Made by a program: the position numbers and the translations under genes. DNA of 64,000 bases, from the NCBI GenBank assembly GCA_030390025.1, contig CM059431.1, forward strand, positions 138,138,001 through 138,202,000, given 5' to 3'. This stretch comes from Squalus acanthias (Eukaryota). This document shows, in pieces, positions 1 to 64,000 of the stretch; the first letter of the stretch is position 1, and each line of letters opens with the position of its first letter. Below the pieces are notes generated by a model. That model did not search any database, was not told the DNA's origin, and saw only the letters and a list, made by a program, of their open reading frames with translations.

Positions 1-2225
1 GTTTTTCTATGTTGGATTCTGCAGTGCAATTTGAATAGTGGGAAACTGCACTGATCAGGGGTAGAGTCTAAAGAACAGATAATGAAATCCCGGCTAGACA
101 GTCATTAGGAACACAGGAACATAGGAACAGGATAAGTTCATTCAGCCCCTCGAAACTGTTCCGCCATTCAGTTAGATTATTTTTGATCTCTAGCATAATT
201 CCATCTAGCCGCCTTGGTTCCGAATAGCGTTAATACTCTTGCCTAGTAAAGGTGCAACGAGAGCAATTGTTTGGAATTACAACTGGGCCTAGTGGGTAAA
301 ACACATTGGTGTAGATGTTAAAAAAGGCTGCCGATTCGTTTTCCTACTAAGGAAGTCCAATTTAATCCCAGTGAGTGTAAAACATTCAATATAGTTTAAG
401 AAATCAATAGAATTAAATATCGGGCCGGCTGTCTAACGGGCGACCGATGCACTACCGCTTGTGTTACCGCCCTGCAATTTTCCAATGTCATCCCCAAGAA
501 CTACCCAATTATACGGCTTACCACATATCTAAACAATCCCAGTTAAAGGTTACTTTGTTAATATGTCAATAATCAGCTCAGCAAACAGAATGTCAAATTA
601 GAGCAGTATTCCGTGCAATGGACTATTTTGTTTAAATGGAGAGTCATTGTGGAGATACTTACAAGGCCTGCAGATGATGTCTTACCCACAATGCACCACA
701 GGCTCCCAGAAAGTATAAACTGGGAAATAAATGAGAAATATCAATTACACTTGATGAAGCCTGTGTATAATTATTGCAAGACAGAATCACGACTAGGTCA
801 TTCAGCCCCTGGAGCCTGTTCCGCCTGTTAATTAGATCATGGCTGATCTATAATTTGACTTCATCTACCTGCCTTGGTTCCATAGCCCTCAATAACCTCT
901 TGCATGTGACATACATCGATCAGACTCAGTTTTGAAATTTACAATTGACCCCCACCCTCAACAGCTATTGGAGAGAGACAGGACCAGATTTTCAATACCC
1001 TTTACGTGAAGATGTGATTCCTGCTGTCCTCCCAGAATGGCCTAGTTCTAATTTTAAGGTTATGTTGCGGACTCCCCCACCAGAGGAAATCGTTCCTCTC
1101 TATCAACCATGTTAGATACTTTAATCATCTTAAACACTTCCGTTAGATGACCCCTTAACCTTCTTTTCTCGAGGGTATTCAAGTTAAGACTATGCAACTT
1201 GCCCTCATATTTAAAATTAATTTAACCCCGGTATCATTCTGGTGAACTATAATAACTGTTTTAAATTCTGAAGCGTAATTCACTGGCTAATTGTTCAGAC
1301 TATCACAAGTTGAATACGATAGCAATAAACAAATAACCATCTCGATAAAAAATATTTTAAATAAATCTGGGTGCAGACTTTATTATTTCTGATTTTACCT
1401 TCGGAATTTTCGTTCCTGTAACATCCCATTTGTTCGCCATTTTAACGGGAATGTTATTCGGTTTAGAATAATCGATGCCTCCGATAAAATAGCGACAATC
1501 AGAAGAATATTACAGCAAGGTGCTACAATTCCATGCATAAAATGGCAAAAAAGTTCTAGCATCTCATCTAATCAATTCCAACCGGATTTAAATTCCTCCC
1601 TGCAGTATCTATTACATATATTGCACGGAAACTCACCGACAGTCCGTCACACCAGTGTGTTCTGTGTGCTCCCGGCATCGGTATCGGAATCAGAATTAAA
1701 GTCGTCCAGAATATTATAAAAAATATTCCCAACACAATCTGAGTAAACTAAAAGAGAACAATATTGACCAAGAAAGGTAATATATATAAAATCATACAAA
1801 AAATATCAGTGTGTGTGGGAGCTAGAGAGAGGGGGAAGTAGCGAGAGAGGGGTGAGAAAGAAAGGCAGAGAGGGAGACAGATGTAAGATACAAGTAAAGC
1901 TTTGTTGAAATCTGAATTAGATGATTCGATTAGCACATTGTTAGAATGCTTTACGATCATTTAAATGGTCAAGATGTCCTAGCATTCTTTCATGAGCATA
2001 CTTAATGAGCAGATGTGGGAGAAAGGGGAACTTGACTCTTGTCTCTATGTATGAACCATAAAGTGTTTGGAAACGCAAGGACACAAATTCAAAAAGCCCA
2101 GGTCGACAAAAAGGCTGAAAAGATACTAGTTGCCAAGACAGCATATAACACGGTAAAAAATAAAAATTGTCCTAATTACTGCATTATAAAGAAAGCTTGT
2201 AGAAAAGAGGCAAAGTCCTAAAAAT

Positions 2226-2410
2226 TGGCCAGAAATTCGTCTCGGTCGGTGACACAAAACGGGCGGTATAGGACCGGCGTCCCAGTTAAACGCAGCACCT
2301 GATATTAGTCTCATTGACTGCAATGGAACTGAATATCATGCCCTGGGAATACCAGCCCCCTATCCGATACCGCCCATTTTGCGTTATCGCCCGAGCCGAT
2401 TTTGTAGCCC
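2226..2410. mobile_element. Palindromic MITE
   Basis: Left arm ctcggtcggtgacacaaaacgggcggtatagga pairs with right arm tccgataccgcccattttgcgttatcgcccgag; centre cattgactgcaatg. Confidence 0.75.
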
Positions 2411-3386
2411 TAATTAAGTGGGGTAAACACCTAAAAATGTGGCCTCAGCAAAACGGCAACTATGTATTACGTAGGCACAGATCAAGCTTGTACTATAGTA
2501 TAAAAACAGAACCTGTTTGTCCCCAAGGCAGACGTTCTCGGGTTGGTCAGGACTCACGCAGCCACAGGGAAGACCTGGAGGGATGGTGCTGTTCGCGTGG
2601 GAAACACGGCTTGTGTGGTTTTCTTGTAGGTGGGAGCGCTGTCAGGGTCAGTTGGAAGCTCGCAGACATACAGGCAGCCTAGAGCCGAAAGTGATCACTC
2701 CGGGCCGGGGAACCAGGTTGTATAATTTACATGGATTCTTGCCATTTACTATAACACTGCAGAACAGTTATATAAATTCTAATACTGTTAATGTTCAATG
2801 TAATCAAGCTTGATATTATTTTTAAAAAACACTCGGGCAAGAATCATGAGCTGAGTTATTATCGTCGGACTAACAACCTTTTGTTACGACGATAGCCACG
2901 GAGGAAATTCTCCAACACACATATGCCTGTGGACCACCTTAAGCATTCATTCCCTCCACCACCGGCGCACCATGGCTGCAGTATGCGCCATCTACAGGAT
3001 GCACTGCAGCAACTCGCAAAGGCTTCGTTAATGGCACTGCTCAAACCCGGGAACTCCACAACCCAGGACAAGGGCAGCTGGCGCATGAAAACACCATAAA
3101 CTCCGCTCCAGGTCACACGCCACCCCGACATGGGAAGATATCCGCTGTTCCTTCATCTTCGCTGGGTCAAAACCCTTGAGATCTTGGCTAACGGCACTGT
3201 GGAAGCACGTTCAGCACAGGGCGCACCAAGATTTTTTCATGGGGAAATGCTCTGGGAAATAAATGCTGACGTTGCTAGCGAGGCCCATATCCCCAGAATT
3301 AATTTTTAAAAGTATAGCTCATAAATATACTCAGGAACATAATTCCCGGTTGGTAGTCCCAGTGAAATTCTACATGTGATCAAACA

Positions 3387-5112
3387 TTGGTACTCAGTAA
3401 AATAATGGGACTCAAGGCGGATAAATCCCCTGGACCTGATGGCTTACATCCTAGGGTCTTGAGGGAAGTGGCAGTAGGGATTGTGGATGCTTTGGTAATA
3501 ATTTTCCAAAATTCCCTGGACTCAGCAAACGTCCCGGCAGATTGGAAAACTGCTAATGTAACACCCTTATTTAAAAAGGGTAGTAGACAGAAGGCTGGAA
3601 ATTATAGACCAGTTAGTCTAACATCTGTGGTGGCTAAAATTTTGGAGTCTATTAATAAGGAGACAGTAACGGAACATTTAGATAAACATAATTTAATAGG
3701 ACAAAGTCAGCATGGCTTTATGAAGGGGAAGTCATGTAAGACAAATTTGCTTGAGTTCTTTGAGGACATAACGTACAGGGTGGATAAAGGGGAACCAATG
3801 GACGTAGTGTATTTAGACTTCCAGAAGGCATTCGACAAGGTGCCACATAAAAGATTATTGCTCAAGATAAAAAATCACTGGATTGGGGGGAATATTCTGG
3901 CATGGGTGGAGGATTGGTTATCTAACAGGAAGCAGAGAGTTGGGATAAATGGTTCATTCTCGGACTGGCAACCAGTAGCCAGTGGTGTTCCGCAGGGGTC
4001 GGTGCTGGGTCCCCAACTCTTTACAATCTATATTAACGATTTGGAGGAGGGGACCGAGTGTAACATATCAACGTTTGCAGATGATACAAAGATGGGAGGG
4101 AAAGTAGAAAGTGAGGAGGACATAAAAAACCTACAAGGGGATATAGACAAGCTGGGTGAGTGGGCGGAGATCTGGCAGATGCAATACAATATTGGAAAAT
4201 GTGAGGTTATGCACTTTGGCAGGAAAAATCAGAGAGCAAGTTATTATCTTAATGGCGAGAAACTGGAAAGTACTGCAGTACAAAGGGATCTGAGGGTCTT
4301 GGTGCAAGAAAATCAAAAAGTTAGTATGCAGGTGCAGCAGTTGATCAAGAAGGCCAACGGAATGTTGGCTTTTATTGCTAGGGGGATAGATTATAAAAAC
4401 AGGGAGGTATTGCTGCAGTTATATAAGGTATTGGTGAGACCGCATCTGGAATAATGCATACAGTTTTGGTGTCCATACTTAAGAAAAGACATACTTGCTC
4501 TCGAGGCAGTACAAAGAAGGTTCACTCGGTTAATCCCCGGGATGAGGGGGTGGACATATGAGGAGAGGTTGAGTAGATTGGGATTCTACTCATTGGAGTT
4601 CAGAAGAGTGAGAGGCGATCTTATTGAAACATATAAGATTGTGAAGGGGCTTGATCGGGTGGATACGGTAAGAATGTTCCCAAGGATGGCTGAAACTAGA
4701 ACTAGGGGGCATAATCTTAGAATAAGGGGCTACTCTTTCAAAACTGAGATGAGGAGAAACTTCTTCACTCAGAGGGTGGTAGGTCTGTGGAATTTGCTGC
4801 CCCAGGAAGCTGTGGAAGCTACATCATTAAATAAATTTAAAACAGAAATAGACAGTTTCCTAGAAGTAAAGGGTATTAGGGGTTACGGGGAGCGGGCAGG
4901 AAATTGGACATGAGGCTGAGTTCGGATCGGTCGAGGCCCTGTGGGTGGCGTAGCGGGCCCAGGGGCTGAGTGGCCGGGTCCTGCTCCTACTTCTTGTGTT
5001 CTTTAGATTTGAGGTGAGGATCAGATCAGCCATGATCTTATTGAATGGAGGAGCAGGCTCGAAGGGCCGATTGGCCTACTCCTGCTCCTATTTCTTATGT
5101 TCTTATGTTCTT
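3387..5112 (+). mobile_element. Young CR1 LINE, 5' truncated (RT plus 3'UTR)
   Basis: KSPGPDG, NYRPVSLTS, YLDFQKAFDKV, GVPQGSVLGP, FADDTK. A single nonsense (TAA 4452) separates two ORFs in the same frame. Tail (ttcttatg)n. Confidence 0.97.
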
Positions 5113-6420
5113 AAACTGAAGTTGTTTACAATTTCTCTTCGACTAGTGACGGGAACTAACCTCCATCAGCTAATTGATGATGTCTCTACACTTGCGGCTC
5201 GAATCCATTTTACTCAAGGCGTCTTGAAATTAATGCATTGCATGTTGAAATTGTGATCGACATGAGATGGAATAAATTATTAAAATAAAGGGTTTCATCT
5301 TACCCCCAGAGCTTTATGTTTTCCCATCTGAATTCCTGGACAGTTTATTCTTCTGGTTGGTGAATGAGTCTGGGAGCCTCCTCGTCTCATTGGGGCTTCA
5401 CTTGCACCAGATTGTAGGTTAATATTGGGACTGATGACGCTCTCTTCTATGCTCAGTGATGCTGCCATGTTCCAAATAAGGACTGGACAATTGGCCCTTA
5501 GTGAATAAGAAGCTATTTCCACAGACATTAGAATGCCAAAATTTGACTTAATAGTAAATAAACAACATTCTTTACAATATTATAATCTGGCAATGGAAAA
5601 TTGCGACATGTTAGCCATCCTGGCACCGAATCTATAACTATTTTCTACGAAATCAATTCATTTCGATTGAACTCATCAATATGACACGTTCATGTCACGT
5701 GCATATGGTTATTTCCTTTGACTCTTGAGGAGTGCTTCGTTTTCACGAATCACATGATGGGGATTTTAATAATTCAGTTAAAAAAATCTAACAAACTAAA
5801 CCTCTGAAGGCAACTTTCTGCCCAGTCATGAAATTTTAATCGGGACAATCGATTTGTGCCAAATCGATGGCAATATGTTTCCTGCGGTGATGAAGTGCTT
5901 TGTTGTGTCTTTTATTTCTGGAATCGCAAGCGTCTATTTTTATTGTGAATTTCGCTGTAATTACAAACCGAAATAATATTATCATGCACACCTAGGCATT
6001 TTTTTTCAATACAGCCTTGCGGAAATCTTCCCATTTAAGTTTCATCACGTTCTCTATATTTTTAATGATAAATCACTTAACACTAAATATTACTAATGTA
6101 TGAGGTTACACTGATCATTGAACTAAAAAGAAAAGTAATTGCATCAATGTAAAACATTGTGTCTTATTTCGGCTGAATGCTAAGAGGTAGTATTACTTCT
6201 GTATCGTGTTCAATGCAAATTGAATAATCAGTTGTTAAAAATAATCCTGGCCACAGGTTTCCTTTGTTCGTGTGATATTGTGTGTAATGGTTGGATTGCA
6301 TTTGAGGACAGGACCTCAACTGACAAATACGGACTGAAAATATCCACCAATCCGAGAACATACTGTAATATTTAAAATGCAGATAATATGCAGATAAAGT
6401 TGTCAAAATTCTATAAACGT

Positions 6421-6603
6421 TGGGGGCAATTTTAACTTTGACCGATAGCGTAAAACGGGCGACATCGAATGGGCTGTTTTCTGCCCTCGCCAGATTTTCC
6501 CTTCAATGGATCTCAATGGAAAGGAACATCTGGCGGGCGTGTAACGGGGGCTAATTCCACATCGCCCATTTCACACCATCGCCCAGGGTTTAAATTGCCC
6601 CCA
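6421..6603. mobile_element. Palindromic MITE, related family
   Basis: TIRs tgggggcaattt and aaattgccccca; arms aaaacgggcga and tcgcccattt. Confidence 0.78.
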
Positions 6604-7189
6604 TTGATCGCAACAAAAGCAATGTCTCTGGTAAAATGAATCACATGGACAATATGAAGTCAGCTTAACTTACCCGTGAGTATCGGTCACCGGTCGGGAC
6701 TCTGCGTCCTCCTTCAGAGCTCGCGAGCCTTTCTGACCGGACACTTGAGTAACACTGCGGGGTGTGTCTCATATTACCGGTTAGGCGGGGGGGGGGGGGG
6801 GGTGGAGTTTGGCCCTGTTCTCTCACTAGCTTCTTAAAGCAACAGTCCAAACATTTTATCTTTTCTGCAGCTGTTTTCGTCAGTTCAGTTCCGAGGAGAA
6901 CAGCTGATATTTGATGGAAAGATTGCGGGAATGCCGACCTGTAATGTGAGGCTGGATATTACACTTGGTCCTATAAGTGGTCAGACGCTTCCTGTGTCCG
7001 TACTGATGGTTATTTTATCGGAAGGATTAACGTTTCAACTGATTGATTAGGCGCTAACATTGGACAGTAGATTTTCAAGAATCACTTATTATTCAATTAT
7101 CTCCAAATAATCTCCAAATGATAATTTCTTATCTTGTTCATTGTTTCATGAAACCGAGTACCAAAATAACATATTAATCCGTTCAATTA

Positions 7190-7605
7190 TTTTTATTCAT
7201 TCTAGGCATGTGGGCGTTGCTGTAAAGGTCGGCATTTAATGCGATCCCCAGTTGTCCTGGATACAGCTGACAGGCTCGCTAGTCCCCTTCAGAGGGGCCG
7301 TTAGGACTCAGCCACCTTGGCTTGGGACTGGAGTCACACAGAGGTCCAGACGGGGTAAGAAACGTAGATTGCCTTCTCTAAAGGACATCAGTGAACCAGT
7401 TTGGGTTTTTCCAACAACCCGACAGCTTCATGATTAGTTTTACTGATGCCAGCCTTTTATTTTCAACAACTTTTATTTTCAGAACTTTTCAGAAACTGAA
7501 TTCAAATTCTCAAGCTGGCGTGGTGGGATTTCAGCTCACGTTCTCTGGATTATTACTCGAGGACACCAAATCATAGTCCAGTAGAATAAGCATGACATTA
7601 CCATA
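7190..7605 (-). mobile_element. tRNA-derived SINE (second family)
   Basis: aaggacatcagtgaaccag and ggtgggattt are shared with 22350 and 30100; tail matches the 14310 LINE 3' end. Confidence 0.72.
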
Positions 7606-8028
7606 CCCGAGATATTGTTCATCAAACACCAGAACCCGTGGTCCATGTTTTCGGAACTTATGATATTGCGAGATTATGAGTTATGAATTATGTGTATATA
7701 TGAAACCCAAACACATTTTCTATAAACGGGTTAACGATTCGGCGAGACAAAGGGAGCAGGGGAACTTTTGGAGATTGCATTTCACTGATTATGTGTACTT
7801 CCCACTATCGATCTAGAACAGAACCGTGATGACTGGAGTCTGTTCCTACTCGGACCACGGTCTGTCAGTGCAATTATTTTTGTCGGTGTCAATGCAGAAT
7901 GGAAATTTGCACAGATTTATACAAACACTTTGCAGAAATGTAGATGGGGACGATTAATTTATTTACCTTTCGGGACTGTATAGAAGAAGGAAATCAGGGC
8001 GTTGAATTCCCTACTCTCGCTCTTTAAT

Positions 8029-8805
8029 GTCAGTCACGGTTCAGCTAGTAGCACCCTCGCCTCAGAATCAGAAGGTTATCGGTTCAAATCCCACTCCAGA
8101 GACTTGAGCACAAAAATCTTGGCTGACACTCCAGTGGAGTGCTGCACTGTCGGAGGTGCCGTCCTTCAGATGATAAATAGGCTACATAGGATATACGGCA
8201 CAGAAATAGGCCATGCCGGCATTTATGCTCCACTCGAGTCTCCTCCCGTCTATCCTCAACTAAATCTATCAGCACATCCCTCTATTCCCTTCTCCCTCAT
8301 ATGCTTGCCTAGCCTCCCCTTAAAAGTATCTATAATATTGGCCTCAACCACTCCCTGTGGTAGAGAGTTCCACATTCTCACCACTCTCTGGGGAAACAAG
8401 TTACTTCTGAATTCCCTATTTGATCTCTTTGTGACTATCTTATACTGATGGCCTCCAGTTATGCGCTTCCCCACAAGTGGAAACACTATTAAGTGGATAC
8501 GTTAGCCCGAGGCCCCGTCAGCACTCTCAAGTGACGTAAAATATGCCTAAGCGCTATTTCGAAGAGCAGGGGCGATATCCCCGTTGCCCTGGCCGATATT
8601 TATCCCTCAATCAACATCACTGAACACAGATTATCAGATCATTATCATATTGCTGTTTGTGGGAGCTTGCTCTGCGCATATTGGCTGCCGCCTTTCCTAC
8701 ATTACAATAGTGACTACACTTGAAAAAAAAACATTTATTGGATGTAAAGCGCTTTGGGTCGCCCAGTGGTCGTGAAAGGCGCTATATAAATGCAAGTCTT
8801 TCTTT
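8029..8805 (+). mobile_element. tRNA-derived Deu-domain SINE (SacSINE1/AmnSINE1-like) split by an antisense CR1 fragment (8180-8486)
   Basis: Box B ggttcaaatcc, central tatttatccctcaatcaacatc...gctgtttgtgggagcttgc, and L2-type tail gtgaaaggcgctatataaatgcaagtc. Confidence 0.82.
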
Positions 8806-9049
8806 TTGTTTCCTGTTTTTTCCTGCCCAGGCTGTTGTTGGAAGTTGGTTTCTCACAGCCTGACTTCAGCTGTTCGATTATCTCAGTGTATTTCAGAGAT
8901 ATGGGCTGTCCAGAAAGCTGCCGCTGCATTTCACTTCGGCAGTTGAAGTGGGTCAATTGGAAAATATCACAGTGGGGTAGAATCTCGGAATAGTCATCAT
9001 TGTATCATAATGTTTAGATTAGCTATTGAGAAGGACAATGAGCAATACA

Positions 9050-12000
9050 GAATAAAAAAACTTAACTGGAGGAGGGCTATTTCAGCGAATTGAGGAGGGA
9101 ATCTGTCCCGGGTAAACTGGAGTCACAGACTGGCAGCAGAATTGTAATGGAGCAATGGGCGGACTTTAAAGTGGAGATTGTTCGGGTACAGTCTAGGTAC
9201 ATTCCTACAAGGGGGAAAGGGAGGGCGACCAAAGCCAGTGCTCCCTGGATGACGAAGGGGTTAGACTAGAATGAAGCATAAAATGTATGACAGATGTCAG
9301 CTTGATAATGTAAGCGAGAATCAGGCTGAATATAAAAAAGCAAAGAGGAGAAGTGAAAAAGGAAATAATAGAGGGAAAGTGACAGTGCGAGAATAGATTG
9401 GCGCCTAACATAAAAGGGAAACCAAAGGTCTCATATTGGCATACCAACAAAATTATTTGTATCATATGAGCAGTGGGGCCAATCGTGCAAAAATGTTGAT
9501 CTATTGGTAAAGGCAGAAGGCATTGCTGAGTTACTAAATGAGTACTATGCATCCGTGTTTTCCAAGAAGAGGACTTTGCCAAAACTACGGTAAACAGGAA
9601 GGATACTGGATGAGATAAAACAGATAAAGAGGATGTAATAGAAAGGCTGGTGTAGATAAAGTGGATAAGTCAGCCGGTCTGGATTGGATCCATCCTAGGT
9701 TACTGAGGGAAGTAAGGTAGAAATTGCCGCGTTGCTGGCCACAATCTTCTAATCCTCACTAGATACATAGAATCATACAAGCATTATCAATTTACAGCAC
9801 AGAAGGGGGCCATTCGAATAGTCGTTTCCGTGCGGCCGATAAAGAGCGATCCAGCCTAATCCCACTGCCCAGCTCTTGGTCTGTAGCCTTGTAGGTTACA
9901 GCACTTCAAGTCTATATCCAATTACTTGTAAATATATTGAGCGTTTCTGCTCTACAGCCCTTTCAGGCAGTGAGTTCCAGAGCCCCACCAGCCTCTGGGT
10001 TAAAAAGCTTCTCTTCATCTCCCCTCTAATCCTTCTACCTAATACATTAACTCTATGTCCCCTTGTTATTTACCTCTTTGCTGGGTAAATAAGCCCTTCC
10101 TCTCCGCTCGATTTAGCCTCCTCATAATTTTATACACCTCAATCAAGTCTCTCCTCAGCCTCCTCTGTTCCAAAGAAAACAACCGCAGCCTAACCAATCT
10201 TTTCTCATAGCTAAATTTCTCCAGTCCTGGCAACAGCCTCGTAATTCTCCTCTGGCTCTCTCCAGTACAATATGGTTTCCCTGTAATATGGTGACCAGAA
10301 CCGTACGCAGTACTCTAGCTGTGGCCTAACTAATGTTTTATACAGTTCAAGCATAATCTCCCTGCTCTTATGTTTAATGCTTCAGCTAATAAAGGAAGGT
10401 AACTCGAATGCCTTCTTAGCCAACCTTCTCTGCCTGTCCTGCTACCTTCAGGGATCTGTGGACATGCACTCCAAGGTCCCTCTTTTCCTCTACACTTCTC
10501 AGTATCCTACAATTCATTGTGTATTCCCTTGCCTTGTTAGCCCTCCCCAGTGACATTACTTCACACTTCACCAATTGAATTCCAGTTGCCACTTTCTGCC
10601 CATCTGGCCAGCCATTGATATCTTCCTGCAGTCTACAGCTTTCTTCCTCACTATCAAGCACACGGCTATTTTTGTATCATCTGTAAACTTCTTCATCATG
10701 CCCCCTACATTGAAGGCTAAAACAATGATATATACCACAAAAAGCAAGGACCTAGCATTGAGCCCTGCGGAACCACACTGGAAACAGATTCCAGTCACAA
10801 AAACATCCGTCGATCATTATTTTTTGATTCCTGCCACTGAGCCAATTTTGGATCAAACTTGCCAGATACCGGGGTGGTGCCAGAGGACAGGAGGATTGCA
10901 AATGTTGCATCCTAGTTCAAAAAAGGGAGCAGGATGGCAATTACAAACAAGTCAGTTTAACGTCGGTGGTGGGGAATCCGGGAGCTGATTATCAGCCACT
11001 TGGACAAACATGGACTAATAAAGGAGAGCCTGCACGGATTTGTTAAGGGCAAATCCTGTTTGATCAAGTTGATTGAGTTGTTTTATGAAGTAACAGAGAG
11101 GGTGGATGATGGCAGTGCAGCTGATGTTGTATATATGGACTTTCAAAACGCTTTGAGAAATAATACATATTTGTCTTGTTAGCAAAATTGTAACCCATGG
11201 AATAAAGGGCAGTAGCAGCATGGGCACAAAATTGGCTGAGGGATAGAAAACAGAGAGTTGTGATGAATGGCTCGTTTTTGGAATCGAAGGAACTGTACAG
11301 TGTTGTTCACCAGGGGTCAGTACTAGGACCACTCCTGTGTTTGATATACATTAATGACTTGGACTTGGGTTTACAGGATTCAATGTCGAAAAGTGCGCAT
11401 GACACGAAACTTGGACGTGTAATAACCAGTGAGTAAGATAGCAATAGACTTCAAGAGGACATAGCCAGGCTGGTGGAATGGGCCGACACATGGCGGATGA
11501 AATTCAACGCAGAACAGTGAGAGCTGATCAATTTCGTTAGGAAGAATGGGGTGAGACAATAAAAGCTCAAAGGTACAATGTTAAAGGGGGTGAAGCAACA
11601 GAGAGTCATGAGCGCATTTGTGCAAATATTTGAAGGTGTCCGTTTATGTTAATAAAGCAATTAAATAAACATATGGAACTTAGGTTTTATAAACAGTGTC
11701 ATAGAGTAAAAAGCCAGGAAGTTATGCTCATACTATATAAAACACTCGTTCGGTCCCAGCGGGAATATTGTGTACAATTCTGGGCAAAACACTTTAGGAA
11801 GGAGCTGAAGACTTTGGAGAGGGTACAGAAGAGATTTACTAGAATTGTTCAAGGGATGATGCATTACAGTCCAGTGGGCAGACTAGAGAAGCTGGGGTTG
11901 TTCTCCCCAGAGCAGAGAAGGCTAAGCAGAGATCTGATAGAGGTATTTAAAACCATGAAGGGTTGAGATAGAGTTAATAAGGAGAAACTACTGCCAATGA

Positions 12001-12295
12001 CTTATGGATCGATTACCTGAGGGCACAGACTTAAGGTAATTGTCGGAAGGACCAGAGGCGACATGAAGGTAAAGGTTAATGCAACACGTGGTTAGGATTT
12101 GGAATGCACTGCCTGATAATGTGGAGGAAACAGATTCATTGGAGCCTTCAAAAGGGAATTGGATAAATACTTGAAGGAGAAAGATTTTCAGGGATATGGA
12201 AAAAGAGCGGGATAACTGGATTGCTCTTCGAAAGAGCCGGCACAGACTGGATAGAACGAATGGCCACCATCTGTGCTGTTCTATTCTATGATGCT
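9050..12295 (+). mobile_element. Degraded CR1 LINE (host), split by an antisense CR1
   Basis: ORF2 remnants (HGFVKGKSCL, VYMDFQ, EYCVQFW) and 3' tail ttctatg. Sequence resumes at 10864 after the insertion. Confidence 0.88.
9767..10863 (-). mobile_element. CR1 LINE 3' fragment inserted in an older CR1, TSD AGATAC
   Basis: Minus-strand RT remnants (FTDDTKI, DLGVHVHRSLK). agatac at 9761-9766 and 10864-10869. Confidence 0.88.
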
Positions 12296-12299
12296 ATTT

Positions 12300-12520
12300 A
12301 AACTTCAACGTCCATTGACATAAATAACTTGGATTTCTACAGCGGCTTTCACGACCTCGGGACCTACGCACTTTACAGCAAATTAAGTAGTTTTGAAGTA
12401 AGTTTACTGTTGTGATGTAGGAAGGGTGACCGCTACCTTGCGCACAGCAAGGACTCACGAACAGCAACGTGAAAATGACCACATAAACAGTTTTTTAGTG
12501 ATGTTGTTTGAGGTGTTTGA
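12300..12520 (-). mobile_element. Deu-domain SINE 3' fragment
   Basis: ctttcacgacctcgggacc...cactttacagc...gcgcacagcaag matches the SINE 3' half. Confidence 0.7.
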
Positions 12521-13489
12521 TGGGACAGTGAAGAAGGAGCTTTACTCTGTATCAAACCCCGTGCTGTACCTGCCAGGGTAGCAGTTTAGACTAAGATGAT
12601 TTTCATTCCCCACGCCTAACATTCCTGAGCATTAATCTGATACAGTGTTTGTATTGGTCAAACTTGTTATCCAAAAGCTCCTTCTGTTCACCCTGTAAGT
12701 TTCTGTTTCTCGCTGGGGTCCGGGTTCCTCGGGCAGTTCATTCATGTGTCACTGGTGAGTGTTGCTATTGAACCGTGGGAGGCATCACGGTCAGTCTCCA
12801 TCGTGATTTCCGCTTACATAACAACGGCCGTCTCCGCCCCTGCCTGAGCTCATCATCTGCTGGCCCACTCATCCACATCTTGGTTGCCTCTAGACACGAT
12901 ATCCTGAGAACAAATAGATATTATTAATGAAATAGGAATATAATGAATGTTTTTTAATTCACTGATTGAAACCGGCAAGGCATGTGGTCAGAGCGGGGCG
13001 TCATGCTCCGCGAAACAAATTACTTAGAATGTACAGCACAGAAACAGGCCATTCAGACCAACTGCTCCATGCCGGTGTTTATGCTCCACGCGGCCCTGTA
13101 CCCATCCCTCTTCATCTTACACTATAAGCATAACTTTCTATTCCTTTCTCCTTCATGTGTTTATCACGCTTACCCTTAAATGGATCAATGCCATTCACCT
13201 CAACCAATCTCTGTGGTCGCGAGTTCCACATTCTCCCATCTCTCTGGGTAAAGAGGAATTATTGGTGACTATCTTATATTCATGGCACCTATTTATTGTC
13301 TCATAATTATTTCATGATTTCAGTTTTTTGAAACACTATTCTGAATTTGTCAACACACCTTATCTGGCCAGCACATTGTGTTTGCTTTTCCGCTGTCGAA
13401 TTTATCAGAGTACAAGTAACGATTAGAATCTGGCTCCAAAAATGCAGAACGCAGATTCTACACATTAGACAAGAACTCAATGACTTCAG

Positions 13490-16330
13490 TTATCACAGAA
13501 TCACAGAATCATACAGAACAGAAGGAGGCCCTTCAGTCCATCGAGCCTGTGGCGGCTCTTTGAAATAGCTATTCAATTAGTGCCCCTCCCCTGTTCTTTC
13601 CCCGTAGTCCTGCAAGTCTCTCACTTCCAGTATTGATCCCGTTCCATTTTGAAAGTTAACATTGAATCTGCTTCTATCACCTTTTAAGGCAGCGCATTGC
13701 CGATCATAACAACTCGCAGCGTAGAACAAATTCTCCACATCGTCCCTTTGGTTCTTTTCTCAATTATCTTATATCTGTGTCTTCTGGTTAACGATCCTTC
13801 TGCCAGTAGAAATATTTTCTCCTGATTTACTCTATCAAACCCGTCATAATGTTGAACATCTCCAGTATATCTCCCTTTTATATTGCGTGCTCTCTGGAGA
13901 ACAATTCCAGCTTCTCTTGTCTCTCCGCATAAATTAATTCCTTCATCCTAGGTACCATTGTAGTAAATCTCTTCTGTGCCCACTCCAAGACCTTGACATC
14001 CTTCCTAAAGTGTGCTGCCAAGAATTGGACACAATACTCCTGCCGGGGCCTAACCAGTGATTTATAAAGGTTCAGCATAACATCCATGCTGTTGTTCTCT
14101 GCCCCTAATTATAAAGCTCAGGATCCCACTTGTATTTTTAACAATCTTGTCAACTTGTTCTGCCATCTTCAAAGGCTTTTGTACATAAACTCCCAGGTGT
14201 CTCTTTTCAAGCTCCCCCTTAAAATTGTACAGATTAGTTTATATTGAATCTCCTTATTTTCCTCCCAATTTTATCTTTCACACCTCTCTGCAGTAAATTT
14301 CAGCTGTCTTTTTTGATTTTTTATTAATTCATGGGATGTGCCATGGCTGGCATGGCCAGCAATTACTGCCCATCCTAAATTGCCCTTTAGAAGGTGGAGT
14401 TGAGCCGCCTTCGTGAACAGCTGCAGTCCATGATGCGGTGTTTCTCCCACAGGGCTGTTATGGAGGGAGTTGCAGGAAATTGCCCTAGCGACGAGGAAGG
14501 AACGGGGATATACTTCCAAACCAGGAAGGAGTGTGACTTGGAAGGGAACTTGGAGGGGGTGATGTTTCCATGTTCCTGCTACTCTTGTCCTTCTAGGTGG
14601 TAGAGGTCGCGGGTTTGGGAGGTGCTGTCGAAGAAGCCTTGGCGAGTTGCTGCAGTGCATCTTGCAGATGGTACACACTGCAGCCACGGTTCGCCGGTGG
14701 TGGAGGGAGTGGACTTTTAAGGTGGTGGTTGTGGTGCCAAACAAGCGGGTTGCTTTGTACTGGATGATTTCGAGCATCTTGAGCGTTGTTGGAGCTACAG
14801 TCATCCAGACAAGTGGAGAGTATTCCATCACGCTCCTGAGTTGTGCTTTGTAGATGGTGGAAATTCTTTGGATATCAGGAGGTGAGCCAATCACCGCAGA
14901 ATACCTAGGATCTGACCTGCTCTTGAAGCCACAATTTTTATGTAGTTGGTCCCGGTCCAGTTAAGTTTCTGGTGAATGGTCACGCTCAGGATATTCATGG
15001 TGGGGGATTTGGCGATGGTAATCCAATTGAATGCCACGGGCAGGTGGCTCTTGTTAGAGAGCGTCTTTACCTGGCACTTGTGTGGTGCGAGTGTTACTTG
15101 CCACTTATCAGCCCAAGACTGAAAGTCGTCCAGGTGTTGCTGCATGCGGGTACGGACTTCTTCATTACCTGAGGAGTTGCGAATGGAAGTGAAAACTGCA
15201 ATCGTAAGCGAACATCCCCATTTCTGAACAAATGATGAAGGGATGGTCATTGATGAAACAGCTGAAGATGGTTGGGCCTAGGACATTGCAGTGAACAACT
15301 CCTGCAGCGATGTCCTGGGGCTGAGATTATTGACTTCCAACAACAACAGTCATCTTTCATTGTGCTCGGTATGACACAAGCCAATGGAGAATTATCCCCC
15401 TCATTACCATTGGTTTCAATTTTACTAGGACTCCTTGATGCCACACTTGTTGAAATGTTGCCTTGATGTCGAGGCAGTCACTCTCATCTCAGCTCTGGAA
15501 TTCAGCATTTGTCCATGTTTTGACGAAGGCTGTATCGAAGTCCTGGCTGAAACCAAACTGAGCGTCGGTGAGCATGTACCACTTAATAGCACTGCCGACG
15601 ATACCTTTCATCACTTTGCTCATTTCACCAGTCTGTCTATATCCTCCTGAAGCCTACTGCAATCCCAGTCAGAGTTTACTACATTTCCTAGTTTCGTGTC
15701 ATCTGCAAACGCTCAAATATGCCACATATAATTCTATATCATTAATATTTAGCAAAAAGATCAGTGGTCGGAATAGCGAGCCCTGGGCGACACCACTTTA
15801 TACTTCCTTCCAGACTGAAAACCAATCTTTCACCACTACTCTCTGCTTTCTGTCCCTTAGCTAATGTCAGATATGCACTGCCACTGCCCCTTTGGTTCGA
15901 ACAAGTTTATTCAATGGCACTTCATCAAATGCATTTTTAAAATCCATACAAACAACGTCAACCACATTACGCTCATCAACCCTCTCCATTACTTCATCAA
16001 AGAACTCAATCAAGATTATCAGACACACTTTGCCGTTAACATATCCGTACTGGTTCTCATTTATTAATCCATGTTTCTTTCCAAGTGACTGATAATTTTC
16101 ACCGGCAATATGTCCTCTAGAAGTTTCCCCACCGCCGACGTTAGCCTGACTGTGCTGTAGTTACAGGGTTTATCCATCTCTCCTTTTTTAAACAGGTTGT
16201 AACATTTGCAACCGACAACCCTGTGGCCCCACTCCCATATTCAAGGAGGAATGAAAGATTCTGGGCAGATCCTGCGCTACTTCCACCATTACTTCCCTCA
16301 GAAAAACTCATACATCTCATCTGGATCGCG
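13490..16330 (-). mobile_element. Degraded CR1 LINE interrupted by another LINE
   Basis: LYKSLVRPRQEYCVQF remnant and 3' tail at about 13490. CR1 sequence breaks at about 14308 and resumes at about 15613. Confidence 0.85.
14310..15612 (-). mobile_element. Non-LTR LINE 3' fragment (CR1/L2-group, distinct family)
   Basis: SWADKWQVTLAPHKCQ and YKAQLRSVMEYSPLVW. Its 3' tail is shared with SINEs at 7190, 22350 and 30100. Confidence 0.82.
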
Positions 16331-16378
16331 GAAATGTTCTACTTTACTGTAGTACAAAACGTGCTGGATTGAAAGGGG

Positions 16379-16480
16379 TTAACTAAAGCTGTTTGTTCAG
16401 TGATTGTAATTAATGTTAGTCTCCACGGTTTAACTGAAGCAGTTTGTTCAATGATTGTAATTAATATCATTCTCCATGGA
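16379..16480 (+). promoter_or_regulatory. About 51-bp tandem duplication in the putative GPCR promoter with TAATTA homeodomain-type cores
   Basis: Two copies of ttaact(a/g)aagc(t/a)gtttgttca(g/a)tgattgtaattaat...ctcca(c/t)gg, 170-270 bp upstream of the ATG. Confidence 0.45.
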
Positions 16481-16617
16481 CCCTAATTGCATCAGTGCAG
16501 GTTTTCCCTCTTTTATTAATAAGGGACTCCTTTCAATGTGTTATCCCATAGTGTCAGTGAGAGCATTACATGCGGCACTAGCAGGGAACAGTGCGCTGCT
16601 CAACAGAGAGTGAGTCG

Positions 16618-16781
16618 GAATCTGAGAATAGTAGATTGGAATGTTGCAACAATGGATCAGAATCTGAGAACGGCAGATTGGAATGTAACAACAATGGATC
16701 AGAATCTGAGAACAGTAGATTGGAATGTTACAACAATGGATCAGAATCTGAGATCAGTAGATTGGAATGTTACAAGAATGG
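16618..16781 (+). repeat. 42-bp coding tandem repeat, about 4 copies (MDQNLRTVDWNVTT)
   Basis: Units start at 16618, 16660, 16702 and 16744; consensus gaatctgagaacagtagattggaatgttacaacaatggatca. Confidence 0.95.
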
Positions 16782-16916
16782 GCAAGAGTTTCTTCTGGGC
16801 GTCTGAAATGTTTTCTGAATATTATGATTATCTATCATTAGCAAGTCAGATCTATTACGCAATTCAAATTATTCAGGGCATTTACTATCCCCTCCTAGCT
16901 GCTGTTGGTGTTGCTG
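16652..16916 (+). CDS. GPR139-like class A GPCR, coding exon 1 (N-terminal repeats plus first half of TM1)
   Basis: ATG at 16652 in ACAATGG context. Reads MDQNLRTADWNVTT...IQGIYYPLLAAVGVA+G and ends at a phase-1 donor G|GTAAGT (16917). Joins exon 2 in frame to give ...YYPLLAAVGVAVNLVTIVILS, a continuous TM1. Confidence 0.85.
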
Positions 16917-17084
16917 GTAAGTCTCTGTATCCAGCTATTAACTCTGTAAACATTTGCATACTGTATTACTATTCTCGGAAGTTACTCGCTCATCTGTACT
17001 GCTGTTGGTGTTCCTGTTAAGTCTCTAAATTCAGCAATTAGATCTGTACACCACGTCTCACTGTATTAATGTGTTTGTCATTTT

Positions 17085-17580
17085 AATCTTGAGAAGACCA
17101 AAGGCATTGTCTTCGGTCTTCGTCACAAACTCCATTTTTTATTTACCAATTAAGTCCCCCTTCCCGGCCAATATCTGAGGATGAACCATATTGTTTGCAA
17201 CCACGGCGTTCTCTTTAAGCCTGAGCTGAGTTCCGACCTCATATCCTCTGAATCATCCGTCCTGCCTACGACCACCTTCATAATATCGAGCGTCTCCGCC
17301 CCTCCTCAGCCCATCCACTGCATAAACTCTCACCCGTGCATTTGTTAAATCCTGAATCGACTATTCCAATACTTTCCCGGCTGGCTTCCCAGTTACAAGC
17401 CTCCATAAAGTAGAGCTCATCCAAAAATCTGCCGCTCATATCCTAACACGCACCATGTCCCGTTCACCCATCACCCCTTTGCTCAATGAACAACATTTGC
17501 TCCCGATCAGGAAATGCCTCGATCTTCATATTCTCATCTTTAAGATCAAATCCCACCATGGCCTCTCCCCTCCAATTAGT
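17085..17580 (+). mobile_element. L2 LINE fragment
   Basis: gactattccaat, agctcatccaaaa...ctgcc and cacccatcacccct are typical of the L2 ORF2 3' region. Confidence 0.7.
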
Positions 17581-17744
17581 CCCATTCCCCAGTTCTGTTC
17601 CCATCGTCCTGCAAATTGTTACACTTCAAGTATTTATCCAATTTCCCTTTTAATTTAATTTCTTCCCTGCTGTACCTCTCCCAGTCCTTCTGTCTCTATG
17701 TTTCTTTTTCTCTGCCTCTCCCTCTTCTCTCTCTCTGTTTCTTA

Positions 17745-20700
17745 CTCATAAAATCATAGAATGGTACAGCACAGAAGGAGGCCATTCGACACATCGTGTC
17801 CGTGCCATCTCTTTGAAAGTGCTGTCTCATTAGACTTCTCTTTATCCAGAGCGCTGTAATAAAATTCCCATTGAACTAATGATCCCATTCCCTTTGGAAA
17901 TTTACTATTGAATCTACTTCCACCACGTTCTCAGACAATGCGTTCCAGATCACAACAGCTCACTGCAGAAAGAAAATTCTCCTCATCTCTCCTCTGGATC
18001 TTTTGCCGATTAACTTAAATCTGTGTCCTCTGGTTACCCACCTTTCTGCCACTAGAAAACAATTCGACTTATGCACCCTATGAAATCCAATCAAAATGTT
18101 AAAAATCTTTATGAAATCTCCCCTGATGAAAAAGGGCAAAAATAAATCAGGTGTAAAAGTTTTCAATTGGGGAAAGGTCAATTTTACTAAGCTATGATGT
18201 GATTTAGTAAAAGTGAACTGGAAACAGCTACTTGAAGATAAATCATTGTCATAGCAATGGGGAGCATTCAAGGAGGAGATAGTGAGGGTTCAGAGCTAAT
18301 ATGTTCCCACGAAGAAAAAAGGAAAGGAAAGACTTGCATTTATATAGCGCCTTTCACTATCACCGGACGTCAAAAGTCGCTTTACAGCCAATGAGTACTT
18401 TTGAAATTGAGTCACTGTTGTAATGTGGGAAACGCAGCAGCCAATTCGCGCACTGGAACCTCCAACAAACAGCAATGTGATAATGACCAGATAATCTGAT
18501 TTGTTATGTTGATTGAGGGATAAATATTGACCAGGATACCTGGGACAACGCACCTGCTCTTCTTTGAAATAGTGCCATGGGCTCTTTTACATTCACCTGA
18601 CAGAGCAGACTGGGCCTCCGTTTAACGTCTCAACCGAAAGACGGCACCTCCGACAGTGCAGCACTCCTTAAGAACTGCACTGGAGTGTCAGCATAGCTTT
18701 ATGTGCACAGGTGCCTGGAGTGAGTACATGAACCCACAACCTTCTGACTCAGATGTTTGTGTGCTGCTACCTGAGCCACAGCTGACAAAAAGGATGGGAC
18801 TCTCAAATTGTGAGCCCACTGGATGTCAAGAAGCATACAGGGAGGTATAAGGGAAATAAGGGAAGCTTGTGTCAGATACTGAGAGCTCACTACTAGAGAA
18901 AGCCCAGAGGAATATAGAAAGTGCAAGGTTTACATAGGATTACATAGGATATACGGCACAGAAACAGACCATTTGGTCCAACCAGTCTGTGCCAGTGCTT
19001 ATGCACCACACGAGCCTCCTCCCCTCTTTCCTCATCTAATTCTATCAGCATAACCCTGTATTCCCTTTTACCTCATAAGCTTATCTAACCGCCCCTTAAA
19101 TGCATCTATACTATTAGCTTAAGCCATTCACTGTGGTAGCGTGTTCCACATTGTCACCACTCTCTAGGGAAAGCCGTTTATTCCGAATTCCCTATATGAT
19201 TTCTTGGTGACTATCTTATATTGATTACCTCTAGTTTTGCTCTTCCCCAAAAGTGGAAACACTCTGTATGTATTTACTCTGTCAAATCCTTTAATGATTT
19301 AAATACCTCTATTAGGTCACCACTCACCCTTCTCTTTTCAGGAGAAAAGAGACCCAGTCTGTTCATCCTTTCATGAAAGGTGTACCCTCGCATTTCTGTT
19401 ATTATCTTTGTAAATCTTCTCTGCACCCTCGACAGTGCCTCGATATTATGTTTTTTATAATAGGGCGATCAGAATTGCACACAGTACTCCAAGTGTGGTC
19501 TAACCAAGTCCACACCAAGTTTCGATACAAGTTTAACATAACTTCAATACTTTGCAATTCTATCCCTGCAGAAATAAACCATAGTGCTTGGTTTGCTTTT
19601 AGTATGGCCTTGGTAACCCGTGTCGATAATTTTCAGTGATTTGTGTATTAGTATTCCTACATCCCTTTGCTCCTCTACCACATTTTAGATACTTATTTTC
19701 CAAGTAATATGTGACCTCCCTATTTATCTTACCAAAATGTAATACCTCACGTTGGAATTCATTTGCTAATTATATGCCCATTCTGCAAGTTTATTAAGGT
19801 CTTCTTGTAATTTGTTGCTGTCCTCCTCAGCATTGGCCTTCCCCTCCAATTTAGTGTCGTCCACAAATCTAGAAATTATGTTTCTGGTTCCAATGTCTAA
19901 ATCATTAATATAAATTGTGAACAACAGTGGTCCCAGCACTGAACACCACTACCCACCTTCTTCCACGCTGATTAGCTACCCTTTATCCCTACTCACTGCC
20001 AACTCTCTGTTGCTGCCTGTGTTATTATCCTCTCCATCGCTCCGTGGCCCTATTCCCATTCCAACCTTTGTTTTTCTATTGATATGCCTGTAAAACATTT
20101 TACTTTTTTTTCCATGATAATGTAATTTCATAATTCCTGTTTGGATTCCTTATTGGTTTCTTTTTACTTCTCTTCTAAACCATTCATATTCTCCATTATC
20201 ATACTCACCCCTGCTCTCCAAGTAGTTAATGTATGCCGATTTCCTTATGCTGAATTTTTACCTTATGACTTTATTCATCCACGGTCTCTCATTAGTGTTT
20301 AGCTTGTTCTTGTTTATTAGCAGAATATTTTTTTTCCTGGACTCTGTTGAACACTATTTTAAATGTTTCCCATTGCTGTTCTACGTCATTGTTTGCGAAT
20401 GTTGTCCATTTTATTTCCTAAATGTTATTCTCAGCCCCTCAAAATCAGCAGTTCTCCAGTCTATTCCTCTTTTCGTTATCATATCTATGGCTTTCTCAAT
20501 TATTATCTTAAAGCCTATTATATTATGACCACTATTGCCTGAATGATCCACTACTTTTATTTTTCTTATCTGCTCTGGTTTATTCCCCATTACTAGATTC
20601 AATAGTGAATTCTCCCTTTTTGGGCGTTTTACATATTGGGTTAGAAAGGAGTCTTGTACAAATTGTAGGAACTCCATTCCCTTATCCCCTTTATCTTTTG

Positions 20701-22345
20701 TCCAATTATTATCTGGGTATTTGAAATCCCCCATTATTAATATTCTATATTTTTTTACGAATCTCCCGAATTTGTCTGCATATTTCTTCCTCCACCTCTC
20801 TTCCACTATTAGGTGGTTTGTTGACTACCTCTATTAGTGTGATTTAATCTTTATTAGCTTTCATCTCTATTTACATGTATTCTATTTCTGTCTTGCTGAT
20901 ACCTGCATCACTTTTAACTACTGCCATTATGGTATCCCTAATAAGTACGGCTACTCCACCTCCCCTTTTTCCCTCTCTCTATCGTTTCTAAATATGTTAT
21001 ACGCTGCAATGTTTAATTCCCAGTCCTGAATTTAAGGTAGCCTTGTCTCAGTGAAAGCAAAGAGAGGGACTGAAAAAATATTAAAAGTTAAATCAAGGAA
21101 AACCCAAAGATGTTTTTTAAATACATAAAGAGCAAGAGGACATCTAAGGAAAGAGTAGGGCCTATTAGAGACAAAAAAGGTAATCTGTGTATGGATCTTA
21201 AGGAATAATTTTCTTCTGTCTTCACAGAAAAGAACGACAATGCAGAAATTGTAGTTAAAGAGGAAGAGTGTGAAATTATATATAGGATAAGCATAGAGAG
21301 AGAGGAATTATTGAGAGGATTTGCTTCATTGAAAGTAGATACTCGCCAGGCCCGGATGAAATGTATCCCAGGTTGTTTAAAGACAAGATAAGGTTGTGCC
21401 TGGGTAACTAGTTTGAATTTGATAGGGAGGTAACGAGGAGGATCGATGAGGGTAGTGCATTAGATGTAGTTCACAAAGATATTACCAAGGCCTTTGACAA
21501 GGTCCAAAATTGCAGGTTGGTTAAAAAAGTAAAACCCCATGGGATCCAAGGAAAAGTGACAAGTTGGATCCAGAATTGGCTTAGTGGCAGGATGCAAATG
21601 GTAATGGTCGACGGGTGTTTTTGTGACTGGAAGGCTGTTTCCATTGGATTTCTGCTGGAGTCAGTACTAGGTTCCTTGCTTTGTGTAGTATACATCAATG
21701 AATTAGACCTCAATGTAGGGGGCATGATTAAAACGTTTGCAGATGATACAACAATTGGCCGTGTGGTTGATAGGGAGGAAGAAAGCGATAGATTGCAGGA
21801 AAATATCAATGGACTGGTCAGGTGGGCAGAAAAGTGGCAGATGTAATTCTATCTGGAGAAGTGGGGGGGGGGCGGCTAACAAGGCAAGGGAATACACAAT
21901 AATTGGTAGATGCTGAGAAATGTAGAGGAACAGAGGGACTTGAAGTGCATGTGCACAGATCCGTGAAGGTAGCAGGACAGGTAGGTGGTGGTAAAGAAGG
22001 CATACAGGATACACTATTTTATTAGCCAAGGCATAGAATAAAGCAGTAGAGAGGTTATGCTCGATCTCTATAAAGCAGAGGCGGTTGAGGGAGTTTATTA
22101 CCTGAGGTGCATAAATTTATGAGCGGCCTAGATAGAGTGGATAGGAAGCTGCTATTCCCTTAGCAGAGAGGTCAATAACCAGGGGCATAGATTTATCGTA
22201 ATTTGTAGTAGGATTTGAGGTCAGTTGAGAATTCCTTTTACCCAGTGGGTGGTGGGGTTCAGGAACTAACTGCCTGAAAGGGAGATAGTGGCAGAAACCC
22301 TCATCACATTAAAAAGAACTTGGATGTGCTGTGCACTTGAAGTGC
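17745..22345. mobile_element. Nested degraded CR1 fragments (+ strand host at 18125-18925 and 21050-22345; - strand at 17745-18125 and 18930-21050)
   Basis: Remnants ILIMGDFKYP...QDSFLTQYV (APE, minus) and WIQNWLSGR...FADDT (RT, plus), with CR1 3'UTR tails. Confidence 0.82.
18322..18786 (-). mobile_element. Full-length Deu-domain SINE
   Basis: Reverse complement of the 8029-8805 SINE without the interruption; flanked by aaaaagga. Confidence 0.85.
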
Positions 22346-22349
22346 CACA

Positions 22350-22665
22350 ACGTTGAAATCCCACCACCTGGGGAATTGAAATTATATTAATTAAACAAAT
22401 CTGGAATAAACAGCTAATGTCAGTAATGGTAACCATGAAACTACCAGATTGTACTAAAAACACATCTGGTTCAGGAATGTCCTTTAGGGAAGAAAATCTG
22501 CCATCGTTGCCTATTCTGGACGAAATGTGACTACTGACCCTCAGCAAGTTTGTTGACTCTTAACTGCCCTCTGAAATGCCCTAGCAAGCCAATCAGTTGT
22601 ATAAGGCGGCTCAACACCACCTTCTCCAGGGCAATTAGGGGTGGGCAATAAATGCAGTCCCGCTG
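22350..22665 (+). mobile_element. tRNA-derived SINE (second family)
   Basis: aaatcccaccac...catctggttca...gtcctttagggaag...ccaccttctccagggcaattagg. Confidence 0.75.
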
Positions 22666-22669
22666 AAGA

Positions 22670-24385
22670 ACAATAAGACCTCAGGAGCAGATGGAATCCA
22701 CGCCGAGGCGTTAAAGCATGGTGGAGAAGCACTATTGGCGTGTATACATGAACTCATTTATCTTATTTGGAAGGAGGAGAGCATGCCAGGGAATCTCAGA
22801 GATGCCGCAATCGTGACCATCTTCTGGAAAGATGAGATGTCCGATTACGGAAATTACAGAGGAATTACCCTGCTGTCTGCCACAGGGAAAGTCATCGCAA
22901 GAATCCTCCTCAATCCTCTTCTCCCAATGGCTGAAGAGCTCCTCCCAGAGTCGCAATGTGGATTCCGCCCACTAAGGGACAAAATGGGCATGATCTTCCC
23001 CGCATGTCAAGTACAATAGAAATGCAGGGAACAGCACCAACCCCTGAACATGGCCTACTTTGACCACAAAAACGCGTTCGACACTGTCAAACGTGAGGGA
23101 TTATGGGGTGTCCTCCGCAAGTTCGGCTCCCCTCAAAAGATTGTCATCATCCTCCACTTGCTTCATGACGACATGGAAGCTGTGATGCTGACCAACAGAT
23201 CCACGACAGACACAATTCACCTACGGACTTTTCTGAAGCAAGGATGTGTCATCGCACCAACGCTCTTCTCGATCTTCCTGGCTGCAATGCTTTATCTCAC
23301 CCTCAGCAAGCTCCCCGCTGGAGTGGAGCTAATCTACAGAAAAAACGGGAAACTGTTCAACGTCCGTCGCCTTCAGTCCAGATACAAGGTCGTCCCATCC
23401 TCTGTCATCGAGTTACAGTATGCAGACATCTGCGCACACTCGGAGTTCGATCTCCAAATCATCGTCAAAAACGTCACAGAAGCATACAAGGGCATGGGCC
23501 TTACACTAAACATCTGGAAGATAAAGGTCCTCGACCAAACTGCCCCCGCCACACAGTACTGCCCTCTGATTATTAAACTCCACGACCATGCCCTGGACAA
23601 CTTGGGGCGCATTTCATACCTCGGGAACCTACTGACAACAAGGTCAGACATCGATGACGAAGTCCAACACCGCCTTCAGTGTGCCAGTGCAGTCTTCGTT
23701 CGCCTGAGGAAGAGAGTGCTTGAAGACCAGGAACTCAATCCTGGCATCAAGTTCATGGTCTACAGAGCAGTAGTGATTCCCGCACTCCTGTACGCTTCAG
23801 AGACATGGACCATGTACAGCAGACACCTCAAATCACTGGAGAGGTCCCACAAACGCTGCCTCCGCATGATCCTGCAAATTAATTGGCAGGATAGGCGCAC
23901 CAACGTCAGTGTTCTCGCTCAGGCCAACATCAGCTCCGATGAATGGACCACATCATCGGAATGCCCGATACGAGACTCCCAAAATAAGCGCTCTGCTCGG
24001 TGCTCCGACATGGCAGGAGAGCCCCTGGTGGGCAGAGGAAAGGCTTCAAGGACACCCTCAGATCCTCCTTGGAAAATTGCAACACCCTCTTCAACACCTG
24101 CGAATCACTGGCCCAAGACTGCACAAAGGGGAGGAGAAGCATCTGGGACGGCGCCGAACACCTGATGTCTCTTCGCCGGGAGCAAGCAGAAGCCTAGGAC
24201 AAAAAGCAGAAGGAGCGCACCTCAACCCAAGCACCGAACCACCCGCCCCTTCAATCACCGTCTGCCACACCTGTGACAGAAACTGAAGGTGCTGCATTGG
24301 ACTCATCAGTCACCTGATAACTCATTTTTAGTGTGGAAGCAAGTCGTCCTCGGTTCCGAGGGACTGCCTAAGAAGAGAAGAAGAG
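22670..24385 (+). mobile_element. RTE-clade LINE, 5' truncated
   Basis: NYRGITLLSATGK, LPESQCGFR, KQGCVIAPTLFSIF, LQYAD, LLYASETWT, and an aagagaagaag tail. Confidence 0.92.
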
Positions 24386-24771
24386 GCAATGTTGAGGACT
24401 GGCAGCATCTCTCCCAGCCGACTGTAAGCCCCTGTGCCCTCACCTCTGGTGACCCGGTCCTGCCAGTGGAACAGGATATACCCTTGGATGGTGATGGAGG
24501 AGTCGGGAATGTTGACTGATAGGTATGGATCTGTGACTATGATTGTGCGAGAATTCAATGTTTCCATAGAGTTTCCTGGCGTATTGGGATGGCTACAGGG
24601 TATTTATCTCATTGGTTAATATTTTAAGTGTTCTGCTTTGATTCCTTGGTGTCATCACTTTGCTCGCGTTATTATATTGTCCACCTCTGTAAAGCACCAT
24701 TACAAGATTTGATGTTTGCGGTCAATCACTAGAAACACTTTGTTGTTCTTTTCTAGATTCAGGCAAATAGA

Positions 24772-25160
24772 ATGCCCTGGGAATCAAGATGCTGGACTAA
24801 GGTGGGAACATGTAACATTGGCTGCTGTGGGAATGAAATTCCTGGACTGAGGTGGGAGCTGTGTAATCTAGGTGGCCCTGGGAATGTAATTCCTGGACTA
24901 AGGCGGGAGCTGTGTAATCTAGGCCGCACGGGGATTGAAGTTCCTGGACTGAGGCAATAATAGTGTTATCTAGGCGGCAATGGGAATGAAGTTCCTGGTA
25001 CGAGACGGGAACAAGGTAATCTTAGTTGCCCAAGGAATTACTTTCCAGGACTGAAGTGGGAGCAGTGTAATCGAGGCGACCCAGGGAATTGAATTCCTGC
25101 ACTGATGTGGGAGCAGTGTAATCTCGGCGGCACTTTGAATTAAATTCCTGAACTGAGGAA
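24772..25160 (+). repeat. Degenerate 51-bp tandem repeat, about 8 copies
   Basis: The ctggact anchor recurs at 24792, 24842, 24893, 24944, 24995, 25046, 25097 and 25148. Confidence 0.9.
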
Positions 25161-25489
25161 GGGTGAAATGTTGTGCATCGCTCACTTTTAATTTAAAGCT
25201 GTGTACAATAATGTGAGCTAGATTGTGTTGCAGTGAAGTGTTGGGGTGACAATGAATCAATGAATCTGTTTCTTCAATGACTGTAATTAATGCCAGTTAC
25301 AATGAGGCCTAATGATGTCACTCGGGGATGTCCATCTGTTCTACATAAGGAGCTCCCTTCAATATGTGACATCACACAATCAGCGCATTGCCTCCAGCAC
25401 AAAGACCACCAGCCTCTCACCGAAGTGATGTCGTGGGTTCCAGGATCTCTAAGGGAAGCATTCTTGAACAGTGGCAGTCAACAAGAATA

Positions 25490-26287
25490 CTTTGGAATAA
25501 CAACAGAAAATGTTGAAAACACTCAGCAGGTCAGGCAGCATTCGTGGAGAGAGAAAGAGTTAACGTTTCAGGTCTGTGACCCTTCGTCAGAACTGAAAAA
25601 GTTTACAGCTGCAACAAATTTTAGGCAGGTGCAAGGGCAGGGAAATTGGGGTGGGGTGGAGGAGAGAACATAATGGTCTGTCTGTGATAGGGTGGAATGC
25701 AGGAGTGGTTAAATGTTGCAAATGTGGATGGGAGAAACATCAACACCTGCCGCCTGAAAAAAATAGGGCGGAATTATGGTCCGAAATTTCGTAACTCATT
25801 GTTGAGTCTAGAAGGATGTAAAGTGCCTAATAGAAAGATGTAGTGCTGTTCCTCGAGCTTCAATGCAGCTTCATTGAACACTGTAAGAAGCCAAGGACAG
25901 AGAGGTCAGAGTGGGAGAGGAGCAGAGAATTAAAGTCACAGGGCACCGGAAGCTCGGGGTCACACTTACGGACTGAACAGAAGTGTTGCGCAAAGCGATC
26001 ACCCAATCTGCATTTGTTCTCCCCAATGTAGAGGAGACCGCATCGGGAGCAGCGAATACAGTATACTAAATTGCAAGAAGTACAAGTGAATTGCTATTTC
26101 AGCGGGAAGCAGTGTTTGGGGCCCTGGACAGTGGGAAGGGAAGAGGTAAAAATGCAGGTGTTGCATCTTCTGCGCTTGCATGGGAAGGTGCCGTGGGGAG
26201 GGGAGGGGCTGTTGGGGGTGATTGAGGAGTGGACCAGGGTGTTGTGGAGGGAGCGGTTCCTTCCGAATACGGAAAGGGGAGGGGAGG
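25490..26287 (-). mobile_element. Penelope-like element 3' fragment (GIY-YIG plus pseudo-LTR)
   Basis: Minus strand translates LVYCIRCSRCGLLYIGENKCRLGDRFAQH at about 26070-25985. Terminal repeat with hammerhead at 25558-25594. Confidence 0.88.
25558..25594 (-). ncRNA. Minimal type I hammerhead ribozyme motif
   Basis: Reverse complement reads AGTT-CTGACGA-A-GGGTC(ACA)GACCT-GAAA-CGT-T-AACT. Confidence 0.72.
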
Positions 26288-26720
26288 ATATACAAAAGAT
26301 TTGCTATCCCCTTCTCCCTTCTGTTAGTCTCCCTAGTAGGTATCTATGTCCAGTTGTTAATTCTATAAACCATGTTACACTGTAATATTATTGTTGATAT
26401 TTACGGTGGCATACTCAGTTATTAATGGTTTTTCTCTGTTTTAAGCTGTTGCATCCTTGTTAATGCAAGAGTTGTTGTTTAAAAAGACTGGCACATCCTC
26501 GCTACTGTTTGTGTCCCTGGTAAGTCGCTGTATCCAGCTATTAATTCTGTAAATCATTTTTAACTGTATTACTGTTCTTGTCATTTACTCCCCCCACACC
26601 CTCTCGCTATTGTTGGAGTCCCTGGTAAGTCTTTGTATCCCGCTAGTAATTCTATAAATCATGTTTAACTGTATTTCTCTCCTTGTCATTCTCCATCCCA
26701 TCCGCACTGCTGTCGACTGT
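26288..26720 (+). pseudogene. Degenerate copies of the GPCR exon-1 3' end and splice donor inside the intron
   Basis: IQKICYPLLPSVSLP at about 26289 resembles IQGIYYPLLAAVGVA. Two further units end ILATVCVP-G|GTAAGT (donor 26520) and PLAIVGVP-G|GTAAGT (donor 26625). Each is followed by sequence similar to tgtatccagctattaactctgtaaa found after the real donor. Confidence 0.75.
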
Positions 26721-26890
26721 TGATTCTGAAGGTGATACGGTGTTACCAAGATTCAATTGTTCGATATTCAACTCAAGAAACGATATAGCACGAGACTCTT
26801 TGCTTAACGAATTTCGTCCTGCTGTCTACACTGAACATTTGTAACAGATCAGAAGAATGTTGTCTTGGTTGAGAAGACTTTTCACCTAAT

Positions 26891-27017
26891 GGCGAAAGAT
26901 CATCGTCCTGAAATGTTAACTCTCTCTCTCACCACTGATGCTGCCTGATCTGCTGAGTATTTAAAATATTTTCAGTTCTTTTTTCAGATTTCCAGCATCC
27001 GTAGTAATTTGTTTTTG
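26891..27017 (+). mobile_element. Short Penelope pseudo-LTR fragment flanked by a 12-bp direct repeat
   Basis: ctgaaatgttaactctctctctccac...gatttccagcatcc matches the pseudo-LTR. ttttcacctaat occurs at 26879-26890 and 27018-27029. Confidence 0.7.
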
Positions 27018-28336
27018 TTTTCACCTAATTCTCGGTATGGTTATTGACACAGAGTCACAGGAACAAATCCTGGCAGATCATATCCACATCGTTAAATGCC
27101 TGAAATAGCCGCGAATCATTCAGTTCCAGTCAATATCTCCTTTCCCACAATCTCCAGTTCGGCATTAGTGATACTGCTTCTGATGGTTAGAATAGGATTA
27201 CAAGGATAATTTATATAACTCAAAAACGTTCAGTCAGCCATATTTCAATGCGTTTATTTCCAATCTTTGTTTTGAATTTACAATTGGAGCACATGCCCGT
27301 CTGTCACAGTTCAATGGATCTCTCAGTGAGACCCAAAGTTATTCTCTATTGCCTCCTGCTGTACTGCAGGATAAACAATCCCAGCTGATTGTAACTGAAG
27401 TACTGAGGATAAGAAAATCCTTTTCAATTTTCTCGACTAATATTCTCTGCACAAGTTGGAAACCAAAAAGTGAAAAAGTACAAGGATAAATCTCTTCCAT
27501 TTGTGTTCAGATACTTTACGAAAGCTTTCGGCGGCTCGTTGCCTCTGGGATGAGACGCTTAGTTATGATGCTAATAAATGTATTTAGTGGGATATTACCT
27601 GGTCAATGATAACTATTTGTTTTAATTCAGAGTCCATTCTTTGCAATGATATTCGGAAAATCTTCCTTTCAATGAGCCAGACATTGAGTATTTCAACAAA
27701 ACTATAGAAAGCTCAATCTTCAAAACACTTCATACATTCCAATTATCTTTATTACTGCAGTGCACTTGTATTTATTATCTTAGCACTTGCATATTACAAC
27801 CGTACATTTTAAATGCAATTGCCTGTAATTATTGCACGCCACGATTGCAGTTTCAGTATTTTGCCGTTGCACTCATTTTCAGTTCTAAATATAATGGATA
27901 TTCTAACCAGGAGCAGGAATCCAAGCGGGATTTCCCCCTCCTTAAAACAGGGCAACTAAAGCGAATTGCTCCGCTCCAAATGCTGACTGATCCCGGGACA
28001 TGAAAGTTTCCTGAGAGGTTCTGATCATTTGTGCCCCTGGTACCTCGGGCGGTGTTTTTGTCTGCTGGGCTAAAGGTAGATCTACCATTTAATCTCTCAT
28101 GGGCCAAACATCTGTTACATTCATGTTGTACTGAACCCCGTTTCATTTCTTAATTCCACAATGTATTCCCGATTACTATTACAAAAAACCCTTTATTCAC
28201 CTCCACGGACAATAAAATTAGATTATATCAGTGAATGTCGCTAATGAGTTGCAGATTTCTCCCAGAGTTCCTTCAAACTGCAGCTCTTGCTCATAACCTG
28301 GTTTATAATTCTCCTGTTTATGTCCCTTCCTCACAG

Positions 28337-29238
28337 TGAATTTAGTGACGATTGTAATCCTATCTCGGGGAAAGTGCGGTCTCTCCAAATGTGTCACTCG
28401 CTACCTGGTGGCCATGGCAGCGGCTGATCTACTGGTCGTTATCCTCGACCTGATATTGAGGCAGATTCCGATTGTTTATAGTGAACAGTTTCGTTTCATG
28501 CGGAAAATCCCCTTGTGTAATATCCACGCCGTCCTGCTTTATGCAGCCACAGACTGTTCTGTCTGGTTCACCGTCACTTTCACCTTTGATCGATTTGTGG
28601 CCATTTGTCGCCAGAAGCTGAAAACTAAATATTGCACCGAGAAAACGGCGGCTGTGGTTATCGGAACAGTGACTGTGCTGAGCGGTTTAAAGAACATTTT
28701 CTGGTATTTTATGTTCACAGATGGGTATCGGCTTCAGAACCTCCCCTGGTTTTGTGATGTAACAATAGATCTTACGTTTTCACTGGTCTGGGGAGCAATT
28801 GAGTTCCTTCATTATAGTCTCACCCCGGGGCTCCCATTTGTTGTGATTCTGCTGCTCAATGCTCTCATCGTCAGACACATTTTAGTGTCCAGCAGAGCCC
28901 GCAGGAGACTCCGGGGTCCCAGCAGTGGGGAGAGTCAGAGAGACCCAGAGATGGAGAGCCGCAGGAAATCCATCCTTTTATTGCTTCTTATCTCCGGCAA
29001 CTTCATCCTATTATGGATAGTGTTTATGGTGTATTATATATTGAGGCGGATATGGTATTTGTGGACTGTATCTATAATTCTGCCGCATTATCTAAGGGAA
29101 ATAGGATTGATGCTGCAGCTGCTGAGTTGCTGCACAAACACTAGGATTTATGCCGTCACCCAGACTAAGTTCAGAGAGCAGTTGAAAAATGTGGGAAAAT
29201 ATCCCTTTACTCTGATTGTAAAATTAATTAAAGGATGA
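28337..29238 (+). CDS. GPR139-like class A GPCR, coding exon 2 (TM1 end to TM7 and C-tail)
   Basis: Acceptor cccttcctcacAG at 28335-28336, phase 1 (G+TG=Val). Open 300-codon frame with TM1 Asn, TM2 AAADLL, TM3 FTFDRFVAIC, Cys in PLCNIH and WFCD, and TM7 SCCTNTRIY. Spliced CDS is 1167 nt (388 aa); intron is 16917-28336. Confidence 0.92.
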
Positions 29239-29340
29239 TGTGAAGCGGAGACTTTGCAGCCTGAGAGCTCCCTGTGCCTGATATATTGGCGAGCCGTAAT
29301 CGACGGGCCGGGCCGCCGGCCGCGGGGAAGTTTCAGAAAA

Positions 29341-30060
29341 CAAAGATAGCGGCTCCGGCGTACCGCACAAAGATGGTGGACTCGGCGTCCCGTACAATAT
29401 GGTGGCCCCGGCGCCCAGCACAAAGATGGTGGTCCCGGCGTCCGCACAAATATGTAGGCCTCGGAGACCCACACAATATGGTGGCCCCGGCGCCCAGCAC
29501 AAATATGGCGGCCCCGGCGCCTCGCACACAGATGGTAGCCTCGGCGCCCCGCACTAGATGGCGGCCCTGGCGCTACCCACAAAGATGGCGGCCCCGGCGC
29601 CCAGCACAAAGATGGAGGCCCCGGCGCCCAGCAAAAAGATGGCTGCCCCGGCACCATGCATAAAGCAGGCGCCCCCGGGGTCCCGAAAAATTATTTCGGA
29701 TCCGTTGCTCCGCACAAAAATGGTGGAACCAACGGACCGCACAAAAATTGCGGCTCCGGTGCCCCGCACAAAGATGTCGGCTCCGTTGCGCCGCACAAAG
29801 ATAGCTACTCCGACGCCCCTAACAAAAATTGCGGCTCCGGCATCCCGCTCAAAAATGGCGGCTCCGGCATCCCGCACAAAGATGGTAATCTCTGTCACCC
29901 CTAACAAAGATGGCGGCTCTGGCCCCCCTAAAAAGATGGCGGATCTGGCGCCCTTAACAAAGATGGCAGAACTGGTGCCCCTAAAAAATATGGCGGCGCT
30001 TGCGTCCCGCACTAAGATGGCGGCTCTGGGGCCGCATAGCAAAGATGGCGGCTCTGGTTG
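29341..30060 (+). repeat. GC/CpG-rich 27-bp minisatellite, about 27 units, with YY1-like AAGATGGCGGC core
   Basis: Consensus caaagatggcggccccggcgccccgca with period 26-27. Starts about 100 bp after the GPCR stop. Confidence 0.92.
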
Positions 30061-30104
30061 CAACATTATAACTCTTTATAAATCATTATGATCATTAAGA
30101 AATC

Positions 30105-30520
30105 ATTGTTTGATTCATTCTTGGAATATGGACGTCGCAGGCAAGGCCAGCATTTATCGCCCATCCTTAATTGCCCTGGAGAAGGTGATGGTGAGCCGCC
30201 TCATACAACTGTGTGGCTTGCTAGGCCATTTCAGAGGGTCGTTAATAGCCAACCACTTTGCTGTTGGTTTGAAGTCACATTTCGTCCAAAATGGGTAACG
30301 ACAGCAGCTTCCCTTCCCTGAAGGACATTCGTGAACCAGATGTGCTGTTACCGACAATCCGGTAGTTTCATGGTCACCATTACTGGCACTAAATTTTTAT
30401 TCCAGATTTGCTTAATTAATATAATTGAAATTCCCCAGCTGGTGGGATTTGAACTCAGGATTATTCGTCCAGGCATCTGGTCTACTAGTCTAACAACGTA
30501 ACCACTATGCTACTGTACCC
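30105..30520 (-). mobile_element. tRNA-derived SINE (second family)
   Basis: Reverse complement of the 22350 element, including the head ggtgggatttgaactc. Confidence 0.78.
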
Positions 30521-30974
30521 TTCAAATATATCACCGTTCCTTCATCGTCATTGATTCAAAAGCCTGAAATTCCTTCCGTAATAGTATTGTGGGAGCACCT
30601 TCACCAGACGGACTGCAGCGGTTCAGGATGAAGGACCAACATTTTATCATGGGTAACTGGGAATGGTCAAGTAATATCAGCCTTGACAGCGCCACCCATA
30701 TCCTGAGAACAAATAAATATAAATAATAAAATGGGAATAAAATCACTGATTTTTGAAATTCACTGATTGAAACCAGGCGAGGTCTGTTCTCAGATTGAGA
30801 AGTCATGTTCCGCTAAAAAAATTGTCAACACAACTTGGCTCACCAATTCTATGGTTTCATGATTAATACTACTCACACTTTCCCAATTTCCCTATATTTT
30901 GAAAAGGTGCTTGAAAAAGTCCCACATATTACCAAAATTGAAGTCCATGGGATTAAAGTGGCAGTGGCAACAGT

Positions 30975-31210
30975 GAGTGGTGCGCGGTATATCATTATTA
31001 CAGTGACTGGTGTGGGGTGTAACAATCCAGAGTGTGGCATGGATCAGAGAGTTATCTTGAATGTTGTGTGGCATATCAGAGTGTTACAGGGAGGGTTGTG
31101 GCGTATATCAGAGTGTTACAGTGAGGGGTGTAAGGGTACATCAGACTGTTAAAGTGAGGGGTGTGTGGTATATCAGAGTGTTAAAGTGAGGAGGATAGAG
31201 TATATCACGG
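30975..31210 (+). repeat. Degenerate tandem repeat of about 30 bp
   Basis: Recurrent gtgtggcatatcagagtgttacag(t/g)gaggg. Confidence 0.7.
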
Positions 31211-31219
31211 AGTCAGTTG

Positions 31220-32875
31220 TGAAGAGAATGTGAAGAGGCTTCAAGGGGATCTCGACAGTCTCAGTGAGTGGGCGAGAACATGGCAGATGGAATACAATGG
31301 CCTAGAAATTCGCGTGGCCGATTGCCGCGGATGTAAGGATCACGTGCGCGCTTACCCACCGCGCCTGCCGTTGTGTTTTGGGCCCACAGGAACTTCGGGT
31401 CCTGGGCCTCTCCCAAGAGCTGGCGCGCAGTGCTTGCGTGTTCCAGGGGCGCAGTTAGTGCGATGCGACCCCTGGGATCACGTGGGCCATGGCGAGCCAA
31501 TGGCAGCAGACCATCTTTCATTCACAGATTTGACAGGAGACCTATCAAATCTGTGAATTGAAATCGGCCCCAAAAGAACAGCTAAACTTAAAATACATTT
31601 TTTTAATCACATTTATAAAATAACTATAGTTAAATAAATTAACCACTTTAAACAAAAATTTAAATTTTTGAAAAAATTAAAATACTTTTTAAAAGTTATA
31701 AAAATAAACTTACCTTTCTTTAAAGTATCTAAAAAAGATAAATCTGTTGAAAAAAAATTAAAATTATACTTAATTAATCACTTACCTTGTTCAAAAGGGT
31801 TCTTACGCCTCATTTTTATTAGCGTAGAATCTTCAATACTTACACTCCCGTAGAAACCTGAAAAAAATCTAAGTGTGCTGCGTGCGCGCAGCCTCTAGCT
31901 TGCACGCGGTTCACCTAGGAACCGCCCCCTTCACTATTCCGGAAGTTCCGGTTTCCCACGCATGCGCAGTGCATGCAGGAAACCGGCACTTCGGAAAGCG
32001 ATAAGGGTGAGTAGGCACTGAGTACTCACCCGGGAACGGCCGAATTTTTGGGCCATTGTGTATAAATGTGAAGTAATCCACTTTGGTAGAAAAAACAGAA
32101 ACGCACAATATTTCCTAAATGGTGAAAGATTAGGGAATGCAGCTGTTCAATGGGACCTGGGTTTCCTTGTACATGAGTCACTGATAGTTAATGTGCAGGT
32201 GCAGCAAGCCATTAGGAAGGCAAATGGTATGCTGGCCTTCGTTGCACGAGCATTTGAGTACAGGAGTAAAGAAGTCTTACTCCAATTATATAGGGTCTTG
32301 GTGAGACCACACGAGGAGTACTGTGTAAAATTTTGGTCTCCTAACCTAAGGAAGGATTTACTTGCCTTAGAGGGAGTGCAACGAAGGTTCACGAGATTGA
32401 TTCCTGGGATGGCGGGACTGTCGTATGAGAAGAGATTGAGCAAACTAGGCCTGTATTCTCTTGAATGCAGGAGAATGAGAGGGGAAATCATTGAAGCATA
32501 CAACATTATTACAGGGCTTGATAGCATGGATGCTGGGAGAATGTTTCCCTCAGCTGGGGAATCTAGAACCAGGGGCCACAGCCTCAGGATAAAGGCTAGG
32601 GCATTCAGGACTGAGATGAGAAGACATTTCTTCACACAGGAGGTGGGAAATCTTTGGAATTCTCTACCTCAGAGGGCTGTTGAGGCTGTGGGTATATTCA
32701 AAACAGAAGTCGATAGATTTCTGACTAGTAAGGGCATCAAGAGATATGGCGATAGGGCCGGTGAATGGAGTTGAGGCAGAATATCAGCCATGATCTCATT
32801 GAATGGCCGAGCAGGCTCGAAAGGCCGAATGGCCTACTCCTGCTCTTATTTCTTATGTTCTAATGTTCTTATGTT
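31220..32875 (+). mobile_element. CR1 LINE 3' fragment interrupted by a MITE
   Basis: KRLQGDLDSLSEWARTWQMEYN continues as YKCEVIHFGRKN at 32058. Single 3'UTR with ttcttatg tail. Confidence 0.92.
31299..32054. mobile_element. Non-autonomous DNA transposon (about 756 bp), probably PIF/Harbinger-ISL2EU-like
   Basis: Cleanly interrupts CR1 ORF2. Inverted ends GGCCTAGAAATTCG and CGAATTTTTGGGCC, flanked by AAT and ATT. GC-rich subterminal regions and an AT-rich core. Confidence 0.8.
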
Positions 32876-33519
32876 TATTGTTGCTGAGGTTTAAACCCAA
32901 ATCAATTAGATTAACTAATTTAGATCATAGAGGCCTGTAGGAACTGGCATCGAAACTCGCAGTGAAGACCAGAATAGGAGATATAGTTAATTATTTAGAA
33001 GAGCTGTAATTATACTGGGAGTAGAAGTAGGCTCGGTGCTGTGGAAGAGCAGAGAGATTAGGGGATACAGATTGAAAGGACATTAAAAGCAACACCTCAG
33101 GTTGAAAAAGTCCTAAAGAAGCTGATGAAATTCTAGGTTTAAGCGCGAGGAAGAGAATATAAAACACAAAAGTTAAAGATGAGCCTATAAAAAGCTTTAA
33201 ACTGACCTCAGTTAGAGTTTTGTGTGTAGTATTGAGCTCCACACTATAGGAAGGATGGAGACTTTAGAGAGGGTTAAACGTAGATTCACTGGGGGGCAGC
33301 CTGGTCTGAGGAACAACAAATATGCAGAAAGCTTTGAACGTTGTTGTTTCTTTTAATTTAAAACAACGCAGATTGTGGGGTGATATGATAGAAGTGTTTA
33401 CAATTATGACACGATGGGACAAGGTTGCTGCAGGCTGTAACTATTTGTGTTAGATTAATAAGGCCAGATGTATTAACCATTAACAGATAGTATCGTGGTA
33501 ATTTCTGTAGTTTGTTGTT

Positions 33520-33735
33520 AGCAAGAGAGTAGTGATGGGGTTTTATGGATAATGTGAGTAATTATTTTCATTAAAAGATTAGTAATGAAGACCCGCCTAC
33601 CTTTTCATAATGTGAGTCGTTGCTTTCTATGTAAAGATTAGTGATGGGACGCTCCTACCTATTGGTAATCTGAGTAGTTAGTTTTTGTTTAAAGAGCAGT
33701 GATGGAATCCTGCGACCTGATGGTAATTTGAGTGT
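33520..33735 (+). repeat. Old degenerate 58-bp tandem repeat, about 4 copies
   Basis: The aatNtgagt anchor recurs at 33551, 33609, 33667 and 33725. Confidence 0.7.
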
Positions 33736-33929
33736 CCGTGGGGAGACTGGTGAAGAACAGGAGTGGGTTTAGCCTCGATATCACTTGTGTTTAAACCGAC
33801 TGCCCTCAGTCACTGTCTGAGCCCAGCCTCACAGAATAGCTGCATCCCTGGCACTGGGGAACACATCAGTCCGCGGGATACTGGCGTTCGAGAGGAATTG
33901 AGAAAATAAAATTTTTATTAATAATTTTG

Positions 33930-35520
33930 TAATAATTTTCCAAAATTCCCAGGACTCAACAAAGGTCCCGGCAGATTGGAAAACTGCTAATATAACACCC
34001 TTATTTAAAAAGGGTAGTAGGCAGAAGGATGGTAATTGTAGACCAGTTAGTCTAACATCTGTGGTGGGTAAAATTTTGGAGTCTATTATTAAGGAGACAG
34101 TAACGGAACATTTAGATAAACATAATTTAATAGGACAAAGTCAGCATGGCTTTATGAAGGGGAAGTCATGTCTGACAAATTTGCTTGAGTTCTTTGAGGA
34201 CATAACGTACAGGGTGGATAAAGGGGAACCAATGGACGTATTGTATTTATACTTCCAGAAGGCATTCGACAAGGTGCCACATAAAAGATTATTGCTCAAG
34301 ATAAAAAATCACTGGATTGGGGGGAATATTCTGGCATGGGTGGAGGATTGGTTATCTAACAGGAAGCAGAGAGTTGGGATAAATGGTTCATTCTCGGACT
34401 GGCAACCAGGGGTCGATGCTGGGAACCCAACTCTTTACAATCTATATTAACGATTTGGAGGAGGGGACCGAGTGTAACATATCAAAGTTTGCAGATGATA
34501 CAAAGATGGGAGGGAAAGTAGAAAGTGAGGAGGACATAAAAAACCTACAAGGGGATATAGACAAGCTGGGTGAGTGGGCGGAGATTTGGCAGATGCAATA
34601 CAATATTGGAAAATGTGAGGTTATGCACTTTGGCAGGAAAAATCAGAGAGCAAGTTATTATCTTAATGGCAAGAAACTGGAAAGTACTGCAGTACAAAGG
34701 GATCTGGGGGTCCTAGTGCAAGAAAATCAAAAAGTTAGTATGCAGGTGCAGCAGGTGATCAAGAAGGCCAACGGAATGTTGGCTTTTATTGCTAGGGGGA
34801 TAGATTATAAAAACAGGGAGGTATTGCTGCAGTTATATAAGGTGTTGGTGAGACCGCATCTGGAATACTGCATACAGTTTTGGTGTCCATACTTAAGAAA
34901 ATACATACTTGCTCTCGAGGCAGTACAAAGAAGGTTCACTCGGTTAATCCCCGGGATGAGGGGGTGGACATATGAGGAGAGGTTGAGTAGATTGGGACTC
35001 TACTCATTGGAGTTCAGAAGAATGAGAGGCGATCTTATTGAAACATATAAGATTGTGAAGGGGCTTGATCGGGTGGATGCGGTAAGGATGTTCCCAAGGA
35101 TGGGTGAAACTAGAACTAGGGGGCATAATCTTAGAATAAGGGGCTGCTCTTTCAAAACTGAGATGAGGAGAAACTTCTTCACTCAGAGGGTAGTAGGTCT
35201 GTGGAATTTGCTGCCCCAGGAAGCTGTGGAAGCTACATCATTAAATAAATTTAAAACAGAAATAGACAGTTTCCTAGAAGTAAATGGGAATTTGGGATTA
35301 CGGGGAGCGGGCAGGAAATTGGACATGAGGCTGAGTTCGGATCGGTCAGGGCCCTGTGGGTGGCGGAGCGGGCCCAGGGGCTGAGTGGCCGGGTCCTGCT
35401 CCTACTTCTTGTGTTCTTTAGATTTGAGGTGAGGATCAGATCAGCCAAGATCTTATTGAATGGCGGAGCAGGCTCGAAGGGCCAATTGGCCTACTCCTGC
35501 TCCTATTTCTTATGTTCTTA
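33930..35520 (+). mobile_element. Young CR1 LINE, near-identical to the 3387-5112 copy
   Basis: Near-identical RT and 3'UTR, with a deletion of about 20 nt near 34409. Confidence 0.96.
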
Positions 35521-38249
35521 CTAAAATCATAATACACAGGAATGAAGCTTCGAAGCTACATTAACCTTACCTTGATCCCGCAAGGATTTTCTGCCAATAT
35601 TTCCGCGCAGATTTTGCGAGTGATATCCTTGTTATTTCTTGCAACCGATCATGTAAACATTCCTTGATTTATTTTAGCAGGTCACAAATTCTGAATTTAA
35701 ACGGATCCTTGTTCGGTGAGACTCAGAGCTCCACCCTCTGTGTGAAGACTGCTATCCGCCCTTAGGATGGATTTCAACTCAAACATTCCTCATTCGCTTC
35801 AGAACTGGGAGCGTCCTTTCTGGTCAAATCAAATCCAACCGGTTTCAAATTTCGCTGCCGCTTCGACTGTGAACAAAGTTAGTTATAAATGTTTCTTTAC
35901 ATTTGCTTGTTCCAGGGAAGTTCAGTAAAACAGACATAAGATTAGAAATAAATTGTGACATTTCCAAAAGGAAAATTGCTAAAATTCCCTTTGATTTTCT
36001 GATGTTTGGGCTTTGAGCCCAGTCTCCCAGAGCCAGTGTCTTGTCAGTGAGCTGAGAGGAGACTGTTTCTGTACGTGAGGCTATTAACCATTTAATCGCC
36101 GAATTAAACTATCCCTGAGCATCAATCGATTCAGCTACTGCTTAAATAAGTACTGACTTTCCACAGTTGCACTTATCATTGTGAATCTGCAGAAGATACA
36201 TCCCTTACATTGTTAGACACAGAAAGGACCATTCCTGTGCTGCAGTCGGTATAAATTTTGGATTCTCCTCATTTTTAGGGTGGTTGTCACACAATAAGAA
36301 ATATGCCCTTCGCCGATATGGAGGTGTCTGAAGCCAGGAACTGTTTGAGGACAGATTGTGGTGATAATTCCGAGGGGCAGATTGCGATATTTCCTTTATC
36401 TGGTTAATTTCCCCTCTATTTTGTGACCAAGATTAAGGATTCACTCGGGCGGAGGCACAGCCTGAAGCGGCGGTTCCAAACATCCCCCAATATTTTTTGT
36501 CTTCATGTGAACTCTCTCGTCACAGACCTTCTCCTTCTTGCTTGTTTCACACTATTGTTGTTTTAAGCTGAGCGTTTACTATTCTACAAAAAATTCACCC
36601 GAACAAGTTAATTCACTCTAAAATGGTGGGTAAATGGTGGGTTTGCATGCAGCCGGATTGCATTAATTGTCGTCATTAAAATGATAAAAGTATCGATAGA
36701 GTAGTACCAAAGAGAGATTGCCTCTGGTGGGGCAATCCAGTACAAGAGGGGACATTATTAAATTCGACCTAGTCTGTTCAGGAGTGAAATCAGGAAGCAC
36801 CTTTTCAAAAAAATGGTAATTGGGAATTGTGGAATGCTCATCCCCACCGCCCGCCCACCCACCCCCCCCCCACCCCGCCCCCACCCCCCTCCCCACCAAC
36901 CAAAAAAAAAAGCTGCGTATTCTGGTTCAATTGAATTTTTCAAGACTGATGCAGGTTTTTATCAGCTAAGGGGATCAAGCGAAATGAATCGCAGGCGGGT
37001 AACTGGAGTTCAGGCACAGACCAGCCATGATCTAATTAAATGGTAGAACGGGCTCGAGGGGCTGAACGGCCTGTTCCTGTTTTCCTCCATTTAATCGTCG
37101 GTGGATGATAAATTCCAGCAATTGGTAAATGTGACGTTTAACCGGAGTTTCTGCACAATGACTTCACTGGAGGGTTTGAACGTACCCTTTAAACGGATGT
37201 GATTGGCTGTTTTTATTTAAGGCTGAGTTCCATCTGCTGTGAACTTCACAGAATTCCAGTGCAATAAAGAACAGACGGATCGAGGGCAAACTTTTTAAAA
37301 TATAATTGAATAAAAACTCACGGACTGTGTCCGGTCAGATTTAAACAATAAGGCCCTGAAACGTTCCGGTGCTATTACTTAATGGTTGGTCAAAGTTCCG
37401 TACAAGAGATTCTCTGTCTGTAGATTTTAATGACAAAGGTCCTCTAATTTCCGATTTCATGACCTACTCAAACGCTAACCTGATGTGTTACAAGATGGCT
37501 CCTGGGCTGGCTGCTCCCTGGTGAGCTCATTTTTGCTGTGCAACACTATCCTTTGCCATCCGTTGCTCTTTCTCCCTCAATCTCCTCTCTTACACTGTTT
37601 AAGTTGTCCCGGCTCTAATAGTGGATCCATTTTAGCCCTAACTACAAGGTAACTGCTAGTTTAAAGTTACCTGGGCCAAATGCCCAACCCCCCACCATGC
37701 CTGTTCTTTGTTTCTCCGAGTGCGCTCAAATTTAGCTTCGAAATTCCTGGCCATCAACAATATGCCTCTTCACTGGACTACACTGTATGTCTCAGGTGCT
37801 GTGTCTCTGATTTGCTATTCATTTGTTTAGTTTTCAGGTAACTTGGTCCAACCTAAAATCCATCCCCCATAGCCGCTGTTACCTGCTGCGTTTATGATTG
37901 TCCTACTGGTTTTTCAGCTTCAGCTAGAGTCTGCTTTTTGGTCAGAAATTCACTCTCTCGGGCCGAAATCCATTTATCTTCCGCCTCTGGAGCTTGTGCT
38001 GATCTCCAACTACGTCACAGTTTTTCTGCCCCGCCATCGATTCTGCACTCCTCCTGACTCTTCACTCACATGGGAATACCTCCAGCAGTGCGTCCTCTGA
38101 AACTCTACCCTTCAAACTGCTGCGAGACTCACTTGCCCTCCATACCTGGCTCCGAAACTGGACAGCAGTTTGTCAATGCTCCAAGCTGAGTCCACCGCAC
38201 CAACGAACACTTTATCCCACCACGGGACCTCTGACTCTAACTCTGGGCT

Positions 38250-41200
38250 CCCTCCTACGTCTCATCTCTAATTATCAATATACAGCTAGTCCTATGTAAC
38301 TTGAGATTCTTGTATCCATTCGCCTGCGTACTTTGCCTGCCGCTCTGGAGACAAGCCCATCCCTCCGGGGATCCAGGAGGTAATATTGCAGGAGCCTCAG
38401 TCCCTGCACTTGTCCAATAGATTCGATGTTCTTGCAACCATTGTGGAGAAGTGCGGGGACTGCGGGGAGGACGAGCAAACTGACCACGGCACCGTGGCAC
38501 AGGAAGCCGTTCAAGTGGGAGGAGTAAAATTAAAGGTGGTTATAGGAGGTGACAATATAGGTCGGGGATAGACACTGTTCTCTGCAGCCAGGAGCGTGAG
38601 TCCCGAAGGCTACCCGGTGCCAGGGTAAAAGATATCTCCTCCGGGCTGCAGAAGAACTTGGAGTGGGAGGGAGAGGATCCAGTTGTCGTGGTCCACGTAG
38701 GTACCAACGACATAGGTAGGACAAAGAAAGTGGTTCTGCTGAGATAGTTTGAGCAGCTAGGGATTAAATTAAAAAGCTGAACCATAAAGGTCATAATCTC
38801 TGGATTATTACCGGAGCCACGAGCATTTCGGCATAGGTTCAATAGGATCAGGGAGATGAATGCGTGGCTCAAGGACTAGTGTGGGAGAAGTGGGTTTCGA
38901 TTCGTGGGGCACTGGCACCAGTACTGAGGAAAGAGAGAGCTGATCCGTTGGGGCCGACTATACCTGAACCATGCTGGGACCAGAGATCTAATGAATCGAA
39001 TAACTAGGGAGGTAGTTAGGGCTTCAAACTAAATACGGGGGAGGCGAGGAGGGTCCCGGTAGTGCGAAATCTAGAATGCTAAAGAGAAAACACAAGGAAG
39101 CAGTGCTGGACAGTGATTGGGGTAAGGATGACCAGATTGTGCCAGGAAGGGACAGAGCGTACAAACAAAAGAGTGCAGTAACAAATAGGTTTCGGGTGAG
39201 AAAAAATGGGAGGGAAATTTGCTACGGCTCTTCGGGGGGGTTTAAACTAATTTGTCAGGGGGATGGGAAAAAGGGCTGTAGTCCACGAGCCAGTGGTGAG
39301 TGTAGGGAGGTACTGAGGAGGATATCAAGGTCGCAGGAATGTACCGGCAGACAGGAAGATGGCTTGAAGTGTGTCTACTTCAATGCAAGGAGCATCCGGA
39401 CTAAGGTAGGAGAACTTGGAGCGTGGATTGGTACTTGGGACTACGATGTGGTGGCCATTACGGAGACATGGTTAGAACAGGGACAGGAATGGTTGTTGGA
39501 AGTTCCGGGGTATAGATGTTTCAGTAAGAGTAGGGAAGTTGGTAAGAAAGGTGGAGGAGTAGCATTGTTAATCAAGGATAGTTTAAAAGCGGCAGAAAGG
39601 CAGTTCGAGGGGGATCTGCCGTCTGAGGTAATATGGGCTGAAGTTAGAAATAGGAAAGGAGCGGTCACGTTGTTAGGAGTTTTCTACAGGCCCCCAAATA
39701 GTAATAAAGATGTGGAGGAAGAAATTGCAAAGCAGATTATGAATAGGTGTGGAGGTCACAGAGTAGTTGTCATGGGTGACTTCAACTTTCCAAATATTGA
39801 TTGGAACCTTTATAGGTCAAACAGTTCGGATGGGATAGTTTTTGCACAGTGTGTGCAGGAGGGTTTCCTGACACAATATGTGGATAGGCCGACAAGAGGT
39901 GGGGCCACGTTGGATTTGGTACTGGGTAATGAACCAGGCCAAGTGTTTGATTTGTATGTGGGAGAGCACTTTGGAGATAGTGACCACAATTCGGTAACTT
40001 TCACTATTGCAATGGAGAGGGATAGGGCCATACAGCAGGGCAGGGTTTATAATTGGGGGAGGGGTAATTATGATGCGATTAGGCAAGAATTAGGGAGTAT
40101 AAGATGGGAACAGAAACTATCAGGCAAAGGCACAAACGAAAAGTTGAGCTTTTTCATGGAGCAATTACTGCGTGTCCTTGATAGGTATGTCCCTGTCAGG
40201 CAGGGAGGAAATGGCCGAGTGAGAGAACCATGGTTCACAAAAGAGGTTGAATGTCTAGTCAAGAGGAAAAAGGAAGTGTATGTAAGGATGAGAAAACAAG
40301 GTTCAGTTGGGTCGATTGAGGGGTACAAGGTAGCAAGGAATGAGCTAAAAAAAGAGCTTAGGAGAGCTAGGAGGGGGCATGAGAAGTCCTTGGCGGGTCG
40401 GATCAAGAAAAACCCCAAGGCTTTTTACTCTTATGTGAGAAATAAAAGAATGACCAGGGTGAGGGTAGGGCCGGTCAAGGACAGTAGTGGGAACTTGTGC
40501 ATGGAGTCAGAAGAGATAGGAGAGGTGATGAATGAATACTTTTCGTCAGTGTTCACCGAGGAGAGGGGCCATGTTCTTGAAAGAACCTGAGGGTCGATAA
40601 GTCCCCTGGGCCAGATGGGATATATCCTAGGATTCTTTGGGAGGCAAGGGAGGAGATTGCAGAGCCTCTGGCTTTGATCTTTGGGTCCTCACTGTCCACG
40701 GGGATGGTGCCAGAGGACTGGAGAGTGGCGAATGTTGTTCCTCTCTTCAAGAAAGGAAATAGGAATGACCCTGGTAATTATAGGCCGGTTAGTCTTACTT
40801 CGGTGGTTGGTAAGATAATGGAAAAGGTCCTGAGGGATAGGATTTATGACCATTTGGAAAGGGGCAACTTAATCAGGGATAGTCAACACGGATTCGTGAA
40901 GGGTAAGTCTTGCCTAACAAATTTGATTGAATTCTTTGAGGAGGTAACTAACTGTGTAGATGAAGGTAGAGCAGTTGATGTCGTATACATGGATTTTAGT
41001 AAGGCGTTTGATAAGGTTCCCCATGGTCGGCTCATGAAGAAAGTAAGGAGTTGTGGGATAGAGGGAAATTTGGCCGATTGGATAAGTAACTGGCTATCTC
41101 ATAGAAGGCAGAGGGTGGTGGTGGATGGAACATTTTCGGACTGGAGACCAGTTACCAGCGGTGTGCCACAGGGGTCGGTGCTGGGTCTTCTGCTGTTTGT

Positions 41201-42085
41201 GATTTTTATCAATGACTTGGAGGAGGGGACTGAAGGGTGGATCAGTAAATTTGCTGTAACTGGTAGAATAGATAAGGGAGAACCAGTGGATGTGGTGTAT
41301 TTGGATTTTCAGAAGGCCTTTGATAAAGTACCACTTAAGAGGTTAGTGTGCAAAATTAAAGCACATGGGATTGGGTGTAATATACTGGCATGGATTGAAA
41401 TTTGGTTAACAGACAGGAAAGAGAGAGTAGGAATAAAGGGATACTTTTCGGGGTGGCAGGCGCTGACTAGTGGGGTACCGCAGGGATCAGTGCTTAGGCC
41501 CCAACTATTCACAATATATATCAATGATTTGGATGAGGGAACCAATATTAATATATCCAATTTTGATGACGACACGAAACTAGGTGGGATTGTGAGTTGT
41601 GAGGAGGATGCAAAGAGGCTTCAAAGCGATTTGGACAAGTTGAGTGAGTGGACAAATACATGGCAGATGCAGTAAAACGTGGATAAATGCAAAGTTATCC
41701 ACTTCAGTAGGAAACACAGAAAGGTCGAGTATTATTTAAATGATGATAGATTGGGAAATGTTGATGTACACAGACCCCTGGGTGTCCTCCTACACCCGTC
41801 ATTGAAAGAAAACATGGATGTGCAGCAAGCAGTTAGGAAGGCAAATGGTATGTTGGCCTTCATTGCAAGAGGATTTAAGTACAGGAGCAAGGATGTCTTA
41901 CTACATTTATACAGGGCCTTGGTGAGACCACACCTGGAGTACTGTGTGCAGTTTTGGTCTCCCTACATAAGAAAATATATGCTTGCCATAGAGGGAGTGC
42001 AGTGAAGGTTAACCAGACTGATTCCTGGGAAGGCAGGATTGCGTATGAGGAGAGATTGGGTCGACTAGGCCTGTATTCACTACAG
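38250..42085 (+). mobile_element. Composite CR1 array: ORF1 esterase remnant, APE endonuclease and RT from several subfamilies
   Basis: LSNRFDVL, VVIGGD and VVVHVGTNDIG (SGNH-esterase ORF1); CVYFNARSI, AITETW, MGDFNFP and SDHNSV (APE); RT motif YxDFxKAFDKV...GVPQGSVL present twice in ORF 40674-41675. Confidence 0.93.
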
Positions 42086-42229
42086 NNNNNNNNNNNNNNN
42101 NNNNNNNNNNNNNNNNNNNNNNNNNNNNNNNNNNNNNNNNNNNNNNNNNNNNNNNNNNNNNNNNNNNNNNNNNNNNNNNNNNNNNNNNNNNNNNNNNNNN
42201 NNNNNNNNNNNNNNNNNNNNNNNNNNNNN
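42086..42229. other. Assembly gap (144 N)
   Basis: Run of n. Confidence 1.
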
Positions 42230-43320
42230 CCGTCCCCTCTCTCAGACTGAACCGTCCCCTCTCTCAGACTGAACCGTCCCCTCTCTCAGACTGAACCGTC
42301 CCCTCTCTCAGACTGAACCGTCCCCTCTCTCAGACTGAACCGTCCCCTCTCTCAGACTGAACCGTCCCCTCTCTCAGACTGAACCGTCCCCTCTCTCAGA
42401 CTGAACCGTCCCCTCTCTCAGACTGCACCGTCCCCTCTCTCAGACTGCACCGTCCCCTCGCTCAGACTGCACCGTCCCCTCTCTCAGACTGCACCGTCCC
42501 CTCTCTCAGACTGCACCGTCCCCTCTCTCAGACTGCACCGTCCCCTCTCTCAGACTGCACCGTCCCCTCTCTCAGACTGCACCGTCCCCTCTCTCAGACT
42601 GCACCGTCCCCTCTCTCAGACTGAACCGCCCCCTCTCTCAGACTGAACCGCCCCCTCTCTCAGACTGAACCATCCCCTTTCTGAGACTGAACCGCCCCTC
42701 TCTCCGACTGAACAGCCCCTCTCTCAGACCATGCCGCCCCCTCTCTCAGACTGAAGCGTCCCCTCTCTCAGACTGAACCCCCACCCATGTCTGGGACTGA
42801 ACCCCCCCCTGTCTGGGACTGATCCCCCCCCCCCCTAGTTGGGACTGACCCCCCCCACCCCGTCTGGGACTGAGCCCCACACCCCGTCTGGGTCTAACCC
42901 CTCTCCCCCCTGTCTGGGTCTGACCCCACCCCCCCCCCCGTCTGGGACTCACCCCCCCCGTCTGGTACTGACCCCCCCCCTGTCTGGGACAGATCCCCCC
43001 CCCCGCTCTGTCTGGAACTGAAACCCCCCCCCACCCCCGTCTGTGACGGAACCCCCCCATGTATGGGACAGATCCCCCACCCTCTGTCTGGTACTGAACC
43101 CCCCCCCCTGTCTGGGACAGATCCCCCCCCTCTGTCTGGGACTGACCCCCCCCTGTCTGGGACTGACCCCCCCGCCCCCTGTCTGGTACTGAACCCCCAC
43201 CCCCTTGTATGGGACTAAACACCCCGCCCCTTGTCTGGGACTACATCCCCTCCCCCCCGTCTGGGACTACATCCCCCCCCCCCTTGTCTGGGACTACACC
43301 CCCCCCCCCCCCGGGACTGA
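42230..43320 (+). repeat. 22-bp minisatellite grading into a C-run-rich variant array
   Basis: (ccgtcccctctctcagactg(a/c)a)n to about 42780, then (C)n-tgtctgggactga units. Confidence 0.95.
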
Positions 43321-43734
43321 AGTGCCCCCTTTCTCTATTCATGTCTTAGAACAACATTACAAATTTATATAGCTCCTTCAATGTAGTAAAACTTAAGGAG
43401 TTCCTTTACAGGGGCATAATTTGAAAAGACCTTGACACCGAGTCACCTAAGGAGATATTAGGACAGGTGACCAATGAGGTAGGTTGTAAAGACAGTGTTA
43501 AATATTTTTATTCAAAAACAATAATACCTGTACAACTCATCAATTACATAGTAAATCCATTACATAGTAAATCCATTACATTCATCCATCACAGTAAAAA
43601 ATAAAGCCTTAAAAACAGCCTTATAGTTAATATAAATGCAATGATTAATTTTACAAATAATCAATAATGTTTACAGTACAAATACCCTTAAACAATTCCA
43701 CACAACTTTAGATTGAAAATAATAAATCTCAAAG

Positions 43735-44990
43735 TTAACTCCACATAAAACAAAAACTATTTCAACACCAGTGTTCAAACACATAGCACCATCATAATCC
43801 AATTAAATGCTACAAATAACATTTATTCCAATAAACCAAGAAAAAACCCATTTTACGCCAGTCCTACTGGCATTGTTCGTTCGATCATTCGATCATTCAT
43901 TCAATTGTTCGTTCGTTCATTCAAGCGTTCGTTCATTCGTTCGATCGAGCGTAAGTTCCATTATGTATGTCTGAATGCGTGCGTGCGTATCAGTTGTCTA
44001 AGTGCGCGCCTGCGTGCGTTCGCTCGAATCGTTTGTCTGATCGTTCGCCACGCGATCATTCGTTCGATCGAGTGTAAGTTCCAATGTGCATGCTTGCGTT
44101 CGCTCGAATCGTTCGTTCGACCACTACCTCCCAAGAGGTCGTTCGTTCAATCGAGTGTAAGTTCCATTATGTATGTCTGAATGCGTGCGTAGAATAGTCT
44201 AAGTGCGCGCCTGCGTGCGTTCGCTCGAATCGTTCGTCCTATCACTGCACAAGTGATCATTCGTTCAATCAAGTGTAAGTTCCAATATGCATGAATGCGT
44301 TCGTTCGAATTGTTCATCCGTTCGTTCACTCGAGCGTCCATTCGTTCAATAATTTACCAATATTATCCACATAAAACAAACCATTTCAACACCAGTATAC
44401 AAACACACAGCACCATCATAATCCAACCAAATGCCACAGATAACATCCATTCCAATAAACCAAGAAAACCTGGTTTACGCAAGTCCTACTGGCATTGTTC
44501 GTTCGATCATTCGATCATTCATTCAATTGTTCGTTCGTTCATTCAAGCGTTAGTTCGTTCGAGCGTAAATTCCATTATGTATGTCTGAATGCGTGCGTGC
44601 ATAGCCTAGTCTAAGTGCGCGCCTGCGTGCGTTCGCTCGAATCGTTCGTCCTATCACTACACAAGTGATCATTCATTCGATCAAGTGTAAGTTCCAATAT
44701 GCATGAATGCGTTCGTTTGAATCGTTCATCCTTTCGTTCACTCGAGCGTCCGTTCGTTCAATAAATTACCAATATTAATTTACTTTATCTTTTCAGCCAC
44801 ACCAACACTAGACAATAACCTCAAAATAAGCTCCTGCATAACCACCAATACATCACCATGTGCAAATTCCCCAGTCCTTATCAGAAAATCAATTAAGATT
44901 CAAGTAAACTGGTTTCAAACAGAAAAACTGAAACGTTCCCAACAAAACAATTAAATACCAGTTCTACGCCAGTCCTATTGGCAATCCATT
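43735..44990 (+). repeat. Composite CpG-rich repeat with an approximately 630-bp tandem duplication and TTCG/TGCG microrepeats
   Basis: ccacataaaacaaa...tacgc(c/a)agtcctactggcattgttcgttcgatc occurs at about 43741 and 44367. The inner unit tccattatgtatgtctgaatgcgtgcgt occurs three times. Confidence 0.85.
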
Positions 44991-45749
44991 AATGAATATC
45001 ATTTGATGTTGTCGAACCATGTAAAGTCATAGTCCTTGTCCACAGTCTTCAGCCCTTCCACGGAAAAAGAAGCCATCCACTTCCTGAAATCCCGTAAAGA
45101 GACCGAACACTCAAATCTTCTTCTGCATGCTGTTATCGCTCACAGGACCCAACCATCAAAGAATACTCATCATTCCTTACTGATATTACTTTGCTCTCTC
45201 TTTTAATTTCCTTTTATTTTCCGTCTTTTAACCATTCACATTTTCCATCTTGTAACTGCTCACGCGCCCCATTACAGATGGAAACAGTTTGTCTTTCCTT
45301 CACCAATATGGCGACGCATAAACCGGTCCCATGACCAAGAAAAAGCCTTACAGCTGTCGCCAGACAGAGCACATGCTGAGCCGCTGGAACTCATTCAGGC
45401 CCGAAACCATTCTGCAACTTTCAGAACCAGTGCAGCAATGCTCACCAACCGCATCTCCCGACTCCACCTCTGCCGACCAGCCGCCCCGCCCTAGGCCCCC
45501 CGCCTGGGGTTCTCCGTGCTGGGCCTCCCGGCCAGGCCACTCTCCTCCGGGTCTTCCACCTTGGGCCTTCTGCACCGGGCCCTCCGCACCGGCATTCCCC
45601 GCAAGCAGCCGGGGTGTGGCGCTCACCCGTTCACACAGCACCGAGTTGAGCTGAGAATCTTGCAGCCTGGGCCTGGATTTTGTCCTTGGGGCGGGCAGGG
45701 GTTGTCTCAGCCACCGTGAGGCGGTTTAACGGCCGCCCTAACTTTGTTC

Positions 45750-45979
45750 ATAATTAAACGAGTTGTCTAACCGGTTCGATTAGTATTTTGAAACAGCAGC
45801 TTTCAATCAGAGGGCGGAGATTGTCTCAAATCTCAAATAACAAGGATCAGCTCCAATTACCAAACTGTGATTGGCAGGAAGAAAACCAGGAACAGCCTCT
45901 TGATTGGTGGCAATGAGTTTATAAAGACAGAACTGGCAGGCTGCACACGGAAAGGGAGAATCTGCGGTTCCAGGTAAGG
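45750..45979 (+). promoter_or_regulatory. Putative promoter and short non-coding first exon (module A)
   Basis: GC box GGGCGG 45812, CCAAT/ATTGG at 45853, 45870 and 45903, TATAAAG 45920, donor CAG|GTAAGG at 45974. A GC/CpG-rich stretch lies upstream (45300-45750). Confidence 0.55.
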
Positions 45980-45990
45980 TTGATGAAGTT

Positions 45991-46862
45991 TGCAGCCTGT
46001 GTCCAGTGTCTAACTTTAATCTCCCTGTTTAAAGCCGCTGTCTCCCGGTGCAGCCTGTGTCCAGTGTCTAACTTTAATCTCCCTGTTTAAAGCCGCTGTC
46101 TCCCGGTGCAGCCTGTGTCCAGGGTCCAACTTTAATCTCCCTGTTTAAAGCCGCTGTCTCCCGGTGCAGCCTGTGTCCAGGGTCCAACTTTAATCTCAGC
46201 AGGCCAGGCAACATCCGTGGAGAGAGAAAGAGAGTTAACGTTTCAGGTCGAAACCCTTCGTCGGAACTGAGAGCAAGAAATAAACAGATAAAAATGCAAG
46301 AGGGAGGCTGGGGGAGGAATAAAAGAACAAAAGGGATGGTCTTTAGTGAGTAGAGACATTGAGAGATGCTCAAGCCAAGACGAGATGGTATCAAACACGA
46401 GAAGGGAAACTGAAAGCAATGACGATGAACAAGGTTGAAGAGCCAAACGGAAATCCTGTCGAAGAGAAGAGCAGAACTTCTTCAAGGTAGGCATTCCTAG
46501 AAGAGAGGTGGCAGTGAACCAAACACTAATACGATAGCAAAATACTGCGGATGCTGGAAATCCGAAATAACAACAGAAAACGCTGGAAAAACTCAGCAGG
46601 CCAGGCAGCATCCGTGGAGAGAGAAAGAGTTAACGTTTCAGGTCGAAACCCTTCGTCGGAACTGAGAGAGCAAGAAATAAACAGATAAAAATGCTGGGGG
46701 GAGGAATAATCCAGCGTTTTCTGTTATTTCGGATTTCCAGCATCCGCAGTATTTTGCTATCGTTCTAACTTTAATCTCCCTGTTTAAAGCCGCTGTCTCC
46801 CGGTGCAGCCTGTGTCCAGTGTCTAACTTTAATCTCCCTGTTTAAAGCCGGTGTCTCCCGGG
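45991..46862 (+). repeat. 58-bp tandem repeat (about 5 copies) interrupted by a Penelope-derived insertion
   Basis: Unit tgcagcctgtgtccagtgtctaactttaatctccctgtttaaagccgctgtctcccgg at 45991, 46049, 46107 and 46165; resumes at about 46764. Confidence 0.92.
46198..46763 (-). mobile_element. Penelope-like pseudo-LTR insertion (two direct copies plus an inverted fragment) with two hammerhead motifs
   Basis: Direct repeat at about 46195-46300 and 46592-46694; 46711-46763 is the reverse complement of 46530-46586. Flanked by aactttaatctc (46186 and 46767). Same terminal sequence as the GIY-YIG fragment at 25490. Confidence 0.8.
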
Positions 46863-47299
46863 TAAATGATGTTCCCCGGGCCCTCTCCCCCCGGCTCTAG
46901 CCATTCTCTCAGTGTGCGCTCGGACAGTGACCGAGGGCAGAGGCTTTGTTTAACAGCGAGGGTCCCGGGGACCAGCCCGCTCCTGTTCTACACCGTCCTT
47001 CTCAATCTAAAGAGTGATGGAGTGAGATGAATCAGAGTGTTAACCCATCCTCGGCAGCTGAGCCTGCGGCGGGCCCTGGACCCCTCTTCCTCTCTGAGGA
47101 TCTTCACCACCTCACACACTGTTCACACACTGCGTCTTTTGGGGACGCTCTCAGTTTTGAAGGTGAAGGGGACCAGGTTGAGGAACTCTGGCGCTCGCCA
47201 CCCACACAGTGTAGCCGCGCCCATCCCATCACTCGGTCCTCAGCACCTCCGCTCATGAAAGCGCTCTCAGGTGTTTGGCTCAATCTCCAAACATCAGGC

Positions 47300-47702
47300 G
47301 ATCGGTGGGACTTTCCACAATGTCCCAGATGGAAATTGGAACAATTGGTGTCTAACGTTGGGTCTGTTTTGCTGCACTGACTGAACAGGAAGTGATAAAG
47401 AAATGTTTCTAACTCACTTTATCCACAGTTATGGGCGAGAACTTGCCAAACCGGCTCGATTGGTTTTTACCAGAAACTCCGCTCCTCCTTTCTAAAAATA
47501 GAAATTCTTCAGATGCGAATCAATCTCCGAGCAGAAAGCAGCTTTTCACCAGAGGGTGAAACTCGGGCCCAAATCTCCACAACAAGGATCAGCTCAAATG
47601 ATCAAACTGTGAGTCGCTCCGTGAAAACCAGCCATTGGCTGCAGTGACTCTCCACAGACGGAGCTTGCAGAGAGACGGAGAATCCCGGGGACCAAGGTAA
47701 TG
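47300..47702 (+). promoter_or_regulatory. Putative promoter and first exon (module B, paralog of A) with NF-kB and ETS sites
   Basis: GGGACTTTCC 47307-47316 and ACAGGAAGTG 47385-47394 overlapping TGATAA. Shares aacaaggatcagctc...caaactgtga with module A. Donor AAG|GTAATG at 47697. Confidence 0.5.
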
Positions 47703-47919
47703 TGAATGGAGCTCTGAACCTGTATTCTGTCTCACTCGGCATTGATTCTTTACTCTACCCGTTTAAAGCCGGGCTCTCCCGTGGAGATTCTGTTCCACGG
47801 GCCGCTGTGGCCAATCCATTCCCGGGCGGCTATCACCATTCTCTGTGTCCGCTCGGACAGTGACCGAGGGCGGTCTGTCCAACACTGGGACCCTCGGCTC
47901 AACCTGCTCCCGTTCCCCA

Positions 47920-48425
47920 CAACAACAACTTGTATTTATATAGCACCACTAACATAGTAAAACGTTCCAAGGCGCTTCACAGGACTGTTATAAGACAAAC
48001 AATTTGACAGCGAGCCACATAATGAGTAATTGGGGCAGGTGACCAAAAGCTTGGTCAAAGAGGTAGGTTTTAAGGAGAGTCTTGAAGGAGGAAAGAGAGG
48101 CGGAGAGGGTTAGGTATGGAGTTCCGGAGCTTAGGGCCGAGGCAGCTGAAGGCACTGTCGCCGATGGTTGAGCGATTATAATCAGGGATGCTCAAAGGGG
48201 CAGAATTTGAAGAGTCCATATATATGTGTGTGTGTGGGGGGTGGGGGGACTGAAGGAGATTACAGAGATAGGGAGGGACGAGGCCATAGAGGCGAATTTT
48301 GAAATCCAAGCCTTTGCTTAACGGGAGCCAATGTAGATCAGCGAGCCCAGGGGTGATGGCTGAATGGGACTTGGTGCGACTTAGGACATGGGCAGCCGAG
48401 TTTTGGATGACCAGTTTACTCCACC
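47920..48425 (-). mobile_element. L2 LINE 3' fragment
   Basis: FKI...PPYLCNLLQ...AFSCLGPKLRNSIP, and tail acttgtatttatatagc. Confidence 0.75.
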
Positions 48426-49139
48426 ATCCCTCTCATTGTTCAGAGGGGTCGAGCGAGAGTGACCAGGAACACGGGCTCCACAGTGTCTGCCAATCCTAGG
48501 CTGGTCAGGTAGACAGTGGTGGGATTGTGTAAGTAGTTTAATGTAACACAATGTGGGACAATACACTCTGGATTGAAGGTTACAGACTGGAATACAGCGT
48601 GAATATGGAATGACTGGGAGAGGGTCACACGGAGTTCACTCTAGATACAGAAATCACTAAACCTTGGATTCCAGCTCTAAACAATACTCGAGGTCACTGC
48701 AGTTGTTCAGTGAGCTGGAACTCGGTGTGTTGAGCTTGGGACGCCTGTCCCAGGAAGGACAGATTGGCTCTGGAGGGAGTCCGGCTGGAATTGTTCAGGT
48801 TGAGAGCTGAGATGAAGGGACTGAGCTATGATGAGAGACTCGGTTAACTTTAGTTATATTTCCAGGGATAAGTCGGTGGTTTAATTTAATATTCACCCCT
48901 TGTTCTGATTTACCCAGAGTGACAATTCTTCCTCTGTAATATCCTGTCAATTCCCTTCATTGTGATTCTCGAGGGCTGGTACAGAATCTTCACTCTGTTC
49001 GGGCAAACCAGAAAAAGGGGGTGGAATATTAAAATGATAACAAACCCGGTTAAAAGCCGATGAAAAAACGATGTTCCTGTTATTACGGATTCTGAGGCTA
49101 CAGGCCACCCGGTGATACATGACGGATTAATTGTCAGTC

Positions 49140-51830
49140 GTAGATTTATACGCGACACCGCCAAACAGACGAGGCAACGGAACTACGCTGCCTACATGCG
49201 CATCAAGAGCAGGAAGCTTGAGAAACTCGGCGTAACCACCAGCTACAACCAAGCCTCCCCCGGTACCACAGTTGCAACCACAGGGAAGTCCATCGTCAAC
49301 CTGTCGGAGCACACCCTTCAATCAGACGAAATCGAAGTTCTCGCCCTAGGGCTCAAGTTCTGCCCCACCACCAAAATGGACCCCATCGGTCTCGCGGCGG
49401 ACACAGAGGAATTCATCAGGAGAATGAGGATCCGGGAATACTACCACAAATCCCAAGATGTCAGCAACATTCCTAATGGGACAATCAATGATCCGGAACA
49501 GCAGACAGAGGGAACCGCAGTGCTACAACCGAGGAAGAAAGAGTCAAATTGGACCCCTCCGGAGGGTCGCAACCCTAAGCTTGACATGTATGCTCAAGCT
49601 GTCAGGAAATGCATCAACGCCAGATTCATCAGCCATACTCAAGACAGTCCAGAATGTCACCTGAGCACAACGCAACGCCATCCACGCACTCAAGACCAAC
49701 CGCAACATCGTCATCAAACCAGCGGACAAAGGAGGAGCCATCGTCATCCAGAACAGAATGGACTATTGCAAAGAAGCATACCGACAACTGGACAACCAGG
49801 AACACTACAGACAACTACCCGCAGATCCGACCAAAGAACACACCCGCCAACTCAATAGACTGATCAAGACCTTCGATCCAGACCTTAAACATCCTACGTG
49901 CTCTCATCCCATGTACTCCCCGCGTAGGAGACTTTTACTGCCTCCCAAAGATACACAAAGCCAACACACCCGGACGTCCTATCGTATCAGGCAACGGAAC
50001 CCTGTGTAAGAACCTCTCTGGGTACGTCGAGGGCATCCTGAAACCCATCGTACAGGGAACCCCCAGCTTCTGTCGCGACACTACAGACTTCTTGCAGAAA
50101 CTCAGCACCCATGGACCAGTTGAACCAGGAACACTCCTCGTCACAATGGACGCATCGGCACTCTACACCAATATCCCCCACAATGACGGCATCGCTGCGA
50201 CAGCCTCAGTACTCAACACCAACAACAGCCAATCTCCGGACGCCATCCTACAACTCATCCGCTTCATCCTTGACCACAATGTCTTCACCTTCGACAACCA
50301 GTTTTTTACCCAAACACACGGAACAGCCATGGGGACCAAATTCGCACCCCAATACGCCAACATCTTCATGCACAAGTTCGAGCAAGACTTCTTCACTGCA
50401 CAGGACCTCCAACCAACGCTGTACACCAGATACATCGACGACATCTTCTTCCTTTGGACCCACGGCGAAGGATCACTGAAAGGACTACACGATAGCATCA
50501 ACAGGTTCCATCCCACCATCAAACTCACCATGGACTACTCCTCAGAATCGGTTTCATTCTTGGACACACGAATCTCCATCAAAGACGGACGCCTCAGCAC
50601 TTCACTCTACCGCAAGCCCATGGACAACCTCACGATGCTCCACTTCTCCAGCTTCCACCCTAACCACGTTAAAGAAGCCATCCCCTATGGACAAGCCCTG
50701 CGAATACACAGGATCTGCTCAGACGAGGAGGAACGCGATGGACACCTACGGACACTGAAAGACGCCCTCGTAAGAACGGGATATGACGCTCGACTCGTCG
50801 ATCGACAGTTCCGACGGGCCACAGCGAAAAACCGCATAGACCTCCTCAGAAGACGAACACGGGACACAACCAACAGAGTACCCTACGTCGTCCAGTACTT
50901 CCCTGGAGCGGAAAAACTACGCCATGTTCTTCGCAGCCTTCAACATGTCATCGATGACGATGAACACCTTGCTAAGGCCATCCCCACGCCTCCACTACTC
51001 GCCTTCAAGCAGCCGCCTAACCTCAAAAGTACCATCGTTTGCAGCAGATTACCCATCTTTCAGGAGAACAGCAACCAAGACACCACACAACCCTGCCACG
51101 GCAACCTCTGCAAGACATGCCAAATCATGGACACAGATACCATCATCACACGTGAGGACACTACCCACCAGGTACACGGTACATACTCATGTGACTCGGC
51201 CAACGTTGTCTACCTGATACGTTGCAGTAAAGGATGCTCCAGAGCATGGTACATCGGCGAGACCATGCAGACACTGAGACAACGTATGAACGGACACCGC
51301 GCAACAATCGCCAGGCAGGAGGGTTGCCTCCCAGTCGGGGAACACTTCAGCAGCCAGGGGCATTCAGCCTCGGATCTGCGGGTAAGCGTTCTCCAAGGCG
51401 GCCTTCGAGATACACGACAGCGCAAAATCATAGAGCAGAAACTGATAGCCAAGTTCCGCGCTCATGAGGATGGCCTCAATCACGATATCGGGTTCATGGC
51501 ATGATACAGAACGTGACTTGACATCATGGCCGGTCTTCCCAGGTGTTTTTTTTTTTAAAGACTAACACAAGAACCTACACAAATTGACAGGATATGCAGC
51601 CAGCAGGTGGTTTGACACGTTGGACCCCCTGGGACACATCTCATTGTCTTGGCTGTGCTCTTTGATGTAGGGAAAGATGTGAATAGATTTTGTCTGTGTT
51701 TAAATTGTGAATTCTGGGAGATTCTCTCACTGCTAACTTACCTGACGAAGGAGCGAACTGCTCCGAAAGCTTGTAAAATTAAATAAATCTGTTGGACTAT
51801 AACCTGGTGTTGTGCGACTTCTCATTTTTG
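49140..51830 (+). mobile_element. Penelope-like retroelement (RT plus GIY-YIG endonuclease), 5' truncated and frameshifted
   Basis: ORF pieces with PGRPIVSG, LVTMDASALYTNIP, GTAMGTKFAPQYANIFM, YTRYIDDIF and VVYLIRCSKGC...WYIGET...RMNGH. The 3' terminal region contains a hammerhead motif. Confidence 0.95.
51738..51776 (+). ncRNA. Minimal type I hammerhead ribozyme motif (Penelope 3' end)
   Basis: TTAC-CTGACGA-A-GGAGC(GAACT)GCTCC-GAAA-GCT-T-GTAA: stem I TTAC/GTAA, stem II GGAGC/GCTCC, palindromic AGCT stem III. Confidence 0.75.
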
Positions 51831-51831
51831 T

Positions 51832-53145
51832 AGATTTATACAGCACAGAAAGAGGCCCTTTGGCCCATCATGTCTGCGCCGGCCATCAAGTCCTATCTAT
51901 TCTAATCCCATTTTCCAGCACTTGGTCCGTAGCCTTGTATTATATGGCGTTTCAAGTGCTCATCTAAATGCTTCTTGAATGTTGAGGGTTCCTGCCTCTA
52001 CCACCCTTTCAGGCACTGACTTCCAGATTCCAACCACGCTCTGGTTGAAAACGTTTTTCCCTCAAATCCCCTCTAAACCTCCTGCCCCTTACCTTGAAAC
52101 TATGCCCCCTGGTTATTGACCCCTCTACTAAGGGGAAAAGTTTATTTTTATCTACCCTATCTATGCCCCTCATAATTTTGAACACCTCAATCAGGTCCCC
52201 CCTCAGCCTTCTCTGCTCTGAGGAAAACAACCCCAGCCTGTCCAGTCTCTCTTCATAGCTGAAGCGCTCCAGCCCAGGTAACATCCTGGTGAATCTCCTC
52301 TGCACCCTCTCCAATGCAATCACATTGTTCCTATAGTGTGGCGACCAGAACTGCACACAGTATTCCAGCTGTGGCCTAACTCGCGTTTTGTACAGATCCA
52401 TCATAACCCCCCTCCTTGGATGGGCCCAGTGAGATCGGACAGTATGTAACCCGGGGAGGATGGGCCCAGTGAGATCAGACAGTGTGTAACCCGGGGAGGA
52501 TGGGCCCAGTGACATCAGACAGTGTGTAACCCGGGGAGGATGGGCCCAGTGAGATCAGACAGTGTGTAACCCGGGGAGGATGGGCCCAGTGAGATCAGAC
52601 AGTATGTAACCCGGGGAGGATGGGCCCAGTGACATCAGACAGTGTGTAAACTGAAGCGCTCCAGCCCAGGTAACATTTGGTGAATCTCCTCTGCACCCTC
52701 TCCAATGCAATCTCATCCTTCCTATAGTGTGGCGACCAGGACTGCACACAGTATTCCAGCTGTGGCCTAACTAGCATTTTGTTCAGCTCCATCATAACCT
52801 CCCTGCTCTTGCCTTCTTTAGCCGAGGCATAGCATCTAAGTATCCCATATGCCTTTTTAACCACCTTATCTACCTGTCCTGCTGCCTTCAGGGATCTATG
52901 TACATGCACACCAAAGTCCCTCTGATCCTCTGTCCTTCCTAGGGTCCTACCATTCATTGTGTATTCCCTTGCCTTGTTAGTCCTCCCAAAATGCATCACC
53001 TCACAATTTTCAGGGTTAAATTCCATTTGCCACTGTTCTGCCCATCTGACCAGCCCGTCTATATCGTCCCTCCTCGCTATTTACCACTCCACCAATTTTC
53101 GTTTCATCTGCCAACTTACTGATCATATCTCCTACATTCATATCT
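51832..53145 (-). mobile_element. CR1 LINE 3' fragment with internal duplication and minisatellite
   Basis: RPQLEYCVQ occurs twice; 52259-52417 is repeated at 52651-52808. Confidence 0.9.
52418..52649 (+). repeat. 40-bp minisatellite, about 6 near-perfect copies
   Basis: ggatgggcccagtgagatcagacagtgtgtaacccgggga at 52418, 52458, 52498, 52538, 52578 and 52618. Confidence 0.95.
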
Positions 53146-53999
53146 AATTGTGGTGTTACAAAGCGGGAGTTGTTGGTCAAGGAGTACAAGCGGAGGGAGA
53201 GAACAGTGCAGCAAAGACCATTGTAACTTTTAATGGAAATTGGATAAACATTTGAAGATGCGGCTCGATGGGACAGCGTGTGACGGTGAGATTAGTTTAG
53301 CTTTGTTCTGGTAAAGAGCCGGTGCAGACATAGTGGCCTGATGCTTGCATTCTGTGCAGTAAACATCCATGTCAGTAAAGGGGGAATTGATATCTCGGGC
53401 GATGCAGGAATGGGCCGCCAACAGTAGGGGCGCTATTGCCCACTGGCAGCCTGTGATTTTCCTCAGTGAAATGAGTGAAGGGACAATCGCGGGCTGAGGG
53501 CGCAGTTCCCGACAGGTGATCCCGGCCGGCGTCAGGGGCGCTGAAGTGGAAAAATCTCCAGCAAAAGGTTAAAGTGCTGTCCTGGGTAATAAAATGCCAG
53601 AACAGGCTGTGTGGGATAAATCACACCGGTCTGTTCCTATATTCCAGTGACAGCTTCTTGTTATCAAAATCAGTTCAAATCCAGATGGTCCTGTTCAGGA
53701 GATTGAAACTGTGATGGAGTGAAGCAGCCCCCAATGGTATAACAGAAATCTCCCCTGTCTCCAGGCTGGTAGGTTCCTATCCTAAAATTCGGTGCAGCGT
53801 TCTCAGCCTAGTTCTCAGAGCAACTTGGACAGAATTTCCAGCGAGGTGCCCGAACTCCCTCCATAACTTCGGCGGGAGATCAGGGGAATCTTTCATTTCT
53901 GAAGGTGGAGGGGACCAGGTTCAGGAACAACATCAACTGTTTGTGAAACTAAGAGTAGCCGTGCAATTGGAGGAGCCAGCTCAAGGATCATAGAATGAG

Positions 54000-54840
54000 T
54001 TATTATTGTGGATGATCATCGCCATCATGGCCTTGACGGAGGCCTGGCTGAGGGGTGATGACACCTTTCCCCTCAATGAAACTTCCCCACCTGGCGATAC
54101 CTTCCACCATTCGCCCTGCTCAATCCACTGCAGTGGTGGTGTAGCCCGTATCTCTAAATCACACCTTGGGCTGGCTCTCTTCTCCTCTGGTAACTTCTCC
54201 TTTGAGCATCTGGCCCTGTTCCAGCCCTCTTGCCTCTCATTCCCCCCGCGCACCGTTACCCCTGGAATCCCCAAGGATCTAGCCTGGGCTCCCTCCTGTT
54301 TCTCAGCTGCATGCTATAATACGTCAGTTTCCACATGTACACTGACGACATCCAGCTCTACCTGACCACGACCCTCTCCTTCGACCCAGTGCCTCCGTGA
54401 TATCAGACTGCTTGTCGAACAAATAATCCTGGATGAGACACAATTTCCTCCAATTAAACATTGGCAAACCGAACCATTGTCTTCACCCTGTCCCCCCCCC
54501 CACCCGCAACACACTCCATACCCTCATCATGGATTCCAGCCCCTCCCTGGCCTCTGTCTCGGGCTGAATCAGACTGATCGCATCCTCGGCTTCCTACTTG
54601 ACTGAGCTGAGCTTTCCACCCCACATCCTCTCCATCACCAAGATAGCCTAGTTCCACCTCCGTAATATCGCCCGTCTCCTCTTCTACCTCTGCTATTCTG
54701 CTGCTGAAACCATCACCTGTCTTTTGTTACCTCCGGTCCCGACGGTTCCAATATTCTCCTGGCCGGCCTCCCATCTTCCACTTTCCATAAACAGAAGCTC
54801 ATCCAAGACTCTGCCGGCTGTATCATAACCCGCACCAAGA
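54000..54840 (+). mobile_element. Deleted L2 LINE (endonuclease and RT scraps)
   Basis: IMALTEAWL...GGVA, ccccaaggatc and catgtacactgacgacatccagctctac (YxDDxQLY). Confidence 0.72.
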
Positions 54841-55771
54841 GACGGTCCACCTGCCCCACTGAGATAAACACTCTATTAGCTTTTTAAATTGTTTTTTGTA
54901 CCTGTGTATTGGCGTTTAATCATTTGTGCACTTGGACTCACAAATCTCTGCTCCTTCGACAGTTCCTACTTTCTCACCATTTAGAAAATACTCCGATTTA
55001 TCTTTCCTGGGTCCAAAGTGGGTGACCTGAGACTTGCCCACATTTAACTCCATTTGCCGCAGTGTTTCCACTCAATTACTCTCTCAATGTCCCTTTACAG
55101 CTGTGAGCTCCAGTCCCCACTACTTACTGTCCCCTGAACGGAGGGTCATCCGTGAGTTTGGATATAAAACTCTCTCTTCCTTCATCCCAGACATTAATAA
55201 ATATAGTGAAAAGTTGAGTCCCCAGAACTGAGCCCTAGGGAACATGACTTGTCACTTCAATGGTATTAAACATTGGGAGTGAAGTAACACGGGCTGCCGA
55301 CTCACCGTCACCCGTTTTACACAATCGCATGAAGTCAAGATCTACCCCCTTGTGAAATAAAAGTAAATGAGAAACAAAAACATCGCCCGTGATGTAAAAT
55401 CGATGCCAATTCGCTACCTCCTATTTTTCAACAGGTGACTAAAGTTTTCCTACATTCCAACAGTGACTACACTTCAAAAGTACTTCATTGGCTGTAAAGC
55501 GCTTTGGAACGCCCTGCGGTCCTGAGAGGCGCTTTAGAAATGCAATTCTTTCTTTCTAAAATTACCGCCATGTCTAACATTGATTAAAAAAAACCACTGA
55601 GGACATTAACATCTCCACATCATGACATTAACAATGTCTCACGTTTCAGCAACACCATGTTCTGAATGTACTGAGTCTGTTTTTGCTGTAACCTCTCATC
55701 AAAATCGGTGACCCTTCAGTTTCAATTCCTGAAGTGAACTGTCCACGACTATTTACAACTTCTATTCACAG

Positions 55772-55937
55772 CTCCAAATGCCACAATCATTGAGATGCTC
55801 CGAACGTGGGGTGCTGACCAGCTGTACAAGCTGGTGAAATTCTCCCGGGACAGACTGGAACAAGCGATGAAGAAGGGCTGGACGGTGTCATGGTGGGGTT
55901 AATCTAAGAGGAAGAACTCAGTGGATTACAACATCGG
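55772..55937 (+). pseudogene. Degenerate duplicate of the CARD-like NLR exon
   Basis: Acceptor ttcacAG and donor CATCGG|GTAAGT are intact. PNATIIEMLRTWGADQLYKLVKFSRDRLEQA aligns to 61326-61492. It is 166 nt versus 167 nt (1-nt deletion after EQA) and has a TAA in the ancestral frame. Downstream intron sequence is also similar. Confidence 0.85.
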
Positions 55938-56284
55938 GTAAGTGGCAGAAACGCAGACTGAGATTGGTTGGTTTCAGTATCTCACAAGCAGCAGGAAGCT
56001 GCAGCCCAGACATTGCTGATAATGATGTTGGAGGATAAACACATCACACTTTACTGTGAGATCCCTCTCGGTGCTATTTTAGCTCAAGGTTTATCCCCTT
56101 CAAATAAGAAAATTCCAGGGCAAGGTGATCTGAATGTGTGAAATGCTCAAATCCGCTAAAATCGCCAATGGTAATTGCTGCCTCGTGGTTTTACCCACCA
56201 CCTGCCCTGAAATCGTTTAACTCTGATCAACTATTAAACACGTTGGGGTTCACGTGCGAGGGATGATTTCTAAATTGTGATTTG

Positions 56285-56422
56285 AGTGCGGGGTCAGTGG
56301 GGGGCTGGGTCAGTGGGGTGTGCGGAGCGGGCGGGGTCAGTGGGGTGTGTGGGGCTGGGTCAGTGGGATGTGCAGGGCTGGGACTGGGTCAGTGGGATGT
56401 GCGGGGCTGGGACTGTGGGGTG
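56285..56422 (+). repeat. G-rich short tandem repeat
   Basis: Recurrent ggggctgggtcagtggg(g/a)tgtg. Confidence 0.8.
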
Positions 56423-56424
56423 TC

Positions 56425-56875
56425 AAAGAGCATCCAAGCCCTGCTCACCGATCAGCCCTGTCCTTGCGAACTTACATTGGCTCCCGGTCCCCCAGCACCT
56501 CCAATTCAAATCTCTCATCCTCGTATTTTAATCCCTTCATGGTCATGTCCCTTCCTGTCTCTGTAAGCTCCTCCAGCCCTACAATCCCCCACCACCTGGC
56601 CTCTTGTGGCATTTCACCCTCTCCTCCCCCCCCCCCCCCCCCCCCCATCTATGGCGGCTGTGCCTTCGGCTGTCCCGGCTCAATGCTCATCAATTCCCCA
56701 CCTAAACCTCTCCAGCTCCCTCCTCCTTTAGAACCCTCCGAAACTCACTGCTGTGACCAACATTCTGACCACGCCTCCTTCTACCCCCTTTAGTCTGAGC
56801 CCATCTTTTGTCGTACTTGGCTTCTGTGAAGCACCTTGCGATGTGTTTCGATGGAAATGCAAATTGTTGTTGCTG
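56425..56875 (+). mobile_element. L2 LINE 3' fragment
   Basis: ISPVLANLHWLPVPQHLQFKSLILVF, and tail gtgaagcacctt...aaatgcaaattgttgttg. Confidence 0.75.
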
Positions 56876-57985
56876 TGTGTTTATTGTAACATTGTCAGCG
56901 TGAGTGACAGAGCAGGTAACTGAATCTTAAAAACCTCAAACTTAGTTATATAAGTTAATGCCGGAGAATAACTTCAACTACAGTTTAGAGAAATTACTGA
57001 TCCTAGACTGAATCGCTTTAACATTTTCCCAGTGGGGAAAGGAAAGGACGCTGACTGAGAGTTTGATTGGACGCCCGTGTGTGGACACAGCGAGACACGC
57101 GCACAAGTGGAGAATATTCACTGTAAAACAGCAGGCAAATCTACCACTTGTATATTCATGGCCATTCCTGAGATTTTAAGAGCGCGAAGGATTTTCAAAA
57201 CATAAATGCTATGCATCACCTCACTGTTTAAAGTGACAGGATTCACAACATTACACATTACTTTTAATATTAGTGGAACAGCAGTAAATGTCCTCACCTC
57301 CTACAGTGCTCATTAGTCAGGTGCTGACAACAGGAAAGATATGGTAAATATATTCAAATAGAAACACCAACCAGGACACATCTCCATGAACACACGGACA
57401 ATTTCACAGCCCATAGAGACCAGAGGAATCGCACCCAGCTGTATATTGTGTGTGGATAGAAATCATATTCATAAAATACCAGAATTTAATATAAAAACTC
57501 AGCAAAACAAAAATGTTAAACACAAATCTGTGAATAAAAATAATACAACACCCCCAGACTGTAAAACCGAGTGGTGAATCAGGCAATTCATCAATGATCA
57601 CCCGCTCCATATTTCCCTGCAGAATATTCTCTACCTAAGGAATAAGGCTGGTTTTGGCCTGCACTGTGAGTAAATCTCACCAGTGGTCGCTCCCAGTGCA
57701 GAGTCTCGGCCGACGGACGCCCGACTGGAACTCGGTTGTGGGGATCAGCGGGACTCAAAGGATTTGCTGGGCAGCTGTCTGTCATACCTGATGTGGAGAG
57801 TTGATCGTAACACTCGGGAAATGCTCGATCCCAGAGCTAACAGCTGTTGTACTGATGGGGGAGGAGGGACTTGATATTATGTTTAACAAGTCAACGTTCT
57901 CCTTCTCATATTAATATTTCCATCTAACTCTCCTATTAATATATTTATTACAGAGCATCAGAATCTGGAAACGCCTGTCACCACC

Positions 57986-58049
57986 ATGGCTGAAGGTCCA
58001 AACAGGGGAGAAGATCCAACATCTTCAACAAGAATGAGAATGGACACAG
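57986..58049 (+). CDS. Probable NLR (NACHT/LRR) gene, first coding exon (exon begins at 57954)
   Basis: Acceptor ttattacAG at 57952-57953, strong Kozak CCACCATGG, MAEGPNRGEDPTSSTRMRMDT+G, donor CAG|GTAAGT at 58050. Phase 1 matches the exon at 61326. Confidence 0.72.
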
Positions 58050-58489
58050 GTAAGTTCCCAAAATTCTTTACAGTATATTTTCTGTCATGAAAAAGGGTCC
58101 AGATCTGGTCCAAAAACCTGCCGCTCACACAGGAAGAGGGAAAAGGACAGGGATTGAGTAGAAAGAGGGAAGTGTTTAACCATTTAGTGGGGCATCACAG
58201 TCAGAGGTGGAGGGAGTCTGAGTATTGGAACTGTCCTGGTATTGGGGACTGTAGGCTGGTTAGAGACAGTGACTCAGAGGAGAGTCTTCCTGAGCAGCAG
58301 TGTGACTCCAGGAGCAGGAGGTCACCCCGAGTGGTGCGCAGATGAGAGGAGAATGATAGAGATATCTGCTTCCAGAGGGAAGAACATCTTTGAACGGCTG
58401 TGACCTTTTCTGTGAAGGCAAGAAGAGCAGAAAATTGTCCCGGTCAAAACCAAAAACACAACCAGAAGTACATTGTTTTAAAAATCACT

Positions 58490-60485
58490 TTCTGGAAATG
58501 AGTGTCGCTGACAAAGCCAGCATTTATTGCCCATACCAAGTTAGCACCTACTTGAATCGCTGCAGTCCATGTGGTGAAGGTGCTCCCACCGTGCTGTTAG
58601 GTAGGGAGTTCCAAGGTTTTGATCCAGCGACAATGAAGGATAGGTGATGTATGTCCAAGTTAGGGTTGTATGTGACATTAGGAGAACTTGGAGGCGAAGG
58701 TGTTCCCACGCACCTGGTGTCCTTCTAGGTGGGCGATGTCGTGGGTATGGGAGGTGCTGTCGAAGATGCCTTGCTGACTTACTGGAGGGCATCCAGTAGA
58801 CCGTAATCTGCAACCACGGTAAGCCAATGGTGGAGGGAGTCAATGTTTAACCCAATGGATGGGGTGCTGATCAAGCATAATGCTTTGTCCTGGATGGTGT
58901 TGAGCATCTTCAGTGTTGTTGCAACTTCACTCGTCCAGACAAATGGAAAGTGTTCCATCACTCTCCTGACGTGTGTTATAGGTGGGGGAGAGAATTTGGG
59001 GAGCCACGAGGTGAGCCACTCACCACAGAATACCCAGCCTCTGACCTGCTCCCGTAGACACGGGATGTATGTGGCTGGTCCAGTTCTATTTTTTTTGAGG
59101 TGGGGGACTTGGTGATAATGTCATTGACTGTCATAAGATAAGAACATAAGAAATAGGAGCAGGAGTAGGCCAATCGGCCCCTCGAGCCTGCTCCGCCATT
59201 CAATAAGATCATGGCTGATCTGATCCTAACCGCCAATCTACTATCTATCACAGAACCATCTCCTGCATCTAACAGAATTGCACACACGAAATAGGAGCAG
59301 AATCAGGCTACACAGTCCCTGGGCCCGCTCCACTACCCACAGGGCCATGACCGATCCGAACCTAGACTCATGTCCAAATTCCTGCCCGCTCCCCGTAACC
59401 CTTAATGCCCTTTACTTCTAGGAAACTGTCTATTTCTGTTTTAAATTTAATTAATGTTGTAGCTTCTACAGCTTTTTGTGGCAGCATATTCCATGGACCT
59501 ACCACCCTCTGAGTGAAGTAGTTCCTCCTCATCTCAGTTTTGAAAGAGCAGCCCCTTATTCTAAGACTATGTCCCCTAGTTCTCGTCTCACCCGTCATCG
59601 GGAACATCCTCCCCGCATCCACCCGATCCAACCCCTTCACAATCTTATATGTTTCAATAAGATCGCCTCTCATTCTTCTGAACTCCAATGAGTAGAGTCC
59701 CAATCTACCCAACCTCTCCTCATATGACCACCCCCTCATCCCCGGGATTAACCGAGTGAACCTTTTTTGCACTGCCTCGAGAGCAAGGATGTCTTTCCTT
59801 AAGTAAGGACACCAAAACTGTATGCAGTATTCCAGGTGCGGTCTCACCAATACCTTGTACAACTGAAGCAATACCTCCCTATTTTTATATTCTATCCCCC
59901 TAGCAATGAAAGCCAACATTCCATTTGCCTTCTTAATCACTTGCTGCACCTGCATACTAACCTTTTGAGTTTCGTGCACCAGGACACCCAGATCCCTTTG
60001 CACTTCAGTACTCTCCAGTTTCTTGCCATTAAGATAATAAATTGCTCTAGGATTTTTCCTGCCAAAGTGTATCACCTCACACTTTCCAGTGTTGTATTCC
60101 ATCTGCCAAATCTCTGCCCACTTACTTAGCCTGTCTATGTCCCCTTGCAGGTTTTTTATGTCCTCCTCACTCACTACTTTCCCTCCCATCTTTGTATCAT
60201 CTGCAAATTTTGATATGTTACACTTGGCATGTGGCTATGGTATCTCTCGTTGGAGATGTCATTGCCTGACACTTCTGTGGTGCGAATATTATTTGCCACT
60301 TATCAGCCCAAAACTGAATGTTATCCATGTATTGCTGCATGCGGGCATGGACTGCTTCATTATTGGAGGAATTGCGAATGGAGCCGAACACACTGCGACC
60401 ATCAGCGAGCAGCCCCACTTCTAACCTTATGATGGAGCGAAGGTCACTGATGAAGCAGCTGGGAATAGTTGAGTCGAGGACGCTG
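58490..60485 (-). mobile_element. Same LINE family as 14310-15612, split by the CR1 at 59138-60218
   Basis: MEHFPFVWTSEVATTLKMLNTIQDKA and FWADKWQIIFAPQKCQ lie on either side of the CR1. Confidence 0.8.
59138..60218 (-). mobile_element. CR1 LINE 3' fragment, related subfamily, nested in an older LINE
   Basis: Open 273-aa C-terminal ORF2 (RPHLEYC, RGDLIETYKI) and 3'UTR with aagaacataagaa tail. Confidence 0.95.
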
Positions 60486-61325
60486 GCCTGGTTTGAGGCC
60501 TATATTGAGGGAATTTAAATTCAGGCAATGGAATGTAGGGTGGGGGCGGGGTGGTTAAAATGGAATTGGGTTCAAGGCCGGCGGATAATATAAAAAGTCA
60601 GGGTTTATGAAAAGTAAAGCAATAATTCAAGTTTCTATCACTGGGGATGAAGGGAGAATCTAGTTGTGGAGGATGACGTTTTGTGGAGGTATCAAACATT
60701 TCCAATAGTTTCTAAAAATGATGGTGGTAGTGCGAGAAGGTGGACTAGAGGAGGATGTGGGATCAAAGTTGGAGTTAAATGTAGGGAAGGATTTGGAGCT
60801 GAATAAATAGTCATGATGGGTAAGTGGCTGGGCCCAGAGATAACACACTCCAGGCTGTTAAATCAAATCACAGAGGAGGGAGGACAGACTCTCCACAATT
60901 GTTCAATCCGTTTTAGATACAAACAATACACTGGAGCACTGAAAGAGCCCAAGTAACGTCTCTGTTCAAAAATGGAGGAGAGAGGATAAACCGGGTAACT
61001 AGAACAGTCTACGGCAGTTATGGGCAGAATGCTCGAGTCTGTAATTTAAGGTTGAATTAGTCAATGTTGAGATACAGGGGATGATCAGGGGAGGCTGGAA
61101 TGGACTAGCTGTAGGCAAGATGTGTCTTGACAGATTTGCACGCTTTTTTTTAAAGAATGGACTGTATAGATCGATGGGATGCAGCATCTGCGGTGTATAT
61201 GTGGTTTAAGAAGGTGTTTGATAATGCGGCTCACAGGAGGTTTCAGCTGTTTGGTATAAGAGGCAATGTAGCAGCTTGGATATAAAGTGGATAATGAGTT
61301 TAATTTTCTCCATTTGTGTTCACAG

Positions 61326-61492
61326 ATCCGAACTCTACAATCACTGAGTTCTTGACAGAGTGCAACGATTACCAGCTGTTCCAGTTGACGAAATTCTACC
61401 GGGACAGACTGGAACAGGCGATTGAAGGAGGGGTGGACGGAGTCAGCTCGTTGTTAACATACGAGTGGCATTTCAGTGGACAAGAACATCGG
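61326..61492 (+). CDS. Probable NLR gene exon encoding the N-terminal half of a CARD-like death-fold domain; gene continues beyond the window
   Basis: Acceptor tgtgttcacAG, open 167-nt exon (D)PNSTITEFLTECNDYQLFQLTKFYRDRLEQAIEGGVDGVSSLLTYEWHFSGQEHR, donor CGG|GTGAGT. Resembles, from recall, the N-termini of expanded chondrichthyan NLRP3/NLRC3-like proteins. NACHT is not inside the window. Confidence 0.72.
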
Positions 61493-62284
61493 GTGAGTGG
61501 GAGGGACACAGAATGAGTTTGGATTATTTAAATATCACAGAAGCAACAGGAAATCAGATCTTAGAATCATAGAATGTTACAGAAGAAAAACAGGCCAACT
61601 AGGAAAGAAAGGATTAAAGCTGTTAATATTTTAAAACAGAAACAACAACAAAAATGTGAAAATACCCACTGGATCCATCAGTCTGTGTAAAAAGGACAGG
61701 GTAACGGGTACGATATTATCCTTTGTGGGCTGAAATCAAAGGGAACCAAGAATTTTAGCAGGTTCTCTCAAAGAGACAAGAGACAACTAGTCGGAGTTTC
61801 AGGGAAGGTCATGAGTTGAATGTCCTACAAAGTATATAAAGTAAATTGAGGAACTGAGAGATGATTTAAAGAAATCAGCTGCGGGTTAAAGGAAAGATAT
61901 TTTTATAAAATGCTAAACTAGTGAACAAGTTTTGGACCCAAACAACCCCAAAAAACCTGTGGGGGATGTCCGATTAACCGAATAGAATGATCCCAATTAT
62001 ATTGATTCAGATACCAGCGATAAATCAACCTGTTGGTTCTATGAAGATCCTCAGGATGTTCAAGCAAATTATCCAGCTACAGTTAGTAGAATCACAGGAA
62101 CTCACAGCACAGAAGGAGGCCACGTCGTGCCTGTGCTGGCTCTTTGTTTTTTAACAGCCTTCTCAACTGATTCTGCCAACTTCAAATAATTCTCTACATA
62201 AACCCCGAGGTCCCTGTTCCTTCACCCCCGTTAAAATTGTACAGTTTAGTTTGTATTGCCTCTCCTCATTCTTTCTTCCAAACA

Positions 62285-64000
62285 TAGTCATAGAGAAATA
62301 CAGCACAGAAAGAGGCCCTTCGGCCCATCGTGTCCGCAAAGGCCATCAAGCCCTGTCTATTCTAATCCCATTTTCCAGCACTTGGTCCGTTGCCTTGTCT
62401 GCTATGGCATTTCAAGTGCTCATCTAAATGCTTCTTGAATGTTGTGAGGGTTCCTGCCTCTACCACACTTTCATGCAGTGAGTTCCAGATTCCAACCACC
62501 CTATGGGTGAAAAAGTTTTTCCTCGAATCCCCTCTAAACCTCCTGCCCCTTACCTTGAAACTATGCCCCCTGGTTATTGAGCCCTCTACTAAGAGGAAAA
62601 GTTCCTTTCTATCTACCCTAGCTATGCCCCACATAATTTTGTGCACCTCAATCAGGTCCCTCCTCAGACTTCTCTGCTCTAAGGAAAGCAACCCCAGCCT
62701 GTCCAGTCTCTCTTCATAGCTGAAACGCTCCAGCCCAGTAACATCCTGGTGAATCTCCTCTGCACCCTCTCTAATGCAATCAAATCCTTCCTATAGCCTG
62801 GCGACCAGAACTGCACACAGTATTCCAGCTGTGGCCTAACTAGCGTTTTGTACAGCTCCATCATAACCTCCCTGCTTTTATATGCTATGCCTCGGCTAAT
62901 GAAGGCATATGCCTTCTTAACCACCTTATCTACCTGTCCTGCTGCCTTCAGGGATCTATGTACATGCACACCAAGGTCCCTCTGATCCTCTGTCCTTCCT
63001 AGGGTCCTACCATTCATTGTGTATTCCCTTGACTTGTTAGTCCTCCCAAAATGCATCACCTCACAATTTTCAGGGTTAAATTCCATTTGCCACTGTTCTG
63101 CCCATCTGACCAACCCGTCTATATCGTCCTGTAGCCTAAGTCTTCCCTCCTCGTTATTTACCACTCCACCAATTTTCATGTCATCTGCGAACTTACATTC
63201 ATATCTAAATCATTAATGTACACACAAACAGCAAGGGACCCAGCAACGATCCCTGCGTTACACCACTGGACACAGGCTGCCAGTCACTAAAAACAACCTT
63301 CGACCATCCCCCTCTGCCTCCTGCCACTGAACCAATTTTGGATCCAATGTGCCAAATTGCCCTGGATCCCATGGGCTCTTACCTTCTTGAACAGTCTCCC
63401 ATACCGGACCTTGTCAAAAGCCTTTCTGAAGTCCATGTAGACTACATCAACTGCACTACCCTCATCCACATACCTAGTTACCCTCTGTCAAAATTCAATC
63501 AAATTGGTTAGACATGATCTCCCCCTGACAAAGCCATGCTGACTATTCTTGATTAATCCTTGCCTCTCCAAGTGGAGACTAATTCTGTCCCTCAGAATTT
63601 TTCCAATAATTTCCCTAACACTGATGTTAGGCTCACTGGCCTGTAATTCCCTGGTTTATCCCTACTATCCTTCTTGAATAATGGTACTACGTTAACTGTC
63701 CTCCAGTCCTCTGGCACCACCCCTGAGTCCAGAGAGGATCTGAAAATTTGTGTCCGAGCCCTTGCAATCTCCTCCCTTGCCTCACACAGCAGCCTGGGAT
63801 ACATCTCGTCTGGGCCTGGGGATTTATCCACTTTTATGCCCGCTAATACCTCCTCCCCCTCGATGCTAATTTGTTCAAGTGTATCACAAACCCCTGCCTG
63901 TTTTCTATGCTTACATCGTCCTTCTCCATAGTGAACACAGATGCAAAATATTAATTTAAACCTCACCTACATCTTCCGGCTCTACACATGCATTGCCACT
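62285..64000 (-). mobile_element. CR1 LINE, same subfamily as 51832-53145, running off the window end
   Basis: KSPGPDEMYPRLL, NYRPVSLTS, YMDFRKAFDKV, RPQLEYCVQFW and 3'UTR. Confidence 0.93.

Follow-up and report, generated by a model that had tools for sequence, protein, structure and literature searches.

A candidate start-codon-spanning coding minisatellite in the first exon of a GPR139-like receptor of the shark Squalus acanthias

The presence of a tandem repeat at the start of a predicted receptor gene, in which each unit supplies both a start codon in a favourable context and an N-glycosylation sequon, raises the question of whether the repeat is kept because of these features or carries them along as it is copied. 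A sequence-only reading of the locus proposed that repeat copy number or the choice of start could act as a dial for ectodomain length and glycan load among the alleles and paralogues of an expanded receptor family. The question is addressed here for the repeat at 16618-16781 of the window, by which we mean the whole 64,000-nucleotide stretch of contig CM059431.1 that was analysed and to which all coordinates refer.

The array has a period of 42 bp, with 3.9 copies, 91% matches and no indels, and it takes the form of a coding VNTR, that is, tandem units of 42 bp, a multiple of three, through which the frame stays open. A 38-nt unit pattern has four matches with 0-3 mismatches, compared with 0 of 100 shuffled controls that have any match. 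The earlier description of in-frame ATGs with A at -3 and G at +4 is accurate for the positions 16652, 16694, 16736 and 16778, as is that of three NVT sequons, which fall at residues 11, 25 and 39 counting from the ATG at 16652. This context is found at 8.9% of the 2147 ATGs across the window, and because all four of the ATGs lie in copies of one motif, they represent a single event that was copied and not four independent Kozak contexts. Unit 0 diverges from the 42-bp consensus at 6 bases, and units 1, 2 and 3 at 3, 0 and 2 (Table 1). The 42-mer is itself a dimer of a 21-mer, with halves that are alike at 14 of 21 bases, and each unit holds a second ATG, out of frame and 11 nt 5' of the in-frame one, which is there because the Asn(AAT)-Val(GTN) codon pair creates it. 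Unit 0, the out-of-frame ATGs and the dimer structure are additions to the earlier description.

Table 1. Features of the repeat array and of the predicted receptor gene, in window coordinates
Feature	Position	Strand	Description
Duplicated 51-bp upstream element	16376..16477	+	putative family promoter element; 2 copies, 84%
TATA-like TATTAATAA	16514..16522	+	read directly; aligns with TA-rich motif of promoter B
Unit 0	16610..16651	+	GTG-led; sequon lost (NVA); most diverged; probably 5' UTR
Unit 1	16652..16693	+	first in-frame Kozak ATG; sequon 16682-16690
Unit 2	16694..16735	+	in-frame ATG; sequon 16724-16732
Unit 3	16736..16777	+	in-frame ATG; sequon 16766-16774
uORF ATGs 16641, 16683, 16725, 16767	16641..16841	+	uORFs of 8, 1, 8 and 24 codons
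Exon 1A, non-repetitive part	16778..16916	+	fourth ATG, juxtamembrane helix, start of TM1; phase-1 GT donor at 16917
Promoter B and exon 1B	25261..26337	+	short type, broken, within the intron; GTG at start context; donor 26336 weakened
Exon 2	28337..29238	+	remainder of TM1 to stop; intact; AG acceptor ends at 28336

The gene into which the array opens can be reconstructed in some detail. Exon 1A as a whole extends over 16652-16916, six of its six conserved columns are intact, and its juxtamembrane helix has a counterpart in the predicted structure of the relative P0002. Exon 2, the sole 7TM exon in the window, is separated from it by an intron of 11.4 kb, and the predicted spliced frame of the two is open over 1167 nt and 388 aa, with GT-AG boundaries in phase 1. 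Pfam 7tm_1 (PF00001) matches exon 2 over positions 2-260 of its 260-position profile, with an E-value of 3e-21 and a score of 76.5 bits where the cut-off is 30.5, and the exon deviates at 3 of 153 conserved columns, the median among 154 homologues being 5. Class A receptors are marked by an Asn in TM1, an Asp in TM2, a DRY-type motif in TM3 and NPxxY in TM7; here the TM1 Asn, the TM2 Asp and a DRF are present, and TM7 reads NTxIY, the same as the family consensus. A second first exon, exon 1B, lies 2.0 kb from exon 2, is interrupted by an insertion of about 790 bp at approximately 25496-26286 and is altered at 3 of its 6 conserved columns. With the nearer exon 1B decayed, the intact exon 2 calls for a different first exon, and exon 1A is the partner proposed because it is the only intact one found in the window; from these features we infer its use as first exon and its splicing to 28337. 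In a FastTree phylogeny the nearest neighbour of exon 2 is a short-type gene, P0040 (support 0.82), and exon 2 was therefore possibly first partnered with exon 1B; two cassettes may have been joined here into a chimaeric locus with a single exon 2 between them.

Upstream of the array, the 51-bp element is a 70% match to the second promoter at 25261-25367 and is covered by contigs from all four of the related sequencing runs compared (80% threshold). The putative TATA-like motif downstream of it would imply a transcription start near 16545, 5' of the array. The reading INK of the TATA-like DNA recurs among unspliced paralogue ORFs; an upstream extension of the protein through this motif, which is open in several of those ORFs, was rejected for the present gene, where it runs in another frame and meets a stop at 16613. 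Contigs of runs X12 and X21 continue past the donor at 16916 into the intron and are uninformative on expression, and no contig joint or loose end at that donor is found among those listed for four related runs at 80%. Within the 51-bp element (16374-16435) there are TGTTTGTT and TAATTA motifs, which we take to be Fox- and homeodomain-like, and in run X2 the contig depth of the element is about equal to that of the TM1/donor region, which points to a promoter element shared across the family.

The receptor belongs to a large family. Among 4460 candidates, a search with exon 2 found 2417 proteins at E <=0.001, and every one of the best 120 of these 2417 is a shark model under the name “probable G-protein coupled receptor 139”; identity is 70-79% for nearly all 120, with 79% for the closest protein listed. 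In the tree the receptor is nested among these proteins, with which it has the repeat and the exon-1 core in common, and paralogues cluster largely by species, as is expected from recent expansion or gene conversion. The assignment, made beforehand, of the array to the N-terminus of a GPR139-like receptor from an expanded family is borne out. RefSeq/UniRef models of shark “probable GPR139” (P0007, P0030, P0002) share the 14-aa unit, the exon-1 core and the TM1 junction with the present gene; they are unreviewed predictions, and none listed is identical to this protein (best 79%). The repeat is already plain in public automatic gene models.

How far the name of the family should be trusted is a separate matter. 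Mammalian GPR139 has a short, non-repetitive N-terminus; the human gene is single-copy, with two exons and an intron in TM1, and its receptor is activated by L-Trp and L-Phe. Human GPR139 is the best match to the shark receptor among solved structures, with only 36.7 bits (E 2.5e-08) compared with about 500 bits for shark paralogues, and because this match is weak the name is a nearest-neighbour label only; the weak score and the size of the family argue for a putative separate subtype over a GPR139 orthologue. Fishes do have further GPR139/142 subtypes, GPR210A/B, according to PMC6504862, in the main text of which the word “shark” is absent, and the main text of PMC11979771 contains no word beginning with “gpr”.

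The number of units varies widely across this family. The 14-aa unit is found in named proteins of eight shark genera, and 99 of 157 homologues have 1-9 units, 29 have none and 29 are without a recognisable exon 1, so that tail length and sequon number do differ from paralogue to paralogue, as the earlier reading had envisaged. One 90% cluster includes paralogues with 8 and with 3 units, and a catshark cluster with 13-residue units has protein lengths of 380, 393, 406 and 406 aa. Of 140 spacings between units, 129 measure 14 residues and 6 measure 13, an in-frame spacing that is partly true by construction, since the homologous proteins are all gene predictions, in which frame-breaking arrays are hidden. 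No RNA run is among those listed as sharing words with the locus; contigs from related animals (best word share 0.29) provide a view of the DNA itself. The 12 of 31 rows listed include four joints between contigs that fall within the array and have a known filler; the net change is exactly 42 bases in three of them, and the fourth nets 83 bases and lies 5' of the ATG remaining in that copy. Summed word depth in run X6 is 451,924-923,854 over 16684-16745 and 16,943 at the donor, compared in run X2 with 61,944 over the repeat and 60,817 at the donor; depth is not copy number, but a difference of this size may point to far longer arrays, or to a satellite derived from them, in organism B.

A whole-library phmmer search with exon 1 gave 74 matches. 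Those that align to both the repeat and the core belong to the family, and many are ORFs of unspliced exon 1; the remainder were rejected as relatives, being unrelated low-complexity repeats. Two diverged forms deserve mention as observations in their own right. P0220, a Logan ORF with 3 members, has four strongly diverged units in frame, with two sequons, Met in none of the units and a Met in the leader; in P0235 a variant acidic unit of 12 residues has been independently amplified at the same position of exon 1.

Translation of the repeat can be assessed from the distribution of Met codons. Of 75 arrays, 16 have lost the Met that follows the last unit, and in 8 of the 75 the repeat supplies the sole Met before TM1; those eight receptors, all among the 16, must start inside the repeat if they are made. 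In a number of paralogue models, among them 6 of the 11 in one cluster, the predicted protein begins shortly before TM1 and leaves the repeat out. At the level of the family, the repeat is probably translated.

If units were kept for the sake of their ATG and sequon, these elements should be better conserved than the residues around them. The unit provides its own controls, because it contains two Asn of one codon type, one of which is in the sequon, and three Thr of one codon type. In a set of 172 distinct translated units from 294 proteins (123 arrays), from which arrays with less than 6/14 identity and truncated last units were excluded, the sequon Asn is retained in 154 units and the other Asn in 147 (p 0.33), and Ser or Thr is present at sequon +2 in 127 units, the corresponding counts for the control Thr being 132 and 131 (p 0.52). 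Arrays without a sequon number 16 of 123, where 17.5 are expected under independent loss. Internal Met is retained in 78 of 91 units (86%), Trp in 90% and Asn in 91-93%. These counts lend no support to a dial in which units persist on account of their ATG and sequon, neither being better conserved than neighbouring residues, with the qualification that tests on related predicted proteins have limited power and that weak selection could be missed.

One comparison had pointed the other way: the sequon is retained in 13 of 24 units before the first Met and in 144 of 182 translated units in the raw counts (p 0.011). This apparent loss of the sequon in units like unit 0 was rejected as a signal, since it vanishes once duplicates are collapsed (13/23 against 93/127, p 0.135; 26/43 against 118/172, p 0.37). 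Ser is the commonest replacement at sequon +2, accounting for 15 of the 60 changes among distinct units, but in the first set it traces to only six genes. The first duplicate-collapsed counts, like the 75-array counts above, exclude P0003 and P0008, which have 13-aa units and are out of register, as well as truncated last units. Asn-Ile replaces Asn-Val in 26 of the 172 distinct units, and many positions of the unit accept Pro or Gly. Taken as a whole, copy number looks like tolerated variation and not like the outcome of selection on single units, and an adaptive dial is possible but unsupported.

The structural character of the encoded segment was evaluated on a relative with eight units, P0002, for which an AlphaFold2 model (73-row alignment) places residues 1-113 at a pLDDT of about 30 and gives them no secondary structure; a helix and then the 7TM bundle come after them. 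The repeat is predicted to be an unstructured N-terminal tail, low pLDDT on a repeat being weak evidence of disorder, and the term “ectodomain” used for it previously is overstated, given that the repeat is predicted without a fold in P0002. A Pfam search of exon 1 found no domain, a search of the ESM Atlas with P0002 residues 1-113 gave no usable match, and no hydrophobic leader is visible in the exon-1A translation. Depending on which of the four in-frame ATGs is used, 77, 63, 49 or 35 residues precede the YYP motif of TM1, with 3, 2, 1 or 0 sequons.

The explanation that we prefer, with a probability of roughly 0.65, is that the array is a start-codon-spanning coding minisatellite whose first ATG is the one used, and that it encodes a tail without structure, probably glycosylated and of a length that is tolerated. 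The course of events that we infer, from the mutational mechanism through transcription start and splicing to start-codon use and glycosylation, would be the following. A 21-bp motif, consisting of an ATG and six codons and ending in ACA, would have been doubled to 42 bp, and slippage or unequal exchange would then have added and removed 42-bp units in the members of a large tandem gene family. Since the start codon, the A at -3 and one Asn-Val-Thr all lie within the segment that is copied, each copy would bring with it a Kozak ATG and a sequon, and the extra ATGs and sequons would be by-products of the copying. In the scanning model, most ribosomes are captured by a strong first ATG, and scanning ribosomes would most likely initiate mainly at 16652, producing the 388-aa receptor; the first 42 residues of the 77-residue stretch before YYP would form the unstructured tail with three sequons. 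Copy number would then determine tail length and possibly glycan load, both of which would differ between paralogues.

A rival account is that the array does not encode protein at this particular locus. Exon 1A could have been orphaned by the deletion of its own exon 2, or the transcript could start in or after the array, either of which would leave the repeat as 5' UTR or dead DNA, and several observations are of the kind that such a history would leave: there is one exon 2 in the window, 2.0 kb from exon 1B and 11.4 kb from exon 1A, its tree neighbour is of the short type, unit substitutions include non-conservative residues, much as in neutral DNA, and the repeat is omitted from several paralogue models, as noted above. 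We nevertheless consider a non-protein array unlikely, because it is exon 1B that has decayed while exon 2 is intact, exon 1A retains its frame, its donor and all its conserved columns, the TATA-like motif is situated about 130 nt 5' of the first ATG, and eight paralogues have a Met in the repeat only. It is very improbable, on the other hand, that the repeat forms a folded module, a coiled coil or solenoid that binds a ligand or oligomerizes the receptor. The 7-residue sub-period in the unit, with hydrophobic residues at 4-3 spacing, and the precomputed Pfam match of P0001 to PF07889 are what recommend this idea, and they are opposed by a P0002 model in which residues 1-113 have pLDDT below 50 and no secondary structure, by the tolerance of Pro and Gly, and by the occurrence of 13-residue units.

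A functional dial, in which copy number or start choice tunes the receptor and uORF diversion followed by re-initiation generates a ladder of N-termini, is a more serious proposal, which we judge to be rather improbable all the same, as we do its extension to a rheostat serving hundreds of shark receptors, in which each unit adds 14 residues, a glycan and an ATG pair and the number of units sets the amount of surface receptor. Each in-frame ATG is preceded by an out-of-frame one, a uORF geometry suited to re-initiation, and this must be set against the origin of the out-of-frame ATG as a by-product of the Asn-Val codons, which must disappear in Asn-Ile units, and against the scanning model, under which the strong first ATG should take most ribosomes. 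The start-dependent lengths straddle the range in which tails that lack a signal peptide become difficult to translocate, so that unit number could set the surface level, the commonest tail class is that of one unit (49 residues, 16 of 61), followed by 63 residues (12 of 61), and copy number turns over rapidly among near-identical paralogues. Flanks shorter than about 50 aa are described as using Oxa1-family insertases and long GPCR N-domains as usually having a signal sequence (PMC13220792), and long or structured N-tails as not being translocated by EMC (PMC10155758). It also counts against a dial that internal ATGs and sequons are not preferentially retained and that internal units of the catshark arrays are often Val-led and without a sequon.

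With the minisatellite as the preferred reading, the locus can be compared with known systems. The DRD4 12-bp VNTR lies in the extracellular N-terminus, where it contributes four residues in one or two copies and does not include the start codon. Like the shark repeat it is a coding repeat of variable length within the first exon of a class A GPCR (PMC11592377); it concerns one gene, while the shark repeat belongs to a family. Zebrafish NLR-B30.2 genes likewise have lineage-specific N-terminal repeats in several hundred genes that undergo gene conversion (PMC4852459), and differ in that the units are of about 30 aa on their own exons, in cytosolic proteins and with no sequon. A search of the literature outside subscription journals and supplements found no paper describing the shark family or the repeat. 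Variable-number coding repeats as such have precedents; the expansion of shark receptors with a start-codon-spanning repeat is, within that search, previously undescribed.

The significance of the repeat is modest, in that its special features, the ATG and the sequon, show no sign of selection. It does mark a very large receptor family in cartilaginous fishes, animals described as having a relative paucity of GPCRs (PMC8455134). Anyone expressing or de-orphanising these receptors will need to consider that the choice of start codon alters tail length and the number of glycans. In addition, the occurrence of 0-9 units on near-identical receptors constitutes a natural test series in which N-tail length and glycans can be related to insertion and surface delivery without a signal peptide.

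Several other features of the window may be recorded. Duplications of about 100 bp, comprising the end of exon 1, the splice donor and the start of the intron, trail both first exons (16999-17051, 26498-26585 and 26603-26690), with a strong GT donor preserved in two copies. An array with a 51-bp period and 7.5 copies at 24777-25158 lies directly 5' of promoter B, and no copy of it was found 5' of promoter A. A GC-rich 27-bp array of 26.5 copies at 29340-30052 begins 100 bp past the stop, and its unit holds a start-like motif, AAGATGGC. Long ORFs at 49064-51504, with reverse transcriptase and a GIY-YIG-like end, presumably belong to a Penelope-like element, and the remaining window is mostly CR1/L2/RTE-like debris.
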